From: a virus
Taxonomy: Duplodnaviria; Heunggongvirae; Uroviricota; Caudoviricetes
Length of the DNA stretch: 53,826 nucleotides
Reading direction: 5' to 3' (one strand)
IMG/VR virus record: IMGVR_UViG_2917855067_000007
Shown here: positions 1-53,826 of the stretch, in pieces
How the letters are laid out: the number at the start of each line of letters is the position of its first letter
Position numbering within the stretch: the first letter of the stretch is position 1
The notes under the pieces: model-generated
What the model was told of the DNA's origin: nothing
Seen by the model: the letters and a program-made list of their open reading frames with translations, nothing else
Databases searched by the model: none
Position numbers and translations under genes: made by a program

Positions 1-270
1 TTAAAGACTGACCTGACCGATCCGGGCTTCGCCTGTGAACTTATCGCAAAGGCCAAGTACTTTGGCTTCTTCCAGAACGGCGGATATGTCTTCGCTGATA
101 TAGCTGAAAATATCTGGAATCCATAAAAGTGGCAGGCCGTTTATCTCACACTGACGGATCTGTAAATGCATCTGGAATGAAACATTCCTTGCGCGGTTGA
201 GTTTATGGAAGCACTCAAGGCTAAGATATTTTTCAGCACTATTAACAGCAATGGTATTCAAATCAGACAT
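1..270 (-). CDS. hypothetical protein, C-terminus cut by window edge
   Basis: ORF running off the window start; low-GC DNA (~36%); no recognisable domain. Confidence 0.3.
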   Translation of the reverse strand: MSDLNTIAVNSAEKYLSLECFHKLNRARNVSFQMHLQIRQCEINGLPLLWIPDIFSYISEDISAVLEEAKVLGLCDKFTGEARIGQVSL

Positions 271-357
271 ATATTTTCCTTACAGGGGCGTAATTACTCC
301 CCGTTAAAATACGGTTATAATTAAATGTTTTTCAGTTCTTATAAATCGATTATTGTT

Positions 358-765
358 TTAGTCGTCCCACATTTCATAGGGATCATAATCAACCATCTGC
401 ATTCGCATTTCATTAAAAATAATACTAATAATATCCCTGATATATTCAGCCAGTTCTTTTTCAATCCCCTTACTGATATCCTGACTTATCAGCCCGGCAG
501 TCAGGGAAAGCGCATGATAAATATTATCGACATTAAGAAATATAACCTCATCAGCGATTTTTATTTTACTCGACTGAATTGGGGGAATATCCCGCGACCG
601 TTTTTCAAATAAAACAACCAGATTTAATTGCAATAATCGACAATAAAGCCGCTGCTGCTTGATATCATTCATTGCAGGTAATGCATCCGCAAAAAATGAA
701 GCACCGTAAACCAGATCGTAAAAATGGCGGTCAACGTGAAACGGTGTGAGCATAATTTCAGACAT
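358..765 (-). CDS. hypothetical protein, 135 aa
   Basis: ORF in low-GC DNA; start overlaps upstream gene by 8 nt (operon-like); no recognisable domain. Confidence 0.4.
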   Translation of the reverse strand: MSEIMLTPFHVDRHFYDLVYGASFFADALPAMNDIKQQRLYCRLLQLNLVVLFEKRSRDIPPIQSSKIKIADEVIFLNVDNIYHALSLTAGLISQDISKGIEKELAEYIRDIISIIFNEMRMQMVDYDPYEMWDD

Positions 766-1183
766 GATCTACTCCCGCCTTAATACAAGGCTGTTTCAGA
801 TATCTGACAAGTAAATTAATCATGTCATGCAAAAGCCAGCGTAATTGTGTTTCAACGTCCATACGAAGGGAGCGACTAAGCAGCGCATCATTTAAGGCGG
901 TGCAATAGCCCGTCATGATCGTCGCGTCGATCCACTCATCAGGTACGCAGGGAGCAGGAATAGCAGTCGCGGTTAATTGCGCCTGGATATGCGATGGATA
1001 GTCTGTATCACAAAGAGATGAAAGAGAACGCAGGGCAAAAGCCAGACGTCCGCAAAGTGCGACGCGTTCAGTCTCGTCAACACAACTTTCATCCGTTAAC
1101 CGCGCGACAAAATGCCCGCACATCTCGCCAGCCTGAAAGAGATCCATAGACACTGGCAACGGTGAATTAAGCAGATTATGCAT
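758..1183 (-). CDS. hypothetical protein, 141 aa
   Basis: ORF overlapping both neighbours by 8 nt; Cys-rich; no recognisable domain. Confidence 0.4.
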   Translation of the reverse strand: MHNLLNSPLPVSMDLFQAGEMCGHFVARLTDESCVDETERVALCGRLAFALRSLSSLCDTDYPSHIQAQLTATAIPAPCVPDEWIDATIMTGYCTALNDALLSRSLRMDVETQLRWLLHDMINLLVRYLKQPCIKAGVDHV

Positions 1184-1424
1184 ACCGCGCCTCCGTTATC
1201 TGGTCTTTCAGGTCAGCAATTAAGCGGTTAAGCTCTTCCCGGCCATCGTCGTTCAGCGCGTCCAGTCCGTAGTCATAAGCGGCTAGAATAGCGACTTCCA
1301 TTTCACGGGAATCAATTTCAACCACTACTTTTGAACCCGGTTTAATAAAGGCTGGCGGATCGTAACAGTCATCGTGGAACGGGTTAAGCGCCGCCGCTTT
1401 ACGGTTGTCCAGTGGGTTAAACAT
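1176..1424 (-). CDS. hypothetical protein, ~82 aa
   Basis: ATG at 1422-1424 inside the longer ORF-track frame; follows the small gene at 1417-1620. Confidence 0.35.
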   Translation of the reverse strand: MFNPLDNRKAAALNPFHDDCYDPPAFIKPGSKVVVEIDSREMEVAILAAYDYGLDALNDDGREELNRLIADLKDQITEARYA

Positions 1425-1620
1425 GGCGCGCCTCCTGAACCGGCAGACAGCCAGCAAAGCAGAGGATAAAGCGACCGGCCAGCATGGAACGGGCTTCCTG
1501 TTCGCTGTACGCGGTGATTTGTTCGCGGTGTGGTTTGTCCTGCATGTCAGCCCTTGATACCGCAAGAAAGAGAAATACGCGATTTTTAGGGTGAGTTTGG
1601 TTACACTTCGGCTTAGCCAT
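1417..1620 (-). CDS. small regulatory protein, possibly Icd-like cell-division inhibitor of P4-like elements
   Basis: 67 aa ORF with ATG at 1618-1620, first gene of a minus-strand operon next to a divergent RHH gene; family assignment from memory only. Confidence 0.3.
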   Translation of the reverse strand: MAKPKCNQTHPKNRVFLFLAVSRADMQDKPHREQITAYSEQEARSMLAGRFILCFAGCLPVQEARHV

Positions 1621-1807
1621 AGCGTTAGTCCTGTTAACGTGTTGGTCAGAAGCCCGGTTAGTGTCCCCACACTGCCGGGCTTTACTTTACAGGTGTATGT
1701 CACCTTGCAAATCAATCCTACACGTATGGTGAAATACACTTCAAGTCTTTTTTTCTGTTTTTTTAGTTGCGTATACTGAAATACACCTATTCGAGTGGAG
1801 AACAGTA

Positions 1808-1993
1808 ATGGCAACAGGTGCGAAGAATGCAAAATCGCAAATGACCACCGTCAGAATCCCCCATGAGGTTATGGAGGATATAGAACAGTTAAAGGAAACT
1901 GGAGAAAGTACAGCCGGTTTCTTAGTAACTGCGGCAAAGGGTGAGATAAAGCGCCGCCAACGCCGTAAGAAACTGGACACGATAAAGGAATAA
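1808..1993 (+). CDS. ribbon-helix-helix (CopG/Arc-like) DNA-binding protein
   Basis: 61 aa, ATG at 1808 preceded by GGAGAA; basic C-terminus; divergent from the 1417-1620 operon. Confidence 0.45.
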   Translation: MATGAKNAKSQMTTVRIPHEVMEDIEQLKETGESTAGFLVTAAKGEIKRRQRRKKLDTIKE

Positions 1994-2164
1994 CCCCTTT
2001 TACGTCGTGTGGTTATGCTGGTAAGCATCGGTTGTATCCCGGTATAATTCATCGCGTAGAATCATCTTCCTGATAAACCCTCTCATCGTTTCTTGTTCGT
2101 TCCGGTGAGGGGGTTTTCTTTTATCTGGTCAACACTGTCAAAGCTGGCTGTACTGCAGCAGGTT

Positions 2165-3172
2165 TTAAACCAGCGTCACGGCGTTCTCATCGCTGGCCGC
2201 GTAAAGATAGCCATCCCCCAGCGCGTAACCTTCTTCACGTAAATAGCCATGCTCATAAACACCTCGTTGCGGGATATCCTCCGCGCGGTAGTGTTGGCTG
2301 TGTTTCAGCGTCAGGATCTGCAAATTTTTCAGCGTCGTAACAGCCAGGCGCTTACCCGGCATAAACGGCGGGATAAAGGCAAAACGACCGGCGACACTGC
2401 TTGTCAACATATCCCCCGCCGTCAGCGTCAGTGGTTGATCGGCCATGTTGAACAGTTTCAGGCGTTCGCGGGCGGCAAGCTGCGCGCCAACCATCACCAC
2501 AAGGCCCGGATCTTCGCGCTGACCTTCGGGGATTTTTGACGTGATGAGGCAATCAGCCAGATCGTGAACATCGGCAAAATCACCCCCTTTCCCCAGTGCG
2601 AAAGCATCAGAAATAATTTGTGAACCGTTATTGAATGTTTTTGCCAGCGAGTGCCAGCCAATATTGATATCTTCGCCGTTTTTATATTGTTCCGGGTTGG
2701 TATTTTCGGCAATCATCTTGCCGTTAAATCCAATACGGAGCATATCCCGCACCACGGCCTTCTTGAAAAAAATGATCATTTCATTACTGAAATTTTTCGC
2801 GTTTGCCATTACCGCCATTTCTTCATAAGTCAATGAGGCGCAGGAATCCGTTTCTGATAATAAAAAAGGTGTTCCGTTGGTTTTTAGTTTCTTATGAAAG
2901 CGACCTTCCTTTGCACGGCCTGTATAAAGGGAACCATCACCGATGGTGATCGTCGTGCCATCCGCACCGGTAATGTCCAGTAATGAAATATTATCAATCA
3001 GCCAGGACGAGCCTTTAACATCAAGCGTGGAACATCCCCATGCATCCGGAGATGCTTTTTCCGGCTGTGATATGGTGAAATACCCCGTATCTTCGTTTTT
3101 ATATTTAATATTAAAAGACTTAATCAGGTTTTCGTGATACTGCGTTAAATAATCTGGTGTTACATAAGACAT
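2165..3172 (-). CDS. P2-family (GpN-like) major capsid protein homolog
   Basis: 335 aa; conserved blocks GFNGK, GKGGDFADVHDLADC and EDPGLVVMVGAQLAA align to remembered P2 GpN motifs. Confidence 0.6.
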   Translation of the reverse strand: MSYVTPDYLTQYHENLIKSFNIKYKNEDTGYFTISQPEKASPDAWGCSTLDVKGSSWLIDNISLLDITGADGTTITIGDGSLYTGRAKEGRFHKKLKTNGTPFLLSETDSCASLTYEEMAVMANAKNFSNEMIIFFKKAVVRDMLRIGFNGKMIAENTNPEQYKNGEDINIGWHSLAKTFNNGSQIISDAFALGKGGDFADVHDLADCLITSKIPEGQREDPGLVVMVGAQLAARERLKLFNMADQPLTLTAGDMLTSSVAGRFAFIPPFMPGKRLAVTTLKNLQILTLKHSQHYRAEDIPQRGVYEHGYLREEGYALGDGYLYAASDENAVTLV

Positions 3173-3181
3173 AATTCTTCC

Positions 3182-4054
3182 TTAGTTGATATTTCTTTCT
3201 AATGTGAGTCGTTGCGCGCGCTGCTGGTGACGGATCGGCAACATATAATTTAAATATTCATCTGCACTCATCACCGTATGAATAAAGGCCATTTCAGAGC
3301 TGTAATAATCGCGTGATATTTCGGCGCGTTCCCGCTTATCTTCATTAAGAGGGTTAACAAAACGGGGATTAATGCTTCCTTCCGGGCGATATGTGCAGTT
3401 GTTCACCACCTTGTTAAGGGCAATCTCCAGTTTATCCATTTTCTGCCAGGCAAGGTCAGCACACTCAATTTCAGAAATCGCCTTTTTGAATGCCTTAGCA
3501 TCGAGGGATGACTTAGGCAGGGAACGGCGCAGATCGAGCAGTTCCACATCTTCCACGGCCAACAACACATCAATAACCGGCGCGAGCAATGCCAGAATGT
3601 TTTGTCTGATGGATAACTCTTCCTGCTGTGCCTTGACTTGATTTTTAATTGCTGCGTGATGCAGTCTGAATCTTTCATCTTCTAGTGATTTACGGGCCTG
3701 CTGTGCTTCTTTAATCGTCTGCGGCGCAGGAATTACAGCCGGGCTTGGCAGACGCTGCAATTCTGCTTCAAGTGCCGCCAGCTTTTCCCGTTCAGACTGG
3801 CAAAGTTCATGCCCTTTATTAACCAGTGTAAACAGTTCCTCTTTAGTCGCCGGAATGTCTACGCTTTCCCCGGAAATAGATTTATATTCGTGGGTAAGGT
3901 GCATCATTTTATTCAGGCGATAAAGTTCAATAACGCGCATTTCATACAAACCACGGTGACAACCGTCATAAGGCTGAATAAATGCCGTGTTATTAATGAC
4001 AGCAAGATCCGCATCACGATATACGCGATGGCTGATAATATCAGTAATGTTCAT
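3182..4054 (-). CDS. coiled-coil protein, putative capsid scaffold
   Basis: 290 aa immediately upstream of the capsid homolog; central helical region; no protease motif recognised, so GpO homology is not claimed. Confidence 0.35.
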   Translation of the reverse strand: MNITDIISHRVYRDADLAVINNTAFIQPYDGCHRGLYEMRVIELYRLNKMMHLTHEYKSISGESVDIPATKEELFTLVNKGHELCQSEREKLAALEAELQRLPSPAVIPAPQTIKEAQQARKSLEDERFRLHHAAIKNQVKAQQEELSIRQNILALLAPVIDVLLAVEDVELLDLRRSLPKSSLDAKAFKKAISEIECADLAWQKMDKLEIALNKVVNNCTYRPEGSINPRFVNPLNEDKRERAEISRDYYSSEMAFIHTVMSADEYLNYMLPIRHQQRAQRLTLERNIN

Positions 4055-4253
4055 TTAATTTTCCGTAAATTTTCGCCAGCAACAAATATATTAAACACTG
4101 CATAAACCGGCATTGCCTGGTATTTTGTAACCACTTAACCTAATACTGAATAAATACTGCCAACTCCCCATGCTACGAGTATTTACAACAAAAAGAATAC
4201 ACAAAATCCTTAGCATTCAAATAAATCATATTCATCTCTGAATAAAATCAGAT

Positions 4254-4493
4254 TTACACTTTGCGCTCTTTGATTTTGTTGTCGATCCAGTCGCTGATCT
4301 CACCCTCAACCCATGCGACAGAACGCGGGCCGGTTTTAATCGGCTTTGGAAAGACATTTGCATTGATATCTTTATAAATACTGGCGCGACACCGCCCCGT
4401 AAGCATCATAACTTCAGGCAGGCGGATCAATCTTTTTCCTTGGTTTAAAAGCTGCATTGCATCATTTCTCATATTCACACCCGCTATTAACAT
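4254..4493 (-). CDS. alpA: AlpA-family transcriptional regulator
   Basis: 79 aa; core LIRLPEVMMLTGRCRASIYKD...FPKPIK...GPRSVAWVEGEI matches the AlpA HTH family. Confidence 0.7.
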   Translation of the reverse strand: MLIAGVNMRNDAMQLLNQGKRLIRLPEVMMLTGRCRASIYKDINANVFPKPIKTGPRSVAWVEGEISDWIDNKIKERKV

Positions 4494-5042
4494 TCAAACG
4501 TTATGTAATATCTTTCTATATACAGACATTGACTTTATAGGATGCCTGTAGATTGGATGAAGTCATTGTTATTCACGCCATAAGTGCATGTCAAAAAGAT
4601 GTATGTGGGATGTGGGGCTTGACTTTTAGTTAAGTCAATTTAAGCCTCAGGAAGACTCTAGAAGCCTCTGAAAGGATTTATGGTTTGAGTGAAATCAATT
4701 AGCCAGATATAAAGACACTAAAAATCAAACAAACAACAACAAAAATGAAATAAAAATAAAACACAATAAAAACAGATTTTAGCAAAAAGTGCCAACTATA
4801 TAATGTTAATTCCTATAAATAAGATTTTTATAAATTAACACCATAAAAACAACAATCAAGAGCACAATTAATAATCAAAAAAAGAAATATTTCATATTAA
4901 TCAATAGATTAGTAATCTTGGTGTTTTTTATAAAATTTCCAAAATCATAATTCATTGAAAATGATAATAAAAAGTTTAAGCGTGGATGCTGAGTGTCCAC
5001 GCCTAACATCTAATTTAGCGGTATTCCCGTCTTAGACCTTCT

Positions 5043-6233
5043 CTAATCTTTTACCCTGCCACTCGCCAGCGATTCCATATAGTCGGCATACCATTGAAGC
5101 ATTTCCCGGCGTCCATCCAGATAGCGGGCATGATTATATGTGCCACGGATGGTATTTTTATCAACATGTGCAAGCTGGGTTTCGATCCATTCGGTGTTAT
5201 ACCCTTTCTCATACAAAATTGTGCTCATGGTATGTCGGAAACCATGCCCGCAAGCTTTGCCCTTATACCCGAGTCGCTTTATTAGCTGATTAATTGCTCC
5301 TTCACTCATTGGCTTTCGCGGGTCGTTCCGGCCCGGAAAAATGAAAGGATTGCGGCCCGACAACTCTTTTAATTGCCCGAGAATAACCATAGCCTGGCGA
5401 GAAAGCGGGACAACGTGCGGACGTCTTTTCTTCATTCGCTCTTTGGGGATCTCCCACAAGGCATTATCAAAATCAATCTCTGACCACGGGGCCGCGCGTA
5501 ATTCAACCGGACGTAACCCCACAAGAATAAGCAGACGCAGCCCCAAAATAACCTGAACGTTACTTTTTGCCGTCGCCAGCGTCTGGAAAAATTCGGGTAA
5601 CTCTTCGGCTTCCAGATGGGGGAAGTGCTCCCCTTCGTGTCCTTCCATAGCCACAGATAGATCAGGGGCGGGGTTATATTCTGCGCGGGCGGTAACGATC
5701 GCATACTTCCAGACCTCCCCGCACCACTGGCGAACCTTACGGGCCTTTTCAGTCGCTCCCCTATTCTCGATGCGTTTAAGCGTATTCAGCAAATCAAGGG
5801 GCTTTATTTCCGTGATGGGGCGTTTTCCAATCCAAGGGAATATGTCTTTACTGAATGCTTCCAGAATGTCCGAGGCGTACCCCTCAGACCATTTCTTCTG
5901 CCGTTCTGTATGCCACTCTCTGGCGATTTCTTCGAAGGTGTTTTTGATTTGCGCTTCGCGGTTCAATTTTTCTTCCCGCTTCGCTTCGTTCGGGTCGATC
6001 CCCCCAGCCATACCCCTTTTGGCCTCATCTCGTTTCGCCCTGGCATCAGCCAGGGTTACATCGGGATATACCCCCAGCGCCAACAGCTTTTCTTTTCCGG
6101 CTACCCGGTACTTTAAACGCCAGTACCGGGAACCATTGGGATTAACAAGCAGATAAAGCCCACCACCATCGGCCAGTTTATAGGGTTTTTCTTTCGGTTT
6201 GGCCGTATCGACCTGACGGGCATTTAGTTTCAT
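5043..6233 (-). CDS. int: tyrosine integrase, P4-type
   Basis: ATG at 6231-6233 (MKLNARQVDTAKPKEKPYKLADGGGLYLLV); C-terminal R/H/Y catalytic region (HGFRHT); 140 bp from the att repeat. Confidence 0.85.
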   Translation of the reverse strand: MKLNARQVDTAKPKEKPYKLADGGGLYLLVNPNGSRYWRLKYRVAGKEKLLALGVYPDVTLADARAKRDEAKRGMAGGIDPNEAKREEKLNREAQIKNTFEEIAREWHTERQKKWSEGYASDILEAFSKDIFPWIGKRPITEIKPLDLLNTLKRIENRGATEKARKVRQWCGEVWKYAIVTARAEYNPAPDLSVAMEGHEGEHFPHLEAEELPEFFQTLATAKSNVQVILGLRLLILVGLRPVELRAAPWSEIDFDNALWEIPKERMKKRRPHVVPLSRQAMVILGQLKELSGRNPFIFPGRNDPRKPMSEGAINQLIKRLGYKGKACGHGFRHTMSTILYEKGYNTEWIETQLAHVDKNTIRGTYNHARYLDGRREMLQWYADYMESLASGRVKD

Positions 6234-6395
6234 TTGGGGGTATCTCCAGTAGCCCACACAGCATATACCCCCGAATATCCCCCCAAAAGACGTGGATTTT
6301 AGGAGATATTGATAGACGTTAAAACACTATCGGGGGCGCTCAAAGCTAGAGTATATGCGGGTTTGTTGGATTTTAATAGACGGGAAAAGACGTTG

Positions 6396-6444
6396 AAATG
6401 GTGCCGATAATAGGAGTCGAACCTACGACCTTCGCATTACGAAT
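6396..6444. repeat. attL core: 49 bp copy of the thrW 3' end
   Basis: identical to 52380-52428 by direct comparison. Confidence 0.85.
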
Positions 6445-6825
6445 TATAAGAATCCACTTCTAATTCAAAGCATTACCACATCAACACTGCGCTCACACGT
6501 CCCACCACGTCAAAACATGTAAAGCCTTGCAAGCCATTGCGAGGCCTTATGTGTCTCAGTTTTGTCCCACCTTGTATTATGACTTGCATAGCCAATGAAG
6601 ATAAACGTGACGACAAACGGCGCAGCAGTCTTCTTTTCTTTCACACTTTCCCACCCAGCATGCATACCTTTCTGTCATAACTGAAGTGAATGTCTGTTAT
6701 GAGTTATGAGCTGTAAGTTCAACGGGTCGATGCAACACTATCCTTAATCAAGGGGGGGAGACTGCCATGAAACGAAGAACACGAATTAAATCCAGTGTGT
6801 CTACCGACCCCGGTATGTTAAGGCA

Positions 6826-7155
6826 TTAGCGTTTTCTGATTTCAGTGATGTAGGTAATGGCAGCATGTTCAACAAAATTGGACACGTCGTCATAGGCTTC
6901 TTTACCGACGGGCGAATTGAATGCCGCAATAGCGTCTTCAAGCGAGTCGAACCACAGTTCGGAGAAACCGTCGACGGGGGAATCGGGATATTTTTCCCGA
7001 TCGATGGGGTTGAGTACATAACCTCTTAAGCCGGGGAGTCTGAGCGCTATCGCTGTATGTACCTCATCCCAGTATTTAACAAAATCGTCGAAGCTCTGTC
7101 CTTTTTTACGGGTAAGAAAGCCCACATGTTTGAAGCCGTTAGCAGGTGACATCAT
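6826..7155 (-). CDS. EthD-family protein
   Basis: 109 aa; EthD-like motifs; divergent from the LysR gene. Confidence 0.5.
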   Translation of the reverse strand: MMSPANGFKHVGFLTRKKGQSFDDFVKYWDEVHTAIALRLPGLRGYVLNPIDREKYPDSPVDGFSELWFDSLEDAIAAFNSPVGKEAYDDVSNFVEHAAITYITEIRKR

Positions 7156-7380
7156 ATTTTCCTCTGTATTAATTCATGTTTTTGTAAAACTGGCCGGCGC
7201 AATCCGGCATCGTCTTGCAACTTCGATGAAGCGTAATAGAGAAGGTGAATATGGCTGTTTTTCTTCGTGCGATAAAGACGCTTTCAATCGTCTCTGAGTA
7301 GACATAGATTCTACAAATGGTTTTCAATTTATTGTAAAATGAATCTATATATACAGAGCTAATAACTCTCACAGGCAATT

Positions 7381-8292
7381 ATGAGAAGAACAGATCATCT
7401 ACGTGGAATTACGGCTTTTATTGCCACAGCCCAGCAGGGGAGTTTTACGGCAGCAGCGGAAAAGCTGGGACTGACAAAGTCGGCCGTAGGAAAAAGCGTC
7501 AGTCGCCTGGAAGACCGCCTCGGGCTGAAGCTTTTTCAACGTTCCACCCGGCGGTTGAGCCTGACGCCGGATGGTGAGCGTTTTCTTACCAGCTGCCAGA
7601 GCGCAATAGATATCCTGGAGCAGGCAGAGGCGGAACTGACGTCACATACCTGCCAGCCATCCGGGCGCCTGCGGGTAGATTTACCCGCAGCCTTCGGACG
7701 ACAGCGCATCCTTCCTATCCTGCTTGATATCACCCGACGCTACCCCGAACTGGCATTGACCGTTACGTTCAGCGAGCGGTTCGTTGACCTGATTGATGAG
7801 GGGCTCGATCTTGTCGTTCGCATTGGTGAGCTGTCAGACAGCAGCGGACTGGTTGCCAGAAGGTTGACAACCCAGAAGCTGGTGATCTGCGCCTCTCCAG
7901 ATTATCTGTTCAACCACGGAGAGCCTGTCAGTATCGATGACCTGAATCACCATCAGTGCGTTGTCGGCTTTCGCCGTAACCAGCCTGTTTCGTGGTTGCT
8001 GAAAGAGGGGGGTGGTCAAATCAGCCGCTTTGTCCCTCCGCCGACCCATGAGTTTGCCGACGGCGACGCAATGCTCGCAGCTACCCTGGCTGGAGGGGGA
8101 TTGTCCCAACTCCCCCTCTGGTTGGTGGGCAGATATCTCGACGAGGGTAAATTGCGGGAAGTGCTGCCCGGACACTCCGGCGGGGAGATGCCTATCAGCG
8201 CGCTGTGGCCAAAAAGCCGCCAGCTACTCCCCAAAATCCGCTATGTAGTGGATACCCTGGTCAGAGCTGCGGAAGACGGCCTGCTTGATTAA
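7381..8292 (+). CDS. LysR-family transcriptional regulator
   Basis: 303 aa; N-terminal HTH (ITAFIATAQQGSFTAAAEKLGLTKSAVGKSVSRLE) and LysR substrate-binding domain. Confidence 0.85.
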   Translation: MRRTDHLRGITAFIATAQQGSFTAAAEKLGLTKSAVGKSVSRLEDRLGLKLFQRSTRRLSLTPDGERFLTSCQSAIDILEQAEAELTSHTCQPSGRLRVDLPAAFGRQRILPILLDITRRYPELALTVTFSERFVDLIDEGLDLVVRIGELSDSSGLVARRLTTQKLVICASPDYLFNHGEPVSIDDLNHHQCVVGFRRNQPVSWLLKEGGGQISRFVPPPTHEFADGDAMLAATLAGGGLSQLPLWLVGRYLDEGKLREVLPGHSGGEMPISALWPKSRQLLPKIRYVVDTLVRAAEDGLLD

Positions 8293-9402
8293 TTATTCCC
8301 TGCTATCGGACCAGAAGGGGTAATCCGTATAGCCTTTTTCATCTCCGCCATACATCGTTGCCCGGTTAACGTCATTCAACGGCCAGTCGTTAACCATACG
8401 TTCCACAAGATCCGGGTTCGCAATGTAAGGCCGACCAAAACCAATCAGGTCAGCCTTCCCCTCCTGGAGATACGCTTCGGCACGCTGCTTATCAAAGCCA
8501 CCGGCAATAATCAAAGGCCCGGAATAGGCTGCACGAAATTTTTCAATAAACCCGGCAGGGATGGCCTGTTCTCCCAGTGTTTGCTGGTCGCTCAGATGAA
8601 CATACGAGAGAGAACGGGCGCTGAGTTTATCTGCAAGCATCAGCCAGGTTTCTTCCTCGCCATCAAAAGGATGCATGTCAAACAGACGCCCGAAAGGAGC
8701 CAGACGTATACCTGTTTTACCTGAGCCGATGGCCGTAGAGATTGCGTCAGTCACTTCCAGAACAAAGCGCAGGCGATTGTCAGTATCCGCGCCACCGTAC
8801 TCATCCTGACGAGTATTCAGCCCACCATTAATAAACTGCTCAAGCAGATAGCCATTGGCGGCGTGGATCTCAACACCATCAAAGCCCGCACGGACAGCAT
8901 TTTTAGCGGCCTGAACGTAATCCTGCACCACGGTTTTAATCTCGGGGATCGACAGCGCACGGGGTTCCGATACCGGAACCGGACCGGGTTTGCCGTTTTC
9001 GTCGCGTGCGTAACAGGTGGAATTATTGGCTTTAACCGCTACCGAACTAACGGGGGCCTGCCCATTAGCCTGCAAACTTGTGTGAGAAATTCGGCCGACG
9101 TGCCAAAGCTGAATATAAATTTTTCCGCCAGCGTCGTGCACCGCTTTTGTAACTTTTCCCCATCCCTGCACCTGAGCATCGCTGTAGATTCCTGGAGTGA
9201 AAAGATAACCCTGTCCCTGGACGGAGATTTGCGATCCCTCCGTAATAATGAGCCCTGCGGATGCGCGCTGCTGATAATATTTTGCGGTCAGCCCATCTGG
9301 AGTATCGCCTGATATTGCCCGTGAACGGGTCATTGGTGCCATAACGACGCGATTTGCCAAATCGGTGTCACCGGCCTGAAATGGGGTAAATAATTTTTCC
9401 AT
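8293..9402 (-). CDS. NADH:flavin oxidoreductase, Old Yellow Enzyme family (NemA-like alkene reductase)
   Basis: ATG at 9400-9402 with AAGGAGA upstream; OYE TIM-barrel motifs. Confidence 0.85.
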   Translation of the reverse strand: MEKLFTPFQAGDTDLANRVVMAPMTRSRAISGDTPDGLTAKYYQQRASAGLIITEGSQISVQGQGYLFTPGIYSDAQVQGWGKVTKAVHDAGGKIYIQLWHVGRISHTSLQANGQAPVSSVAVKANNSTCYARDENGKPGPVPVSEPRALSIPEIKTVVQDYVQAAKNAVRAGFDGVEIHAANGYLLEQFINGGLNTRQDEYGGADTDNRLRFVLEVTDAISTAIGSGKTGIRLAPFGRLFDMHPFDGEEETWLMLADKLSARSLSYVHLSDQQTLGEQAIPAGFIEKFRAAYSGPLIIAGGFDKQRAEAYLQEGKADLIGFGRPYIANPDLVERMVNDWPLNDVNRATMYGGDEKGYTDYPFWSDSRE

Positions 9403-9782
9403 TTTTATCTCCTTTACTGAAGGAAATATGATGGTCCCAACGATGTAATAAAAAAACACTACTCTGGTCCGAACAGAGTAGACATAATTTCTACATTTAG
9501 TGTTCTCTCGGTATTAAGTCGTCATATTTTGGTTTTTAGGTGATGTCTCACGTAGAGATAAAGCCTGCCGTAAAATTGATGAAGACTCAGTATGTCCGCT
9601 TCTGGCACACAAGCGACATCCAAGCCTCTCCGGCCAGGGCATGAAGGGGCGCCAGTTCATAGACGGTGCAGTGATTCTGTCCAGTGCTGGCATTCCGCAA
9701 GCTGCAGCTGCGCGGCAAGCCTGAAACTTTACGCTCGATGCGCCGGTGAACACGGCCCGTAGCTGGCATCTTTACACATAAC

Positions 9783-9862
9783 CAGTACTGTAAAAGTCCC
9801 GTAATACCGTGTCGCCCGGACATTTTATGTACCGTTTGGCCGCTACCATTCAGTACTTTCAC
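9783..9862. repeat. ~80 bp direct repeat, copy 1
   Basis: near-identical to 10172-10251; begins with palindrome CAGTACTG and ends cagtact. Confidence 0.6.
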
Positions 9863-10171
9863 TGTTTTTATTCATTTTTTTCCCAGGAATCGCAGAAAAA
9901 ATCCCGCCACGCCTGTCTTATTTCGTCGATATCAGAGCAAAACACCCAAATATCGGCCATCTTCGCCAAACCTCGCACCCGGCATTCCAGAGTGCGAGAC
10001 ACGCAAAATAATCTATAATTATCAATGATTTACATGATTGCCACTCTAAGCATAAATCCATATAGCGGCGAAATAATTGCCCTGAAACAAAATTCGGTAT
10101 TCGGATGGATTTGGGGCCATCTGCCCGCCATATAGTTTTATAAGCTGATACATATACATTTCCTCATTATC

Positions 10172-10251
10172 AGTACTGTAAAAGTCCCGTAATACCGTGT
10201 CGCCCGGTCATTTTCAAACCACCGTTTGGCCGCTACCATTCAGTACTTTTC
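10172..10251. repeat. ~80 bp direct repeat, copy 2
   Basis: near-identical to 9783-9862. Confidence 0.6.
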
Positions 10252-10614
10252 GTCCTGCTGACAGATGTGCCATCGCAGCTGCGCGGCCAGTCGGAAATCT
10301 GCTGGCATACTATGCGCCCGGTGCGGTCGCAGAACTACTGGCAGGCCGTCCTTTCTTCATTTTCCCGCTACCTGGACACAAAGCGCTGTACGTCCAGTTT
10401 GGGGGCGAATTATGATTAGGCAGGCTCCGGCAGTGCTCCCGGCTCTGTCAAAACTTAGTGGCGTAAAGTCATGGAGGATCGGTGGGAGGAGATGCAAATC
10501 CTCTCATGCAAAAATGCGTAAAATCAGTAACGGCTGGAAATCATTCAATACTCGCACTATCGGAAGTTCGCCAGCCAGCCGCAGTATTCCGCCATGACAA
10601 GTTGCTGCGACTTT

Positions 10615-10908
10615 TTATGTTGAACGGATAAATACCCAGACCAGCAGACACGCCACCACCGGCACAGCAAAATCCATCAGGCTTGCTACATCCCACGCGC
10701 GTGGATCAAAACCGCCCCACCACGGCATGTTAATCCGCTTGCCATGCCCGAACATTTCAATCCAGCGATATTCTGCCTGGGTGTGTTCACGCGCAATGAA
10801 GAACGTACAGCCGGCTATCGCTCCGTAAACCCAGTTTCCGGTAAAAAGACCAACCAGTATCTGCGCAGCCACAGCACAAAGTGCATGAAGTAAGGGGCTT
10901 ATATCCAT
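10615..10908 (-). CDS. small integral membrane protein
   Basis: 97 aa, three hydrophobic segments; ATG at 10906-10908 with strong AGGAGG. Confidence 0.45.
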   Translation of the reverse strand: MDISPLLHALCAVAAQILVGLFTGNWVYGAIAGCTFFIAREHTQAEYRWIEMFGHGKRINMPWWGGFDPRAWDVASLMDFAVPVVACLLVWVFIRST

Positions 10909-10921
10909 TACTCCTCCTTTA

Positions 10922-11623
10922 TCAGATATCGCTTCGGGAAGTTGATAACAGCTTTAATTCTGACTCAAGTTCATCAACTCTTTCAGTCAGTTTCTGGATA
11001 TGGTGAATCAGTGGAACAACCAGACGTTCGTACATTACACCTTCGGCAACAAGGCCATTGCTGGAAATAGCTTCAGGAGCATCATCTTCGTTAGCTGGTC
11101 GCCAGTGTACAAACTGAGGGGCAATTTCTCCTACTTCCTCGGCAATCAATCCATAGAACCCCCAATCACGCCTGTCATTTTCGCATTGCGACCTGTACCA
11201 TACAGGGCGCATCTTGAGAATGAGATCGGCGTGCTCTGAATCTATCGTCTCTACTGAATGCTTATAGCGGATAGACGATGTTGACCGCAATACAGACGAA
11301 ATTGCGGGGTCAGGATTAAGATAAAGGTTTGCCGCAGCTGTAGTCGTAGCCAAATTCCATAAATAAAACGCTTCACGACCTGTCAGTGGATAAAAATCCC
11401 CGCCATAACGACCGCTTTCCAGATCATTCACTTCTACTTTATTTTTCAGCTTATTATCCACTTCAGTTTTTGTGTATCTGGTACTGATATCCTGCTTTGC
11501 ACTGTCCATATCAGTCTGAAGCGTTGATACTTTTCCGCTAATTGAGGAAATATCTTCCTTAGCTTTACTGACATCTCCCTTTAGCGTGGTGATATCTCCT
11601 GGAATTACTGTCGATGTAGCCAT
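10922..11623 (-). CDS. tail fibre protein with C-terminal intramolecular chaperone (S74-like) domain
   Basis: 233 aa; coiled-coil N-terminus; C-terminal GLIAEEVGEIAPQFV block. Confidence 0.6.
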   Translation of the reverse strand: MATSTVIPGDITTLKGDVSKAKEDISSISGKVSTLQTDMDSAKQDISTRYTKTEVDNKLKNKVEVNDLESGRYGGDFYPLTGREAFYLWNLATTTAAANLYLNPDPAISSVLRSTSSIRYKHSVETIDSEHADLILKMRPVWYRSQCENDRRDWGFYGLIAEEVGEIAPQFVHWRPANEDDAPEAISSNGLVAEGVMYERLVVPLIHHIQKLTERVDELESELKLLSTSRSDI

Positions 11624-11632
11624 TTGTCTCCC

Positions 11633-11914
11633 TCACATCCAGCCACGAAGTTGATGCTCAACAACAACCGCGTATTCATCGAATATTGACGGTGTTTTCA
11701 CATCATTAATGATGCGCACGTTTACAAAATATCCGTCTTCCTTAACACATACCGGCTCGCCATCGTCAGTCAGTTCTCCGGTTTCTTTATACACGTCACC
11801 TATCACGTCAATGAGAATATCATCCTGCATCGACTCGTCATCATAATAGCCAGTGCTATCCATAAAGGCCGAAAAGTCGGCCCTGTCGGAAAATTTGAGT
11901 GTTAAATCTTTCAT
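11633..11914 (-). CDS. hypothetical protein in tail fibre locus
   Basis: 93 aa, acidic; ATG overlaps stf stop (ATGA). Confidence 0.35.
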   Translation of the reverse strand: MKDLTLKFSDRADFSAFMDSTGYYDDESMQDDILIDVIGDVYKETGELTDDGEPVCVKEDGYFVNVRIINDVKTPSIFDEYAVVVEHQLRGWM

Positions 11915-13977
11915 TTAATACTCTCCCCCATTTGCGCATCAGTTAATTCTTTATGCCATATTCTGAAATTCCTGACATGACCAAATAAATGGCGTAAACC
12001 GGCTGTAGTCTGGCCTCCAATACGGATAATTGCGGAGTTCTGAATATATGACCATGTGGTTTTTGTTTCGCTGGATATACGCCCGTTACTTACTGCGCAT
12101 GTAGACTGATCAGACTTTACACGCATCCCCATAACCATTTTTTCAAGTGATGCATTTTCGTTTATCCGTCTGTTAGACCCACCAATATCGCAATAAGGAA
12201 ATCCGTCGTAATCTGCTGAAGAACCGAAGCCAAGAATAATAGCCGCTCCGGTTTGATGACCGCCGGTATCAAAAACACGCGGTGCTGCATTTGGCGTTTT
12301 ATACCAGTTCTTATGTACCTCACAAAGAACCGTAAAAGGAAGATTATAAAGATTATTCTTAATTGGGACTGTAACTATATCGCTTGCCCGCGTTACCGGT
12401 GCCGCCCCCGTAACAATAAAAGATGATGCGCCTGTACCAGCCTCAATCTGTGGAGTGGTTACATCGAGACAATCCCCTGATGCCACCATCTGCCCTGTAT
12501 CCGGAGAATACTGGACGAAACCACCAACCGTATTTTCTGTTGTATCTGCTTTTAATGTAGCCTCAAAAAATATCCAGCCAGTTGCATCTTCCTTAACAGA
12601 CCTTGCTGTAACACGGCTTGTCTGGCCTGTCTTGCTAATTATGCGGGTGGTAAGGTTCAGGCTTGCTGCTCCTATTGATGTCCTTACCTCCCCATCATAA
12701 TGTTCAAATAAAATACGAACGGCGATATTATCAACTTCACTTTTTACCCGACAGGATATAGTTACATACTTTTCGTCACCTGAAGTATCAACCCCTCCGG
12801 TACTTGAATACAGCCCTATAATGGTATGCGCTTTACTTGTGCCAACAATCGAATCCTGTACGACAAACCGGCCATAATTAAAACCGAAACTATCTGTGCC
12901 TGTTTCTGTAACGTCCAGTGAAGTTGACTTATTCCACTTCGAAGGGTCTGTACTGTTCGGGAAGAAGTTCGTTCTTTGCCCCTCAATAAGCAGGCCATCA
13001 CATTCAAATCGTGGCTCGTCAATGGCAGCCTCTGTCAGCACACCAGATTTATTAATGTAAGTTGCTTTTGATGCGCGTTTAAACTTTACAATCTTGTCGC
13101 CAGGCATTGTTATTTCATCATCGCCAATAACAATCCTTTTATATGACGGCGAAAAGCCCGTAATCATATCCAGTGAATCATTAAACGGAATCCAGACATC
13201 AGGCAGCGGCGGAACTATATTCACATATGGTTTTACAGTCACTTCCGCTGCAGCTTCTGCGCGGTCTGCCGCCGCTTCCGAACGTGTCGCCGCCGCGACG
13301 GCTTCATCCTTTTTCTGCCCGGCCTTTGTTGCGTCGGCTGCGGCCTCCTGCGCTTTTGTGGTGGCAGTTTCAGCTGCAGTTGTCGCTAATAATGCTTCAC
13401 GACGTGCTGCGTCAGCATTTTCTGCAGATTTCTCCTCTGACGCCCGGGCATTAGCCTCTGAAAGTGATGCTGCTGTTGCTGCTGTTTCTGATGCTGTTTT
13501 AGAAGATGCAGCAGCTTTCTCGCTGTTGGCTGAATTCGTCTCTGACGTTTTCGCCGCGTTCTTCGATGATGCCGCTGCAGTTTCGGATTTCTTTGCCGCC
13601 GCTGCGCTCTGAGAGGCAGCTTCAGCGTTTCGTGCCGTTTCTTCCAATATTTCCTCAAAACGGCGCAATGCCTCAGGCATGACATCATCTTCCGTCATGG
13701 CACCGAGAAAATCATTCAGCGTACCTGGCCTGGAACCTTCATAGACGGTAATGGTCCCGGCATGTGACGGCGGGAATCCCTCCACCAACAGAATGACGCT
13801 GTACTGACCGTACTCAACATCCATACTGTAACGCCCGGCTTCATCCGGATTTTCAGAGGCCACCGTGTTCACCAGTACCGTGGTGCTGTTACGCTTTGCC
13901 TTCAGTTGAATAGTGCAGTTCTGTATTGGTTTTCCCGCACCATCTTTCAGCACACCTGAGATTTTTACTGCTGCCAT
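11911..13977 (-). CDS. stf: side tail fibre protein
   Basis: N-terminus MAAVKISGVLKDGAGKPIQNCTIQLKAKRNSTTV matches lambda Stf; Ala/Ser-rich shaft; distinct C-terminal globular domain. Confidence 0.85.
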   Translation of the reverse strand: MAAVKISGVLKDGAGKPIQNCTIQLKAKRNSTTVLVNTVASENPDEAGRYSMDVEYGQYSVILLVEGFPPSHAGTITVYEGSRPGTLNDFLGAMTEDDVMPEALRRFEEILEETARNAEAASQSAAAAKKSETAAASSKNAAKTSETNSANSEKAAASSKTASETAATAASLSEANARASEEKSAENADAARREALLATTAAETATTKAQEAAADATKAGQKKDEAVAAATRSEAAADRAEAAAEVTVKPYVNIVPPLPDVWIPFNDSLDMITGFSPSYKRIVIGDDEITMPGDKIVKFKRASKATYINKSGVLTEAAIDEPRFECDGLLIEGQRTNFFPNSTDPSKWNKSTSLDVTETGTDSFGFNYGRFVVQDSIVGTSKAHTIIGLYSSTGGVDTSGDEKYVTISCRVKSEVDNIAVRILFEHYDGEVRTSIGAASLNLTTRIISKTGQTSRVTARSVKEDATGWIFFEATLKADTTENTVGGFVQYSPDTGQMVASGDCLDVTTPQIEAGTGASSFIVTGAAPVTRASDIVTVPIKNNLYNLPFTVLCEVHKNWYKTPNAAPRVFDTGGHQTGAAIILGFGSSADYDGFPYCDIGGSNRRINENASLEKMVMGMRVKSDQSTCAVSNGRISSETKTTWSYIQNSAIIRIGGQTTAGLRHLFGHVRNFRIWHKELTDAQMGESIK

Positions 13978-13988
13978 ATCCACTCCAC

Positions 13989-14016
13989 AAAAAAGCCCGC
14001 CTGAACCGGCGGGCTG
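13989..14016 (-). terminator. rho-independent terminator downstream of lom
   Basis: hairpin agcccgcc/ggcgggct followed by U-run on the minus strand. Confidence 0.6.
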
Positions 14017-14041
14017 TCATAACACTGTGTTACCTGGCTAA

Positions 14042-14641
14042 TCAGAATTTATAACCGACACCCACGATGAAACCATCAGTGCGCCAGTCGCCACTGCCGG
14101 AGCCTTCATAAGCAATATCAATGGCCACGGATTCGGTCGGGTTAAACTGCACGCCAGCTCCCCACGCCAGAGACGTGTTGCTGTGGCGACCGTCATCACT
14201 TTCGGTCAGCACATCGTGCGTTTTCCCCTTGTTATCAGTTACGCGAAGATAATCCCCGGAAAAAGTCGAAACACGGCTGTAAGCCACACCCACCATCGCA
14301 TAAGCACTGAACCATTCATTCACGCGCACAGTTGGCCCCGCCATCATGCTGAACCAGCGGTTACGCACTGAATCTTCATGCCAGCGGGTATCGCTGTAAC
14401 GGGTAAGCAAGCGATTCTTGTCTCCGGCATAACTGAATGACGTCACCAGCCCCAGCGTGTCCGTAAATTCATAACGGTATTTCACGTTAATGCCCTTCAG
14501 GTCACCGCTGCCGGGCATATCAGTATGGGTCTGAAGATACCCGGCGCTTAGTGTGGACTGATGCTCTGCTGCACTCGCTGGCGTACCAGCGGCGACCAGC
14601 CAGACTACTGCAGACAGAATAACAGCACATAATTTACGCAT
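14042..14641 (-). CDS. lom: Lom outer membrane protein (Ail/Lom family)
   Basis: 199 aa, signal peptide, beta-barrel ending ...GVGYKF. Confidence 0.9.
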
Positions 14642-14663
14642 AATTACCTCTCGCTTTTCTGCA

Positions 14664-14689
14664 ATAAAAAAGGCGCCATTTCTGGCGCC
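14664..14689 (-). terminator. rho-independent terminator downstream of J
   Basis: hairpin ggcgccatttctggcgcc with U-run. Confidence 0.65.
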
Positions 14690-14708
14690 CGTATTTGGGT
14701 TATAAAAT

Positions 14709-17700
14709 TCAACTGATACTGATACCAGCTGTTGATTTCTTCATCACGACAACAAGAAGGTCGCTGATACTGGTCGTTGGCGTCCAGTTATTAGCACCAT
14801 ATGAAGAAACATTGAAAGTCAGGGTGACATGACCGTGTCCGGCAGGCATATCAATGACGGATGAAAATACCCTGCTGACATCCGTCGCGGGTTGCTGAAA
14901 GATTTCCTGTCCGTTCTTCAGCACCTGCAGCTTACAGGTTGAATACCAGTATGATTGTTGGTTATTGCTGTTGAAGTTTTCATGCTTACCACCGCGAAAC
15001 AGAACGGGTGGGATTACTATCTGACGGTCAAAAGCCTGGTCATCGTACACCGTGACCGTTATTGTACCGCTGGCATAACTGCTATTTCTCGGAAAGGCTT
15101 TTCCCACCGTTTTGACAATATCACCTTCAATCTGGTTGGCAGACAGTTTTCCCAGAATCTGACAGTTCTGGTTAATCGTGACATTATTGAGCGTCCCGGA
15201 GTTCGCATTCACGTTACCGCTGATATCGGCATTTTTCGCCGTCAGCCGCCCGTCCGGTGTCAGGGAAAATACCGGCGGATTGCCGCCGCTGGTAATGGTG
15301 GGAGCCGTCAGATACTTCAGGAACACTTCGTTCATGAATATCTGGTTGCCCTGCGCCACAAACATCGGCGTTTCATTCCCGTTTGCCGGGTCAATAAACG
15401 CGATACGGTTAGCGGCAACCAGGAACTGGCTCAGTTTGCCTTCCTCCGTATCCTCCATGCTGAGGCCAAGCCCCGCGACATAATGCCTGCCGTCTTCGGT
15501 CTGCTCAATTTTGACGCCCCACATGGCATTCCATTTATCGTTGGCGTCCTTCCACTCTTTCGAAAACTCCTCCAGTTTGCTGGCGTTATCCTCCGTCAGC
15601 TCGACTTTTTCCAGCAGCTCCTTGCCGAGATGGGATTCGGTTATCTGGCCTTTGAAAAAATCCAGGTAACCTTCCGCATCATCGCTCGCCCGACCGACAG
15701 CCTCCACGAATGTCGATTTGCCGACGGTGTTCACACTGCGAACGTAAAAATAATAATCATGGCCCGGTTTGATATTGATACTGGCGGCTATCCAGTACAG
15801 CGCCGTGCCAAGATAGCGGGCTGTGGTTTCAACCTGCCTGATATCCGCAACCCGCTTTTCCGAGAACCAGAACTCAAACTGTACCGTCGGGTCATAAACG
15901 GCAAGATGCGGCGTGGCGGTTATCTGAAAATAGCCCGGCGTCAGCTCAATCCGAGACGGTGCTGCCGGTGCGGCAATCCGGAACGATACCGACGCCGGAT
16001 CGCCCTGCTGTCCCCAGGCATTTACCGCCCGGACCGTCAGCCTGTAGTTCCCCAGCGCCAGTTGCGTGAAGCGGTATGTGGTTTCCGTCGTCCTGGCCGT
16101 GCTGACCAGCCGCTCACTGCCGTCATCCGCTGCCACGGTCAGGCGAAGCATAAAGCTCACGCCCTTCACCACCTTCGGTGTGTCCCAGCGCGCCAGCACC
16201 TGATATTCCCCGCTGTCTGCGGTGACTTCTGCGGTCAGGTGCTGCACTGCTGGCGGCGTGACACCGTTCACCGTTCCGCTCTGGTCGCCGTCAAAGTGCG
16301 CCCCGTTATCCACGATGGCTTCCTTCTCCGGTACATGCTGCACGGCAGTGATGGCATACGTGCCGTCGTCGTTCTCACGGATACTCACACAGCGGAACAG
16401 GCGCTGGCGCAGCGTCGGCAGCTTCAGCCCCCACACGCTGTATTCAGCAACGCCGTCAGGAACCCGGCTCACTTTCACCTTCACGCCGTCGGTGACGGAC
16501 TGGACCTCCACGCTGACCGGATTGCCATTTCCGTCAACCAGGCTTATCAGCGTGGTTCCGGAGGATGGCAGCATGATTTCACGGTCGAGCGTCAGTGTCC
16601 GCGTCTGGCTGTTCACCGCCAGCACGCGCCCGCCGATGCTGATACCCGCATAGTCATCATCGCAGATTTCAATGACATCGCCCGGTACATGGCGAAGCCC
16701 TTCTGCGCCCACGCTGAAGTCCACGGTCTGCGTTTCCAGCAGCTCCGTTTTAATCAGCCACAGCCCGGCGCGGTGTGCCTGCCCCCGGCTGGTACAGCCA
16801 AAGGCATCCATCTTCGTGACGTTACGACCGTAACGGGCAATGGCCTGCGTGTCCTCCACAAGCTCTGTCGCCGTCTCCCAGCCGTTATTCGGGTCAATCC
16901 AGTTCACCTCAACGGCATTATGGCGGTCCTTCAGGGCGCTGAAGCTGTAGCGGAACGGCGCGCCATCATCCGGCATCACCACATTACTGCGGTTATAGGT
17001 CCACACCTTATCCGACGGTCTGTCCTGTACGAACGTCAGCGTCTGCCCGTTCCATACCGGCATACAGCGCATCGCCGAACAGAAATCACTGAGCACATCC
17101 CACGCCTTACGCTGTGTGGTCAGGTAAGCGTTACAGGTGATGCGCGGCTCCGTGCCACCAAAGCCATCCGGCACTGACTGATCGCAATACTGGCCGATGA
17201 CATACAGCGCCCATTTGTCCACATCCGCCGCACCAAGACGTTTCCCCATGCCGTAGCGCGGATGGGTCAGCATATCCCACAGACACCATGCCATGTTGTT
17301 GCTGTATGCCGGTTTAAACGTTCCGTCCCAGATACCGCTGTATTGCCGCGTCTGCGGGTTATAGTTCGACGGCACCTGCAGAATGCGCCCGCGAAGATGA
17401 TAGTTACGGCTCACCTGCTGGCTGCCGAACTGTTCCGAGTCCACCTGTACGCCAGCCAGTGCCGTGTTCGGGTAGCACTGTTTCACATCAATGATTTCGG
17501 TGTATGACGACCAGAGCGTTTTGTTCTGCAGCTGGTCTGTGGTGCTGTCCGGTGTCATCCTGCGCATCCGGATGTTGAACGGGCGCGGCGGCAGGTTACC
17601 CACCACCACCGAGGCCAGATACTGCGAGGTGGTTTTGCCCTTAATGGTGATGTCTTTTTCCGTCACCCAGCCACCGTTACGTTGTATCTGAACCAGCAGG

Positions 17701-18107
17701 CGGACTTCCGACGGATTCCGGTCCCCCTTTGAAGTGGTTTCCACCAGAGCCTGCACACCGAAGGTAAAGCGCAGACGGTCGATGTTTGCAGACGTGATGG
17801 TTCGGGTGATCGGCGTGTCATATTTCACTTCCGTACCCAGCACCGTCTCGGATCCGGAGGATTCAAAACCCTCCGGCGGTGTCTGCTCCTGCTCACCTGC
17901 CCGGAACACCACCGTGACACCGGCGATGTTGGTATTCCCTTCACTGTCCAGCACCGGCGTACTGTTCAGCAGCACGCTTTTTAATCCATCCACCGGACCT
18001 TCTATCGGCCCTTCGCTGATGGCATCGATCACACTCAGTAACTGCGTGGATTTCAGGTTGTCCTTCGCTTCGCGCGGGGTATGCCCCTTACTGCTGCCTT
18101 TACCCAT
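14709..18107 (-). CDS. J: tail tip / host specificity protein J
   Basis: 1132 aa, lambda J-like throughout; C-terminal ~150 aa appear to differ from my recollection of lambda J. Confidence 0.95.
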
Positions 18108-18167
18108 TCGTCATGCTCCATAAACGACAAAACCGCCCGCAGGCGGTTTCACATAAAACATTTTGCA

Positions 18168-18839
18168 TCAGCGACCAATCACCACAACCTGACCACCATC
18201 CCCTTCGTCTGCCGTGCTGATCTCCTGAGAAACCACCCGCGACCCCACACGCATTTCACCGTACAGAACAGGCAAAACATTGCCCTGAGCAACCATGTTA
18301 TCCAGTGAGGAGAAATAGGTGTTCTGCTTACCGTTATCCGTTGTCTGTGTGCGGGGAGTTCTGGCTTTCGGTGCCAGCATCTGAGCCACACCGCCGAGCA
18401 CCATACTGGCACCGAGAGAAAACAGAATGCCGGTCATACCACCGGCACCAATGGCAGCCCCCCATGCTGAAAGGGTGGCTCCGGCGGTAAAGAATGATCC
18501 GGCAATGGCGGCTGCCCCCAGGACAATCTGGAATACGCCACCTGACTTGGCCCCTGCGACTCTGGGAACAATATGAATCACAGCGCCGCCAGGCAGAGCC
18601 TCATGTAACTGCGCCGTTAATCCGGACGTGCTGACATCCCGCCCGGCAATCCGTACCTGATACCAGCCGTCGCTCAGTTTCTGACGAAACGCCGGGATCT
18701 GCGTGGCCAGCGCCCGAATGGCTTCGGCTCCCGTTTTCACACGAAGGTCGATGCGGCGGCCAAATCGTTGCAAATCCCCGTAAAGGCAGATGCGTGCCAT
18801 GCCCGGTGACGCCAGAGGGAGTGTGTGCGTCGCTGCCAT
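18168..18839 (-). CDS. I: tail assembly protein I
   Basis: 223 aa, lambda I-like. Confidence 0.9.
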   Translation of the reverse strand: MAATHTLPLASPGMARICLYGDLQRFGRRIDLRVKTGAEAIRALATQIPAFRQKLSDGWYQVRIAGRDVSTSGLTAQLHEALPGGAVIHIVPRVAGAKSGGVFQIVLGAAAIAGSFFTAGATLSAWGAAIGAGGMTGILFSLGASMVLGGVAQMLAPKARTPRTQTTDNGKQNTYFSSLDNMVAQGNVLPVLYGEMRVGSRVVSQEISTADEGDGGQVVVIGR

Positions 18840-19480
18840 TTGTCGGTATACCTCTCTCGTTTGCTCAGTTGTTCAGGAATATGGTGCAGCAGCTCGCCAT
18901 CACCACAGTAAATGGCGGCATGATTCGGCACCGATGAACCAAAACAGCACAGCAGCACATCGCCCGGTTGTGCTGATGACAACGGCACCTGATACAGACC
19001 TGTAGCCTCCAGATTATCCAGATAGAGATTCTGACCGTGACGCCACCAGTCATCCTCCCGCGTAAAATCCGGCATCTCAATTCCCGCCAGATGGTAAGCG
19101 TCCCGGAACAGCGTGTAACAGTCCGTCACCCCGTGCTCAAAGCGCCGCCCGGTGAGATGCGGCACACAGCGGAACTTGTGAATCGCCCCCCGGCAGACCA
19201 GCCACCACGGCAAATCACTCTGCACCTGCAGCCGCCTGTCGGCCTCACTCAGCCAGGGCAGACCACCGGGGTGACTGTGGACCAGCGCCACAATCTCACC
19301 CTGCATTTCTGCCTGCAGCCAGTCCTCCGGCGACATCCGGAAATAATCCTCCGGCTCACCGGAGATATTCACGCAGGGAAAATATCTTTCCCCCTCCGGC
19401 GTTCTCACCACGAAGCCGCACGACTCCGCTGGCGCACATCGCCGGGCGTGCGCCAGAATCGCTGATTCTGTCTCTGTCAT
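18737..19480 (-). CDS. K: tail assembly protein K (NlpC/P60, MPN)
   Basis: 247 aa, lambda K-like; overlaps I as in lambda. Confidence 0.9.
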   Translation of the reverse strand: MTETESAILAHARRCAPAESCGFVVRTPEGERYFPCVNISGEPEDYFRMSPEDWLQAEMQGEIVALVHSHPGGLPWLSEADRRLQVQSDLPWWLVCRGAIHKFRCVPHLTGRRFEHGVTDCYTLFRDAYHLAGIEMPDFTREDDWWRHGQNLYLDNLEATGLYQVPLSSAQPGDVLLCCFGSSVPNHAAIYCGDGELLHHIPEQLSKRERYTDKWQRRTHSLWRHRAWHASAFTGICNDLAAASTFV

Positions 19481-19485
19481 GGGAT

Positions 19486-20184
19486 TTACTGCGAAAGTTT
19501 GTTAATGGAAAGGAAGCCGCCAAAGTTGCCGACGTTATTGCGAAACTTGCAGCCACTCAGGCATTTGCTGCATTTATCCTTCGTGATATCGGACGTCGGC
19601 TGATCATATTCATCCGCGACCGCCGGACCGCTATAACCGCACTCATCGCCGCGATAGGTCCAGGTGCAGGTGTTGGCCAGCATGATACGTCCCGGAAAAA
19701 CAGCGCCGTCCGTTTCCGTCGGCGTGGACAGTACAAAGGAGGCACTCACCGCGCTCAGTTCGCTGCACTGCTCAATGCGCCAGCGGCTGATCACCTCCTG
19801 CTCCGGATCGGCGTCGCTGTTTCCGTTGACGAAGTTCACCGCATCCAGAAAACGGGCGTAAACCTTACGCCTGACCACCGTTCCGCCGACCAGACTCTGC
19901 AGATCTTCCGCCATCCCGGTGACCATACCGTACAGGTTAGAAACCGTCAGCGTGGGGCGCGTACTGGTGCCTTTGCCATTCAGTTCAAAACCGCTCCCCT
20001 GAATGGGATACGCCTGATACTGTCGCCCCTGCCAGGTGACCGGCTCACCTTTTTCGTTCTGCTCATTACAGAAAAAATAACGTTCTCCACCGACCTCTGT
20101 CAGATCGATCTCCCAGAGCACCACGCTGGCCGACTGCTCCGCACGGGTGCATTCATTCAGTGTTTCCTGCCGGATATCCTGCAT
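19486..20184 (-). CDS. L: minor tail protein L
   Basis: 232 aa, lambda L-like. Confidence 0.9.
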   Translation of the reverse strand: MQDIRQETLNECTRAEQSASVVLWEIDLTEVGGERYFFCNEQNEKGEPVTWQGRQYQAYPIQGSGFELNGKGTSTRPTLTVSNLYGMVTGMAEDLQSLVGGTVVRRKVYARFLDAVNFVNGNSDADPEQEVISRWRIEQCSELSAVSASFVLSTPTETDGAVFPGRIMLANTCTWTYRGDECGYSGPAVADEYDQPTSDITKDKCSKCLSGCKFRNNVGNFGGFLSINKLSQ

Positions 20185-20513
20185 CAGTTCACCACCTGTT
20201 TAAACTCTGCGCTGAACTCAGCGCGCAACATGCTGACACACACCGTCCACTTTGCGCAGGTCACCTTTATCTGCCGCCAGTCATAAGGCGGTGTCCACAG
20301 AAAGGCTTTCCAGCCCCCGTGCTCTGCCAGAAACGATTCCAGCGCCGTGGCTTCCTCACGGGAAACAGAAAGCGTCACGCTGTACGTTTTCAGGTCAGCA
20401 TTCAGCCCGGCAGGCGCGCGCTGGGAGTAACCATCACCAAAGCGCACCTCCCTGACGGAAGGAGCCGAAGCCACATCCATACCCGGTTTCACTTTCCAGT
20501 GGAAGGTTTTCAT
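20184..20513 (-). CDS. M: minor tail protein M
   Basis: 109 aa, lambda M-like. Confidence 0.9.
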   Translation of the reverse strand: MKTFHWKVKPGMDVASAPSVREVRFGDGYSQRAPAGLNADLKTYSVTLSVSREEATALESFLAEHGGWKAFLWTPPYDWRQIKVTCAKWTVCVSMLRAEFSAEFKQVVN

Positions 20514-23071
20514 CGTCCACCTCCGGAGAACAGACCACCATCACGCATCTGCCCGGTCACAACATCCATTGCCGCCTTACGGGCTACGTCATAAACCGCC
20601 TTCAGCGCCTGTGGCCCTATCTGACCGTTCGTGCCGTCGTTGTTAATCACCACATGGTTATTCTGCTCAAACTTCCCGGACGCCTGTGACCGGCTGTCCG
20701 CCATGCTGCCCGGTGTACCGACATAACCGCCGGTGGCATAGCCGCGCATCAGCCGGTAGAGATTCCCCACGCCAATCCGGCTGGTTGCCTCCTTCGTGAA
20801 GACAAATTCACCACGGTGAACAATCCCGGCAGGCTCATATTTGCCACCGGTTCCCGTAAATCCCCCGGTCGCAAAATGGAATTTTGCCGCAGCAGCCTGA
20901 ATGGCTGTACCGCCTGACACTGATGCGCCACCACCGGCAGCACCGCCAATGGCGCTGCCGATACTCCCGACAATCCCCACCATTGCCTGCTTAAGCAGAA
21001 TTTCTGTCATCATGGACAGCACGGAACGGGTGAAGCTGCGCCAGTTCTGTTCACTGCCGGTCAGCATCGCCGCCATATTCTGTGCAATACCATCAAAGGT
21101 CTGCGTGGCAGCACTTTTAACCTGCGACATACTGTCCGTGGCGCTCTCTTCCCACTCACTCCAGCCGGACTTGAGGCCTGCCATCCAGCTCCCGCGAAGC
21201 TGGTCTTCAGCCACCCAGGTCTTTTTCTGCTCTGACATGACGTTATTCAGCGCCAGAGGATTATCGCCATACTGTTCCTTCAGGCGCTGTTCCGTGGCTT
21301 CCCGTTCTGCCTGCCGGTCAGTCAGCCCCCGGTTTTTCGCCTCAATGGCTGCCCGTTTTGCCCGTTGCTGCTGTGCAAATTTATCCGCCTGCTGCGCCAG
21401 CGTGTTCAGGCGCTCCTGATACGTAACCTTGTCACCAAGTGCAGCCAGCTGGCGTTTGTACTCCAGCGTCTCGTCTTTATGCGCCAGCAGGGATTTCTCC
21501 TGTGCAGACAGCTGGCGACGTTGCGCCGCCTCCTCCAGTACCGCGAACTGACTCTCCGCCTTCCACAAATCCCGGCGCTGCTGGCTGATTTTCTCATTTG
21601 CTCCGGCATGCTTCTCCAGCGTCCGGAGTTCTGCCTGAAGCGTCAGCAGGGCAGCATGAGCACTGTCTTCCTGACGATCGCCCGCAGACACCCTCACGCC
21701 GGACTGTTTCGGCTTTTTCAGCGTCGATTCATAATCCTTTTTCGCCGCTGCCATCAGCGTGTTGTAATCTGCCTGCAGGATTTTTCCGTCTTTCAGTGCC
21801 TTGTTCAGTTCTTCCTGACGGGCGGTATATTTCTCCAGCGGCGTCTGCAGCCGTTCGTAAGCCTTCTGCGCCTCTTCGGTATATTTCAGCCGTGACGCTT
21901 CGGTATCGCTCTGCTGCTGCGCATTTTTGTCCTGTTGAGTCTGCTGCTCAGCCTTCTTTCGGGCGGCTTCAAGCGCAAGACGGGCCTTTTCACGATCATC
22001 CCAGTAACGCGCCCGCGCTTCATCGTTAACGAAATAATCATCCTTGCGCAGATTCCAGATGTCGTCTGCTTTCTTAAACGCAGCCTCTGCCTTAATCAGC
22101 ATCTCCTGAGCGGTATCAGGACGACCAATATCCAGCACCGCATCCCACATGGATTTGAATGCCAGTGCTGTCCTGTCTGCCCAGGTCACCAGCGTGCCCA
22201 TGTTCTCTTTCAGGCGGCGGGTCTGGTCATCAAACCCTTTCGTTGCGGCCTCGTTCGCCGCCTGCAATGCTCCGGCTTCATCGCCGGAACGCTGCAACTG
22301 AGCAACATACGCAATCTGCTCCGCCGTCACGTTATGGAACTGGCGCGCCATCGCCGTCAGCCCCGACGTCGGGTCTGTGGTCAGCTTCCCGAAGGCTTCA
22401 GCGACCTTGTCCACCTCCACGCCGGATGCAGAGGAGAAACGCGCCACACTCTGGCTGATGGATGCAATCTGAGCCTCACCGCTTACCCCCGCCTTAACCA
22501 GTGCGCTGAGTGACTCGCTGGTCTGGTTAAACGTCAGCCCTGCCGCCTGCCCGGCTCTGGACAGGACCAGCATACGATCTGCCGTCAGTCCCGCCTGATT
22601 ACCGGAAAGGACCAGCGTTTTGTTGAAATCGGACAGGGTTGAGTTACCCTGATACCAGGCATACGCCAGCGCACCGGTCGCCACCGCCAGCGAGGTGGCC
22701 CCGACCATCGGCAGGGTGATCGCACCGGCAAGCCCCCTGAACATGGGGATCATCCCGCCGAAGGAGTCCTTCACCTGACCACCCTGTTGCAGCAGGATCA
22801 GCCACGGACTTTGCCCGCCTGCAAGCTGCGTGGCCACGTCGGTGAACTGCGCAGGCAGCATACGCATGGCGGCTTTATACTGCCCGACGGAAATCCCCGC
22901 TTTCTGTGCAGCCAGCGCCTGTCGGCTCAGCGACTGTTCAACAACTGCCGCTGTTTTTTTCGCATCACTTTCCGTACCGGAAAAATGACGCCTGACTCTG
23001 GCCATCTGCTCGTCAAATCTGGCCGCATCCAGACTTAAATCAACGACCAGATCGCCTAGCGGTTCAGCCAT
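20510..23071 (-). CDS. H: tail tape measure protein H
   Basis: 853 aa, lambda H-like. Confidence 0.95.
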   Translation of the reverse strand: MAEPLGDLVVDLSLDAARFDEQMARVRRHFSGTESDAKKTAAVVEQSLSRQALAAQKAGISVGQYKAAMRMLPAQFTDVATQLAGGQSPWLILLQQGGQVKDSFGGMIPMFRGLAGAITLPMVGATSLAVATGALAYAWYQGNSTLSDFNKTLVLSGNQAGLTADRMLVLSRAGQAAGLTFNQTSESLSALVKAGVSGEAQIASISQSVARFSSASGVEVDKVAEAFGKLTTDPTSGLTAMARQFHNVTAEQIAYVAQLQRSGDEAGALQAANEAATKGFDDQTRRLKENMGTLVTWADRTALAFKSMWDAVLDIGRPDTAQEMLIKAEAAFKKADDIWNLRKDDYFVNDEARARYWDDREKARLALEAARKKAEQQTQQDKNAQQQSDTEASRLKYTEEAQKAYERLQTPLEKYTARQEELNKALKDGKILQADYNTLMAAAKKDYESTLKKPKQSGVRVSAGDRQEDSAHAALLTLQAELRTLEKHAGANEKISQQRRDLWKAESQFAVLEEAAQRRQLSAQEKSLLAHKDETLEYKRQLAALGDKVTYQERLNTLAQQADKFAQQQRAKRAAIEAKNRGLTDRQAEREATEQRLKEQYGDNPLALNNVMSEQKKTWVAEDQLRGSWMAGLKSGWSEWEESATDSMSQVKSAATQTFDGIAQNMAAMLTGSEQNWRSFTRSVLSMMTEILLKQAMVGIVGSIGSAIGGAAGGGASVSGGTAIQAAAAKFHFATGGFTGTGGKYEPAGIVHRGEFVFTKEATSRIGVGNLYRLMRGYATGGYVGTPGSMADSRSQASGKFEQNNHVVINNDGTNGQIGPQALKAVYDVARKAAMDVVTGQMRDGGLFSGGGR

Positions 23072-23902
23072 ACCGGACTCCTCCTGCGATCCCTTCTGAT
23101 ACTGTCATCAGCATTACGTCATCCTCCGTCATGTCCGCCACATCCGGGGAAGCGGGGATAACTTCATTCCCGTCCGGGCCAAAGCGGACGCCTCCGGCAA
23201 GCCCTGCCGCTTTCTGCATCAGCACATCATCTTCAGGCTCTTCGTCAGCCTCGCGCCGGTTCAGCAGACTGAAATCCAGCGGATGCATATCCGGATCGCT
23301 GAAAAACAGGCTGAGCACGGTATATGTCAGCCCGGAAAAGTGCATATCCAGCAGAACATCATGAAAATAATGGGTACTGTAAAAGCGGTGCCAGTCGGCA
23401 TACTCCGTGGATGACATCCCGGCAAGCATGGCACGCCAGTCGGGTCGCCCCATCTCGCGCGCCAGTTTCAGGGCAAAACTCAGCTCACCGTCGAACACTT
23501 TCCCGCAGAAACAGGCTCTGCAGGCCCGGCGTCATCTGCCTGTTCAGGAGCATCATTCACCACAAACTCATACATTCCGGACAGCCGGTACACCACGTTT
23601 TCAGCATGAGAAATTGCCTCCGTGGGCCAGGTGGTAAGCACTTCCTGCTCAATCTGTTTAACGGCTTCATTCATGGACGGCATCTGCGTCTTCTTCGGAT
23701 GGTTATGCCACAGGGACATCGCCACCACAAAAGCGCCGGTTCTGATGGCGTCTTCCACAGTAAACCTCCGGTTGCTGTCTGACTCCGCCTGTTCTGCCTG
23801 CCGTTTCATCAGGGCGAGATGCTCAATACGCTGCAGGGCTGACAGTTCAGAAAGCGTGACGGTCACGCCGTTATATTCAAATGATTCGGTTTTCAGGAAC
23901 AT
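23064..23902 (-). CDS. T: tail assembly chaperone GT, made by -1 programmed frameshift
   Basis: T frame (23064-23498) overlaps the G 3' end; heptamer GGGAAAG on the minus strand at 23498-23504. Confidence 0.8.
23480..23902 (-). CDS. G: tail assembly chaperone G
   Basis: 140 aa, lambda G-like; slippery site just before its stop. Confidence 0.9.
   Translation of the reverse strand: MFLKTESFEYNGVTVTLSELSALQRIEHLALMKRQAEQAESDSNRRFTVEDAIRTGAFVVAMSLWHNHPKKTQMPSMNEAVKQIEQEVLTTWPTEAISHAENVVYRLSGMYEFVVNDAPEQADDAGPAEPVSAGKCSTVS
23498..23504 (-). other. G/GT -1 frameshift slippery heptamer
   Basis: plus-strand ctttccc is the reverse complement of GGGAAAG, at the G/T frame overlap. Confidence 0.75.
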
Positions 23903-23917
23903 CGCTGACTCTCCGGA

Positions 23918-24658
23918 TTAACTGGCGGTGACGGTGATTTCTGCAACCGCAGCAAACTCACCATTACCGGATACAACCGGAATGTTGACCTTGCCTGCAG
24001 CAACGCCGTTCACGGTGATGGTCATACCGCTGACCGACACGGTGGCTTTTGTTTTATCCGCAGACACCGCACGGAAGCTCTTGTCGGTTGCGCCTTCCGG
24101 CTGGAATGCCACGGTCAGCGTGGTGCTCTGCCCTTTCACTACGGAAGCACTGGCTGGCGTTACCGTCATGCCGGTGGCCGCCGTCACCGTGCTGCGATCT
24201 TCTGCCATCGACGGGCGTCCCACATTGGTGACCTTCACCGTGCGGGTAATCACTTCCTTCGCCGTCACCGCCTTACCGATACTGCTGACCCAGCCACGGA
24301 ACACATCGACCGTGCCGTTCGGGAAGCGGATTTTATAGGCACGGGTATCACCTTCATTAAACCACGCCAGCAGCGCCTGCTGCCCCTGCTCTCCGGGCAT
24401 CCACGCCAGCGTGAAGCTGGTATCTCCGGCTGATTTCTGCCCCTGCCCGGTGGCAGTCCAGTCCGCATCTTCATCATCGAGATAGCTGTCGTCATAGGAC
24501 TCAGCGGTCAGTTCGCCGGGCGTCAAGTCTTTAACTTTTGCCAGACGCGACCAGTCAACGTCTGAAAGCGGGTTCGCATAAGGGTCACCGTTCCCCTTAT
24601 AAACCCACAGTGTGGTCCCGGCACCTTTCACCGGCATTACTGGATTTGGTACAGGCAT
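23918..24658 (-). CDS. V: major tail protein V
   Basis: starts [22 protein letters not shown]; C-terminal Ig-like domain. Confidence 0.95.
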
Positions 24659-24665
24659 ATCGTCC

Positions 24666-25061
24666 TCACATTTCATAGGTAATGACATAAGTCAGATCGG
24701 CTGAACTCCACAGGCCCGCATCATCGTCGCGTCGGTAGTCATAGCCACTGGCCACCATACTGGTGATCAAATCTGACAGTGCCGGGATATCGCTCATCAC
24801 CGGATAAATCCGGGACTCCATCCACGAATCCAGCTCTGAATCCGGCACCTGAGCAGGCAGGAAAACTTCAATATGCAGCTCCGCCTGCCAGGTATCGCTG
24901 TCCAGCTCTTCGCCCGTGTATTCAGCGCCGGTGAGATAAACGGCAATTGCCGGAAAATCTTCCTCATCAAAAACAGCGGGGCGACCATCAAAAAGCGTCG
25001 CCCCGGTGTCATGCTTCTCCAGTGCATCCAGTACGGCTGCACGGAGTTCAGTATGTTTCAT
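24666..25061 (-). CDS. U: tail terminator protein U
   Basis: 131 aa, lambda U-like. Confidence 0.95.
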
Positions 25062-25636
25062 CGCTTTATTACCATTCTCAGTTGATGCTGCAGCGCATAG
25101 CCCAGCTCTTTCGGAAGACGCTCACGCCGTATCCGTTCAATATTCTGTTTAAACGCCGTGGTCAGTGGCACCGCCATCGGGATTTTCACCACATCAATGG
25201 GGTAACGTTTTTTCCCGGCCACACGCTGCATGACATGCCACCGGCCATTTTTCAGTTGCTGAATAAACGCGCCGGGAATACGACGGTTTCCCACCACAAG
25301 CACGCTGCCGCCACCTTTCAGGGATGAACGCTGCCCCTTTTTACGACGCCTGCGTCGGGACAGGATAACCCGCGCGTTACCCAGCCTGATTACGGGCAAA
25401 TCCCCCCGGTTAACCTTGATTCTGGCCTGCGGATTTTTAACCGTGGCCCTTTTCAGCCTGGCCCTTTCCTTTACCAGTTTCCGGCGTACCTTTGTCTCAC
25501 GGGCAACCTGTGACGCAGACTGCGATATCGCGGATGAAGCAACGCGGTTAATGGCCATTGCGGCACCACCAGGCACCGCCGTTTTGCTGATACGGCTGAG
25601 GTTTTCAACGGCCTGCTCAAGACCTTTTATGGCCAT
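25058..25636 (-). CDS. Z: tail completion protein Z
   Basis: 192 aa, lambda Z-like. Confidence 0.9.
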   Translation of the reverse strand: MAIKGLEQAVENLSRISKTAVPGGAAMAINRVASSAISQSASQVARETKVRRKLVKERARLKRATVKNPQARIKVNRGDLPVIRLGNARVILSRRRRRKKGQRSSLKGGGSVLVVGNRRIPGAFIQQLKNGRWHVMQRVAGKKRYPIDVVKIPMAVPLTTAFKQNIERIRRERLPKELGYALQHQLRMVIKR

Positions 25637-25647
25637 ACATCCCCCTT

Positions 25648-26001
25648 TCAGCGGCGACGGTTAACGGCAGGCGGTACGCCCCGTCCAAGCCAGAGATGAC
25701 AGCTTCCGCCATCATCCGGCGAAACCCGGTCTACCCAGAAATTTTCCTCACCGATGGTCAGCGTGTCTCCACGCCGCAGCTGCCGCACATCATCAGTCCG
25801 GACAAACAGGGACGGGCTGGAGCCTTCAACGCGCACGCCCTGTCCGGCATAGCTGATATTTTCAGGGTCATCAAAAACACCACGTATTACTGCGCCGAAC
25901 TGCTCACCGGATGTAATGGTGGCTGACGTTCCCATGTACCCGCGTATCGTTTCATCGGCGCGGGCAATGGCAGCATCGAACAGGTTATCGAAATCAGCCA
26001 C
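25648..26001 (-). CDS. FII: head-tail connector FII
   Basis: 117 aa, lambda FII-like. Confidence 0.9.
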   Translation of the reverse strand: MADFDNLFDAAIARADETIRGYMGTSATITSGEQFGAVIRGVFDDPENISYAGQGVRVEGSSPSLFVRTDDVRQLRRGDTLTIGEENFWVDRVSPDDGGSCHLWLGRGVPPAVNRRR

Positions 26002-26012
26002 AGCGCCTCCCG

Positions 26013-26408
26013 TTATTGCATTCTGGCCAGGCCACGTTCTGTCATTTCGGCTGCCACACCGGCAGAGACACGAAACGCCGTTCCCGGCAGCACAAATGCC
26101 ACAGGTTCATCCCGCGTGGCGTGAAGTGCATCGGTATGCAGCGTCACCAGTGCCACGACCGTGACCAGTTCAGCCGTATCAATCACGGTGTCCGGCTGCG
26201 CTGATACCACCTCATTTTCATGCCCGGTCAGCACATTTTCCGGGCTGAGAGGGGTGTCCTGACCGGCAGTGTCATCCGTGTCATCAAGCTCCTCTTCCAG
26301 CTCTGCCACACGGAGCGCCAGTTCTTCTTTCGTCCCCGTCAGGCTGACATCACGATTCAGTTGTTCACCCAGCGAGCGGAGACGCGCAATCAGTTCATCT
26401 TTCGTCAT
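26013..26408 (-). CDS. FI: DNA packaging protein FI
   Basis: real start at MTKDELIARLRSLGEQ; lambda FI-like. Confidence 0.9.
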   Translation of the reverse strand: MTKDELIARLRSLGEQLNRDVSLTGTKEELALRVAELEEELDDTDDTAGQDTPLSPENVLTGHENEVVSAQPDTVIDTAELVTVVALVTLHTDALHATRDEPVAFVLPGTAFRVSAGVAAEMTERGLARMQ

Positions 26409-26449
26409 GGACTCCTCCACAGAGAAACAATGGCCCCGAAGGGCCATGA

Positions 26450-27475
26450 TTACGCCAGTTGTACGGACACGAACTCATCAGGGTCAGCCAGCAGCATCAG
26501 CGGTGCTGACTGAATCATGGTGAACTCACGCGCCGGGTCGCCGGTGGTCACCCAGTTTTTCGGGTAACGGGCAGAGGCGTTAATGCCTTCTCGCTGTGCG
26601 TCCGCATCCTGAATACAGCCATAGGTACGCAGACCGCGTGCCTGAGTGTTCCCCAGCACCATCGTGTTGTCCGGCAGGAAGTTCTTTTTGACACCGTTTT
26701 CCACGTACTGTCCGGAATACACGACGATGGCAACATCGCCATACATCCCCTTATAGGACACCGCTTTGCCCAGGTCTTTTACCGCTGTCTCCAGCTCGGA
26801 ATGAGAGCCACGACGGGTATCCAGCTTCTCCTTGACGGCTTTGAAGGAACGGAACAGCGCCCAGCCTTTCGGATCAAACACGATGATATTCACCACACCG
26901 CTGGCGTTCAGCGCGTAGGCTTCGATATCGTCGGTCGGGTCATACGTGGACTTGTCACGCTTGCTCCACTCCGTGCCGCCGGACTGCGTGATGTTATTCG
27001 CCGCACTGCGGCCCATATCCACCTCAACCGGATCGAAGGCTTCACCGGTCATGGTGTATTTGCCCTTAAGCACGGCAGAAACTGCCTGCATCTCTTCGAC
27101 CTGGGCAATGGCCAGCTCTTCGTCACGCATGTTCTGCATGATGATGCGACGGCGACGGTAAGCCGGGTCCGCCAGATTCTGCGGATCTTCATCCGGCAGG
27201 CGACGCAGGGTCATCTGCGGATTCACTTCATGCTTGGGTTTGACATATCCCGGCGTAAATTCAGAGGTGGAGCCGCCACGGGAACGGATAACCTCACCGG
27301 AAACAATCGGCGAAACGTACAGCGCCATGTTTACCAGTCCCGGAATTTGTGAGAGATAGACTTTCTCCGTGGTGAAGGGATAGCTCTCACGGAAAAAGAG
27401 ACGCAGAAACAGCGGATCAAACTTAAATTTCTGCTCATTTGCCGCCAGCAGCTGGGCGGTTGTGTACATCGACAT
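26450..27475 (-). CDS. E: major capsid protein E
   Basis: starts MSMYTTAQLLAANEQKFKFDPLF; lambda E-like. Confidence 0.95.
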   Translation of the reverse strand: MSMYTTAQLLAANEQKFKFDPLFLRLFFRESYPFTTEKVYLSQIPGLVNMALYVSPIVSGEVIRSRGGSTSEFTPGYVKPKHEVNPQMTLRRLPDEDPQNLADPAYRRRRIIMQNMRDEELAIAQVEEMQAVSAVLKGKYTMTGEAFDPVEVDMGRSAANNITQSGGTEWSKRDKSTYDPTDDIEAYALNASGVVNIIVFDPKGWALFRSFKAVKEKLDTRRGSHSELETAVKDLGKAVSYKGMYGDVAIVVYSGQYVENGVKKNFLPDNTMVLGNTQARGLRTYGCIQDADAQREGINASARYPKNWVTTGDPAREFTMIQSAPLMLLADPDEFVSVQLA

Positions 27476-27530
27476 AAAAAAATCCCGTAAAAAAAGCCGC
27501 ACAGGCGGCCTTTAGTGATGAAGGGTCAGG

Positions 27531-27863
27531 TTAAACGATGCTGATTGCCGTTCCGGCAAACGAGGTCCGTTTTTTCGTCTCGTCGCTGGTAGCCTCCGGC
27601 CATAGCACATCCTCATAACGGAACGTGCCGGACTTGTAGAACGTCAGCGTGGTGCTGGTCTGGTCAGCAGCAACCGCAAGAATGCCAACGGCAGCACCGT
27701 CGGTGGTGCCATCCCACGCAACCAGCTTACGGGTGGCGGTGTCCAGCATCAGCGGGGTCATTGCAGGCGCTTTCGCACTCAATCCGCCGGGCGCGGTTGC
27801 GGTATGAGCCGGGTCACTGTTGCCCAGAGGCTGGTAATGGGTAAAGGTTTCTTTGCTCGTCAT
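27531..27863 (-). CDS. D: head decoration protein D
   Basis: starts [27 protein letters not shown]; lambda D-like. Confidence 0.95.
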
Positions 27864-27872
27864 AAACATCCC

Positions 27873-29172
27873 TTACACTGGTGTGTTCAGCAAATCGTTA
27901 ACGGCATCAGATGCCGGGTTACCTGCAGCCAGCGGTGCCGGTGCCCCCTGCATCAGACGATCCAGCGCAGTGTCACTGCGCGCCTGTGCACTCTGTGGTG
28001 CTGCGGCCAGAATGCGGCGGGCCGTTTCCACGGTCATTCCGGAAGTTTCTGCCAGCACGCGAGCCTGTTCTTCGCGTCCGTGAGCCTCCTCACAGTTGAG
28101 GATCCCCATAATGCGGCTGTTTTCTGCCGCAACCGCTGCGGTGATCTGCGCATTCACGTCCGGCTGCGCCGCGCTGGCGTTTTCGCCCTCCGTCGCGGGC
28201 ATCACGTCAGTAACGTCAGCCTGCGAAGCAGTGGCTGAAACAGTTGTTGATTGAGTCTCTTTGGTCATTCGCCCTCCTGAGAGACGGGATTTACGTGCAT
28301 CCAGTGCATCACGCATGACGGTGATCGCATCGGTGCTGTTAACAAGTTCATCAGCCAGTCCGGCATCAATGGCCTCCTGACCGCTGTACACTGCAGCCTC
28401 GGTATCCAGCACAGCCTGCACAGACAGGCCGGTATATGCCGACACCTTCTGCGCAAACATCTGGCGGGTTGCGTCCATCCGGGACTGCAGTGTCTCCCGG
28501 ACGTCATCCGGAAGATGGCTGTAGGGGTTGCCATCCACCTTATGGCTGCCGCTGTAAATCAGCGTGATTTCCACACCCTGTTTCTCCAGCGCAGCACCGT
28601 AATTACTGTGAGCCATCATGACGCCGATGGAGCCTGTCCGGGCGGTCTGCGTGACCAGACGCCGGGAGGCGGCACTGGCAAGCAGCTGACCTGCACTGCA
28701 GTTCATATCGTTGGCCAGCGCCCATACCGGTTTTATGTCACGCACACGGGCAATGATGTCAGCGCAGTCAAATGCTCCCGCCACCATTCCGCCTGGCGTG
28801 TCCATATCGAGCAGAATGCCGTCCACCATCGGGTCGCTGGCAGCCTGTTGCAGACGGGCGATAATGCCGTTGTAACCGGTCATCCCCGAATACGGCTGCA
28901 GCGCCCGCGTCCGGCTGACCAGCGTGCCGGACACCGGCAGCACGGCGATGCCGTTCATGACCTGATAACTGCGGGCCTGTCGTGGTCCGTCATCATCACC
29001 GGATAATGCCAGCGTCGCGAGTGCCTCCTGGGCAGTCAGGCTGTCGCCGGACACCGCATCCGTCAGGCGGCTGATCCCAAGCTGGCCTGCAAGCGCACAA
29101 AAGAAAACCCGCGCATAGGCGGGTTCAAGCATCAGCGGCTCATTAAAGGCCATACTGGCAATATGCGGGAGA

Positions 29173-29192
<20 letters not shown>
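27873..29192 (-). CDS. C: capsid assembly protease C, with nested scaffold Nu3 in its 3' part
   Basis: GTG start at VTAELRNLPHIASMAF; S49/ClpP-like domain; 5' end overlaps B. Confidence 0.9.
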
Positions 29193-32873
<3,681 letters not shown>

Positions 32874-32899
<26 letters not shown>

Positions 32900-33419
32900 T
32901 CAGCAACCCCGGTATCAGATCATCCAGCGCGGCTGCTTTGTTCATGGCTTTGATGATATCCCGTTTCAGGAAATCAACATGTCGGTTTTCCAGTTCCGGA
33001 AAACGCCGCTGCACCGACAGGGGGATCCCGTCGAGAATACTGGCAATTTCACCTGCGATCCGCGACAGCACGAAAGTACAGAATGCGGTTTCCACCACTT
33101 CAGCGGAGTCTCTGGCATTCTTCAGCTCCTGTGCGTCGGCCTGCGCACGCGTAAGTCGATGGCGTTCGTACTCAATAGTCCCTGGCTGCAGATCTGTCTC
33201 GCTGGCCTGCCGCAGTTCTTCAACCTCCCGGCGCAGCTTTTCGTTCTCAATTTCAGCATCCCTTTCGGCATACCATTTTATGACGGTGGCAGAGTCATAA
33301 AGCACCTCATTACCCTTCCCACCGCCTCGCAGAACGGGCATTCCCTGCTCCTGCCAGTTCTGAATGGTACGGATACTCGCACCGAAAATTTCAGCCAGCT
33401 GCTTTTTGTTGACTTCCAT
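32874..33419 (-). CDS. Nu1: terminase small subunit Nu1
   Basis: 181 aa, starts MEVNKKQLAEIFGASIRTIQNWQEQGMP. Confidence 0.95.
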
Positions 33420-33429
33420 TGTTCATTCC

Positions 33430-33620
33430 ACGGACAAAAACAGAGAAAGGAAACGACAGAGGCCAAAAGGCCTGTTTTCAGCACCTGTCGTTTCCTTTCT
33501 TTTCAGGGGGTGTTTTAAATAAAAACATTAAGTTACGGAGAAGAAGAACGGAAACGCCTTAAACCGGAAAATTTTCATAAATAGCGAAAACCCGCGCGCC
33601 TTCCGCCCCGTAACGCTCAG
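33430..33620. other. cos region (cosB and cosN)
   Basis: reverse complement matches the remembered lambda left end (aaataaaaacattaagtta...cataaatagcgaaaacccgcg); the 12 nt at 33597-33608 (cgccttccgccc) differ from lambda cosN. Confidence 0.7.
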
Positions 33621-33657
33621 GATCACCGGAAAGGACCCGTAAGACAGAAGATCAGGT

Positions 33658-33867
33658 TTACCTACTGTGTAAATCTCCATCCTTCAGCCCTGTCATCAGC
33701 GCCTGATTAACTAACGGCATCAGTTCGTGAACGATGGCAAGAAACTCCAGGAAAAGTTCGTTCTGAGCCTTCTCATCTGCCTCAACCTGTCGCTGCTCGT
33801 ATTCCTTCACCTTACTTTCAAGTTGGTTAATACGTGCATTGAGTGCCTCGAAAACAGCTACTGACAT
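33658..33867 (-). CDS. hypothetical small coiled-coil protein
   Basis: 69 aa from ATG at 33865-33867 (MSVAVFEALNARINQLESKVKEYEQ...). Confidence 0.3.
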   Translation of the reverse strand: MSVAVFEALNARINQLESKVKEYEQRQVEADEKAQNELFLEFLAIVHELMPLVNQALMTGLKDGDLHSR

Positions 33868-34246
33868 ATCTACCTCAAAGCAATAAAAGAAATGCGTGCG
33901 GCCACGGTCGCACAGACCTGAATACACGTCCTGTTTCTTCCACCCCCGCACAAGACTGGCGAGCATGAGGGACAAACCCGCGAATCATAACCGCGCTGAT
34001 GACAGGACTGGCCCGGCTTGTATTGCTTCCAGCCTTCGCTTATGTGGCTTTTGCAATATCCTGACGGATCTGTGGTGGTATTGCGGCAGCCGCGAACACG
34101 GCAGGTTTTTGGGGTTCGTGGGGGCATATGTACTCCAATGAAGAAGCCACCAACATAGCCTCCTCCATTCATCGTGAAACTATTTTCATCTACCCAGTAA
34201 TGAACTCTTTGAAGAGTTGTAATCAATACAACTCGCTAATGGAGAG

Positions 34247-34270
34247 GCTTGTCTCACACGTGAGACAAGC
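34247..34270. repeat. perfect 10 bp inverted repeat with 4 nt spacer
   Basis: gcttgtctca-cacg-tgagacaagc followed by T-rich tract on plus strand. Confidence 0.6.
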
Positions 34271-34349
34271 TTCCTGTTTGATTTACTGGACACTATAGAA
34301 GGACAGAATGCCTTCCTCACTCGAATCACATCAATTAAGGAGGTTCAAC

Positions 34350-34472
34350 ATGTTTCATTCCACAAGTCATCAGGCTGTAATTATGGCAGCATCAGTTTGT
34401 GCCACAGACCTTTTCCGCTTCACTTTGAGCCTGATTCATTTTTATCTGACCGGCTCGCCTCTATCTTTCTAA
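34350..34472 (+). CDS. 40 aa small protein with hydrophobic C-terminus
   Basis: perfect AAGGAGG 6 nt upstream of ATG; opposite strand to the late genes; not in ORF track (under length cutoff). Confidence 0.3.
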   Translation: MFHSTSHQAVIMAASVCATDLFRFTLSLIHFYLTGSPLSF

Positions 34473-34749
34473 TCCCCGCTTTATCCAAATTGTACTGCCA
34501 TAATGCCGACATTCTCTGCAATTGTTGGCTCCGTTTATCCGTTAAAAGGGATATCAGTTAAGTTATCCCGTGTAGGGTATAAGCCATTGTCGAGACCACT
34601 CATTGAATGGTCTCTGCAATAACCGATGTCTTTCCATCAGTCCGCCACCACAAAGAATCTTTTTTGCCATAAGGCTGGAGGTTCATCTTTCAGTGGCTGC
34701 CAGTGTTATTTCCCCACTTTCTGGCTTGGGTTGTTTCGTGGTACTGCCG

Positions 34750-35292
34750 TTAATTAGTGAGTCCGGGGATTACGGTTTGCCCGTGCTGTTCAAGGCGTTC
34801 AATTCTCGCCATTAGCTGAGGCTTCTTAATTTTTCCCCAGCGATTGAGCAGACGGCCAGACATGCTGGCGACATCCTTTTCTTTCATGTACTCCAGCATT
34901 ACGGCGTTTCGCTCTTCTTCAAATTGACGATGACCAACCTGAAGCATGGCGTACATCCAGTTGAATGCGTTGATGTAAGCAATTTTGATACGCATTGCTT
35001 CTTTTTTGGTGTAGGACATAACCAAAAGCATCAACCCATCCTTGCGGAGACGGTAGAATTTTTGCGGCTTACCATTCTGTAACTCATTGTTTTTATAGCA
35101 AAGCTCAAAGTTGAGCTTTGTATCAAACTCAGGAGGGCAAGCTTCTATGGTTCGTTCAATGTCACGAACTACGTTCTTCGGCAGCTTTCCAAATGCTTTT
35201 GCCACCATAAAAGAATCTGTAACCGGATCGTTGTTTGCCACAAAAATCAGATCTCGGAAATCGATGCCGTTAACGATAGTTGGATAATTCAT
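34750..35292 (-). CDS. rha: Rha-family phage regulatory protein
   Basis: 180 aa; N-terminal VTDSFMVAKAFGKLPKNVVRDIERT matches the Rha motif. Confidence 0.65.
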   Translation of the reverse strand: MNYPTIVNGIDFRDLIFVANNDPVTDSFMVAKAFGKLPKNVVRDIERTIEACPPEFDTKLNFELCYKNNELQNGKPQKFYRLRKDGLMLLVMSYTKKEAMRIKIAYINAFNWMYAMLQVGHRQFEEERNAVMLEYMKEKDVASMSGRLLNRWGKIKKPQLMARIERLEQHGQTVIPGLTN

Positions 35293-35445
35293 CAGTGTTC
35301 ACCTTTTAGTGATGAACCTTGTCACACAGGATTCCGGCCCACAGAAAGGCACCGATCACCAAACCGGCATCCTCAAGGGTCATCCTGAAAGGTTCTGTGT
35401 TCATAAGTCGCGCGTGTGAAGCGCGTTTACTGCGGACATAAAAAA

Positions 35446-35464
35446 AGCCCCGCATCGCGAGGCT
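35446..35464 (-). terminator. terminator downstream of Rz/Rz1
   Basis: imperfect GC hairpin followed by a 7-U run on the minus strand. Confidence 0.5.
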
Positions 35465-35495
35465 CATTAAATTGACTTTGTGATTTGCAAAAAAA

Positions 35496-35933
35496 TTATT
35501 TCAGGCATTGCGTCCTGATGTACTCCTGCAGGTAGTTAACCTGCGCGGTTATCTTGTCGATTCCACTTCGGAGACGGTAATAATTGAGTTCAGCATCTGC
35601 TGTAAGTCTTGGGCTTTCTCCATCGCCCATGCCGCTGGCTCCGGTCGTTGACTTTGCACAGGTGGCGGCGACTTGCAGGCGCTTACGCCCAGCAGAAACA
35701 TCAGCACGAAGACTTTCGATAGTAGCGTTAGCATCAGCAAGCTCCTTTGTATATCTGGCGTCGAGTTCTGCTACATCACGTTGACGCTTCTGCATGTCAG
35801 CGATAATGGATGCGGCCTTATCACGCTGCTTTTTGTAGGTGATGGCGTTATCACGGTAATGATTAACAGCCCATGACAGACAGACGATGATGCAGATAAC
35901 CAGAGCGGAGATAATCGCGGTGACTCTGCTCAT
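35496..35933 (-). CDS. Rz: i-spanin Rz
   Basis: starts [34 protein letters not shown]; N-terminal TM plus coiled coil; overlaps R stop (ATGA). Confidence 0.9.
35549..35734 (-). CDS. Rz1: o-spanin Rz1 lipoprotein, embedded in Rz
   Basis: +1 frame inside Rz; lipobox LLGVSAC then Pro-rich mature region. Confidence 0.8.
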
Positions 35934-36427
35934 TGTTGCCCCCACAAACAGACCTCACGCTCAATCTCACGACGAGTCATCAGGCCTTTCCATTGCTTAC
36001 CGCCAGCGTATGTCCAGCGACGTAGCTGGTCACATGCGCCCTTGATATCGCCCTGGTTTATTTTGCGAAGAAGAGTAGATGTTCTGAAATTGCCTGCGCC
36101 CACGTTATAGACGAACGAGTAAAGAGCGCCGCGCGTTGTTTCCGGTATATCGACTTTGATGTACGGGTTAATTTGTCTGGCGACAGTGGCAAGGTCTTTA
36201 TTCAGGAGGGCTTTGCATTCTGCTTCGGTATACGTTTTACCGAGCATAATGTCTTTTCCGGTGTGCCCGTAACATACAGTCCATACGCCAACGATATCTT
36301 TATATGGTATGTAGCTGACACCTTCCAGACCATCGTCACCACTCGGACCAGTGATGAGCACAGACGCTATGGCAACAGCCCCACCACCAATAGCAGCTGC
36401 AACAGCCTTGCGTAATGATGGCGACAT
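35930..36427 (-). CDS. R: SAR endolysin, phage-21 type
   Basis: 165 aa; N-terminal signal-anchor-release segment then lysozyme domain. Confidence 0.9.
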
Positions 36428-36642
36428 TATTCACCTCTCGCAGCCTTACGCTTATCTTCTTTAATCTTGAAATAAAGGTTTGTCAGGTACGTCAGCAGGC
36501 CAAATACCAGACTACCCAGCACACCTATTGCCGCCCACTGTGATGGCGTGACTTTATCGAGCAACTGTAAAAACCAGTAGCCAGCACTGCCTGCAGAGGT
36601 GCCATAGGCGACACCTGTTGTTAACTTATCCATTGATTTCAT
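36427..36642 (-). CDS. S: pinholin S, phage-21 type
   Basis: 71 aa [26 protein letters not shown]...; two TM segments; dual-start motif. Confidence 0.9.
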
Positions 36643-36864
36643 ATCCTCACCCCGATGTACACGGATGGTGCAATATGTTTGAAAAGATCGGAGTCTACGG
36701 GTTAGTTTTTACAGCAAACGTTGTTCTCAACGACGCTCAAAAAACAGAAAATTAAAAATAATGTGGTTAAATATTTTAAAAGAAAAACCATCTATTAAAT
36801 AATAATGCGGGATATATTTTTCTATTTAGTGTAATGTATACGGCCATTTATACAGGAAAAGCCT

Positions 36865-37035
36865 ATGTCAGAACGTAAAGACTCAAAATCACGCCGTAAT
36901 TATCTCGTAAAATGTTCCTGCCCACACTGTACCCAAGAATCAGAACACAGTTTTTCTAGAGTACAAAAAGGTGCCCTTTTGATCTGCCCTCATTGCAACA
37001 AAGTATTCCAAACAAATCTTAAAGCTGTTGCCTGA
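36865..37035 (+). CDS. small zinc-ribbon protein, 56 aa
   Basis: ATG with AGGAAAAG upstream; CxC...HC and CPHC pairs; convergent with late genes; not in ORF track. Confidence 0.35.
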   Translation: MSERKDSKSRRNYLVKCSCPHCTQESEHSFSRVQKGALLICPHCNKVFQTNLKAVA

Positions 37036-37100
37036 GTGTTTTGATTACTTACAAAGAGTTTTTATATTTTAATAATATATTTAAATCAGATAATAAAAAA

Positions 37101-37114
37101 CCCGCCTGCGCGGG
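37101..37114. terminator. bidirectional terminator between csp and the zinc-ribbon ORF
   Basis: hairpin cccgc-ctgc-gcggg flanked by A-run upstream and T-run downstream. Confidence 0.6.
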
Positions 37115-37316
37115 TTTGAGATTGTGGTGCTTTTTGTGGTAGTTACCCACTTACGCACTTTGTATTGCTATGCCAGCAGTTAGCTTCTACTGTAAAACTA
37201 TTCATGCAGCAAACCTGCACTTCACCACAAAATGGGATTCAATACCCACAACTCTATCTGCATCTCTACTCAGGCATCAGCCTTCTTCGTTATCGTATAC
37301 AGACAAGCTATGAATT

Positions 37317-37532
37317 TTAATCAGTAATAATGACATTTGCTGCTGCAGGACCTTTAGCACCACTCTCTACAGAGAAGGTAACCTTTTGGCCTTCAAATAA
37401 GGTTCGATAATTATCATTCTGAATTGCAGAAAAATGCACAAACACATCTTTACTACCATCAACAGGAGAAATAAAGCCAAAACCTTTATCAGCGTTAAAC
37501 CATTTTACTAAACCAGTCATTTTATTTGACAT
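37317..37532 (-). CDS. cold shock protein (CspA family)
   Basis: 71 aa [38 protein letters not shown]...; RNP motifs. Confidence 0.9.
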
Positions 37533-37774
37533 TCTACATTCCTTAACTTGAGCCTTTCGGCATAAATGATTTGTATAACAGAAACGACTTCGTACTTAAT
37601 TGGAGAGACTCAAAGAAGGAATAAGTGAATAACACCTGAAATGAGAACTGCTTTAGTAAACTACTTCGTATATCGTCTGTTCTTCAAACCGACGCAGCCA
37701 TTAACGCATAGTTGTACACTTGGAAGCAATGTTTATTTTAGACATCCAGCCACCTCCCCATTTAAAACACAAAA

Positions 37775-37792
37775 ACCCGCTCATTAGCGGGT
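37775..37792 (-). terminator. tR'-like terminator downstream of the putative late promoter
   Basis: hairpin acccgct-catt-agcgggt followed by UUUUUGUGUUUU on the minus strand. Confidence 0.6.
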
Positions 37793-37900
37793 TTTCTACT
37801 TTTTCTCAACACCGGACATACAAAGCCCATCGTTGAGAAAATCCTATCCATATTTTTTGAAAAATGCAAGCATCATGTCGATATCTTCGGCGAAAATTAT
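37793..37900 (-). promoter_or_regulatory. putative late promoter pR' and qut region
   Basis: minus-strand TTGCAT, 17 nt, TAGGAT just downstream of the Q stop; 10 nt inverted repeat TTTCTCAAC/GTTGAGAAA before the terminator. Confidence 0.3.
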
Positions 37901-38653
37901 TTATCTTGTCACCTTTCTCAACTGTGCTTCTGCATATGCTTCTTCCTGCCAGCACTTTGTAACCAGTTTATCAATAACATCAGCATACCCCTTGTACCAC
38001 TGATAATCCGTCAGGTCCGGTACCAGTTTCTGGACATGATGCCGCGCCAGTGTGGTTGGTAAACGGCTAAACCGGTTTCCATTGCAACGCCCACAAATCT
38101 TATAAACAGGCGTGCCATGAAGCCGGGTCCTTTTTTCATCCAGGACAATACCTTTACCCTTACACCCTCTGCACGCTGTGCTGACTTCTCCCTTACCATG
38201 ACAATGCTGACATAGTTCCTTCACCCACTCTTCCTTGATAACGGATTCCCCGCTTCTGGAATGTTTCACCACTTCGCGCAATACATTATGAAATCCCGTA
38301 CCAGCACAATGCTCACAGCGAGCCTTACTTGCCGCAGACCTGGAATAATCAGCAAAGGCAAAATTCACGAGGTAAGGAATAATCTGTAACCGTGTTTCTG
38401 CACTCAATTTATTCAATGTCGGGTTATCCAGTGCCATCGCGTAATTGAGCAGACCTTCAATCGCAAACTGAGGGTCCTGAACACCAACTTTTGCCAGGAA
38501 TAAGGCAAACCCAAGCGGTGCTTTCGACTGCACCATCCCCTGCGCAGCCATCACATCCGTAATTGATAAACCACCTGAGTCTGTCGCCGGTGCGTCATCG
38601 CTCAATTTTGGAGATTTTGGGGAGTAATATTTTGGTAAGGCCTCAAGATTCAT
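37901..38653 (-). CDS. Q-like late antiterminator
   Basis: 250 aa from ATG at 38651-38653; CxxC...CxxC zinc-finger pairs; sits between the nin genes and the lysis cassette; assignment mainly by position. Confidence 0.55.
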   Translation of the reverse strand: MNLEALPKYYSPKSPKLSDDAPATDSGGLSITDVMAAQGMVQSKAPLGFALFLAKVGVQDPQFAIEGLLNYAMALDNPTLNKLSAETRLQIIPYLVNFAFADYSRSAASKARCEHCAGTGFHNVLREVVKHSRSGESVIKEEWVKELCQHCHGKGEVSTACRGCKGKGIVLDEKRTRLHGTPVYKICGRCNGNRFSRLPTTLARHHVQKLVPDLTDYQWYKGYADVIDKLVTKCWQEEAYAEAQLRKVTR

Positions 38654-38869
38654 TCTCGCTCTCCATTTACACCAGCACGCCAATTGGCAGCAAAAAACAA
38701 TAAAACGGCATCAACCGATCGTTATCTCTGGCTTCATACAATTGTCTCTGCCAGTGTTTTGGCGTAATTCTTCAGTATCCGGTAATCGGTCAAAACAGAA
38801 CCGGGAAACGATATAAGCGCAGGCGCACCCAGCGGTAGCGAAGGAGTTCTGCCATATATGACTCACACA

Positions 38870-39232
38870 TCATTCATCCCCCAGTTCGGTGATGATCAGT
38901 TCCAGCTTTCCACCCTTGGTAACGGGCATTTTCACAACGCGATAATCAACGACCTGAGCATCATCCAGCCAGAAACCTGCTTTGGTGAGTGCGTCAAAAG
39001 CTGCTTTTTGCAGATTATCCAGGTCACGGCGACGGCGATCCGGCATGTGGCACTCAATACGGATTTTCACTGGCATAGCCAGACCGATATCCAGCATGGA
39101 GCCTTTGATGATTCGGGCGACGTTATCGCGGTATACCTGCCCCTCTGCGCTGATGTGCGTGCGCCCGCGATTATGGCGGTAGTAGCGGTTATTGCTCGGC
39201 GGCCAGGGTAGTGTGATGTAGTAAGTATTCAC
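38870..39232 (-). CDS. rusA: Holliday junction resolvase RusA
   Basis: GTG start giving (M)[30 protein letters not shown]; RusA family. Confidence 0.85.
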
Positions 39233-39519
39233 GCCTTGATTACCCCTTCTTTCAGCCAGATAACCTGCGTTCTCGCCATACCTTCCAGCGCGCATTCTTT
39301 TGCATATCCAGCGTCAACAAAATTCGTGCGACGGTCGATCTCATCGTGACAGGCAGAACATGCAATGGTGGCAATCAGGTCTGGCGGTTTAATACCGGTG
39401 CCGCACAATCCAGCCAGCCGGATATGTGCCAGTACAGACGTTTCAGGGTTGCCATTACATACGCCAGGGATTCTTACCTGGCATTCCCGACCACGCGCTG
39501 CTTTTCTCAAATCAGCCAT
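39229..39519 (-). CDS. ybcO: YbcO-like protein (DUF1364)
   Basis: 96 aa [35 protein letters not shown]... matches DLP12 YbcO as recalled. Confidence 0.8.
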
Positions 39520-39682
39520 GATTCCTCCTTGCTGCCAGTCGCAACCATTTTTTATCAACCAGGCTGGCGGTATATCCGAGCAGTGTTGGTATTTCGGATG
39601 GCTTCAGCTCAGGCTTACGCTTACGACGATTTGGTACTCTGTAGATGTGTCCGTTCATGACACGAATAAGCGGTGTAGCCAT
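39513..39682 (-). CDS. ninE: NinE
   Basis: 56 aa [37 protein letters not shown]...; overlaps ybcN stop and ybcO start; not in ORF track. Confidence 0.7.
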
Positions 39683-40137
39683 TACGCCTCCTGCTTGTCG
39701 CGCAGTAGCTGGAACTCGCAGCTCTGCGGAATAGTCAGGTGGCAGCCAATATTCATCGCCCAGGCTTCAACCTTACACAGGAAGACATACATCTCTCCGG
39801 TATCAAGATCGGAGGTATGGCGTAACGACTGGATCGTAGTGATTTCACCGGTTACGACATCAACCAGGTCTTTGGTTTCATAACCGAGGTATGTGTGTTT
39901 GAGAGCATCTTTTACCCATGCTGCAGTAGCGAACGTTTTACCCCTGCTGATGAGGTATTCACTGATTTCGCTGTACCACATGTGGCTGAGTGCATTCTGG
40001 GAAAGACTGCGTTTCTCACGCCACGGTTTAAGCACCATGCGAAAGCATTTTCCGTCCTCCAGATAAGGCTGGATCTGCTGGCCGATAGCGGTGAAGTTGC
40101 CGCGATGTAATTTGATGCCGTCTTGTGGGAGGTTCAC
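39682..40137 (-). CDS. ybcN: YbcN-like protein, in the NinB position
   Basis: 151 aa [39 protein letters not shown]... matches DLP12 YbcN as recalled. Confidence 0.8.
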
Positions 40138-40327
40138 GCTTCACCTCCGCAGAGGTCAAACGTTGGATGCAAAGAACCACAGGTGCATTTCTGCATCTGT
40201 GACGGTAGAAGAGAGTTTGGATTGTATGCGCGCATAAACGTCCCCGTTTAGCGCAGAAGTCACCGGAGTTGTTCAAGCTCCGATGACTTTATTATTACGA
40301 ATTGATTTTACAAAATCAAAAGGTATG

Positions 40328-40780
40328 TTAGTGACGCGGGTCTGTTATTATGCGAGAAGGGTTTCCGTATAAAACAAGGACCTTACTTCCTTGAGTAAAT
40401 AACGGCTCTTTGCCTTGAACAATGGTCATTAAATTCCCATTCTCAGTTTCGACAACATATTCCATGCCTGTTTGTTTTGTTGCTGAAGATTCGATTGCTG
40501 CCCCGGCAATACCACCAATGACTGCACCACCAACGGCACCAACGATATTAGAACGAACTCCCCCACCAAGCGCAGAACCAGCGGTTGCCCCCACGGCAGC
40601 CCCAGCAGTCCCGCCTAACGCGGAAGTCCCACTGATATCAACCCCCCTGGCACTAATAACTGTACCAGCGATAGTTCGATTAACCATGCCCACAGAGCCA
40701 ACAGAATAACTATTTGGCGATATATTTTGTGCGCATCCAACCAACACTAAGAGTGGAGCAATTACGAATAATCGCTTCAT
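40328..40780 (-). CDS. SlyB/Pcp-like glycine-zipper outer membrane lipoprotein
   Basis: 150 aa; lipobox LLVLVGC; Gly/Ala zipper; C-terminal block resembling SlyB; low-GC DNA. Confidence 0.65.
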   Translation of the reverse strand: MKRLFVIAPLLVLVGCAQNISPNSYSVGSVGMVNRTIAGTVISARGVDISGTSALGGTAGAAVGATAGSALGGGVRSNIVGAVGGAVIGGIAGAAIESSATKQTGMEYVVETENGNLMTIVQGKEPLFTQGSKVLVLYGNPSRIITDPRH

Positions 40781-41337
40781 TTAGCTACCCTAACAGGAAA
40801 CATTGGACGAGAAAGATCAACACTTTCTAATGCTTGCAAGAACTGCGTTATGTTGTTTTGCACCGCGCGATTAACAGATTCGCGTGCTCGAACAATACCG
40901 TAGAATGCGTAACTGGCTGGAACAGTACCGGTAGACTCAATATCCTGCGTATATATAATATCACCATTCGCACGGTTGATTATTTCATACCTTGCAATTG
41001 CTTTAGTTGTCATTGAAACACCAAAAGCAGGAACGTCAAGAGCCAACACTTTAACATTTAAGCTAACCGTATTTGGTGAACTATCACGAAAAATAGTCAT
41101 TCGGTCGAGTGCTTCCTGCAAAGATTCACGCCAAATTGGAGTTATAGCCTCCATACCAGCAGTGATATCCCCTTTCTGCTCATCTGGACGAGCAAGTGAT
41201 ACCGTTAATGACTTAATTTCAGCATCTATTTTTTTCTGGCTAACTCCCACGTTAGGTGTTGAAAAATTCAATGGTGGCACACTAGCGCAACCTGTTAAAG
41301 AACCAATAATCATGGCTAATAATATTATCTTCTTCAT
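40777..41337 (-). CDS. lipoprotein of unknown function
   Basis: 186 aa; lipobox GSLTGC; stop overlaps the SlyB-like start; low-GC DNA. Confidence 0.5.
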   Translation of the reverse strand: MKKIILLAMIIGSLTGCASVPPLNFSTPNVGVSQKKIDAEIKSLTVSLARPDEQKGDITAGMEAITPIWRESLQEALDRMTIFRDSSPNTVSLNVKVLALDVPAFGVSMTTKAIARYEIINRANGDIIYTQDIESTGTVPASYAFYGIVRARESVNRAVQNNITQFLQALESVDLSRPMFPVRVAK

Positions 41338-41594
41338 AAATTTACCTTATTGTTATAACCAAAGGAATTATAAAGTAAAAAAAGTTCACTATCACTAGCC
41401 ATTAACGACATCAATTTCAGAGAAACATGGTACTCATTTCCACAAATTTGACACAAGTCATTTTCATCTACATATTCCATCATACTTGATGCATATGTTA
41501 TTGAAGCCTCTATCCTATCCGTTCATAATAGCAATAGTTACCCGGGTGATAGTACCTCTATGATTACTCGTCTTTCTGATTGATTGGATTAAAT

Positions 41595-41786
41595 ATGCGC
41601 GCCAAAATTTATCAACTTTCGTTATGGATATTTATTTCGTTTCTAGCGATCTATGCCTTTATTATCTATAAAGGTTCTTATATTGGAGTAGCATTGCATC
41701 AAATTGCTTGGATCATCATTATTGCCTCTGGCTTGATTGCTAGGCTAACTAAACCAAAGCAAAAACCAATTTCGTCCAATAATTAG
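41595..41786 (+). CDS. small 2-TM membrane protein
   Basis: 63 aa from ATG at 41595; two hydrophobic helices then a basic tail; divergent from the lipoprotein operon. Confidence 0.35.
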   Translation: MRAKIYQLSLWIFISFLAIYAFIIYKGSYIGVALHQIAWIIIIASGLIARLTKPKQKPISSNN

Positions 41787-41823
41787 ACATGTATTAAAAA
41801 AATGATATTTTTATGTACATAGT

Positions 41824-42117
41824 CTATTGAAAATTGCCGCGATAAAATGCCAACACCCGCTTCATCGCGGCACTCTGGCGACACTCCTTGAAAATCAGAT
41901 TCGTGCTCACCTTTCCTTCCCGTTCTTCCCTGGTAGCGAACCGGTAATACACCGTTCGCCAGACCTTACCATCAATGACTAAGATTCCTGTCCGCGCCAT
42001 TTTAGCCGCAGCCTGATTTATGCTGGTTACTGTTGCGCCTGTTACCGCAGCAACGTCCTGCGCACAGAAGCTCTTATGCGTCCCCAGGTAATGAATAATT
42101 GCTTCTTTTCCCGTCAT
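41824..42117 (-). CDS. ren: Ren
   Basis: 97 aa MTGKEAIIHYLGTHKSFCAQDVAAVTGATVTSINQAAAKMAR... matches lambda Ren. Confidence 0.85.
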   Translation of the reverse strand: MTGKEAIIHYLGTHKSFCAQDVAAVTGATVTSINQAAAKMARTGILVIDGKVWRTVYYRFATREEREGKVSTNLIFKECRQSAAMKRVLAFYRGNFQ

Positions 42118-42815
42118 ACACTGGCTCCTTTCAGTCCGAACTTAGCTTTGATTTCTGCGATCTTCGCCAGAGCCTGTGCACGATTTAGAGGTCTACCGCC
42201 CATGACAGGAAGTTGTTTTACTGGTTCAGGTATAGCCTCACCACGGTTAATTCGCGCGGTCATACAGGACAGTTCATCGGCAGCCTTGCGCCGTAATTCC
42301 GCGTCAGTCAACGCATTGGCCCGCATGTTCTGGTACAGATTGGTAACCAGCCAGTAGTGCGCGTTTGATTTCCACGGATAAGACTCTGCATCTGGATACA
42401 GTCCACGCTTCCGGCAATACTCGTAAACCATATCAACCAGCTCGCTGGCGTTTGGCAGTCCGGCAATAACGGATGCTTCTTCCCGGCACCAGGCGACAAA
42501 CTGCCCGGGTGATGGCAGGAATGGTCGATTCTGCCGACGGGCTACGCGCATTCCAGCGTTAACCTGTTCCATCGTGGTGATCCCATTTTCCCGGAAAGCC
42601 AGAACCCACTGGCGGCGGATTTCGTTCAGTTCATTCTGGTCCCGGTTAGCCAGGCTCGCCGGGAAAGTTGCCAGTAACTGGCTGAACACACCATTGATAA
42701 TCTGCGCTACCTGCTGTACCTGCGGCTTTTCGTCGTACTGTTCCGGCATGTTATTGGCGATCCGGCGCATCTGCTCACGGTCAAAATTAACCATCTGTGC
42801 GGCGATGTTTTTCAT
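42114..42815 (-). CDS. P: replication protein P (DnaB loader)
   Basis: 233 aa, lambda P-like. Confidence 0.95.
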   Translation of the reverse strand: MKNIAAQMVNFDREQMRRIANNMPEQYDEKPQVQQVAQIINGVFSQLLATFPASLANRDQNELNEIRRQWVLAFRENGITTMEQVNAGMRVARRQNRPFLPSPGQFVAWCREEASVIAGLPNASELVDMVYEYCRKRGLYPDAESYPWKSNAHYWLVTNLYQNMRANALTDAELRRKAADELSCMTARINRGEAIPEPVKQLPVMGGRPLNRAQALAKIAEIKAKFGLKGASV

Positions 42816-43741
42816 AGCTCCACCCCGTAAATCCAGTCAGTGTTCGTCAGGTCGAGTTTTGGCTTGCCGGCTGTCACGCCAGCCTGTTGCTTGTTTCGGT
42901 TGATTTCGAGCTGGGTCCACTTGTCGCGGAGTTTGGCCGGACTCAGCACGTTACCGGACCAGAAGTTGTCCTGGCATGCCCAGCGGAACAGCACGCACAT
43001 GTCGCGGTGGTTACGTCCGTCACGTTCACGCATCAGGCGGATATCGTTAGCCCACCCTGCAAAATTCGGTTTTCTGGCTGATGGCGCGATGGTCTTCACC
43101 ATGTCAAACATCCACTCTGCGGCGGTCAGGTCTTCTGCTGTCCCCCACTTGCTGCCGCTCTGAATTGCAGCATTCGGTTTCTCCACAGGAAGATCGTTTT
43201 CTGGCTGGTCAGAGGATTCGCCAGAATTCTCGGACGAAAAAGGTTTTATATTGTCTTTTGTTAGTTTGTCTTTTGTGTTTACCTGATTCGGGTAAACGCC
43301 TTTACCTGATTTAGGTAAACTTTTCTTACCTGATTCAGGTAAATTTACCTCTTTCAGGTAAACTTTATTTTTCTTACCTGATTCGGGTAATGTTGACCAT
43401 TCACTGACCACATTATTGATGCCGATATTCCGCCCGCTCTGAATAAAAATCCCACGCTTTACCAGAACACTTTTTGCAGCAGAACACTTGTGCGGCAATA
43501 TCCCGGTCAACTCGGAAAGTTGCTCGTTGCTCACCCAATCCAGTTTTTTATTAAAGCCATATGTTTTGCGCATGACAGCCAGGAAGACCAGAAGCTGGTG
43601 CTGTGTTAATCCGGCCAGCATCACAGCTTCCAGCAACTCATTTGCAATGCGCGTATAACCATCATCGAGATCTGCCACGCGCGGCTCCTTTTGTGCCACA
43701 TCCGGCACTGGAAAATTGAATATCTCAGCAGTGTTTGCCAT
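42812..43741 (-). CDS. O: replication initiator O
   Basis: ATG at 43739-43741 with GGGAGG; N-terminal DNA-binding domain, iterons inside the gene, C-terminal P-interaction domain. Confidence 0.9.
   Translation of the reverse strand: MANTAEIFNFPVPDVAQKEPRVADLDDGYTRIANELLEAVMLAGLTQHQLLVFLAVMRKTYGFNKKLDWVSNEQLSELTGILPHKCSAAKSVLVKRGIFIQSGRNIGINNVVSEWSTLPESGKKNKVYLKEVNLPESGKKSLPKSGKGVYPNQVNTKDKLTKDNIKPFSSENSGESSDQPENDLPVEKPNAAIQSGSKWGTAEDLTAAEWMFDMVKTIAPSARKPNFAGWANDIRLMRERDGRNHRDMCVLFRWACQDNFWSGNVLSPAKLRDKWTQLEINRNKQQAGVTAGKPKLDLTNTDWIYGVEL
43281..43390. repeat. replication origin iterons (five ~18 bp repeats) within O
   Basis: repeats of tacctgattcaggtaaa-type sequence with adjacent AT-rich tract at 43240-43280. 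Confidence 0.8.
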
Positions 43742-43827
43742 AATTCCTCCCGCAATGAGTGCGTTACGATTTGCACCTGAAAGTCGGTTCTGTTCCAGCA
43801 GACCGGCTTTCGCCATTTCTGAACCTG

Positions 43828-44373
43828 TCATATCGCCCCCAGCATGGTGGTGACCATCGCCATCAATGGACCAGCCAGATCCGGGTCCACACGAAACATC
43901 GACACAATGCCTTCACTCATCTCCTTCAGTTTCTGGTGGCGTGGCGCGTTGAGAATGACAGCCTGTTTTGCTTCACTGAGTTCCTTTTCCATTTCAGCCA
44001 GCCGAGCCATGAAGCTATCCTGCTTAACCAGGTAACCGCGATATTCCAGCGGTAGTACCGCCAGAATTGCCGGGGTCAGTTCACGCACGTTATTTCGGTA
44101 TTTTTCAGAATCGAATTTGTTATCGAGGAAGCGGAACAGCTTCTGGCGTGCACGGCTGACATCATCAGGGAAATCGATGGTGCCGCCGCCCTGCTCCCGA
44201 TACTCATTCACAATGAGTGCGGCAACAACATCCTGATTATCTGCAGCCGACCAGGCGCGAACGGCATCACGGATTTTTTCGTGGCCTGGCACCTGTTTTG
44301 TTTGAGAACGATTTATCACCGCAGTCGGGCTAAATCCGCTAGTCTGTTGGTATGTAAGTGGTTGCATAGTCAT
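43828..44373 (-). CDS. regulatory protein in the cII position
   Basis: 181 aa between cro-like gene and O; no lambda CII similarity; family not identified. Confidence 0.35.
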   Translation of the reverse strand: MTMQPLTYQQTSGFSPTAVINRSQTKQVPGHEKIRDAVRAWSAADNQDVVAALIVNEYREQGGGTIDFPDDVSRARQKLFRFLDNKFDSEKYRNNVRELTPAILAVLPLEYRGYLVKQDSFMARLAEMEKELSEAKQAVILNAPRHQKLKEMSEGIVSMFRVDPDLAGPLMAMVTTMLGAI

Positions 44374-44397
44374 TGCCTTATCAGTTAACGCCGCAGT

Positions 44398-44628
44398 TTA
44401 GGCGGCAGAATTACTCGCGTTAAACAATGGTGCGAGGTCGGGACGAATATCTGCTGGTTTAATCTTTCCACCAGTGGCTGAGACAATTTTCATTACATAG
44501 CGGGCATCAATTCCGCCACCGTGTAGCCAACGCCAAACAGTGGGTTGGGCTACACCGCATAGATCTGCCAGTCGTTTTTGACTACCTGTAATACTGATTG
44601 CGAGTTGAATGGTTTGATTTGTCATCAT
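44398..44628 (-). CDS. cro: Cro-like HTH repressor (YdaS-like)
   Basis: 76 aa; HTH SQKRLADLCGVAQPTVWRW; divergent from cI. Confidence 0.7.
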   Translation of the reverse strand: MMTNQTIQLAISITGSQKRLADLCGVAQPTVWRWLHGGGIDARYVMKIVSATGGKIKPADIRPDLAPLFNASNSAA

Positions 44629-44631
44629 CAA

Positions 44632-44735
44632 TTCCTATTGGTATTGCAATGAATGGATAATAGCAATGCGTATTAATCCAAGCAATAGCAAAACGTGTTT
44701 TGACCATCAATACGCAAGCGTATAAATTAAAACTT
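44632..44735. promoter_or_regulatory. OR region with divergent pR and pRM
   Basis: minus strand: TTGCTT, 17 nt, TATTAT (pR); plus strand: TTGACC...TATAAA ending a few nt before the cI ATG (leaderless-like); palindrome ATTGCAAT and AATAGCAAT-type motifs. Confidence 0.5.
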
Positions 44736-45428
44736 ATGAAAAAAGAAACTCTTGCTGATCGCTTAAACCTAGCGATGGAACAATCTGGAATGTCTCAAGG
44801 CGCTCTTGCAAAGGCGTCTGGCGTAGCTCAACCCACAATCTGGAGACTGACAAGCGGCAACGCGCGCGGCTCAACAAAAATTGTTGAAATAGCTAATGCA
44901 TTGGGTGTTCGAACAGAGTGGCTCTCATCAGGCATAGGCCCGATGAGAAATGACGGTCAACAATCAGGGAAGCCTGCTGTCAACCATTCCAAATACTTCA
45001 AGATTGACGTTCTTGATATAGAAGTCAGTGCCGGGCCGGGTGTCATCAACCGTGAGTTTGTAGAAGTCCTACGCTCGGTTGAGTACTCGTTTGACGATGC
45101 TCGTCACATGTTCGATGGCAGGAAGGCGGAAAATATCCGCATCATTAACGTGCGTGGTGACAGCATGTCAGGAACTATCGAACCAGGTGATCTGCTGTTC
45201 GTTGATATCACGGTTAAATCTTTCGACGGTGATGGTATCTATGCGTTTCTGTATGACGACACAGCCCATGTAAAGCGCCTGCAAATGATGAAGGATAAGC
45301 TACTGGTCATCTCTGATAACAAAAGCTACTCACCGTGGGACCCGATCGAGAAAGACGAGATGAACCGGGTATTCATCTTCGGTAAGGTTATTGGGAGCAT
45401 GCCGCAGACGTATAGGAAACATGGTTAA
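44736..45428 (+). CDS. cI: CI repressor (XRE HTH plus LexA-like S24 peptidase domain)
   Basis: 230 aa; HTH MSQGALAKASGVAQPTIWRL; C-terminal GDSMSGTIEPGDLLFVD and K residue of S24 self-cleavage domain. Confidence 0.85.
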   Translation: MKKETLADRLNLAMEQSGMSQGALAKASGVAQPTIWRLTSGNARGSTKIVEIANALGVRTEWLSSGIGPMRNDGQQSGKPAVNHSKYFKIDVLDIEVSAGPGVINREFVEVLRSVEYSFDDARHMFDGRKAENIRIINVRGDSMSGTIEPGDLLFVDITVKSFDGDGIYAFLYDDTAHVKRLQMMKDKLLVISDNKSYSPWDPIEKDEMNRVFIFGKVIGSMPQTYRKHG

Positions 45429-45717
45429 TCCCATGTCTACATAATAGACAATATTAATGATGGCGATAGCCAGAGCTCTCGCCATGACACTTTATGTTGT
45501 ATTGAATTATGCCACCCTACCACTATATATAGTAAACAACTTTCCAGCACCCCTTACCAGAATAATATGCTACCTAATAAGGATAAACAGCAATAAATCC
45601 TATCGTTTTGTAAGTGACGGATGTACATAAAGTTATTAATATGTACTAACAGTTACCTTTCAGGTAAAATGCAAGCATTATACAACTGGTTATTTATACA
45701 GTTAAGGAGGGCATAAC

Positions 45718-46188
45718 ATGGCTTACTCAGCTGCAGCGGTTGCTAATGCCTTCATTGAAAAGGCTTTAAAGGGTAAGTTAAAGAATCTGACTCCAATGAA
45801 GCTCCAGAAGCTTCTTTTTTATACTCAATCATGGCATTTAAAGTTACGCGACAACACACCGCTTTTTGATGATCTTTTCGCCAGATGGAAATTCGGGCCT
45901 GTTATTCCACCGCTTTATCATATGTTGAAGAAGTATGGAGCAAACGAAATCACTGAAAAGATTAGCGTCATCTTAGAGTGTGATGGCGAATTAAAAAGAA
46001 ATCACCCCTACAATTCAAAAAGATGATCAAGAAGCTCAAGCTCTTATCAATAAAATCATCGAAGTATATGGGAAATTTTCAGGTACCGAACTGTCTAACT
46101 TAACACATGCGCCTGGTACAGCATGGAGCAAGGGAAGTGCAGATGGTGGCCCCATTTCTCATGAGGATATGGCGAAGCATATTCACTA
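45718..46188 (+). CDS. Panacea-domain (DUF4065) protein, reading frame interrupted in the deposited sequence
   Basis: AAGGAGG then ATG; N-terminal 102 aa (AYSAAAVANAFIEKA...LTPMKLQKLLFYTQSWHL...FGPVIPPLYHMLKKYG) stop at 46024-46026; C-terminal part continues in +1 frame to the TAA at 46186-46188. Confidence 0.55.
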
Positions 46189-46572
46189 ATGAAGTCGTTT
46201 GATAGCATATCTATACCCAGTGGCACAAATGTAGGCTCATCGACAGTATCAAGTGCCGAAGATGAGCCGCCAATTACAGAAAGAATATCCAGAGGTGACG
46301 ACCTCAATGCTCAAAAAGCGGCAGACGCCAAGTCAAACAGGCAACTTCGTGAGATATTGGCGGAAAAAGCGTACCGTGTCGTAAAAAAATCACTTTACGG
46401 ATGGGCTTTGTTTCTTTTCTTTCAAGGCTGGTTTTCTATCATTGGGATAAAGGTTTTTTCCGATAAGGTAGTTTTGGCTGTAACAACAGCTGTTACTCTT
46501 AATGTATTCGCTGCTTTTCTTGGTGTTATCAGGGGATTATTCCCTGCTGCCAGTAGAAAAGATAAAAGTTAA
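46189..46572 (+). CDS. membrane protein with two C-terminal TM helices, candidate toxin/effector
   Basis: 127 aa; ATG overlaps upstream stop (TAATG); polar N-terminus, then two hydrophobic helices. Confidence 0.5.
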   Translation: MKSFDSISIPSGTNVGSSTVSSAEDEPPITERISRGDDLNAQKAADAKSNRQLREILAEKAYRVVKKSLYGWALFLFFQGWFSIIGIKVFSDKVVLAVTTAVTLNVFAAFLGVIRGLFPAASRKDKS

Positions 46573-46599
46573 CCCGGCCTCCGTGCCGGGTTTTCTTTT
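46573..46599 (+). terminator. rho-independent terminator ending the rex-slot operon
   Basis: hairpin cccggc-ctccgtg-ccggg followed by TTTTCTTTT. Confidence 0.75.
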
Positions 46600-46727
46600 G
46601 CCTCCCCTCATCACGCATATCGTCCTAAAAAACACCACAACCTCGCTTCAGTTATTGCTGTGCAATGCAAGTCACAAAATTAATTCTTTTTGCTATCAAA
46701 CATTTAATATCAAAACACATCAACCAA

Positions 46728-46780
46728 TAGCAATAAGTATTGATATCACCAATAGCAATAGCTATTATCACCATATCGCA
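46728..46780. promoter_or_regulatory. OL operator region
   Basis: ccaatagcaata twice plus perfect palindrome aatagctatt, same motif family as OR. Confidence 0.45.
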
Positions 46781-46966
46781 ACAACACAACGATACGGCAA
46801 CCACCTGATTCACCGTTGCGATGACCGCTTAGATCCGCAGCTTGAATTTCAGCAGGCTCCGGGGAGTGCGAGGGGTGAAGCGGACGCGTGAACGTCGGTG
46901 TGACCAGCTGAAATCAACTCAACTCAACACTTCATACCTCAGTCGCTTCAACGAGGCGGCTTAGTT

Positions 46967-47257
46967 ATGACAACCGGCGGCCATCCACCGCCTGAATACG
47001 CGCAGAAGTCTCTATATGTTCAGCAGCCCAGCTTACGGGCAGGAGTTTTTATGGTTCATCAACATTACGGAACGCAGACCGTTAATCGCGGTGCGGTCAT
47101 GCCAGGAATGCTGGTCAAACACAAAGATGGTACCTGGACTGCCTCAGCTAATTTACGCGGACGGCTTTATCTGCATCGCGGCATCGAGCGCACTTATACC
47201 CGTGATTTGCTCGTGGAAGTTTTTCTCGACGGACGCGGTAACGGCCTGAATCACTAA
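46967..47257 (+). CDS. hypothetical protein, first ORF of the leftward operon
   Basis: 96 aa, ATG with GAGG upstream; not Arg-rich, so not N-like. Confidence 0.3.
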
Positions 47258-47332
47258 TCCCCTTTCCTGTTTTCCTAATCAGCCTGGCATTTCGCGGGCG
47301 ATATTTTCACAGCCATTTTCAGGAGTTCAGCC

Positions 47333-47629
47333 ATGAACGCTTATTACATTCAGGATCGTCTTGAGGCTCAGAGCTGGGCGCGTCACTACCAGCAGATCGC
47401 CCGTGAAGAGAAAGAGGCAGAACTGGCAGACGACATGGAAAAAGGCCTGCCCCAGCACCTGTTTGAATCGCTATGCATCGATCATTTGCAACGCCACGGG
47501 GTCAGCAAAAAAGCCATTTCTCGTGCATTTGATGACGATGTTGAGTTTCAGGAGCGCATGGCAGAACACATCCGGTACTTGGTTGAAACCATTGCTCACC
47601 ACCAGGTTGATATTGATTCAGAGGTATAA
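47333..47629 (+). CDS. gam: Gam (RecBCD inhibitor), short form
   Basis: 98 aa [38 protein letters not shown]... matches lambda Gam. Confidence 0.9.
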
Positions 47630-47634
47630 AACGA

Positions 47635-48420
47635 ATGAGTACTGCACTCGCAACGCTGGCAGGGAAGCTGGCTGAACGTGTCGGCATGGATTCTGTCGAC
47701 CCACAGGAACTGATCACCACTCTTCGCCAGACGGCATTTAAAGGTGATGCCAGCGATGCGCAGTTCATCGCATTGCTGATCGTCGCCAACCAGTACGGTC
47801 TTAATCCGTGGACGAAAGAAATTTACGCCTTTCCTGATAAGCAGAACGGCATCGTTCCGGTGGTGGGCGTTGATGGCTGGTCCCGCATCATCAATGAAAA
47901 CCAGCAGTTTGATGGCATGGACTTTGAGCAGGACAACGAATTCTGTACATGCCGGATTTACCGCAAGGACCGTAATCATCCGATCTGCGTTACCGAGTGG
48001 ATGGATGAATGCCGCCGCGAACCATTCAAAACCCGCGAAGGCAGAGAAATCACGGGGCCGTGGCAGTCGCATCCCAAACGGATGTTACGGCATAAAGCCA
48101 TGATTCAGTGTGCCCGTCTGGCCTTCGGATTTGCGGGTATCTATGACAAGGATGAAGCCGAGCGCATTGTCGAAAATACCGCATACACTGCAGAACGTCA
48201 GCCGGAACGCGACATCACTCCGGTTAACGATGAAACCATGCAGGAGATTAACACTCTGCTGATCGCCCTGGATAAAACATGGGATGGCGACTTATTGCCG
48301 CTCTGTTCCCAGATATTTCGCCGCGACATTCGTGCATCGTCAGAATTGACACAGGCCGAAGCAGTGAAAGCTCTTGGATTCCTGAAACAAAAAGCCACTG
48401 AGCAGAAGGTGGCAGCATGA
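47635..48420 (+). CDS. bet: Bet (Red-beta recombinase)
   Basis: 261 aa, lambda Bet-like. Confidence 0.95.
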
Positions 48421-49097
48421 CACCAGACATTATCCTGCAGCGTACCGGGATCGACGTGAGAGCTGTCGAGCAGGGGGATGATGCGTGGCACAAATTACGC
48501 CTCGGCGTCATCACAGCTTCAGAAGTTCACAACGTGATAGCAAAACCCCGCTCCGGAAAGAAGTGGCCTGACATGAAAATGTCCTACTTCCACACCCTGC
48601 TTGCCGAGGTTTGCACCGGTGTGGCTCTGGAAGTTAACGCTAAAGCACTGGCCTGGGGAAAACAGTACGAGAAAGACGCCAGAACCCTGTTTGAGTTCAC
48701 TTCCGGCGTGAATGTTATTGAATCCCCGATCATCTATCGCGACGAAAGTATGCGCACCGCCTGCTCTCCCGATGGTTTATGCAGTGACGGCAATGGCCTT
48801 GAGCTGAAATGCCCGTTTACCTCCCGGGATTTCATGAAGTTCCGGCTCGGTGGTTTCGAGGCCATAAAGTCGGCTTACATGGCCCAGGTGCAGTACAGCA
48901 TGTGGGTGACGCGAAAAGATGCCTGGTACTTTGCCAACTATAACCCGCGTATGAAGCGTGAAGGCCTGCATTATGTCGTGGTTGAGCGGGATGAAAAGTA
49001 CATGGCGAGTTTTGACGAGATGGTGCCGGAATTCATCGAAAAAATGGACGAGGCACTGGCTGAAATTGGTTTTGTATTTGGGGAGCAATGGCGATGA
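48417..49097 (+). CDS. exo: Exo (lambda exonuclease)
   Basis: 226 aa, lambda Exo-like. Confidence 0.95.
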
Positions 49098-49252
49098 AGC
49101 ATCCTCACGATAATATCCGGGTAGGCGCGATCACTTTCGTCTACTCCGTTACAAAGCGAGGCTGGGTATTTCCCGGCCTTTCTGTTATCCGAAATCCACT
49201 GAAAGCACAGCGGCTGGCTGAGGCGATAAATAATAAACGGGGGGCTGTATGA
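49094..49252 (+). CDS. hypothetical small protein, 52 aa
   Basis: ATG overlaps exo stop; stop overlaps the methyltransferase start; not in ORF track. Confidence 0.35.
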
Positions 49253-49806
49253 CTGATTTCACCGGAAGCAATACTCCTGCCGAACATCGCGACAGCTGGC
49301 GCACACCACCAGAGATTTTTGCTGCGCTGAATGCAGAGTTCGTTTTTCAACTTGATGCTGCAGCCAACGAAAAAAACCGGCTATGTCGGCTTTTTATCTC
49401 ACAGGAGCAGAACACATTAACCACTTCATGGCCTGAAGCAATGGGATATGCCTCTGGTTATGTCTGGCTGAATCCACCATACAGCAATATTTCCCCTTTT
49501 GTGAAAAAGGCAGCCACTGAAAACAAATTCAGTAGTGTGGGATGTGTAATGTTATTACCTGCTGACACGTCTGTCGGATGGTTTCATGAAGCGATACAAA
49601 CCGCCAGTGAGGTCAGATTCATCACGGCAGGACGACTGGCATTTATTAACCCACTCACCGGGAAACCCGTGAGTGGAAATAATAAAGGCTCGATGCTCAT
49701 TATCTGGCACCCATACCCCCGTACACACTGCCACTTTACGACCGTTGATCGTGGCGAGTTGATGGCGTTCGGCTCAAGGATTCTTGCCCGTCGGGAGGCT
49801 GCATGA
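49249..49806 (+). CDS. phage Dam-like N6-adenine DNA methyltransferase
   Basis: 185 aa; catalytic motif NPPY (WLNPPYSNI). Confidence 0.75.
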   Translation: MTDFTGSNTPAEHRDSWRTPPEIFAALNAEFVFQLDAAANEKNRLCRLFISQEQNTLTTSWPEAMGYASGYVWLNPPYSNISPFVKKAATENKFSSVGCVMLLPADTSVGWFHEAIQTASEVRFITAGRLAFINPLTGKPVSGNNKGSMLIIWHPYPRTHCHFTTVDRGELMAFGSRILARREAA

Positions 49807-49886
49807 CAACCACGGAATGCATTTTTCTGGCAGCGGGCTTCATATTCTGTGTGCTTATGCTTGCCGACATGGGACTTGTTCAATGA
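49803..49886 (+). CDS. 27 aa hydrophobic peptide
   Basis: ATG overlaps the methyltransferase stop and its stop overlaps the next start; MTTTECIFLAAGFIFCVLMLADMGLVQ is a single TM-like segment; very short. Confidence 0.25.
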   Translation: MTTTECIFLAAGFIFCVLMLADMGLVQ

Positions 49887-50098
49887 CACATCAGCAAGAA
49901 AACGCCCTTCGCAGCATTGCCCGTCAGGCTAATTCTGAAATCAAAAAAGCCAGACAGCAGTTTCCGGATAAAAACGTCGATGACATTTGCCGTAGCGTTC
50001 TGAAAAAGCACCGCAAAACGGTAACGATGATGGGATTCACACCGACTCATTTAAGCCTGGCGATCGGCATGTTAAACGGCGTCTTTAAGGAACGGTGA
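49883..50098 (+). CDS. hypothetical protein, 71 aa
   Basis: ATG at 49883 coupled to the upstream peptide. Confidence 0.4.
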   Translation: MTHQQENALRSIARQANSEIKKARQQFPDKNVDDICRSVLKKHRKTVTMMGFTPTHLSLAIGMLNGVFKER

Positions 50099-50120
50099 AC
50101 ATGAAAAGCAAAATCATCAG

Positions 50121-50141
50121 GGAGCTACAGGCTCCTTTTTT
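50121..50141 (+). terminator. possible weak terminator inside the early-left operon
   Basis: 5 bp stem ggagc-tacag-gctcc then TTTTTT. Confidence 0.35.
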
Positions 50142-50196
50142 ATTATTCGCATTCACCCTCAAGCGTATTAACCAACAATTCAGGGATTAATGAAAG

Positions 50197-50418
50197 ATGG
50201 CGGACATAATTGATTCAGCATCAGAAATTGAAGAATTACAGCGCAACACAGCAATAAAAATGCGCCGCCTGAACCACCAGGCTATATCTGCCACTCATTG
50301 TTGTGAGTGTGGCGATCCCATAGATGAACGAAGACGACTGGCCGTTCAGGGTTGTCGGACTTGCGCCAGTTGCCAGCAAGATCTGGAGCTTATCCGCAAA
50401 CAAAGGGGGATTAAGTGA
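50197..50418 (+). CDS. TraR/DksA-family C4 zinc-finger protein
   Basis: 73 aa; CCECGDPIDERRRLAVQGCRTCASC. Confidence 0.6.
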   Translation: MADIIDSASEIEELQRNTAIKMRRLNHQAISATHCCECGDPIDERRRLAVQGCRTCASCQQDLELIRKQRGIK

Positions 50419-50750
50419 TGGCTAACCTGCAACTTGCTGTTAAAAGTGAATACTTCGATGCCATGATTCGCGGAGAGAAAACGGAAGAGTATCGCCTGTG
50501 TAATGACTACTGGAAAAAGCGCCTCGTTAACCGCGAGTATGGCAGTCTGATCATCACGAAAGGATATCCGAAGCGCGACGATTCCAGTCGCAGAATTGAT
50601 GTTCCGTATGACGGATATGAAGTGAAGACAATCACACATCCACACTTTGGCGATAAACCGGTAAAGGTGTTCGCTATAAAGGTGAATATCAGCACTGAAT
50701 ATCAATCCGCACAACACAAGGTCAAGAATGTTCAGAGTGATTTACCCTAA
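50415..50750 (+). CDS. hypothetical protein, possibly ASCH-domain
   Basis: 111 aa; GEKTEEYR resembles the ASCH GxKxxExR motif; start overlaps upstream stop. Confidence 0.35.
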   Translation: MMANLQLAVKSEYFDAMIRGEKTEEYRLCNDYWKKRLVNREYGSLIITKGYPKRDDSSRRIDVPYDGYEVKTITHPHFGDKPVKVFAIKVNISTEYQSAQHKVKNVQSDLP

Positions 50751-51006
50751 CACCTGGTACGTCGACCACCACGGCACTCCCTGCAAAATCCTGCGTTCCA
50801 CTCACAACAAAGTTCACTACATCCGAAAAGGCAGAACATGTATCGCCAGCATGTTCCGCTTTAATCATGACTTTGAACCTGTGAATAAAGCTGATGCAGA
50901 TCGGATAGCAGAAGAGATCGAAACGGCAGAACACATTAAGAAGTTACGTGACATGCGTTCAAAAAGCAGAGGTAACCATGGAATCATACAGTCTCACACT
51001 CGATGA
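50728..51006 (+). CDS. hypothetical protein, 92 aa
   Basis: ORF overlapping both neighbours; basic. Confidence 0.3.
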   Translation: MFRVIYPNTWYVDHHGTPCKILRSTHNKVHYIRKGRTCIASMFRFNHDFEPVNKADADRIAEEIETAEHIKKLRDMRSKSRGNHGIIQSHTR

Positions 51007-51328
51007 GGCCTGTCAGTTTCTCAAGATATCCAGACCTACCGCTACCAACTGGATACGAACAGGCCGCCTACAGGCAACACGCAAAGACCCCACTAAACCA
51101 AAATCTCCTTACCTCACAACGCGACAAGCCTGCATTGCGGCGCTTCAGTCTCCGCTGCATACTATCAAGGTGAGCGCGGGTGATGGCATAACAGAGGAAA
51201 GAAAATGTCACTCTTCCGCAGAAGTGAAATATGGTACGCCAGTTTCACATTGCCGAACGGTAAAAGATTTAAACAGTCTCTTGGAACAAAGGACAAAAGG
51301 CAGGCAACAGAGCTCCATGACAAGCTAA
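50978..51328 (+). CDS. xis: excisionase-like DNA-binding protein
   Basis: ATG at 50978 with AGAGG upstream; [29 protein letters not shown]; overlaps the int start, so the real 3' end is uncertain. Confidence 0.5.
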
Positions 51329-52368
51329 AGGCTGAAGCATGGCGGGTCAGCAAACTTGGTGAAATACCTGATATGACGTTCGAGGAAGCGTGTGTCAGGT
51401 GGCTTGAAGAGAAAGCACATAAAAAATCACTGGACGATGACAAAAGCCGGATCGGATTCTGGCTTCAACATTTCGCAGGGATGCAACTAAGAGACATTAC
51501 TGAATCAAAAATTTATTCAGCAATTCAGAAAATGACGAACCGGCGTCATGAGGAAAACTGGAAACTCAGGGCAGAAGCATGCAGAAAAAAAGGGAAACCT
51601 GTTCCAGAATACACGCCAAAACCAGCGTCCGTTGCAACGAAGGCAACGCATCTTTCATTTATAAAGGCCCTGCTAAGAGCCGCAGAGCGTGAATGGAAAA
51701 TGCTGGATAAGGCACCAATTATTAAAGTGCCTCAACCAAAGAATAAACGGATCCGCTGGCTGGAGCCTCATGAAGCACAAAGGCTGATTGATGAATGTCC
51801 GGAGCCATTAAAGTCTGTTGTTGAATTTGCACTGGCAACAGGTTTAAGACGCTCGAACATCATCAACCTTGAATGGCAACAAATAGACATGCAGCGCCGG
51901 GTGGCATGGATAAACCCGGAAGAGAGTAAATCAAACCGCGCAATTGGCGTTGCGCTGAATGATACTGCATGTCGCGTATTGAAAAAACAAATAGGGAATC
52001 ATCACCGTTGGGTATTTGTGTATAAGGAAAGCTGTACCAAACCAGACGGAACGAAAGCGCCAACAGTAAGGAAGATGCGGTATGACGCAAACACAGCCTG
52101 GAAAGCGGCGCTGAGACGAGCTGGTATTGATGATTTCAGATTTCACGACTTGAGACACACCTGGGCAAGTTGGCTGGTTCAAGCCGGAGTCCCGTTGTCA
52201 GTGTTACAGGAAATGGGTGGCTGGGAGTCTATCGAAATGGTTCGTCGATATGCTCACCTCGCGCCTAATCACCTTACCGAACACGCACGGCAAATAGACT
52301 CGATTCTGAACCCATCGGTCCCAAATTTGTCCCAGTCAAAAAATAAGGAAGGTACTAATGATGTGTAA
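51205..52368 (+). CDS. int: tyrosine integrase of the lambdoid prophage
   Basis: 387 aa; C-terminal catalytic R...[10 protein letters not shown]...Y; ends 15 bp from the tRNA 3' end. Confidence 0.9.
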
Positions 52369-52379
52369 CTTATTGATTT

Positions 52380-52428
52380 AAATGGTGCCGATAATAGGAG
52401 TCGAACCTACGACCTTCGCATTACGAAT
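52380..52428. repeat. attR core within thrW
   Basis: 49 bp identical to 6396-6444. Confidence 0.85.
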
Positions 52429-52458
52429 GCGCTGCTCTACCAACTGAGCTATATCGGC
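52383..52458 (-). tRNA. thrW: tRNA-Thr (anticodon CGU)
   Basis: reverse complement gccgatatagctcagttggtagagcagcgcattcgtaatgcgaaggtcgtaggttcgactcctattatcggcacca; cloverleaf with CGT anticodon and CCA end. Confidence 0.9.
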
Positions 52459-52572
52459 CCTGAAAGAACATGTTCACGAACGTGAATCACGGTGGACAAG
52501 GTTAAAACTAACCGGGCGATGCGTCAATGGCCTTGTGAATCAAATGGCTACTTTTGCATCACCCGATTTTAT

Positions 52573-53826
52573 TTACGCACGAATGGTGTAATCACCAATG
52601 CCGATCCACTTGTAGGTGGTCAGTGCTTCCAGCCCCATTGGGCCGCGCGCGTGCAGTTTTTGCGTGCTTACGGCGACTTCTGCACCCAGACCAAACTGGC
52701 CGCCGTCGGTAAAACGCGTAGAGGCGTTAACGTAAACAGCGGAGGAATCCACTTCGTTAACAAAACGCTGGGCGTTGCGCATATCGCGGGTCAGGATCGC
52801 ATCGGAGTGTTGCGTGCCATGCTCGCGAATATGGGCAATGGCGTCGTCCAGATCGCTGACGATTTTGACGTTCAAATCTAATGACAGAAACTCATCGTCA
52901 TACTCTTCGGCTTTAACAGCCACCACCTTCGCAGGGCCTGGCTGCAACTGTGCCATTGCGGCAGCATCTGCGTGTAATGTCACGCTGCTTTCCGCCATTT
53001 GTTTGCTTAATGCGGGCAGGAAGCTATCGGCGAAGTTTTTATTCACCAGCAACGTTTCTACCGTATTACATGTGCTCGGACGCTGAGTTTTCGCGTTGAC
53101 GATTACTTTCAGGGCTTCAGCGATCTCTGCACTTTCATCAACGTAAATATGGCATACGCCTATACCGCCTGTGATCACCGGGATTGTCGACTGTTCGCGG
53201 CATAGCTTATGCAGACCAGCGCCGCCGCGCGGGATCAGCATGTCGATGTATTTATCCATACGCAGCATTTCACTGACCAACGCACGGTCAGGATTATCAA
53301 TTGCCTGTACTGCACCTGCCGGTAAACCGCAGGATTTCAGGGCGTCCTGAATCACCGCCACCGTTGCAGCGTTAGTGCGACAGGTTTCTTTGCCGCCACG
53401 CAGGATCACCGCGTTACCCGTTTTCAGGCATAGCGAAGCAACATCGACCGTCACGTTCGGGCGCGCTTCATAAATCACGCCAATCACCCCCAGCGGCACG
53501 CGACGACGCTCCAGACGCAGGCCGCTGTCCAGCATGCCGCCATCGATTATCTGCCCCACCGGATCGGCGAGGTTACACACATGGCGCACATCATCGGCAA
53601 TGCCTTTCAGCCGTGCGGGCGTCAGTGCCAGACGGTCAAGCATCGCTTCGCTGAGGCCATTAGCACGCGCGTCAGCAACATCCTGGGCGTTAGCGTTGAG
53701 GATGCTTTCGCTTTGTGCTTCCAGTTCATCGGCGATTTTTTCCAGCACGCGATTTTTTTCGCGGCTGGAGAGTTGCGCTAATTTATACGAGGCTTGCTTC
53801 GCGGCAATGCCCATTTGTTCCAGCAT
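52573..53826 (-). CDS. proA: gamma-glutamyl phosphate reductase
   Basis: 417 aa [40 protein letters not shown]... matches E. coli ProA; start is at the window edge. Confidence 0.95.

Follow-up and report, generated by a model that had tools for sequence, protein, structure and literature searches.

The slot between cI and the oL/pL-like region of a lambda-like prophage, located at thrW/proA of Escherichia sp. E3356, contains what is on balance probably a mobile PanA-PanT type II toxin-antitoxin (TA) cassette wired to the SOS response, present as a decayed copy in the window, that is, the whole stretch of 53,826 nucleotides analysed here. The kind of system is already known, a stand-alone PanA with a membrane-depolarising PanT being a validated type II TA architecture. 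The initial annotation had described a PanAT-like TA or abortive-infection module in place of RexAB. The Panacea gene, the partner with two transmembrane (TM) helices and the strictly bicistronic arrangement uphold the PanAT-like part of that description, but panA is broken in this copy and the kind is not new. The features of the cassette and of its borders are collected in Table 1.

Table 1. Coordinates of the cassette, its control elements and the borders of the slot in the window.
Feature	Position	Strand	Description
cI-type repressor	44736..45428	+	230-aa open reading frame with HTH and S24 peptidase; bounds the slot on the left
Hairpin directly behind the cI stop	45460..45485	+	Possible weak terminator or attenuator, putative function
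Promoter-like block, cassette-borne	45614..45670	+	GTGACG 45614-45619, TAATAT 45637-45642, TGTACT 45642-45647, TAAAAT 45665-45670
LexA (SOS) box-like palindrome	45684..45703	.	AACTGGTTATTTATACAGTT; CTG-N10-CAG, 15/20 to TACTGTATATATATACAGTA
Shine-Dalgarno of panA	45704..45710	+	AAGGAGG, read from the sequence; AGGAGG kept upstream of panA across loci
panA 5' part	45718..46026	+	Truncated Panacea-domain open reading frame, 102 aa: 94 native residues, then NHPYNSKR, stop at 46024-46026
Frameshift site	45999..46001	+	AAA in the window, AA in all intact relatives (alignment with loci L001 and L002)
panA 3' remnant	46002..46189	+	Out of frame, TAA at 46187-46189; encodes the C-terminal Panacea helices
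panT-like gene	46189..46572	+	Intact, 127 aa: variable, probably disordered N-terminus, charged helix, two TM helices
Intrinsic terminator	46571..46600	+	Closes the cassette; 8-bp GC-rich stem, then TTTTCTTTT
oL/pL-like region	46723..46774	+	CAATAGCAAT operator repeats, TTGATA-17-TATTAT at 46740-46768; bounds the slot on the right

The slot between cI and oL

The position first assigned to the module, that of rexAB in lambda, is borne out, the cassette lying between cI and the oL/pL-like region. On the identical E3356 contig cI is a 230-aa HTH_3/Peptidase_S24 gene, and its relatives are annotated as S24 family peptidase. The AT-rich spacer behind it, estimated beforehand at about 290 bp, measures 289 bp with a GC content of 0.32-0.38. 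At the opposite border, a 49-nt operator-bearing block (46726-46774) shares 73% identity with the cro/cI intergenic block (44659-44707), and this duplication of the operator block places the cassette inside the immunity region. The promoter-like site within the oL/pL-like region is directed at kil-gam-bet-exo, and kil, gam, bet and exo come after that region. The lambda ren gene was also found to be kept, as had been claimed, with the stretch at 41824-42117 being ~97% identical to relatives that carry the RefSeq annotation 'protein ren'.

The rex slot of the immunity region had been described as an established site for lysogen-expressed abortive-infection genes. It is a cargo hotspot: sister prophages with an identical cI protein carry different cargo in it, either a HipA-kinase/DUF3037 pair, which corresponds to PADLOC candidate PDC-M66 (PDC-M66A/B, E=6e-15 and 4e-16), or another gene. 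HicAB occupies the cI-oL slot of one Stx-like prophage. In Stx2a phages the panA-panT pair stands directly after a type II restriction-modification (R-M) system, downstream of cI, and at locus L024 it adjoins a CBASS cyclase (E=7e-144) and a patatin effector (E=4e-93). In lambdoid prophages of the thrW and Stx types, the slot from cI to oL emerges as an exchangeable cargo site, and the cargo found so far (PanAT, R-M, the HipA-kinase/DUF3037 pair and HicAB) makes it useful for mining new defence genes.

Our leading guess for the role of the intact cassette, held tentatively, is anti-phage abortive infection as a replacement of RexAB, in which PanA would sense the phage and free a pore-forming PanT. 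The position between cI and oL, the other candidate defence cargo of the same slot and the R-M, CBASS and patatin neighbours all favour this role, but proximity to defence genes is also expected of any prophage accessory ('moron') gene. The earlier remark that the pair is not described as a defence system holds, with no PADLOC model and no paper found for it. The profile search of PADLOC-DB v2 weighs against the guess, giving nothing for PanT and only PDC-M19A at E=0.049 for PanA, as does the literature, where no paper was found reporting phage protection by the pair or by any PanAT. Anti-phage activity is nevertheless plausible on grounds of genomic association.

The panA-panT pair and its family

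The initial annotation had read 45718-46188 as one Panacea gene. The domain assignment stands, whereas the single open reading frame does not, being frameshifted in the window. PF13274 (Panacea/DUF4065) matches an intact relative at E=7e-21 (7.3e-21; 75.6 bits, where the cut-off is 25.7) and the truncated product of the window at E=8e-13, over profile positions 1-64 of 113. Compared with 11 complete E. coli genomes, the run at 45999-46001 carries one extra A, the removal of which yields a 156-aa PanA identical to its relatives at 155 of 156 residues. The 102-aa truncated product is 100% identical to a protein of Escherichia sp. E3356 that is found on one contig only. Many contigs carry the same PanT protein, and an intact 156-aa PanA accompanies the identical PanT on all six of the contigs listed. 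The AF2 model of an intact PanA homologue (pLDDT 96) forms one compact domain, in which helices 104-117, 122-129 and 148-153 fall after the break; truncation after residue 94 removes three of the six PanA helices. Searches of the PDB with the PanA model and with the PanA sequence gave no significant match. Independent translation of the 3' remnant was ruled out, as it has no in-frame start codon.

Genome-wide sequencing error is an unlikely source of the extra A, since the long structural genes of the window are intact; one local sequencing error may account for it. With panA frameshifted, the module of the window is probably inactive, and because the frameshift uncouples the translation of panT, the toxin is probably not made. 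The cassette in the window is, on this sequence, a decayed copy and probably non-functional. An intact panT next to a broken panA in a viable strain fits silencing through lost coupling, and it fits equally well a PanT that is non-toxic at native levels. The break counts against an anti-phage role. It bears differently on our next guess, an unlikely one, that the pair is a selfish addiction module which stabilises itself and the prophage through post-segregational killing and brings no benefit to the host; an antitoxin frameshift in one strain fits weak selection on such a module.

The second gene had been predicted to encode a 127-aa protein with two C-terminal TM helices, in agreement with the hydrophobic segments found at residues ~70-88 and 95-118. 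The hydropathy of PanT and the charged residues flanking both TM segments fit an N-in/C-in hairpin, and its N-terminal 66 residues contain 10 K/R and 10 D/E. The AF2 model is of moderate confidence (pLDDT 68), with helices at 38-84 and 92-117 and a low-confidence, probably disordered stretch at residues 1-31. In the family alignment the N-terminus is variable, the charged helix is conserved and the second TM helix is nearly invariant. PanT matches phrog_33656 (E=5e-42), a PHROG without assigned function, and has no match in the Pfam, NCBIfam or PADLOC profiles.

Its two TM helices and its short, charged C-terminal tail give PanT a topology like that of a class II holin, which would suit an accessory device for lysis or timing, switched on by SOS and acting in prophage or tailocin induction, with PanT holin-like and PanA antiholin-like. 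We consider such a device very improbable. A weak match to a holin PHROG (E=0.038) points towards it but is not significant, and a structure search of the PanT model against viral structures returned no significant match. Validated membrane PanTs do form large pores, as a lysis device would require, but a cytoplasmic N-terminal domain of 66 residues and a Panacea partner set the pair apart from known holins and antiholins, and the cassette stands outside the lysis cassette, the lysis region of the prophage itself being elsewhere.

The arrangement of the pair supports a type II TA cassette. The TAATG overlap reported earlier is present, with TAA at 46187-46189 sharing one base with ATG at 46189-46191. 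No Shine-Dalgarno sequence precedes panT, and throughout the family the two genes are joined by a stop/start overlap or a short gap; panT is therefore probably coupled to panA, given the conserved TAATG/ATGA overlap and the missing Shine-Dalgarno. The strong terminator placed after panT was recovered as a hairpin of -20.2 kcal/mol (z -5.3), while no Rfam family matched the cassette or its surroundings.

The reading of the two genes as one unit is confirmed across loci, with a PanA homologue directly upstream of PanT and on the same strand in 72 of 72, of which 51 are IMG/VR loci retrieved with PanT-only patterns. The panA-panT gap in these loci ranges from -8 to +18 nt, and the hosts include Escherichia, Enterobacter and Pseudomonas, besides uncultured viral contigs. 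The pairwise identities of PanA and PanT are correlated (r=0.91; Mantel, 0/2000 permutations). An exhaustive search resolved the family into 311 clusters at 50% identity, and its members extend to Pasteurellaceae, Pseudomonas, Acidobacteria and Flavobacterium. The pair occurs in 42 of 5426 complete E. coli genomes, in three subtypes (RefSeq WP_077396019/WP_060710354; WP_001292087; WP_001402904). Its insertion contexts include sites downstream of cI, after dinI near tail fibres, beside integrases and beside prtR, and its distribution indicates mobility from one temperate phage to another.

A strictly co-inherited two-gene unit moving between unrelated insertion contexts, in the classical type II layout of antitoxin first with translational coupling, is what addiction would lead one to expect. 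Addiction leaves unexplained, however, the strong conservation of PanT over hundreds of clusters, and the recurring defence-system neighbours fit a host-beneficial role somewhat better. Being a rare accessory of E. coli genomes also favours the anti-phage role.

Upstream control of the cassette

The TA cassette appears to carry its own control region. The LexA-like box lies 14 nt before the panA ATG, just 5' of the ribosome-binding site, and is one of only two sites scoring at least 14/20 to the LexA consensus in the 53.8-kb window; at its sixth position it has G for T (CTGG). Of 30 distinct upstream regions from outside Pseudomonas, 23 have a LexA-like box within 100 nt of the panA ATG, 19 of them scoring at least 14/20, where ~0.5 would be expected; the enrichment across the family is ~40-fold. 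As a positive control, the same scan recovers the boxes of dinI genes located nearby and reports no other site in those loci. The box-to-ATG distances in the family, 13-16 and 64-69 nt, match those of real SOS genes, for which the LexA consensus and the typical distances are documented (PMC8072944). Some members of the family, namely the Stx2a phages and loci L011, L023 and L024, showed no LexA-like box, and in Pseudomonas the pair is divergent to and adjoins the LexA-like repressor gene prtR.

Between cI and the box lies a promoter-like block, in which TGTACT is followed after 17 nt by TAAAAT. The block is retained before panA in three insertion contexts that are unrelated to one another, and across loci a TAnnnT hexamer always follows exactly 17 nt after the conserved TGTACT. 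A consensus promoter scan found no + strand site of at least 9/12 in the spacer, the hexamers of the block being weak and below the threshold; its conservation across loci points to the block as the putative promoter of the cassette. Closer to cI, the RNA fold of 45440-45510 reaches -18.7 kcal/mol (z -3.4), with none of 200 shuffles as stable. A consensus terminator scan called no canonical terminator between cI and panA, the hairpin at 45460-45485 included, and it is possible that this hairpin insulates the cassette from cI transcription.

Expression in the lysogen after the manner of rexAB, as assumed in the initial annotation, is made doubtful by the promoter-like block, the LexA-like box and the hairpin after cI. 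Since the LexA-like box recurs upstream of the pair in other prophages, expression is probably inducible by DNA damage and not constitutive as for rex; on sequence evidence, the cassette is probably SOS-inducible. This control bears unequally on the candidate roles. The box speaks against constitutive lysogenic expression and in this respect against abortive infection as first conceived. Addiction leaves unexplained both the recurrent LexA boxes and the placement beside RecA-sensitive repressors. The box, together with the position of the pair beside cI or prtR, controllers of lysis programmes, agrees with a lysis device. A further reading, which we regard as doubtful, is that the intact family forms a DNA-damage-gated anti-phage system, with Panacea as phage sensor and PanT as pore effector, absent from current defence catalogues. 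Expression in such a system may be tied to RecA-sensitive repressors, through LexA boxes in enterobacterial prophages and through prtR adjacency in Pseudomonas tailocin regions.

Comparison with known systems

PanA-neutralised membrane toxins have been validated as depolarising or permeabilising E. coli; their N-terminus is charged, their TM helices are C-terminal and they form large pores, and neutralisation by PanA is generally independent of ClpXP and Lon (Kurata 2022, PMC8832971). A stand-alone Panacea neutralises directly, contacting the N-terminal region of the toxin and the helix before the TM region, and Panacea has been proposed as a sensor, with the membrane-depolarising RosmerTA of phage Kita defending against phages (Ernits 2023, PMC10440598). 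The sensor proposal and the protection by RosmerTA lend support to an anti-phage role. The validated membrane PanTs, WP_000019185.1 and WP_077993242.1, belong to clusters T3/T12 (E. coli O31 and Bartonella apis), and cluster T3 is very broad and mostly from Bacteroidetes (PMC8832971).

A mark of PanAT systems is a conserved pair of genes, separated by no more than 100 nt, that recurs in at least two species. The family shows this arrangement; in the window panA is frameshifted and panT is intact. The feature of the T3/T12 membrane PanTs is present, with the charged N-terminal 66 residues preceding the two TM segments. In common with the PanAT systems of E. coli STEC O31, Bartonella apis/choladocola (PanT-D11) and Helicobacter sp., the cassette has a stand-alone Panacea without an extra N-terminal domain, encoded first, and a small toxin with a charged/disordered N-terminus and C-terminal TM helices, the likeness being one of architecture. 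The genes are likewise adjacent or overlapping, and the family is phage-associated. It differs in that 22 nt separate the genes of the E. coli O31 pair, which was classed as 'NotPhage', in that the accessions of the three E. coli subtypes are not those of the validated toxins, and in the frameshifted panA of the window copy. LexA boxes or placement beside cI or prtR receive no mention in PMC8832971 or PMC10440598. Two other Kurata clusters were rejected as its home, T6 (gaps of -1 and -4 in Enterobacterales), which is a MazF-like RNase cluster, and T1, which is annotated mRNase-like and non-toxic. Two phage-borne PanA-linked partners that belong to cluster T1, from E. coli MOD1 and from Salmonella phage Emek, were non-toxic in E. 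coli (PMC8832971), which counts against a toxic PanT.

In the intact cassette, LexA bound at the putative operator would keep expression low in an undamaged lysogen, and RecA-stimulated cleavage of LexA would derepress the cassette under the same signal that inactivates cI. panT would be translated through its coupling to panA. By analogy with stand-alone PanA systems, PanA would bind the cytoplasmic N-terminal region and the juxtamembrane helix of PanT and hold the toxin inactive. Upon loss or triggering of PanA, the almost invariant two-helix membrane hairpin of PanT would oligomerise and depolarise or permeabilise the inner membrane, and growth would stop. Should this hold, a widespread subfamily of hundreds of clusters, on temperate phages and in tailocin regions, would join the PanAT systems, to our knowledge as the first PanAT with expression tied to the SOS response, and the SOS link would offer a concrete handle on what triggers Panacea-containing antitoxins. 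The copy in the window is probably dead, and the practical message for the window is modest.

Lambda RexA-RexB resembles the cassette in lying downstream of cI, inside the immunity region and with a terminator before oL, and in being a two-gene unit with a membrane protein predicted to collapse the membrane potential, such a collapse being the Rex mechanism. The likeness does not extend to sequence or domains, as Panacea is the sole Pfam match of the pair and neither protein gave a Rex family match in Pfam at E<=1. RexB is polytopic, whereas PanT has two TM helices. In lysogens rexAB is co-transcribed with cI from the maintenance promoter; the cassette, with a promoter-like block and a LexA-like box of its own, may not simply share the cI transcript.

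SocA of the Caulobacter SocA-SocB system (type VI TA) also has a Panacea domain. The NCBIfam model SocA_antitoxin (NF047745) scores PanA at 93.3 bits, far under its equivalog cut-off of 190. SocA serves ClpXP as the adaptor for SocB, which inhibits replication, whereas PanT is a membrane protein and not a SocB homologue.

SOS-induced membrane toxins of E. coli include dinQ and hokE. TisB is another (PMC11997105), and tisB/istR-1 shares with the cassette a LexA-box-controlled gene for a small protein of the inner membrane, which is expected to depolarise the cell after DNA damage. These toxins belong to type I systems, in which the antitoxin is an RNA and the peptide measures 30-50 aa, whereas the cassette has a protein antitoxin (type II) and a 127-aa toxin with a large cytoplasmic domain.

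Locus architecture and cargo of the cI-to-oL slot

A 49-nt block with CAATAGCAAT-type operator repeats is present twice in the window, once between cro and cI and again beyond panT, where it carries a TTGATA-17-TATTAT promoter-like site facing kil, gam, bet and exo. This places both ORFs of the module, panA and panT, between cI and oL/pL, where lambda has rexA-rexB. This agrees with the rexAB-slot placement proposed in the initial annotation, and the AT-rich spacer of about 290 bp after cI and the strong terminator closing the module are likewise recovered. A stable hairpin directly 3' of the cI stop may limit cI read-through. At the prophage end, the integrase adjoins tRNA-Thr(CGT) and proA, and contig PDIE01000025.1 (Escherichia sp. 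E3356) is 100% identical to the window across the module region. The interval separating the pL-like promoter from kil is non-coding and GC-rich, with no apparent N-like antiterminator ORF and no Rfam family.

Features of the module region and other accessory features of the prophage
Feature	Position	Strand	Detail
cspA thermoregulator RNA match	37301-37693	-	Rfam RF01766, full length, 155.9 bits
Two overlapping ORFs	40328-41337	-	150 and 186 aa
Hydrophobic ORF	41580-41786	+	68 aa
cro-like gene	44398-44631	-	
Operator block, first copy	44659-44707		49 nt
cI-type HTH/S24 repressor	44736-45428	+	
Hairpin 3' of cI	45460-45485		z -3.4
AT-rich spacer	between cI and 45718		289 bp, GC 0.32-0.38
Inverted repeat	45653-45669		GTTACC-n5-GGTAAA, imperfect
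TAnnnT hexamer	45665-45670		TAAAAT
LexA-type box	45684-45703		15/20
panA	start 45718	+	
Run with surplus A	45999-46001		
Stop of panA frame	46024-46026		after 102 codons
TAA of remaining panA part	46187-46189		overlaps panT ATG
panT	46189-46572	+	
Strong terminator	46571-46600	+	dG -20.2 kcal/mol, z -5.3
Operator block, second copy	46726-46774		49 nt
Non-coding interval before kil	46775-46966		GC 0.56
kil, gam, bet, exo	3' of terminator		region 44.3-47.3 kb
Second LexA-box-like site	49515-49534		14/20, inside ORF 49249-49806

The cI-to-oL slot is a hotspot of exchangeable cargo. In a sister prophage of E. coli AR_452 (L074:6832-8405), located at a thrW/proA attachment site and encoding a cI protein identical to that of the window, 45429-46600 is replaced by a HipA-family kinase and a DUF3037 protein, both with matches to PDC-M66, a candidate system in PADLOC (PDC-M66A/B; E=6e-15 and 4e-16). 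The slot of a thrW/proA sister prophage with a 230-aa repressor in E. coli S1 (L075:14529-15392) holds an unrelated 287-aa hypothetical protein with a weak PDC-S42 match. In a Stx-like prophage of E. coli strain 48 (L076:2817-3566), HicAB lies downstream of cI, followed by a 66-nt remnant of a Stx-type panT 3' end; this remnant also occurs without the module in several other genomes, suggesting exchange of slot cargo by recombination near the terminator.

The panA frameshift and the encoded proteins

The initial annotation described panA as one ORF, 45718-46188, coupled to panT through TAATG. The start is retained and the TAA does overlap the panT ATG, but the frame is not continuous: when aligned to its relatives in complete E. 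coli genomes, panA shows one surplus A, causing an early stop, with the remaining part of panA running in another frame to that TAA. Deleting one A yields a 156-aa protein identical to relatives at 155/156 positions. In a catalogue of about 15 billion proteins, just one contig encodes the truncated 102-aa product, while the intact product is present on all six contigs encoding an identical PanT among the matches listed, and all 11 module-bearing complete E. coli genomes have panA annotated as intact. Because the other long genes of the window are intact, the extra A is a mutation particular to this strain or, with lower probability, an error of local assembly. Ribosomes on panA would terminate 163 nt short of panT, probably leaving the toxin untranslated in the window, which would explain the strain's tolerance of the panA mutation; the panA/panT copy is thus probably inactive.

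Intact PanA matches the Pfam profile SocA_Panacea (PF13274; E=7e-21), bearing out its assignment as a Panacea-domain protein, while the truncated form covers only profile positions 1-64 of 113, lacking 40% of the domain. The AlphaFold model of a 92%-identical homologue exhibits a single compact domain (pLDDT 96, pTM 0.91) with helices at 5-17, 26-43, 64-73, 104-117, 122-129 and 148-153, and the break at residue 94 removes three of these six. Comparison of PanA with solved structures found no resembling one, and the Panacea literature likewise reports none.

PanT has the two C-terminal transmembrane helices initially annotated, here placed at about 70-88 and 95-118, following a variable, probably disordered N-terminus and a conserved charged helix. 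Across the family, the second hydrophobic helix hardly varies (AITTAVTLNVFAAFLGVIRGLFP). Both hydrophobic helices are bordered by K/R residues at their cytoplasmic ends, consistent with an N-in/C-in membrane hairpin. The comparison with defence-system profiles put forward in the initial annotation returned no PADLOC match, and Pfam and NCBIfam gave none either, the sole match being phrog_33656, an unannotated phage family. As a rule, panT genes have no Shine-Dalgarno of their own, and their start overlaps the panA stop or closely follows it; translational coupling to panA is therefore likely.

A LexA-type box and the putative cassette promoter

The CTG-N10-CAG palindrome AACTGGTTATTTATACAGTT, located directly before the panA ribosome-binding site, shares 15 of 20 positions with the LexA consensus TACTGTATATATATACAGTA and is one of only two sites scoring 14/20 or better in the 53.8-kb window. 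The other (CACTGAAAACAAATTCAGTA), also present in the AR_452 prophage, probably arises by chance. A LexA-type core lies within 100 nt of the panA ATG in 23 of 30 distinct non-Pseudomonas upstream regions; 19 of these reach at least 14/20, where the background rate would predict about 0.5. The boxes vary in sequence, some being near-perfect (e.g. TACTGTATAAATATACAGTT), and are placed either 13-16 nt or 64-69 nt ahead of the ATG; distances published for genuine SOS genes span both classes. Neighbouring dinI genes serve as a positive control: the scan detects boxes upstream of them and at no other place in these 12-13-kb loci, and it finds no LexA-type box at the alternative slot cargoes.

Upstream of the box, a block conserved in three unrelated insertion contexts comprises TGTACT, exactly 17 nt and a TAnnnT hexamer. 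We infer from this conservation that the block would give the cassette a promoter of its own, with transcription starting just upstream of the LexA operator; a consensus promoter scan makes no call there. The imperfect inverted repeat between TGTACT and TAAAAT, kept in several cassette contexts, could be an additional operator or simply promoter spacer.

Distribution, proposed mechanism and possible role of the pair

The first search with PanT yielded 65 clusters at 90% identity and an exhaustive profile search 311 clusters at 50% identity, with relatives of both proteins extending to Pseudomonas, Pasteurellaceae, Acidobacteria and Flavobacterium. At all 72 loci examined, including 51 viral contigs retrieved by PanT-only patterns, a PanA homologue lies directly upstream on the same strand (gap -8 to +18 nt), and the divergence of the two proteins is tightly correlated (r=0.91, Mantel 0/2000). 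The pair is a conserved, mobile unit. It is rare in E. coli, its three subtypes occurring in 11, 15 and 16 of 5426 complete genomes.

Several types of S24 cI repressor (the window type; L030, L035 and L044) are followed by the pair in the same orientation. In Stx2a phages of O145 it comes behind a BsuBI-type R-M system that itself lies downstream of cI (PanT 57% identical). It also occurs after dinI near tail-fibre genes, adjoining integrases, and, in Pseudomonas, divergently beside prtR, a LexA-like repressor of tailocin clusters. In fluorescens-group loci (IMG/VR contigs L047-L072, e.g. L055:2456-4276), the divergent neighbour is a 256-aa S24 repressor with 83% DNA identity to the prtR gene in the tailocin/prophage cluster of P. 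fluorescens Q8r1-96. On one 47-kb viral contig, a type I CBASS (CD-NTase cyclase and patatin phospholipase effector; L024:742-4384) immediately adjoins the pair.

Kurata et al. validated nine PanA-neutralised pairs as TA systems, three toxins having a charged N-terminus and C-terminal TM helices and depolarising or permeabilising the E. coli membrane, with neutralisation independent of ClpXP and Lon (PMC8832971). Ernits et al. report that a stand-alone Panacea domain directly neutralises such a membrane toxin, contacting its unstructured N-terminus and the short helix ahead of the TM segment, and that substitutions at positions 56 and 120 of their PanA abolish neutralisation; they propose Panacea as a sensor (PMC10440598). 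In architecture, the module matches these membrane-toxin PanAT systems. It is not a Rex homologue, PanA falls short of SocAB equivalog level (93 bits, cut-off 190), and the pair is not included among PADLOC systems. The pair is a member of the PanAT kind, in an uncharacterised but widespread subfamily; of the PanAT-like TA initially proposed to replace RexAB, the kind, the Panacea domain and the rex slot stand, while the window copy itself is probably inactive.

In the mechanism envisaged, transcription of the cassette would be LexA-gated, panA and panT would be translated in coupled fashion, and PanA would keep the cytoplasmic part of PanT inactive; once PanA is lost or triggered, the PanT hairpin would oligomerise and depolarise the membrane. 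LexA or SOS is mentioned in neither PMC8832971 nor PMC10440598, and the wiring of PanAT to the SOS response, together with its repeated placement beside RecA-sensitive repressors, may be new. Phage defence by the intact pair is plausible by association, given the cI-to-oL placement, the R-M and CBASS neighbours at other loci, the candidate defence cargo that sister prophages carry instead, and the known case of a membrane-depolarising TA protecting against phages (PMC10440598); none of the defence catalogues or papers found covers the pair. A selfish stabilising TA or an SOS-timed lysis accessory is also possible.

Elsewhere, the prophage carries a cold-shock-protein-type 5' UTR and gene with the cspA thermoregulator match. 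The two overlapping minus-strand ORFs, with lipoprotein-like signal peptides (…LVGC, …LTGC), and the hydrophobic ORF positioned between ren and the nin-region genes resemble accessory ('moron') genes.

Follow-up and report, generated by a model that had tools for sequence, protein, structure and literature searches.

A frame break in a prophage-borne Panacea antitoxin-like gene is very probably a homopolymer overcall of the draft assembly

The locus described here belongs with systems that are built on the Panacea domain (DUF4065), whose founding antitoxin is SocA of the Caulobacter SocA-SocB pair. Membrane-targeting PanT toxins of clusters T3 and T12 are neutralised by PanA (Kurata et al. 2022, PMC8832971). 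In the validated pair of E. coli STEC O31 from the same study (WP_000019185.1 / WP_000287252.1), a Panacea protein of ~156 aa is encoded immediately before a small protein whose N-terminus is charged and whose C-terminal part contains TM helices; the two genes are separated by a 22-nt gap and the pair is classed as NotPhage. A second point of reference is rexA-rexB of phage lambda, a two-gene unit that lies 3´ of the repressor gene and encodes a membrane protein with its second gene.

The window, which denotes the whole stretch of 53,826 nt that was analysed, contains a lambdoid prophage integrated next to proA. It is 100% identical to PDIE01000025.1, a contig of the draft assembly GCA_004745295.1 of Escherichia sp. 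E3356 (contig position = window position + 19188). In this prophage, a Panacea gene directly upstream of a putative membrane-toxin gene is interrupted by a frame break. We compared the locus with its relatives, with a second assembly and with the systems above. All elements from the repressor gene to the terminator lie on the plus strand.

The Panacea gene and its partner

The PanA (Panacea/DUF4065) antitoxin-like gene occupies 45718-46189 and is preceded by a strong Shine-Dalgarno sequence, AAGGAGG, which was read from the sequence at 45704-45710. In its deposited form the gene has 472 nt, one more than the 471 nt (156 aa) found in all relatives. A sequence-only reading of this DNA had placed the end of the N-terminal frame at 46024-46026 and the C-terminal half in the +1 frame, and both placements were confirmed. 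Frame 1 runs from the ATG at 45718 through 102 codons to a premature TGA at 46024-46026, giving the 102-aa product WP_240781993.1. The +1 frame is open from 45995 to the TAA at 46187-46189, which overlaps the ATG (46189-46191) of the downstream gene. This continuation (45995-46189) encodes the conserved C-terminal Panacea half (SGTELSNLTHAPGTAWSKG...HIH) and is identical to the C-terminus of intact homologues; judged from the sequence, it is not there by chance. The earlier proposal that removal of one A restores an ORF of ~156 aa also held, since deletion of one base at 45999-46001 yields a 471-nt, 156-aa ORF. The repaired protein matches Pfam PF13274 (SocA_Panacea) over model positions 1-112 of 113 with 75.6 bits (E=7e-21; gathering cut-off 25.7 bits), whereas the deposited 102-aa product covers only model positions 1-64 of 113 with 49.7 bits. 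The Panacea gene as deposited is thus genuinely cut in the middle of its domain. The repaired protein also matches phrog_1281 and has the form of a typical stand-alone Panacea protein.

The partner gene (46189-46572) encodes a putative membrane PanT-type toxin of 127 aa, and its start overlaps the PanA stop in the sequence TAATG. Its N-terminal half is charged, and a hydropathy profile gave two hydrophobic segments at residues ~69-91 and ~94-118. The gene lacks a Shine-Dalgarno sequence of its own and shares 1 nt with the PanA stop, which makes translational coupling with PanA probable. The partner matches phrog_33656 (E=5e-42); searches of it against Pfam, NCBIfam and PADLOC gave no match. 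Across its family, an invariant C-terminal motif, TLN[VL]FAAFLGVIRGLFP, is combined with a variable charged N-terminus.

The two-gene arrangement is conserved. Near-identical prophages carry the same pair with the 1-nt overlap, other E. coli prophages keep it at 65-68% nucleotide identity, and with PanA at ~55% identity it was found in an integrative conjugative element (L058, next to traD) and in an ssrA-adjacent island (L059). In every example seen, which cover these three kinds of mobile element (L042 and L043 being prophages), the partner family is located behind a PanA of 155-159 aa. Homologues of 75-78% identity retain the C-terminal motifs and also the residues KRITPTIQ, which span the frameshift site.

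Compared with the STEC O31 pair, the pair in the window has the same layout, a ~156-aa Panacea protein followed directly by a small protein that combines a charged N-terminus with putative C-terminal TM helices. The two hydrophobic segments and the charged N-terminus of the partner fit the published description of membrane PanT toxins, with which they were compared by description only (PMC8832971). In contrast to the validated pair, the window pair is prophage-borne, overlaps by 1 nt and has different accessions; the four diverged E. coli pairs that were retrieved also have accessions other than those of the validated pair. With SocA-SocB, the locus has the Panacea domain in common. However, the window PanA is not a SocA equivalog, as it scores 92.9 bits against the NCBIfam SocA equivalog model NF047745, below the cut-off of 190, and its partner is a membrane protein and not SocB. 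The NCBI product name is SocA domain-containing protein. The pair appears to be an ordinary member of the known PanAT type, and its toxin-antitoxin function is putative.

Prophage context and the rexAB position

A cI-like repressor gene with an HTH domain and an S24 peptidase domain (44736-45428; Pfam and gene tables) lies directly upstream of the pair, and a terminator-like hairpin followed by a T-run (46571-46600) closes the cI-panA-partner unit. A pL-like promoter and then kil, gam, bet and exo are located 3´ of this terminator. The repressor gene and the pair, which occupies what is the rexAB position in lambda, probably form one transcription unit. It resembles rexA-rexB in occupying the same slot, 3´ of a cI-like repressor, on the same strand and before the terminator and the pL-side genes, and in being a two-gene unit whose second gene encodes a membrane protein. 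In contrast to this positional likeness, the two units have no sequence relationship, and an exclusion function for the window pair would be suggested by position. A related prophage (L069) carries RexA/RexB in the same slot.

The region downstream of cI (window 45429-46600; loci L028-L037 and L062-L071) is a variable cassette site in this prophage family. In addition to PanA with a TM protein and RexA with RexB (L069), relatives carry DUF3037 with HipA_2, DUF6932 with a 310-aa protein, DUF4411 with an M78 peptidase, an MqsA-like gene set or a single 126-aa gene in this slot, which looks like a defence or exclusion hotspot. In E. coli O145:H28 RM13514 (L042), the 65%-identical PanA/partner pair lies downstream of a LexA-family repressor, and genes for an Eco57I-type methylase and a BsuBI/PstI-type restriction endonuclease are located between the repressor and the pair, forming a small defence island in the prophage immunity region.

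Two further elements were observed. The closest E. coli copy of the prophage region (L001, NZ_CP172337.1) is on a circular record of 44.8 kb, submitted as plasmid pCE-O153H30-A, on which O/P-like lambdoid replication genes occur together with cI, bet and exo; this may be a phage-plasmid, or else a phage genome that has been excised or is episomal. Window positions 1-6300 hold a separate small mobile element with a P2-family major capsid gene, a tyrosine integrase, an Icd-like cell-division inhibitor, a derepression protein and an AlpA-type regulator. This P4-like or capsid-encoding satellite is 99.7% identical to one in E. coli JNEC-KY203, and chromosomal ethD, lysR-type and flavin oxidoreductase genes separate it from the lambdoid prophage.

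The extra base and its distribution among assemblies

Alignment with relatives revealed a single length difference in the gene, AAAAAG-AAA-TCACCCC in the window and AAAAAG-AA-TCACCCC elsewhere. The extra base is an A in the sequence GAAAT, which places the frameshift in the run at 45999-46001 (extra A at ~65187 of PDIE01000025.1); GAAT is present in each of the 20 other loci examined. Two runs to which the sequence-only reading had pointed within the shift interval were confirmed, A5 at 46017-46021 and C4 at 46005-46008. The A5 run was rejected as the mutated run, as its length is equal in all relatives.

The A3 form was found solely in the window's own contig. The 20 loci with A2, some of which share a genome, comprise Escherichia sp. 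E4694, complete E. coli genomes, nine Logan assemblies, three IMG/VR contigs and one metagenome contig; the four IMG/VR and metagenome contigs carry the 31-nt, two-base form. Eleven complete E. coli genomes carry the locus at 98-99% identity, with an annotated 471-nt Panacea gene that overlaps a 384-nt hypothetical gene by one base. The sister strain E4694 has the same prophage at the same proA site in the A2 form, and deletion of the extra A from the window makes the encoded protein 100% identical to its WP_135490831.1. The comparison with homologous prophages proposed in the earlier reading thus identifies the single-ORF form as the norm. In an exact look-up among ~15 billion proteins, the 102-aa WP_240781993.1 formed a singleton cluster from one contig; the intact variants of the same 90% cluster, in contrast, occur on 17, 255 and 226 contigs. 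The disrupting allele, sought as an inherited or shared form, was absent from E4694, from the Logan assembly of the run assigned to E3356 (see below) and from all other loci searched. An exact-pattern scan of genome contigs for either allele gave no match, and megablast against phage and plasmid collections matched the terminator region only, or nothing.

Ion Torrent sequencing has an established tendency to miscall homopolymer length, and its consensus errors fall mostly in runs of ≥5. E3356 was sequenced on this platform with single-end reads of 35-400 nt at 40x and assembled with MIRA and SPAdes (PMC6639607). A second assembly was available as Logan contig L009 from run SRR6148328, which three observations identify, almost certainly, as E3356's own run. 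Besides E3356 itself, only SRR6148328 and one other strain have the exact ProA of the window on record. Over 3920 nt, the phoE-proB-proA contig of SRR6148328 has 100% identity to E3356, against 43 mismatches for that other strain. The accessions published for the two strains are SRX3260348 (E3356) and SRX3260358 (E4694; PMC6639607), and the offset between SRR and SRX numbers is equal for SRR6148328/E3356 and SRR6148338/E4694; a contig of SRR6148338 has 0 substitutions over 14.9 kb against E4694.

Over the 9572 nt that L009 shares with the window there are 0 substitutions, and the two differ only by two single-base homopolymer changes, at 45999 and 48124. At 45999, L009 has A2 and the PanA gene is intact. 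At 48124 (L009 position 6107), the Logan contig is the deviant one, with T1 against T2 everywhere else, which leaves bet broken at 208 aa. Both homopolymer errors of the Logan assemblies are deletions, T2 to T1 in bet and C4 to C3 in Q of E4694, which indicates that the reads are noisy at runs and that the Logan assembly alone is not decisive. From this second assembly, through which the reads were seen, we infer that the reads of E3356 support A2. The C4-to-C3 change, at L008 position 1041 (window 38537), leaves a truncated Q antiterminator of 211 aa; among proteins predicted from Logan assemblies of these Ion Torrent runs, spurious truncations can occur.

To find other homopolymer differences, the window was compared with every related locus for indels of 1-2 nt, and an indel was kept as private where the window differs from all of these loci. 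Five sites were found: T7 instead of T6 at 1758 (1 other locus), A7 instead of A6 at 35440 (10 loci), A5 instead of A4 at 36754 (8 loci), A7 instead of A6 at 41377 (13 loci) and A3 instead of A2 at 45999 (20 loci). All five are +1 extensions of mononucleotide runs, and no private -1 contraction was found in the window against all related loci. The site at 45999 is within the PanA gene. Only this one gene is broken because the other four extensions are intergenic, where the long A/T runs lie; the other ~50 genes of the window appear intact, and the assembly is not riddled with coding frameshifts. A candidate second frameshift, in the overlapping ORFs 1176-1832 and 1741-2052, was rejected: in an E. 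coli relative of 99.7% identity this stretch is annotated with separate small genes, and the intergenic site at 1758 is its sole indel. In E5028, an Ion Torrent assembly of the same project (PDHW01000003.1, L066 ~4157-5170), no gene is called at the expected 339-aa replication protein O, between a YdaT-like gene and P; this missing call may be another homopolymer frameshift.

Origin of the frame break and its meaning

Taken together, these results make it very probable that the frame break is a homopolymer overcall in the E3356 draft assembly, in which GAAT was read as GAAAT. The assembly error that the sequence-only reading had offered as one explanation is supported by the Ion Torrent platform, the private allele, the four other +1 extensions and the intact Logan copy. 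In addition, the toxin-like partner gene is unchanged, and its protein is identical on 207 contigs. The consensus of MIRA/SPAdes would have kept an overcalled A, the strain itself having GAAT, and the living strain most probably has an intact 471-nt panA that encodes a 156-aa Panacea-domain antitoxin. The case resembles known Ion Torrent draft-assembly errors in being a private single-base run change, accompanied by four more +1 changes in the contig and absent from a second assembly. It differs from most such errors, which occur in runs of ≥5, in the shortness of its run, A2 being read as A3 at 40x.

A genuine and very recent +1A insertion in E3356, which would truncate PanA after residue 94, add 8 missense residues and remove half of the domain, is improbable. 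The extra base is present in the deposited consensus, and since the Logan errors at two other homopolymers are deletions, its A2 at 45999 could in principle be an undercall of a true A3. Survival of the strain would also be mechanistically plausible: the partner, which overlaps the PanA stop and lacks its own Shine-Dalgarno sequence, would need termination-reinitiation at TAATG, and a stop 163 nt upstream would probably reduce or silence toxin translation too. However, the allele occurs in no other sequence, the contig has four other private +1 homopolymer extensions from an Ion Torrent platform, the independent assembly of E3356 shows A2, and the toxin gene bears no compensatory change. Furthermore, E3356 and E4694, its closest relative, differ around the PanA gene by one substitution in 9.5 kb, a distance that leaves little time for a real indel and makes one in that interval unlikely. 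The disagreement at 45999 between two assemblies of almost certainly the same reads would also be explained by reads split between A2 and A3, either from a real subpopulation in the culture or from an ambiguous flow signal on which the assemblers chose differently. This is very improbable, as the two assemblies also disagree in bet, where Logan is the deviant one, and generic flow noise suffices without real heterogeneity; split calls or a mixed culture would in any case be a form of the artefact explanation.

The suggestion that the gene is regulated by slippage was not borne out, and a programmed +1 ribosomal frameshift or transcriptional slippage that sets PanA dosage is extremely improbable. 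Two AAA-AGA motifs do lie in frame 1, at 45994-45999 and 46018-46023, the second directly before the TGA, and by slipping +1 at one of them a ribosome would return to the C-terminal frame. AAA-AGA joins a slippery Lys codon to the rare Arg codon AGA, which on paper is prone to a +1 shift by a generally known mechanism, and leaky +1 suppression at these motifs is a formal possibility. Nevertheless, every homologue is in frame, from the 20 near-identical loci through the pairs of 65-68% nucleotide identity to PanA proteins of 55% identity, and KRITPTIQ is preserved over the site in homologues with a protein identity as low as 75%. Because these homologues are single in-frame ORFs of 155-159 aa, none needs a frameshift, and the programmed form was rejected. 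Runs of A3 or A5 are likewise too short for efficient transcriptional slippage. Should the extra A nevertheless be real, which is decidedly improbable, a truncated PanA would stand beside an unchanged membrane-toxin gene, and the strain would survive through lost TAATG coupling or through low-level +1 slippage at AAA-AGA that gives a near-native antitoxin. The locus would then be a natural example of a toxin-antitoxin pair that tolerates an antitoxin frameshift.

If the frame break is an overcall, the earlier deduction that the toxin is silent or non-toxic alone is moot, and orphan-toxin interpretations of the E3356 prophage would rest on a base-calling error. The 102-aa "SocA domain-containing" RefSeq protein WP_240781993.1 is most probably absent from the organism. 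Independently of the frameshift, a modest interest attaches to the intact pair, a candidate for a prophage-borne exclusion module.

Follow-up and report, generated by a model that had tools for sequence, protein, structure and literature searches.

A conserved structured RNA of about 100 nt lies in the untranslated leader of the early-left operon of a lambda-like prophage, and we propose from its position, at a probability of roughly 45%, that it represents a new family of cis-acting antitermination RNA. The element is conserved, shows strand-specific covariation, has no homology to put, to nut or to any family in Rfam and stands exactly in the slot that put and nut occupy in other lambdoid phages; N is absent. 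It depends neither on repressor specificity nor on which gene lies downstream, terminators are found downstream of it, and in the loci examined it never co-occurs with put or with an N of the lambda or phi80 type. The original prediction had been that early-left antitermination here would be independent of N, perhaps RNA-based as with the put elements of HK022, or absent. The independence from N was supported, with no N-family gene, no boxA/boxB pair and a single arginine-rich ORF that is non-coding. The RNA-based alternative gained circumstantial but specific support from a conserved structured RNA in the put/nut slot, but the RNA is not a put element. Antitermination may also be absent in this phage.

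The window, by which we mean the whole stretch of 53,826 nt that was analysed, holds a lambda-like prophage integrated at tRNA-Thr(CGU) (52383-52458) and adjoining proA, with int at 51205-52368. The plus strand carries, in succession, cI (44700-45428), two "rex-slot" genes, a terminator, OL/PL, the leader, kil-gam-bet-exo and, farther on, xis-int. On the minus strand, PR is followed by a YdaS-type cro, a YdaT-type cII-like gene, O, P, ren, nin genes, RusA and a 260-aa Q. Most landmarks proposed for the region were recovered (Table 1). The terminator after the rex slot was found by terminator scan and proved to be bidirectional and kept in relatives; the OL-like operator repeats are two copies of a sequence in common with the OR region; gam, bet and exo lie downstream of the leader, with kil preceding gam; and the segment described as GC-rich (46800-46920) has 57.9% GC, against 35% just upstream and 50.5% in the whole window.

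Table 1. Features of the early-left region and of its leader RNA (positions in the window)
Feature	Position	Strand	Details	Basis
Intrinsic terminator, end of cI/"rex-slot" operon	46571-46600	+	AACCCGGCCTCCGTGCCGGGTT + TTCTTTTG; 8-bp stem, 6 GC pairs	terminator scan
OL operator repeats	46723-46759		ACCAATAGCAAT at 46723-34 and 46748-59; overlap PL	match OR region 44631-44707
PL, sigma-70	46740-46768	+	-35 TTGATA 46740-45; 17-nt spacer; -10 TATTAT 46763-68	promoter scan, 10/12 match
5' leader segment	46775-46816	+	C-rich, G-poor; 5'-terminal hairpin AUCG 46775-78 / CGAU 46790-93	varies with immunity type
Conserved structured RNA element	46817-46917	+		covariance model R2 and three-clade comparison
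Hairpin P2 (element)	46834-44 with 46853-63	+	loop AAUUUCAG	
Arg-rich ORF, rejected as gene	46842-46964	+	40 aa, MNFSRLRGVRGVKRTRERRCDQL...	ORF list
Possible pseudoknot (element)	46847-52 with 46908-13	+	UUUCAG with CUGAAA	
Conserved G-rich linker (element)	46864-79	+		
Hairpin P3 (element)	46880-86 with 46893-99	+		
Conserved tail (element)		+	GUGUGACCAGCUGAAA	
C-rich linker (TCAAC)3	46914-46928	+	two copies in most relatives	46914-18 present in 5/66 unique sequences
Pan-lambdoid hairpin module	46929-47011	+		z = -4.47; compensatory changes
kil, KilR-type cell-division inhibitor	47051-47257	+	68 aa; Shine-Dalgarno AGGAG 47041-45	phrog_294
Strong intrinsic terminator in PL operon	50119-50147	+	AGGGAGCTACAGGCTCCTT + TTTTATTATT	terminator scan

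Relatives differ most in the operator/promoter zone (25-35% per column), as expected of immunity specificity. From the promoter sequence, the PL transcript would start near A46775, and the element begins about 42 nt after this inferred start. At the other end, the region had been described as followed by one non-basic ORF of 96 aa. Such an ORF is present from 46967, but it is Kil (phrog_294, E=1.2e-38, profile positions 4-80 of 83, upstream of gam), and its start is probably ATG 47051. Three lines of evidence point to this ATG: a strong Shine-Dalgarno sequence precedes it; phage 4A7 and RefSeq genomes have an annotated kil CDS of 207 nt, encoding 68 aa; and a relative (locus L072) has retained kil and lost everything upstream of 46995, so that homology starts only there. 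We therefore regard the 96-aa version as an over-extension of kil. With the start at 47051, the untranslated leader is about 275 nt long rather than about 190, and it contains no credible ORF.

The leader was kept in full by 78 of the 80 IMG/VR loci with an identical Kil, and variation at 46780-47050 was below 5%. As a whole it does not fold better than chance (z = -1.37). It consists of three parts: the 5' segment, the element and a 3' hairpin module. The 5' segment is related to the sequences with which PL transcripts begin in put and nut phages (ATCGAAACAACACAGCG in S9-5, CCATCGAAACGAAACATCGA in HK639, CobraSix and phi80); at three other loci (L068, L038 and L041), homology to the leader starts only at 46809.

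Employing covariance model R2, we found a single match to the element in the window (125.4 bits, PL side only; next best 10.6 bits). A search with nhmmer, using a clade-1 profile against the examined loci, matched only one diverged copy (L197), and a pattern scan that left out clade 1 then revealed a second clade, represented by 15 IMG/VR loci. Among GTDB species representatives there was one true match, in Scandinavium hiltneri (clade 3), together with three chance matches in GC-rich genomes. No further clade was found in IMG/VR by the exclusion-pattern search, and a metagenome search for further clades gave two minor variants of the element. In the three clades, all copies are 101 nt long and in the same register. 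The blocks between the stems (AUGACCGCUUAGA, GGGGAGUGCGAGGGGUG and GUGUGACCAGCUGAAA) are invariant, and the element contains a repeated UGACC motif. The 5' block GAUGACCGCUUAGAUCC is locally like AAUGACCUGUU(A/U)AGACCC of phi80 and KO-TP1, a likeness that has no covariance-model support.

Differences between the clades concentrate in the stems of hairpins P2 and P3. In P2, one pair appears as A-U, C-G or G.U, two others as G-C or A-U, and another changes from C-G to U.G; in P3, one pair appears as A-U or G-C, accompanied by wobble changes. In the P2/P3 fold 89.8% of the cells are paired, and sliding the partners by 1-3 columns lowers this to 26-45%. Changes on both sides are seen in four pairs, a count that comes from three clades and about 5-7 independent events, with a shuffle control that ignores kinship; the clade-1 alignment alone is too shallow for pairwise covariation. 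In each of the three clades, RNAalifold and single-sequence minimum free energy predictions agreed on P2 and P3, and the wobble variants in these stems are compatible only with the plus (PL-sense) strand. Folding energies were unremarkable (z = +0.71, -1.43 and -1.27, the first being that of the element in the window). They do not exceed chance, and what speaks for a structure is conservation and covariation rather than stability. The compensatory changes in P2 and P3 count against the possibility that the region has no conserved RNA structure.

A long-range pairing had been proposed between TTTCAGCAGG (46847-56) and CCAGCTGAAA (46904-13). The two are indeed complementary at 9 of 10 positions, but the pairing competes with P2, and the better-supported fold places CAGCAGG in a local hairpin. 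Only the part in the P2 loop, UUUCAG with CUGAAA in the tail, survives as a possible pseudoknot. All of its cells pair (100%); two G.U changes occur on one side only, and no pair shows a double compensatory change.

Downstream of the element and its linker, the leader carries a hairpin module found also in HK225, KO-TP1, CobraSix, HK639 and S9-5, with 96 unique versions in IMG/VR. The module starts with CAUACC, followed by hairpin 1 with an outer helix (46932-46970), hairpin 2 (GGCGG-CCAUCCA-CCGCC, 46976-92) and GCGCAGAAGUCU (47000-11). Its folding is significantly stable, and hairpin 1 has 7 pairs with compensatory double changes; the outer helix buries ATG 46967. The spacing from ATGA to GGCGG varies (6, 8 or 9 nt), which indicates that the region is not coding. 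Elsewhere the module usually follows directly after a strong intrinsic terminator, and in the phage family of the window it follows the element and a (UCAAC)2-3 linker. The part at 46929-46970 (CAUACC, hairpin, UUAUG) is homologous to CATACCAATAACGCTTCACTCGAGGCGTTTTTCGTTATG in the ea10-cIII intergenic region of lambda, which we take to be the tL2b region of the early-left operon; after the hairpin, lambda has a U-run, whereas the window has UUAGUUAUGA.

Comparison of PL leaders showed what occupies the place of the element in other phages. HK639 and CobraSix (putL), the clade-2 loci L197 and L218 (element) and Enterobacter phage ENT1 (a boxA-like cassette, CUGCUCAUUAAGAA) have a 58-nt 5' leader in common (...GCCAGCGGCG). 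HK639, L197, L218 and ENT1, not CobraSix, also have the 3' flank TTACCAGCAGCTCTTTGCGAGGGGCTGACGG in common, and only the middle cassette differs. In phi80, the annotated nutL boxA and core follow immediately on this 5' leader (CCATCGAAACGAAACATCGACAGCTGAGCGAAGTTAGCCAGCGGCG), and a further 290 nt or so separate the nutL core from N downstream. HK639 is annotated as using a putL-like RNA. With putL, nutL and a boxA-like cassette as occupants, every identifiable occupant of the slot is an antitermination signal; the common slot is that of an interchangeable cassette, not evidence of identical function. The element itself stands behind at least 10 distinct promoter/operator clusters and ahead of 5 different downstream contexts, the next gene being kil in clade 1 and other genes in clade 2, which ties it to PL and not to a repressor or a particular gene. 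A covariance model of put matched 16 other lambdoid loci, none of them element-bearing, and homologues of lambda or phi80 N were absent from all element-bearing loci examined.

Known antitermination signals and RNA families were searched for in the leader itself. A scan of 44000-48000 against Rfam 15 (E<=10) gave only terminator-driven noise at 46509-46599, and a scan of 4400-5900 of the clade-2 locus L220 gave no Rfam match. The put model (R1) was trained on putL and putR of HK022 and putL of HK639, S9-5, phiEt88 and CobraSix. It recognized its training sequences at 93-103 bits and the untrained putR of phiEt88 at 56.7 bits; with filters off, it found nothing in 46775-47050, and its best match in the window (8.6 bits, E ~0.9) lay inside cI. 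The put signature motifs AACGGCGCGAC, GGCGGGYUCAGGA and CGGCAAU are absent from the leader. The covariance-model search that had been suggested for put was thus negative, with a working control. Conversely, R2 gave no matches in KO-TP1, mEp237, lambda, HK022, HK639, CobraSix, S9-5 and phiEt88, which places the leaders of these eight phages outside the element family. In the window, R2 found no second, putR-type copy of the element in the PR operon. Nor was a putR found within the stretches examined of HK639, CobraSix and S9-5, so that a second put copy is not a universal feature.

As N-dependent signals, we looked in the PL and PR transcripts alike for a boxA consensus (CGCUCUUA / UGCUCUUUAACAA) followed by a boxB hairpin. 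No GCTCTTTA with at most 1 mismatch was found near the PL or PR leaders, and the total in the window equalled chance. The only repeats common to the leader and the PR transcript were the operators, with no boxB-type hairpin in common. Likewise, the ops sequence GGCGGTAGNNTG with at most 2 mismatches was not found on the plus strand of the leader; one ops-like match lies at 46981-92 on the minus strand, and counts were at chance level. Pfam, PHROGs, tblastn and BLASTP detected no member of the N family among the ORFs of the PL operon in the window. The Gp17/nut system of mEp021 was also considered and is unrelated to the element. None of the papers searched has the conserved blocks of the element; King et al. 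2011 may describe related elements.

According to the reading we prefer, the element would be transcribed about 40 nt after the PL start, and its RNA would fold into two hairpins with conserved single-stranded blocks, possibly joined by the loop-to-tail pseudoknot. The folded RNA would render the transcribing RNA polymerase resistant to termination and fill the role that N-nutL plays in lambda and phi80 and putL in HK022 and HK639. It would act on RNA polymerase without a phage protein. put acts in cis without phage proteins via the beta' zinc-binding domain of RNA polymerase and suppresses both intrinsic and Rho-dependent terminators. More tentatively, we suggest that the element may be a self-sufficient antiterminator RNA, unrelated to put in sequence, that modifies E. 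coli RNA polymerase in cis by means of its two hairpins and a loop-tail pseudoknot, and that N-nut, put, boxA-type cassettes and the element may be swapped for one another at a fixed slot behind PL.

The likeness to putL, reportedly described from HK022 and HK639 by King et al. in 1996 (Cell 87:893) and 2011 (J Bacteriol 193:5784), extends to the location just downstream of PL, the N-less lambdoid background and two stem-loops with conserved unpaired nucleotides; with HK639 it also includes the identical slot between identical flanks and a copy on the PL side only. In contrast, the element has no sequence or covariance-model similarity to putL, is about 100 nt long versus about 70, may form a loop-tail pseudoknot and has no putR-type second copy (for the put structure, see PMC9378689). 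With nutL of lambda and phi80, it shares the place in the PL leader and, at L197 and L218, the 5' leader of phi80, but it has no boxA, no boxB-type hairpin in common with the PR transcript and no N gene. rrn-type boxA and RfaH/ops are likewise processive antitermination signals in leaders, based on host factors, and ENT1 carries a boxA-like cassette in the slot, whereas no boxA or ops match was seen in or near the PL and PR leaders of the window.

The distribution of terminators bears on what such a device would do. In the window, the terminator scan found no strong intrinsic terminator from PL to kil-gam-bet-exo, so expression of these genes does not obviously depend on the element, and no strong minus-strand terminator between PR and Q. 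The only strong intrinsic terminator of the PL operon lies far downstream (50119-50147), ahead of a dksA-like gene, xis and int as identified by PHROGs, and is the one that any PL antitermination device would have to override in this phage. The terminator at 50119-47 and the lack of a strong one between PR and Q fit a PL-only device, as in HK639. The 275-nt untranslated leader contains C-rich, G-poor tracts and would presumably be exposed to Rho otherwise. In the clade-2 locus L220, two strong intrinsic terminators stand between the element and kil-gam, and no N was found there by PHROGs.

The strongest rival explanation, which we consider somewhat unlikely, gives this leader RNA a different role: it might stabilise the mRNA or take part in its processing, control translation or Rho-dependent attenuation of the PL operon, or serve as the precursor of a trans-acting sRNA. 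Early antitermination would then not be needed at all, as in lambda nin. The lack of strong terminators from PL to exo and from PR to Q suits this explanation, and the C-rich, G-poor tracts flanking the element look rut-like. The PL operon of lambda is known to yield an Hfq-bound sRNA, PreS, with its end at tL2a (bioRxiv 10.1101/2024.10.31.621285). PreS offers a precedent for an sRNA precursor, and the downstream hairpins (46932-92) could supply a 3' end; PreS/tL2a itself is a different site from the element, and neither a terminator nor a U-tract lies immediately 3' of the element. Against gene-specific translational control, the position of the element relative to PL is constant while the downstream gene changes over 5 contexts. 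Further evidence against this group of roles is that the cassettes for which the element is exchanged are those of put and nut and not just any sequence, and that in clade-2 phages two strong terminators follow it and N is missing.

It is improbable, in our judgement, that the element is a nut-like loading site for a protein antiterminator, of phage or host origin, unrelated in sequence to known N. The element is placed where nutL sits in phi80, and its long invariant single-stranded blocks (GGGGAGUGCGAGGGGUG and GUGUGACCAGCUGAAA) and repeated UGACC are of the kind that a protein could read. N proteins are very diverse, several small uncharacterised ORFs are present in PL operons, and the element may have a non-homologous small protein as partner. 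However, boxA is lacking, the PR operon holds no further site, and no conserved ORF linked to the element stands out as a candidate, the next gene differing between clade 1 and clade 2.

Far less probable is a small N-like antiterminator peptide encoded across the element. The original prediction stated that no arginine-rich N-like ORF was present. N is indeed absent, but an arginine-rich ORF of 40 aa had been overlooked (46842-46964), with the stretch ...RLRGVRGVKRTRERRCDQ... and the sequence KRTRERRCDQ, including a KRTRERR motif. This sequence resembles the arginine-rich motif of lambda N (presumably TRRRERRAEKQ), with CGT GAA CGT CGG versus CGC GAA CGT CGC in the same frame, and the two commonest polymorphisms (46859 and 46880) are synonymous in the ORF. 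However, the ORF starts with TTG without a Shine-Dalgarno sequence, and the sole in-frame ATG (46821) is followed three codons on by TAG at 46830. Of 66 unique relatives, 61 are put out of frame by a 5-nt TCAAC indel (46914-18), and singleton frameshifts also occur; in clades 2 and 3 the frame carries TGA and TAA stops, and the motif becomes *RAMES. BLASTP gave no alignment to lambda N, and no N-like match was obtained by tblastn, Pfam or PHROGs. The arginine-rich motif coincides with hairpin P3 and is constrained in sequence as RNA. Non-conservation of the frame and lack of homology rule the ORF out as an N-like gene; together with the negative N searches, the statement that N is lacking stands, and the possibility that a small N-like ORF had been missed was checked and led only to this non-coding frame. 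Finally, the idea that the segment belongs in diverged form to the put family of HK022 has a negligible chance of being true despite the similar position after PL, the two stem-loops and the N-less phage, given the blank put model and the missing signature motifs.

The leader segment 46776-46925 was found in 2210 of 5426 complete E. coli genomes (~40%), including strain 536 and O157:H7, and no annotated feature lay beneath it in any of the 15 matches listed. put is a key model of how a nascent RNA reprograms RNA polymerase, and to our knowledge it is the single family of RNA-only processive antitermination in enterobacterial phages. If the element is an antiterminator, it would be the commonest RNA antiterminator of E. 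coli prophages, and a second, unrelated RNA would permit a direct comparison with put as to whether the same contact on the beta' zinc-binding domain or another is used. It would also explain early-left expression, including that of excision functions, in very common N-less E. coli prophages. Such N-less prophages include those of uropathogenic strain 536 and O157:H7. A modular "antitermination slot" would be useful in the annotation of phage genomes. Even if the element proves to be no antiterminator, about 2200 of 5426 complete E. coli genomes carry in it a structured leader RNA that is highly conserved and lacks annotation.

The 3' portion of the PL leader contains a pan-lambdoid, non-coding module consisting, in order, of CAUACC, a covarying hairpin, UUAGUUAUGA, an invariant GGCGG-CCAUCCA-CCGCC hairpin and GCGCAGAAGUCU; further copies were located in six other loci. 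The module is usually placed directly 3' of a strong intrinsic terminator and 5' of genes of the kil/cIII region. In lambda, the part corresponding to hairpin 1 is present between ea10 and cIII. The region of hairpin 2 is annotated as a terminator in the HK639 record. The module could act in weak termination, as a site of processing or in translational control. Immediately upstream of it in the window is a pentanucleotide repeat, (TCAAC)3, at 46914-46928; the third copy was found in only 5 of the 66 unique relatives, the remainder having two.

Features of the PL leader and PL operon in the window and in related loci (L-numbers)
Feature	Position	Strand	Remark
Pan-lambdoid hairpin module	window 46929-47011
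Module, further copy	L088:3003-3070
Module, further copy	L089:3003-3080		KO-TP1
Module, further copy	L087:3371-3450
Module, further copy	L084:5145-5240		HK639
Module, further copy	L085:2503-2570
Module, further copy	L211 ~2525-2480	minus
Terminator-like hairpin, strong	window 50119-50147	+	within PL operon, between phrog_303 gene and dksA-like gene
Terminator-like hairpin	window 49158-49180	+	within PL operon

Read-through of the strong terminator-like hairpin at 50119-50147 would be needed for PL-driven expression of xis and int. The integrase (51205-52368) is of the P22 type, and the prophage is inserted at a tRNA-Thr(CGU) gene (52383-52458) adjoining proA. In this prophage an immunity region of the Rac/YdaS-YdaT type occurs together with O/P replication genes of the lambda type and genes for Red recombination.

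In the PR operon, a gap of ~490 bp (41338-41823) separates ren from two genes of unassigned function: phrog_12521, whose product has an N-terminus like that of a lipoprotein, and phrog_13877. The ORFs within this gap are all short, and some run in the opposite direction; terminator prediction gave none on the minus strand. In the HK639 record, an 'M3-like RNA' is annotated on the PR transcript (L084 351-410), just 3' of that phage's YdaT-type cII-like gene. At the corresponding site of the window the cII-like gene and O overlap (43828-43831), which leaves no intergenic space.

In the rex slot (45718-46572), between cI and the terminator upstream of PL, an ORF with an antitoxin-like SocA/Panacea domain matches no more than the N-terminal half of the family profiles (positions 1-64 of 113 in PF13274 and 6-87 of 195 in phrog_1281). 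The reading frame appears to carry on in another frame as far as about 46190, and a frameshift may therefore have occurred. The next gene encodes a 127-aa protein (phrog_33656) with a hydrophobic C-terminal half. The cargo at this site is wholly different in relatives; examples are SIR2 in O157:H7 and, in both 4A7 and strain 536, a gene with an ASCH domain.

In relatives carrying the second sequence clade of the structured leader RNA, the RNA is followed by ~550 nt without a credible ORF (L220 4680-5230; the same sequence in L213-L215, L217, L219, L222-L224, L228 and L233). This stretch opens with a three-codon mini-ORF (ATG AAG CAC TAA) preceded by a strong Shine-Dalgarno sequence and includes a ~45-nt segment, TTATCAGCTAGTTGGTGAGGTAATGGCTCACCAAGGCGACGACGG, which we take to resemble a 16S rRNA helix. 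An Rfam scan of L220 4400-5900 gave no match.

Other relatives carry further cassettes in the slot behind the shared PL leader. That of Enterobacter phage ENT1 (L234 1560-1745) has a boxA-like CUGCUCAUUAAGAA with ~150 nt of unrecognised sequence after it. KO-TP1 (L089 2395-2600) has a nutL of the phi80 type (phi80 slot, L235 1877-2060), but its ORF at the position of N seems unlike phi80 N. Such varied cassettes in one place suggest that the slot is a recombination hot spot for the exchange of antitermination devices.

Follow-up and report, generated by a model that had tools for sequence, protein, structure and literature searches.

Among the early genes of a lambdoid prophage lies an ORF for an adenine methyltransferase with no restriction partner nearby. 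The questions raised by this locus are to which family the enzyme belongs, which site it modifies, and at what stage of the phage life its product would act. The prophage is contained in a record of tailed-phage DNA of 53,826 nucleotides (IMG/VR IMGVR_UViG_2917855067_000007), and this whole stretch is called the window below. A preliminary description, made from the letters of the window, proposed a Dam-like orphan enzyme that methylates the prophage or the host at an unknown motif.

The methyltransferase gene and its operon

The window contains a lambdoid prophage of about 46 kb, located at thrW/proA. On the plus strand, a cI-like S24 repressor gene (44700-45428), a Panacea-domain gene with its partner gene, a hairpin and a promoter-like site are situated ahead of kil. 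The genes then follow in the order kil-gam-bet-exo-orf60a-methyltransferase-27-aa ORF-orf61-TraR-ASCH-DUF4222-xis-int, downstream of the repressor, and those from gam to orf61 are contiguous or overlapping. The opposite strand carries O, P, NinB/YbcN, RusA and Q. The gene order, the common strand and the position past the cI-like repressor identify this region as the leftward early operon, in agreement with the placement made in the preliminary description. The features of the region are as follows.

46571-46592: bidirectional terminator-like hairpin after the cI and Panacea genes
46740..46768, plus strand: predicted pL promoter, TTGATA-17-TATTAT, overlapping lambda-operator-like TATCACC repeats (consensus match)
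47333-47629, plus strand: gam (RefSeq names of near-identical loci)
47635-48420, plus strand: bet (Pfam RecT; RefSeq names of near-identical loci)
48417-49097, plus strand: exo (Pfam YqaJ; RefSeq names of near-identical loci)
49088..49252, plus strand: orf60a homologue, DUF1317, 54 aa (PF07026, E = 1.1e-33; annotated orf60a in PhiR30_1)
49158..49180, plus strand: terminator-like hairpin within orf60a, 69 nt upstream of the methyltransferase start (9 pairs, 6 of them G-C, T-rich tail, -17.6 kcal/mol)
49249..49806, plus strand: predicted orphan phage N6-adenine DNA methyltransferase, 185 aa, T1/VT2/HP1 "Dam" family (PF05869, TIGR01712), in the exact slot of lambda orf63
49471..49482, plus strand: NPPY codons (motif IV, the catalytic motif of amino-methyltransferases), unchanged in all of 22 close homologues and also in VT2, T1 and HP2 Dam
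49803..49886, plus strand: 27-aa hydrophobic ORF without annotation, MTTTECIFLAAGFIFCVLMLADMGLVQ, ATGA-coupled at both ends
49883..50098, plus strand: orf61 homologue, 71 aa, matching VT2-Sakai orf10 residues 23-93 at 96% identity
50119..50137, plus strand: terminator-like hairpin and T-run in the interval from orf61 to the TraR/DksA-like gene (-10.2 kcal/mol)
52380..52428: attR, one copy of an exact direct repeat of 49 bp, lying within tRNA-Thr(CGT) (52383-52458) and adjoining proA; the attL copy is at 6396-6444

All promoter and terminator calls are consensus matches only. The candidate promoter at 46740..46768 is the only plus-strand promoter-like site found in 45400-52500, and we infer that it is pL. 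The methyltransferase gene begins about 2.5 kb downstream of this site and 69 nt downstream of the terminator-like hairpin in orf60a. The latter is identical to positions 31287-31265 of lambda and may correspond to tL3, which lies near these positions. PHROG scans recognised no N-like antiterminator gene among the ORFs between pL and kil, and thus read-through of the orf60a hairpin is an assumption.

In the list of ORFs of the window, the methyltransferase frame at 49249..49806 has an ATG start and a length of 185 aa. This start codon (49249-51) overlaps the TGA (49250-52) of the 54-aa ORF 49088..49252, and the TGA of the methyltransferase (49804-06) overlaps the ATG (49803-05) of the 27-aa ORF 49803..49886. 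The stop of the latter in turn overlaps the ATG at 49883 of the 71-aa orf61 homologue 49883..50098. All three junctions have the form ATGA, and those at both ends of the methyltransferase bear out the translational coupling to small ORFs that had been noted before.

No restriction endonuclease gene was observed among the neighbours within about 5 kb, and the collinear prophage of E. coli SF-468, as annotated in RefSeq, contains neither a restriction gene nor a second methyltransferase; the gene is an orphan, as originally described. It is not part of a Type II restriction-modification system: the flanking genes are orf60a, the 27-aa ORF and orf61. All three are common to lambda and VT2-Sakai, both of which lack the methyltransferase at this site.

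Comparison with VT2-Sakai defines the borders of the methyltransferase cassette. The two sequences are nearly identical in exo and orf60a, and this near-identity extends as far as the last letter of the ATG 49249-51, which in VT2-Sakai is the start codon of orf63 (DUF1382). Identity returns at GCATGA (49801-06), the stop of the methyltransferase here and of orf63 there, which overlaps the start of the same 27-aa ORF in both. The arrangement of orf63 and the 27-aa ORF in lambda is the same as in VT2-Sakai. This shows that the methyltransferase replaces lambda orf63 exactly, ORF for ORF, from start codon to stop codon.

Phage records that encode the 27-aa ORF number 175 and include lambda; the ORF is situated between orf61 and either orf63 or the methyltransferase. 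Five diverged copies have 8 synonymous and 4 non-synonymous substitutions in this frame, whereas the counts are 2 synonymous and 10 non-synonymous if the five copies are read as the N-terminal extension annotated for orf61. In phages P27 and Perceval this latter frame is interrupted by a stop codon. The 27-aa ORF belongs to the conserved orf61 module and not to the methyltransferase cassette.

Family assignment and recognition site

By its sequence, the 185-aa protein belongs to the T1/VT2/HP1 "Dam" family, and it is most likely a small DNA N6-adenine methyltransferase that depends on AdoMet and stands alone. PF05869 ("Dam") aligns with residues 6-177 along profile positions 1-168 of 169, at 190.5 bits against a cut-off of 28.1 (E = 2.3e-56). 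The NCBIfam equivalog model TIGR01712 ("phage N-6-adenine-methyltransferase") is matched at 166.9 bits against a cut-off of 97.05 (profile positions 3-165 of 165), and phrog_111 ("DNA methyltransferase") at 7e-78. The product of VT2-Sakai orf32 is 47% identical to the window protein along almost the whole length, the C-terminal helix included (E = 4e-56), T1 Dam is 45% identical over 164 residues (E = 2e-40), and HP2 Dam is 40% identical. The VT2, T1 and HP2 enzymes have only 33-38% identity among themselves. Scores above the curated cut-offs, motif IV with the invariant residues, pairwise similarity and the orphan state of the gene all place the protein in the PF05869/TIGR01712 family.

The motif NPPY, named in the preliminary description, is indeed present at residues 75-78 (nucleotides 49471-49482) and is the sole match to [DNS]PP[YFW] in the protein. 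Twenty-two homologues of 66-84% identity share 59 invariant columns. An alignment of the window protein with VT2, T1 and HP2 Dam and three other homologues retains 31, among them D36, W73-NPPYS79, D106, S108, W111-F112, R129, N144 and K146. Comparison with close alleles gives dN/dS of 0.06-0.10, which shows that the gene is under purifying selection; against distant homologues dS is saturated, and thus no ratio can be given.

The AlphaFold2 model is a confident single domain (pLDDT 83.8, pTM 0.82). Its top fold matches in PDB are N6-adenine methyltransferases, the first being PCIF1/CAPAM (6irx, TM 0.60 normalised by the query, E = 3e-4). The latter is a eukaryotic enzyme of about 480 aa that acts on capped RNA; it is 11-15% identical to the window protein, and the likeness is that of the predicted fold only. 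In the viral fold library, phage N-6-adenine methyltransferases come on top, followed by giant-virus PCIF1-like proteins. Homology and the confident methyltransferase-like model suggest that the enzyme would form m6A in DNA.

The relation to E. coli Dam is less direct than the name of the family implies. E. coli Dam, T4 Dam and DpnM (alpha class) probably have the same product, G-m6A-TC, and belong to the same general superfamily of Rossmann-fold methyltransferases. However, they have no detectable sequence similarity to the window protein, which is about 100 residues shorter and has no FxGxG motif anywhere in its sequence. It does not match the D12-class domain PF02086 at E <= 0.01. Neither single-sequence searches nor searches with a profile of 22 sequences matched any PDB chain, including E. 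coli Dam and T4 Dam; the family is therefore without a solved structure. E. coli Dam superposes poorly on the model (TM about 0.3), and the fold comparison with 2ore and 2g1p gives TM of 0.29-0.31. Thus the label "Dam-like" is apt as the Pfam name and as a statement about the probable product, but not as a statement of common ancestry with E. coli Dam beyond the fold.

Hia5 and M.EcoGII resemble the window enzyme in being orphan, prophage-borne and silent in lysogens, and in the anti-restriction rationale proposed for them. However, Hia5 belongs to the alpha class and M.EcoGII (349 aa) to the beta class, and both contain FxGxG and DPPY, whereas the 185-aa window protein has NPPY, lacks FxGxG and falls in neither class, as far as published descriptions, the basis of this comparison, allow. 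A link to these two enzymes, which are unrelated to PF05869, was therefore rejected. Two further candidates for family membership were rejected: M.EcoGIX, considered as a member with a degenerate site ("SAY"), is plasmid-borne and single-strand-specific, and a GATC enzyme of Campylobacter coli is DpnA-like.

HP1 Dam, a member of the family, is specific for GATC. The other characterised relatives have been described in the literature. M.EcoVT2Dam targets GATC (PMC6602927), and M.EcoT1Dam is a GATC-modifying enzyme (PMC4996451). M.Btr190III, a prophage enzyme 35% identical to T1 Dam, methylated GATC when cloned, together with significant off-target sites; it is apparently silent in its lysogen, where GATC methylation would be masked by the host dam orthologue (PMC4996451). 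All characterised family members that were found in the literature are reported as GATC enzymes.

Several of these enzymes can be compared with the window protein in more than specificity. M.EcoVT2Dam (VT2-Sakai orf32, present also in 933W and Phi24B) belongs to the same Pfam and TIGRFAM family, has a similar length (175 against 185 aa), and is likewise an orphan in a lambdoid early operon. However, its gene is flanked by NinB and NinE in the nin region, which is part of the rightward operon, rather than lying between exo and xis, and the protein is 53% divergent; its specificity is therefore not transferable with certainty. M.EcoT1Dam (gene ST20 of phage T1) shares the motifs SNTP..D.W.TP, LDAAA, W.NPPYS and GNNKG, but is encoded by a virulent phage and is longer (237 aa): its N-terminus is extended by about 45 aa, 14 residues are inserted, and the C-terminus differs. 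The closest published analogue in behaviour is M.Btr190III of the Bibersteinia prophage: same family, prophage-borne, silent in the lysogen and methylating GATC when cloned. It differs, as do the Dam proteins of Haemophilus phages HP1 and HP2, in the phage background (P2-like and others), and M.Btr190III in addition has marked off-target activity.

The parsimonious prediction from sequence is that the window enzyme also targets GATC, which host Dam modifies as well, and we consider this quite likely, because the protein lies inside the 33-38% identity span of reported GATC enzymes. No enzyme more than 47% identical to it and with a published specificity was found in the literature, and the literature searched holds no direct characterisation of an enzyme encoded between exo and xis. 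Since the common rule for motif transfer asks for at least 80% identity and the closest characterised enzyme reaches 47%, GATC has the standing of a prediction rather than of a demonstrated site. The "unknown motif" of the preliminary description can nevertheless be replaced in the annotation by "probably GATC": the equivalog model is matched above its cut-off, and of the relatives with 47%, 45% and 40% identity (VT2, T1 and HP2 Dam) the first two are reported GATC enzymes. The density of GATC is 2.37 per kb in the prophage (observed/expected 0.61) and 4.38 per kb in the flanking chromosome; this depletion speaks neither for nor against any reading.

One possibility is that the enzyme, although of the same family, recognises another site or is much less strict, with a degenerate GATC-related site as one example, and acts as a broad anti-restriction modifier at sites that the host Dam omits. 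The identity to characterised enzymes is only 40-47%, below the 80% rule; M.Btr190III methylated off-target sites when cloned; other prophage methyltransferases are promiscuous; and the protein is tiny, with no separate target-recognition domain visible in the secondary-structure listing of the model (185 aa). On the other hand, every characterised member found modifies GATC in spite of a mutual identity of 33-38%, and the window protein is within this span. Moreover, the non-specific enzymes Hia5 and M.EcoGII are in other classes, with FxGxG and DPPY, the first of which the window protein lacks. A different or much relaxed site is thus unlikely. A GATC activity with possibly some relaxed off-target methylation when the enzyme is abundant would agree with the observations on M.Btr190III.

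Distribution

The gene is already known by annotation, and its family has characterised members. The exact 185-aa protein is present in NCBI under the name "phage N-6-adenine-methyltransferase" in 167 contigs and belongs to a 90%-identity cluster of 537 sequences; as a discovery, the gene therefore has little weight. Copies with 95-99% DNA identity occur in 312 of the 5426 complete E. coli genomes (about 6%), always in the chromosome. The DUF1317 gene adjoins the methyltransferase in all 15 listed E. coli records. The isolated phage PhiR30_1 has a copy at 98-99% identity, with the annotated order orf60a-methyltransferase-orf61.

Homologues with 65-85% identity are found across Enterobacteriaceae, and relatives are encoded in 2067 of 50,697 phage records. 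Their positions vary. In Stx and Erwinia phages the relative is located in the nin region. In Enterobacter phage CobraSix, a 637-aa fusion protein encoded downstream of recT-exo combines a C5-cytosine methyltransferase with a 74%-identical copy as its C-terminal domain.

Expression and possible role

The exo-xis region's genes are described as being among the earliest pL transcripts (PMC8614690). Expression of the dam gene of Phi24B changed significantly on induction, and four of the five profiled CMAT genes followed a lytic pattern (PMC3342100). Prophage methyltransferases have repeatedly been reported as silent in lysogens. The window gene should likewise be silent in the lysogen, because it lies downstream of the predicted pL and of the hairpin identical to that of lambda. 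The preliminary description held that the enzyme methylates the prophage or the host, and that this could be seen in the lysogen. The position relative to pL and the hairpin, and the homologues active in the lytic cycle or silent in the lysogen (Phi24B dam, M.Btr190III), point elsewhere.

The most likely sequence of events is the following. In the lysogen the gene would stay repressed. Only on induction or infection would antiterminated transcripts from pL yield the enzyme, its translation being coupled to that of orf60a. The enzyme may then provide additional GATC-methylating capacity where host Dam is limiting for fast-replicating phage DNA. The packaged genomes would be fully methylated and could resist, in the next host, restriction by Dam-sensitive enzymes, among them those whose cleavage requires unmethylated GATC. 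Indeed, endogenous Dam has been reported as limiting when DNA is present in high copy, and an anti-restriction function is ascribed to phage Dam. For a dam+ host, further methylation at GATC would seem superfluous, and the selective benefit is a presumed one. The fusion with a C5-cytosine methyltransferase in CobraSix fits a role in protective modification. A GATC methylase that is repressed in the lysogen and protects replicated phage DNA is, in our opinion, the likely and best overall explanation.

This has a practical consequence. A comparison of the methylomes of the lysogen and a cured strain, as suggested in the preliminary description, is the wrong one: no expression of the gene is expected in the lysogen, and host Dam would mask GATC methylation. 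Most probably nothing new would be seen, and the absence of a new motif would not refute activity. GATC methylation from an induced prophage can matter for escape from restriction, for DpnI-type defence and for retron-Sen2-type sensors, which have been reported to be triggered by Dam. Studies of such defences in E. coli strains with this gene should therefore take it into account.

Other roles have been considered for an enzyme at this position. The broadest proposal is that the exo-xis enzyme is more than a duplicate of host Dam: it might mark induced phage DNA with a relaxed or other specificity, or its GATC activity might shield Red heteroduplexes from MutH or reset the lysis-lysogeny balance in place of orf63. 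We regard this as improbable. If true, either version would give a functional meaning to the exchange of orf63 for a methyltransferase in about 6% of complete E. coli genomes. The two variants that assume GATC activity can be examined separately.

Firstly, GATC methylation may tune the lysis-lysogeny decision or the stability of the prophage, the enzyme taking over or replacing the developmental role of orf63. The precise replacement of this gene from start to stop codon is suggestive here, as orf63 and its neighbours have been reported to influence lytic versus lysogenic development. Stable lysogeny of 933W has been reported to need host Dam, and the Dam of Phi24B has been suggested as a possible supplement (PMC3342100). 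However, the predicted position downstream of pL and the terminator-like hairpin lends no support to expression in the lysogen, and lambdoid phages, being mosaic, ordinarily exchange one gene for another. Further, relatives occur at unrelated positions: Stx and Erwinia phages have them in the nin region, and lytic T1-like phages have them too; with positions so scattered, a portable accessory function fits better than a role tied to the exo-xis region. A regulatory role is thus quite improbable.

Secondly, the enzyme may be a partner of the Red system. Fully methylated GATC resists MutH, and overproduction of Dam weakens mismatch repair. Rapid full methylation would then block MutH nicking, so that mismatched heteroduplexes between diverged phages survive. 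The methyltransferase directly follows gam-bet-exo-orf60a, the CobraSix homologue follows recT-exo, and the VT2-Sakai homologue follows NinB/Orf. However, this adjacency may reflect mere common membership in early operons, and in T1 the methyltransferase gene (39024-39737) is apart from the recE- and erf-like genes at 30378-32164. A partnership with Red is accordingly a decidedly improbable reading.

Finally, an inactive remnant carried along by the prophage is hardly credible: although 68 of the 312 matches in E. coli fall short of 80% coverage of the gene, the copy in the window has a full-length domain with NPPY and all family-invariant residues intact, dN/dS is as low as given above, the protein is present in an isolated phage (PhiR30_1), and the start codon stands in the context common to VT2-Sakai orf63.

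Fold and fusion partners of the methyltransferase

The closest folds to the predicted structure of the methyltransferase (window 49249-49806; model mab18dea74bc7) are PCIF1/CAPAM (TM 0.60) and the giant-virus PCIF1-like proteins, not bacterial Dam. PCIF1/CAPAM is the eukaryotic mRNA cap m6Am writer, and its likeness to the PF05869 enzyme is one of predicted fold. No solved structure of any PF05869 member was found by sequence search.

Close homologues of the methyltransferase (72-74% identity) occur fused to a C5-cytosine methyltransferase (PF00145) and then make up the C-terminal part of the protein. One such fusion is encoded by Enterobacter phage CobraSix (locus L007), and the homologous proteins are P0051, P0060, P0067, P0068, P0071 and P0087. 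The PF00145-PF05869 fusion would combine m5C and m6A modification in one bifunctional enzyme.

CobraSix 1633-3546: fusion gene, 637 aa, downstream of recT-exo

The frequency of GATC in the prophage is about half that in the flanking chromosomal DNA (2.37 per kb in window positions 6396-52458, 4.38 per kb in the flanks). For the whole window, the observed/expected ratio is 0.61. The 2-kb bins sparsest in GATC are at about 12-16 kb of the window.

The 27-aa reading frame and the start of orf61

Between the methyltransferase gene and orf61 lies an unannotated ORF encoding a hydrophobic peptide of 27 aa, MTTTECIFLAAGFIFCVLMLADMGLVQ. The same ORF is present in other phages, where it follows either orf63 or the methyltransferase gene.

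Window 49803-49886, plus strand: 27-aa ORF
VT2-Sakai (NC_000902) about 5407-5487, minus strand: 27-aa ORF
Lambda (J02459) 31008-30925, minus strand: 27-aa ORF
VT2-Sakai (locus L003) 5192-5473, minus strand: orf61 as annotated, 93 aa

ATGA overlaps couple the ORF at one end to whichever of these two genes precedes it and at the other end to orf61. Its DNA in lambda is identical to that in the window, and the peptide is encoded with at least 90% identity in 175 phage records. In five diverged copies, substitutions in its frame are 8 synonymous and 4 non-synonymous, whereas the overlapping frame has 2 synonymous and 10 non-synonymous ones. The ORF may be genuine and encode a small membrane peptide that belongs to the exo-xis region.

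The overlapping frame is the one annotated in Stx phages as the beginning of a 93-aa orf61, with 22 extra N-terminal residues. In P27 (locus L012) and Perceval (locus L014) the frame of this extension is interrupted by a stop codon, and thus the 71-aa form looks like the conserved gene. Its start, ATG or GTG, overlaps the stop codon of the 27-aa ORF. Lambda orf61 (locus L010) keeps about 29 residues of the 71-aa core before a frameshift, in agreement with the truncation remarked on in PMC8614690.

The predicted pL region and terminator-like hairpins

No ORF of the size of an N antiterminator gene was observed between the predicted pL and kil (window 46769-47050, plus strand). The sole ORF in this interval (46842-46964) has a TTG start and encodes 40 aa, among them the arginine-rich run RGVRGVKRTRERR; a comparison with PHROG gave no match. 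Terminator-like hairpins are over-represented in window 45400-52500, with 18 candidates against 7.5 +/- 2.8 in shuffled sequences.

Window 49158-49180: terminator-like hairpin inside orf60a, identical to lambda 31287-31265
Window 50119-50137: terminator-like hairpin between orf61 and the TraR-like gene

The repressor-pL interval and the prophage ends

The slot between the repressor gene and pL, which in lambda holds rexA and rexB, is occupied here by a SocA/Panacea-domain ORF and its partner. The pair may be a module of the toxin-antitoxin or exclusion type that the lysogen expresses.

Window 45718-46572, plus strand: SocA/Panacea-domain ORF and 127-aa partner (phrog_33656)
Window 5043-6257, minus strand: second tyrosine integrase

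A tandem island at thrW is suggested by the second integrase, whose gene lies directly beside the attL copy of the tRNA-Thr repeat (window 6396-6444). Just within the repeat-bounded segment, ahead of the tail-fibre genes, are genes for a LysR regulator and an Old-Yellow-Enzyme-type oxidoreductase (window 7381-9459).
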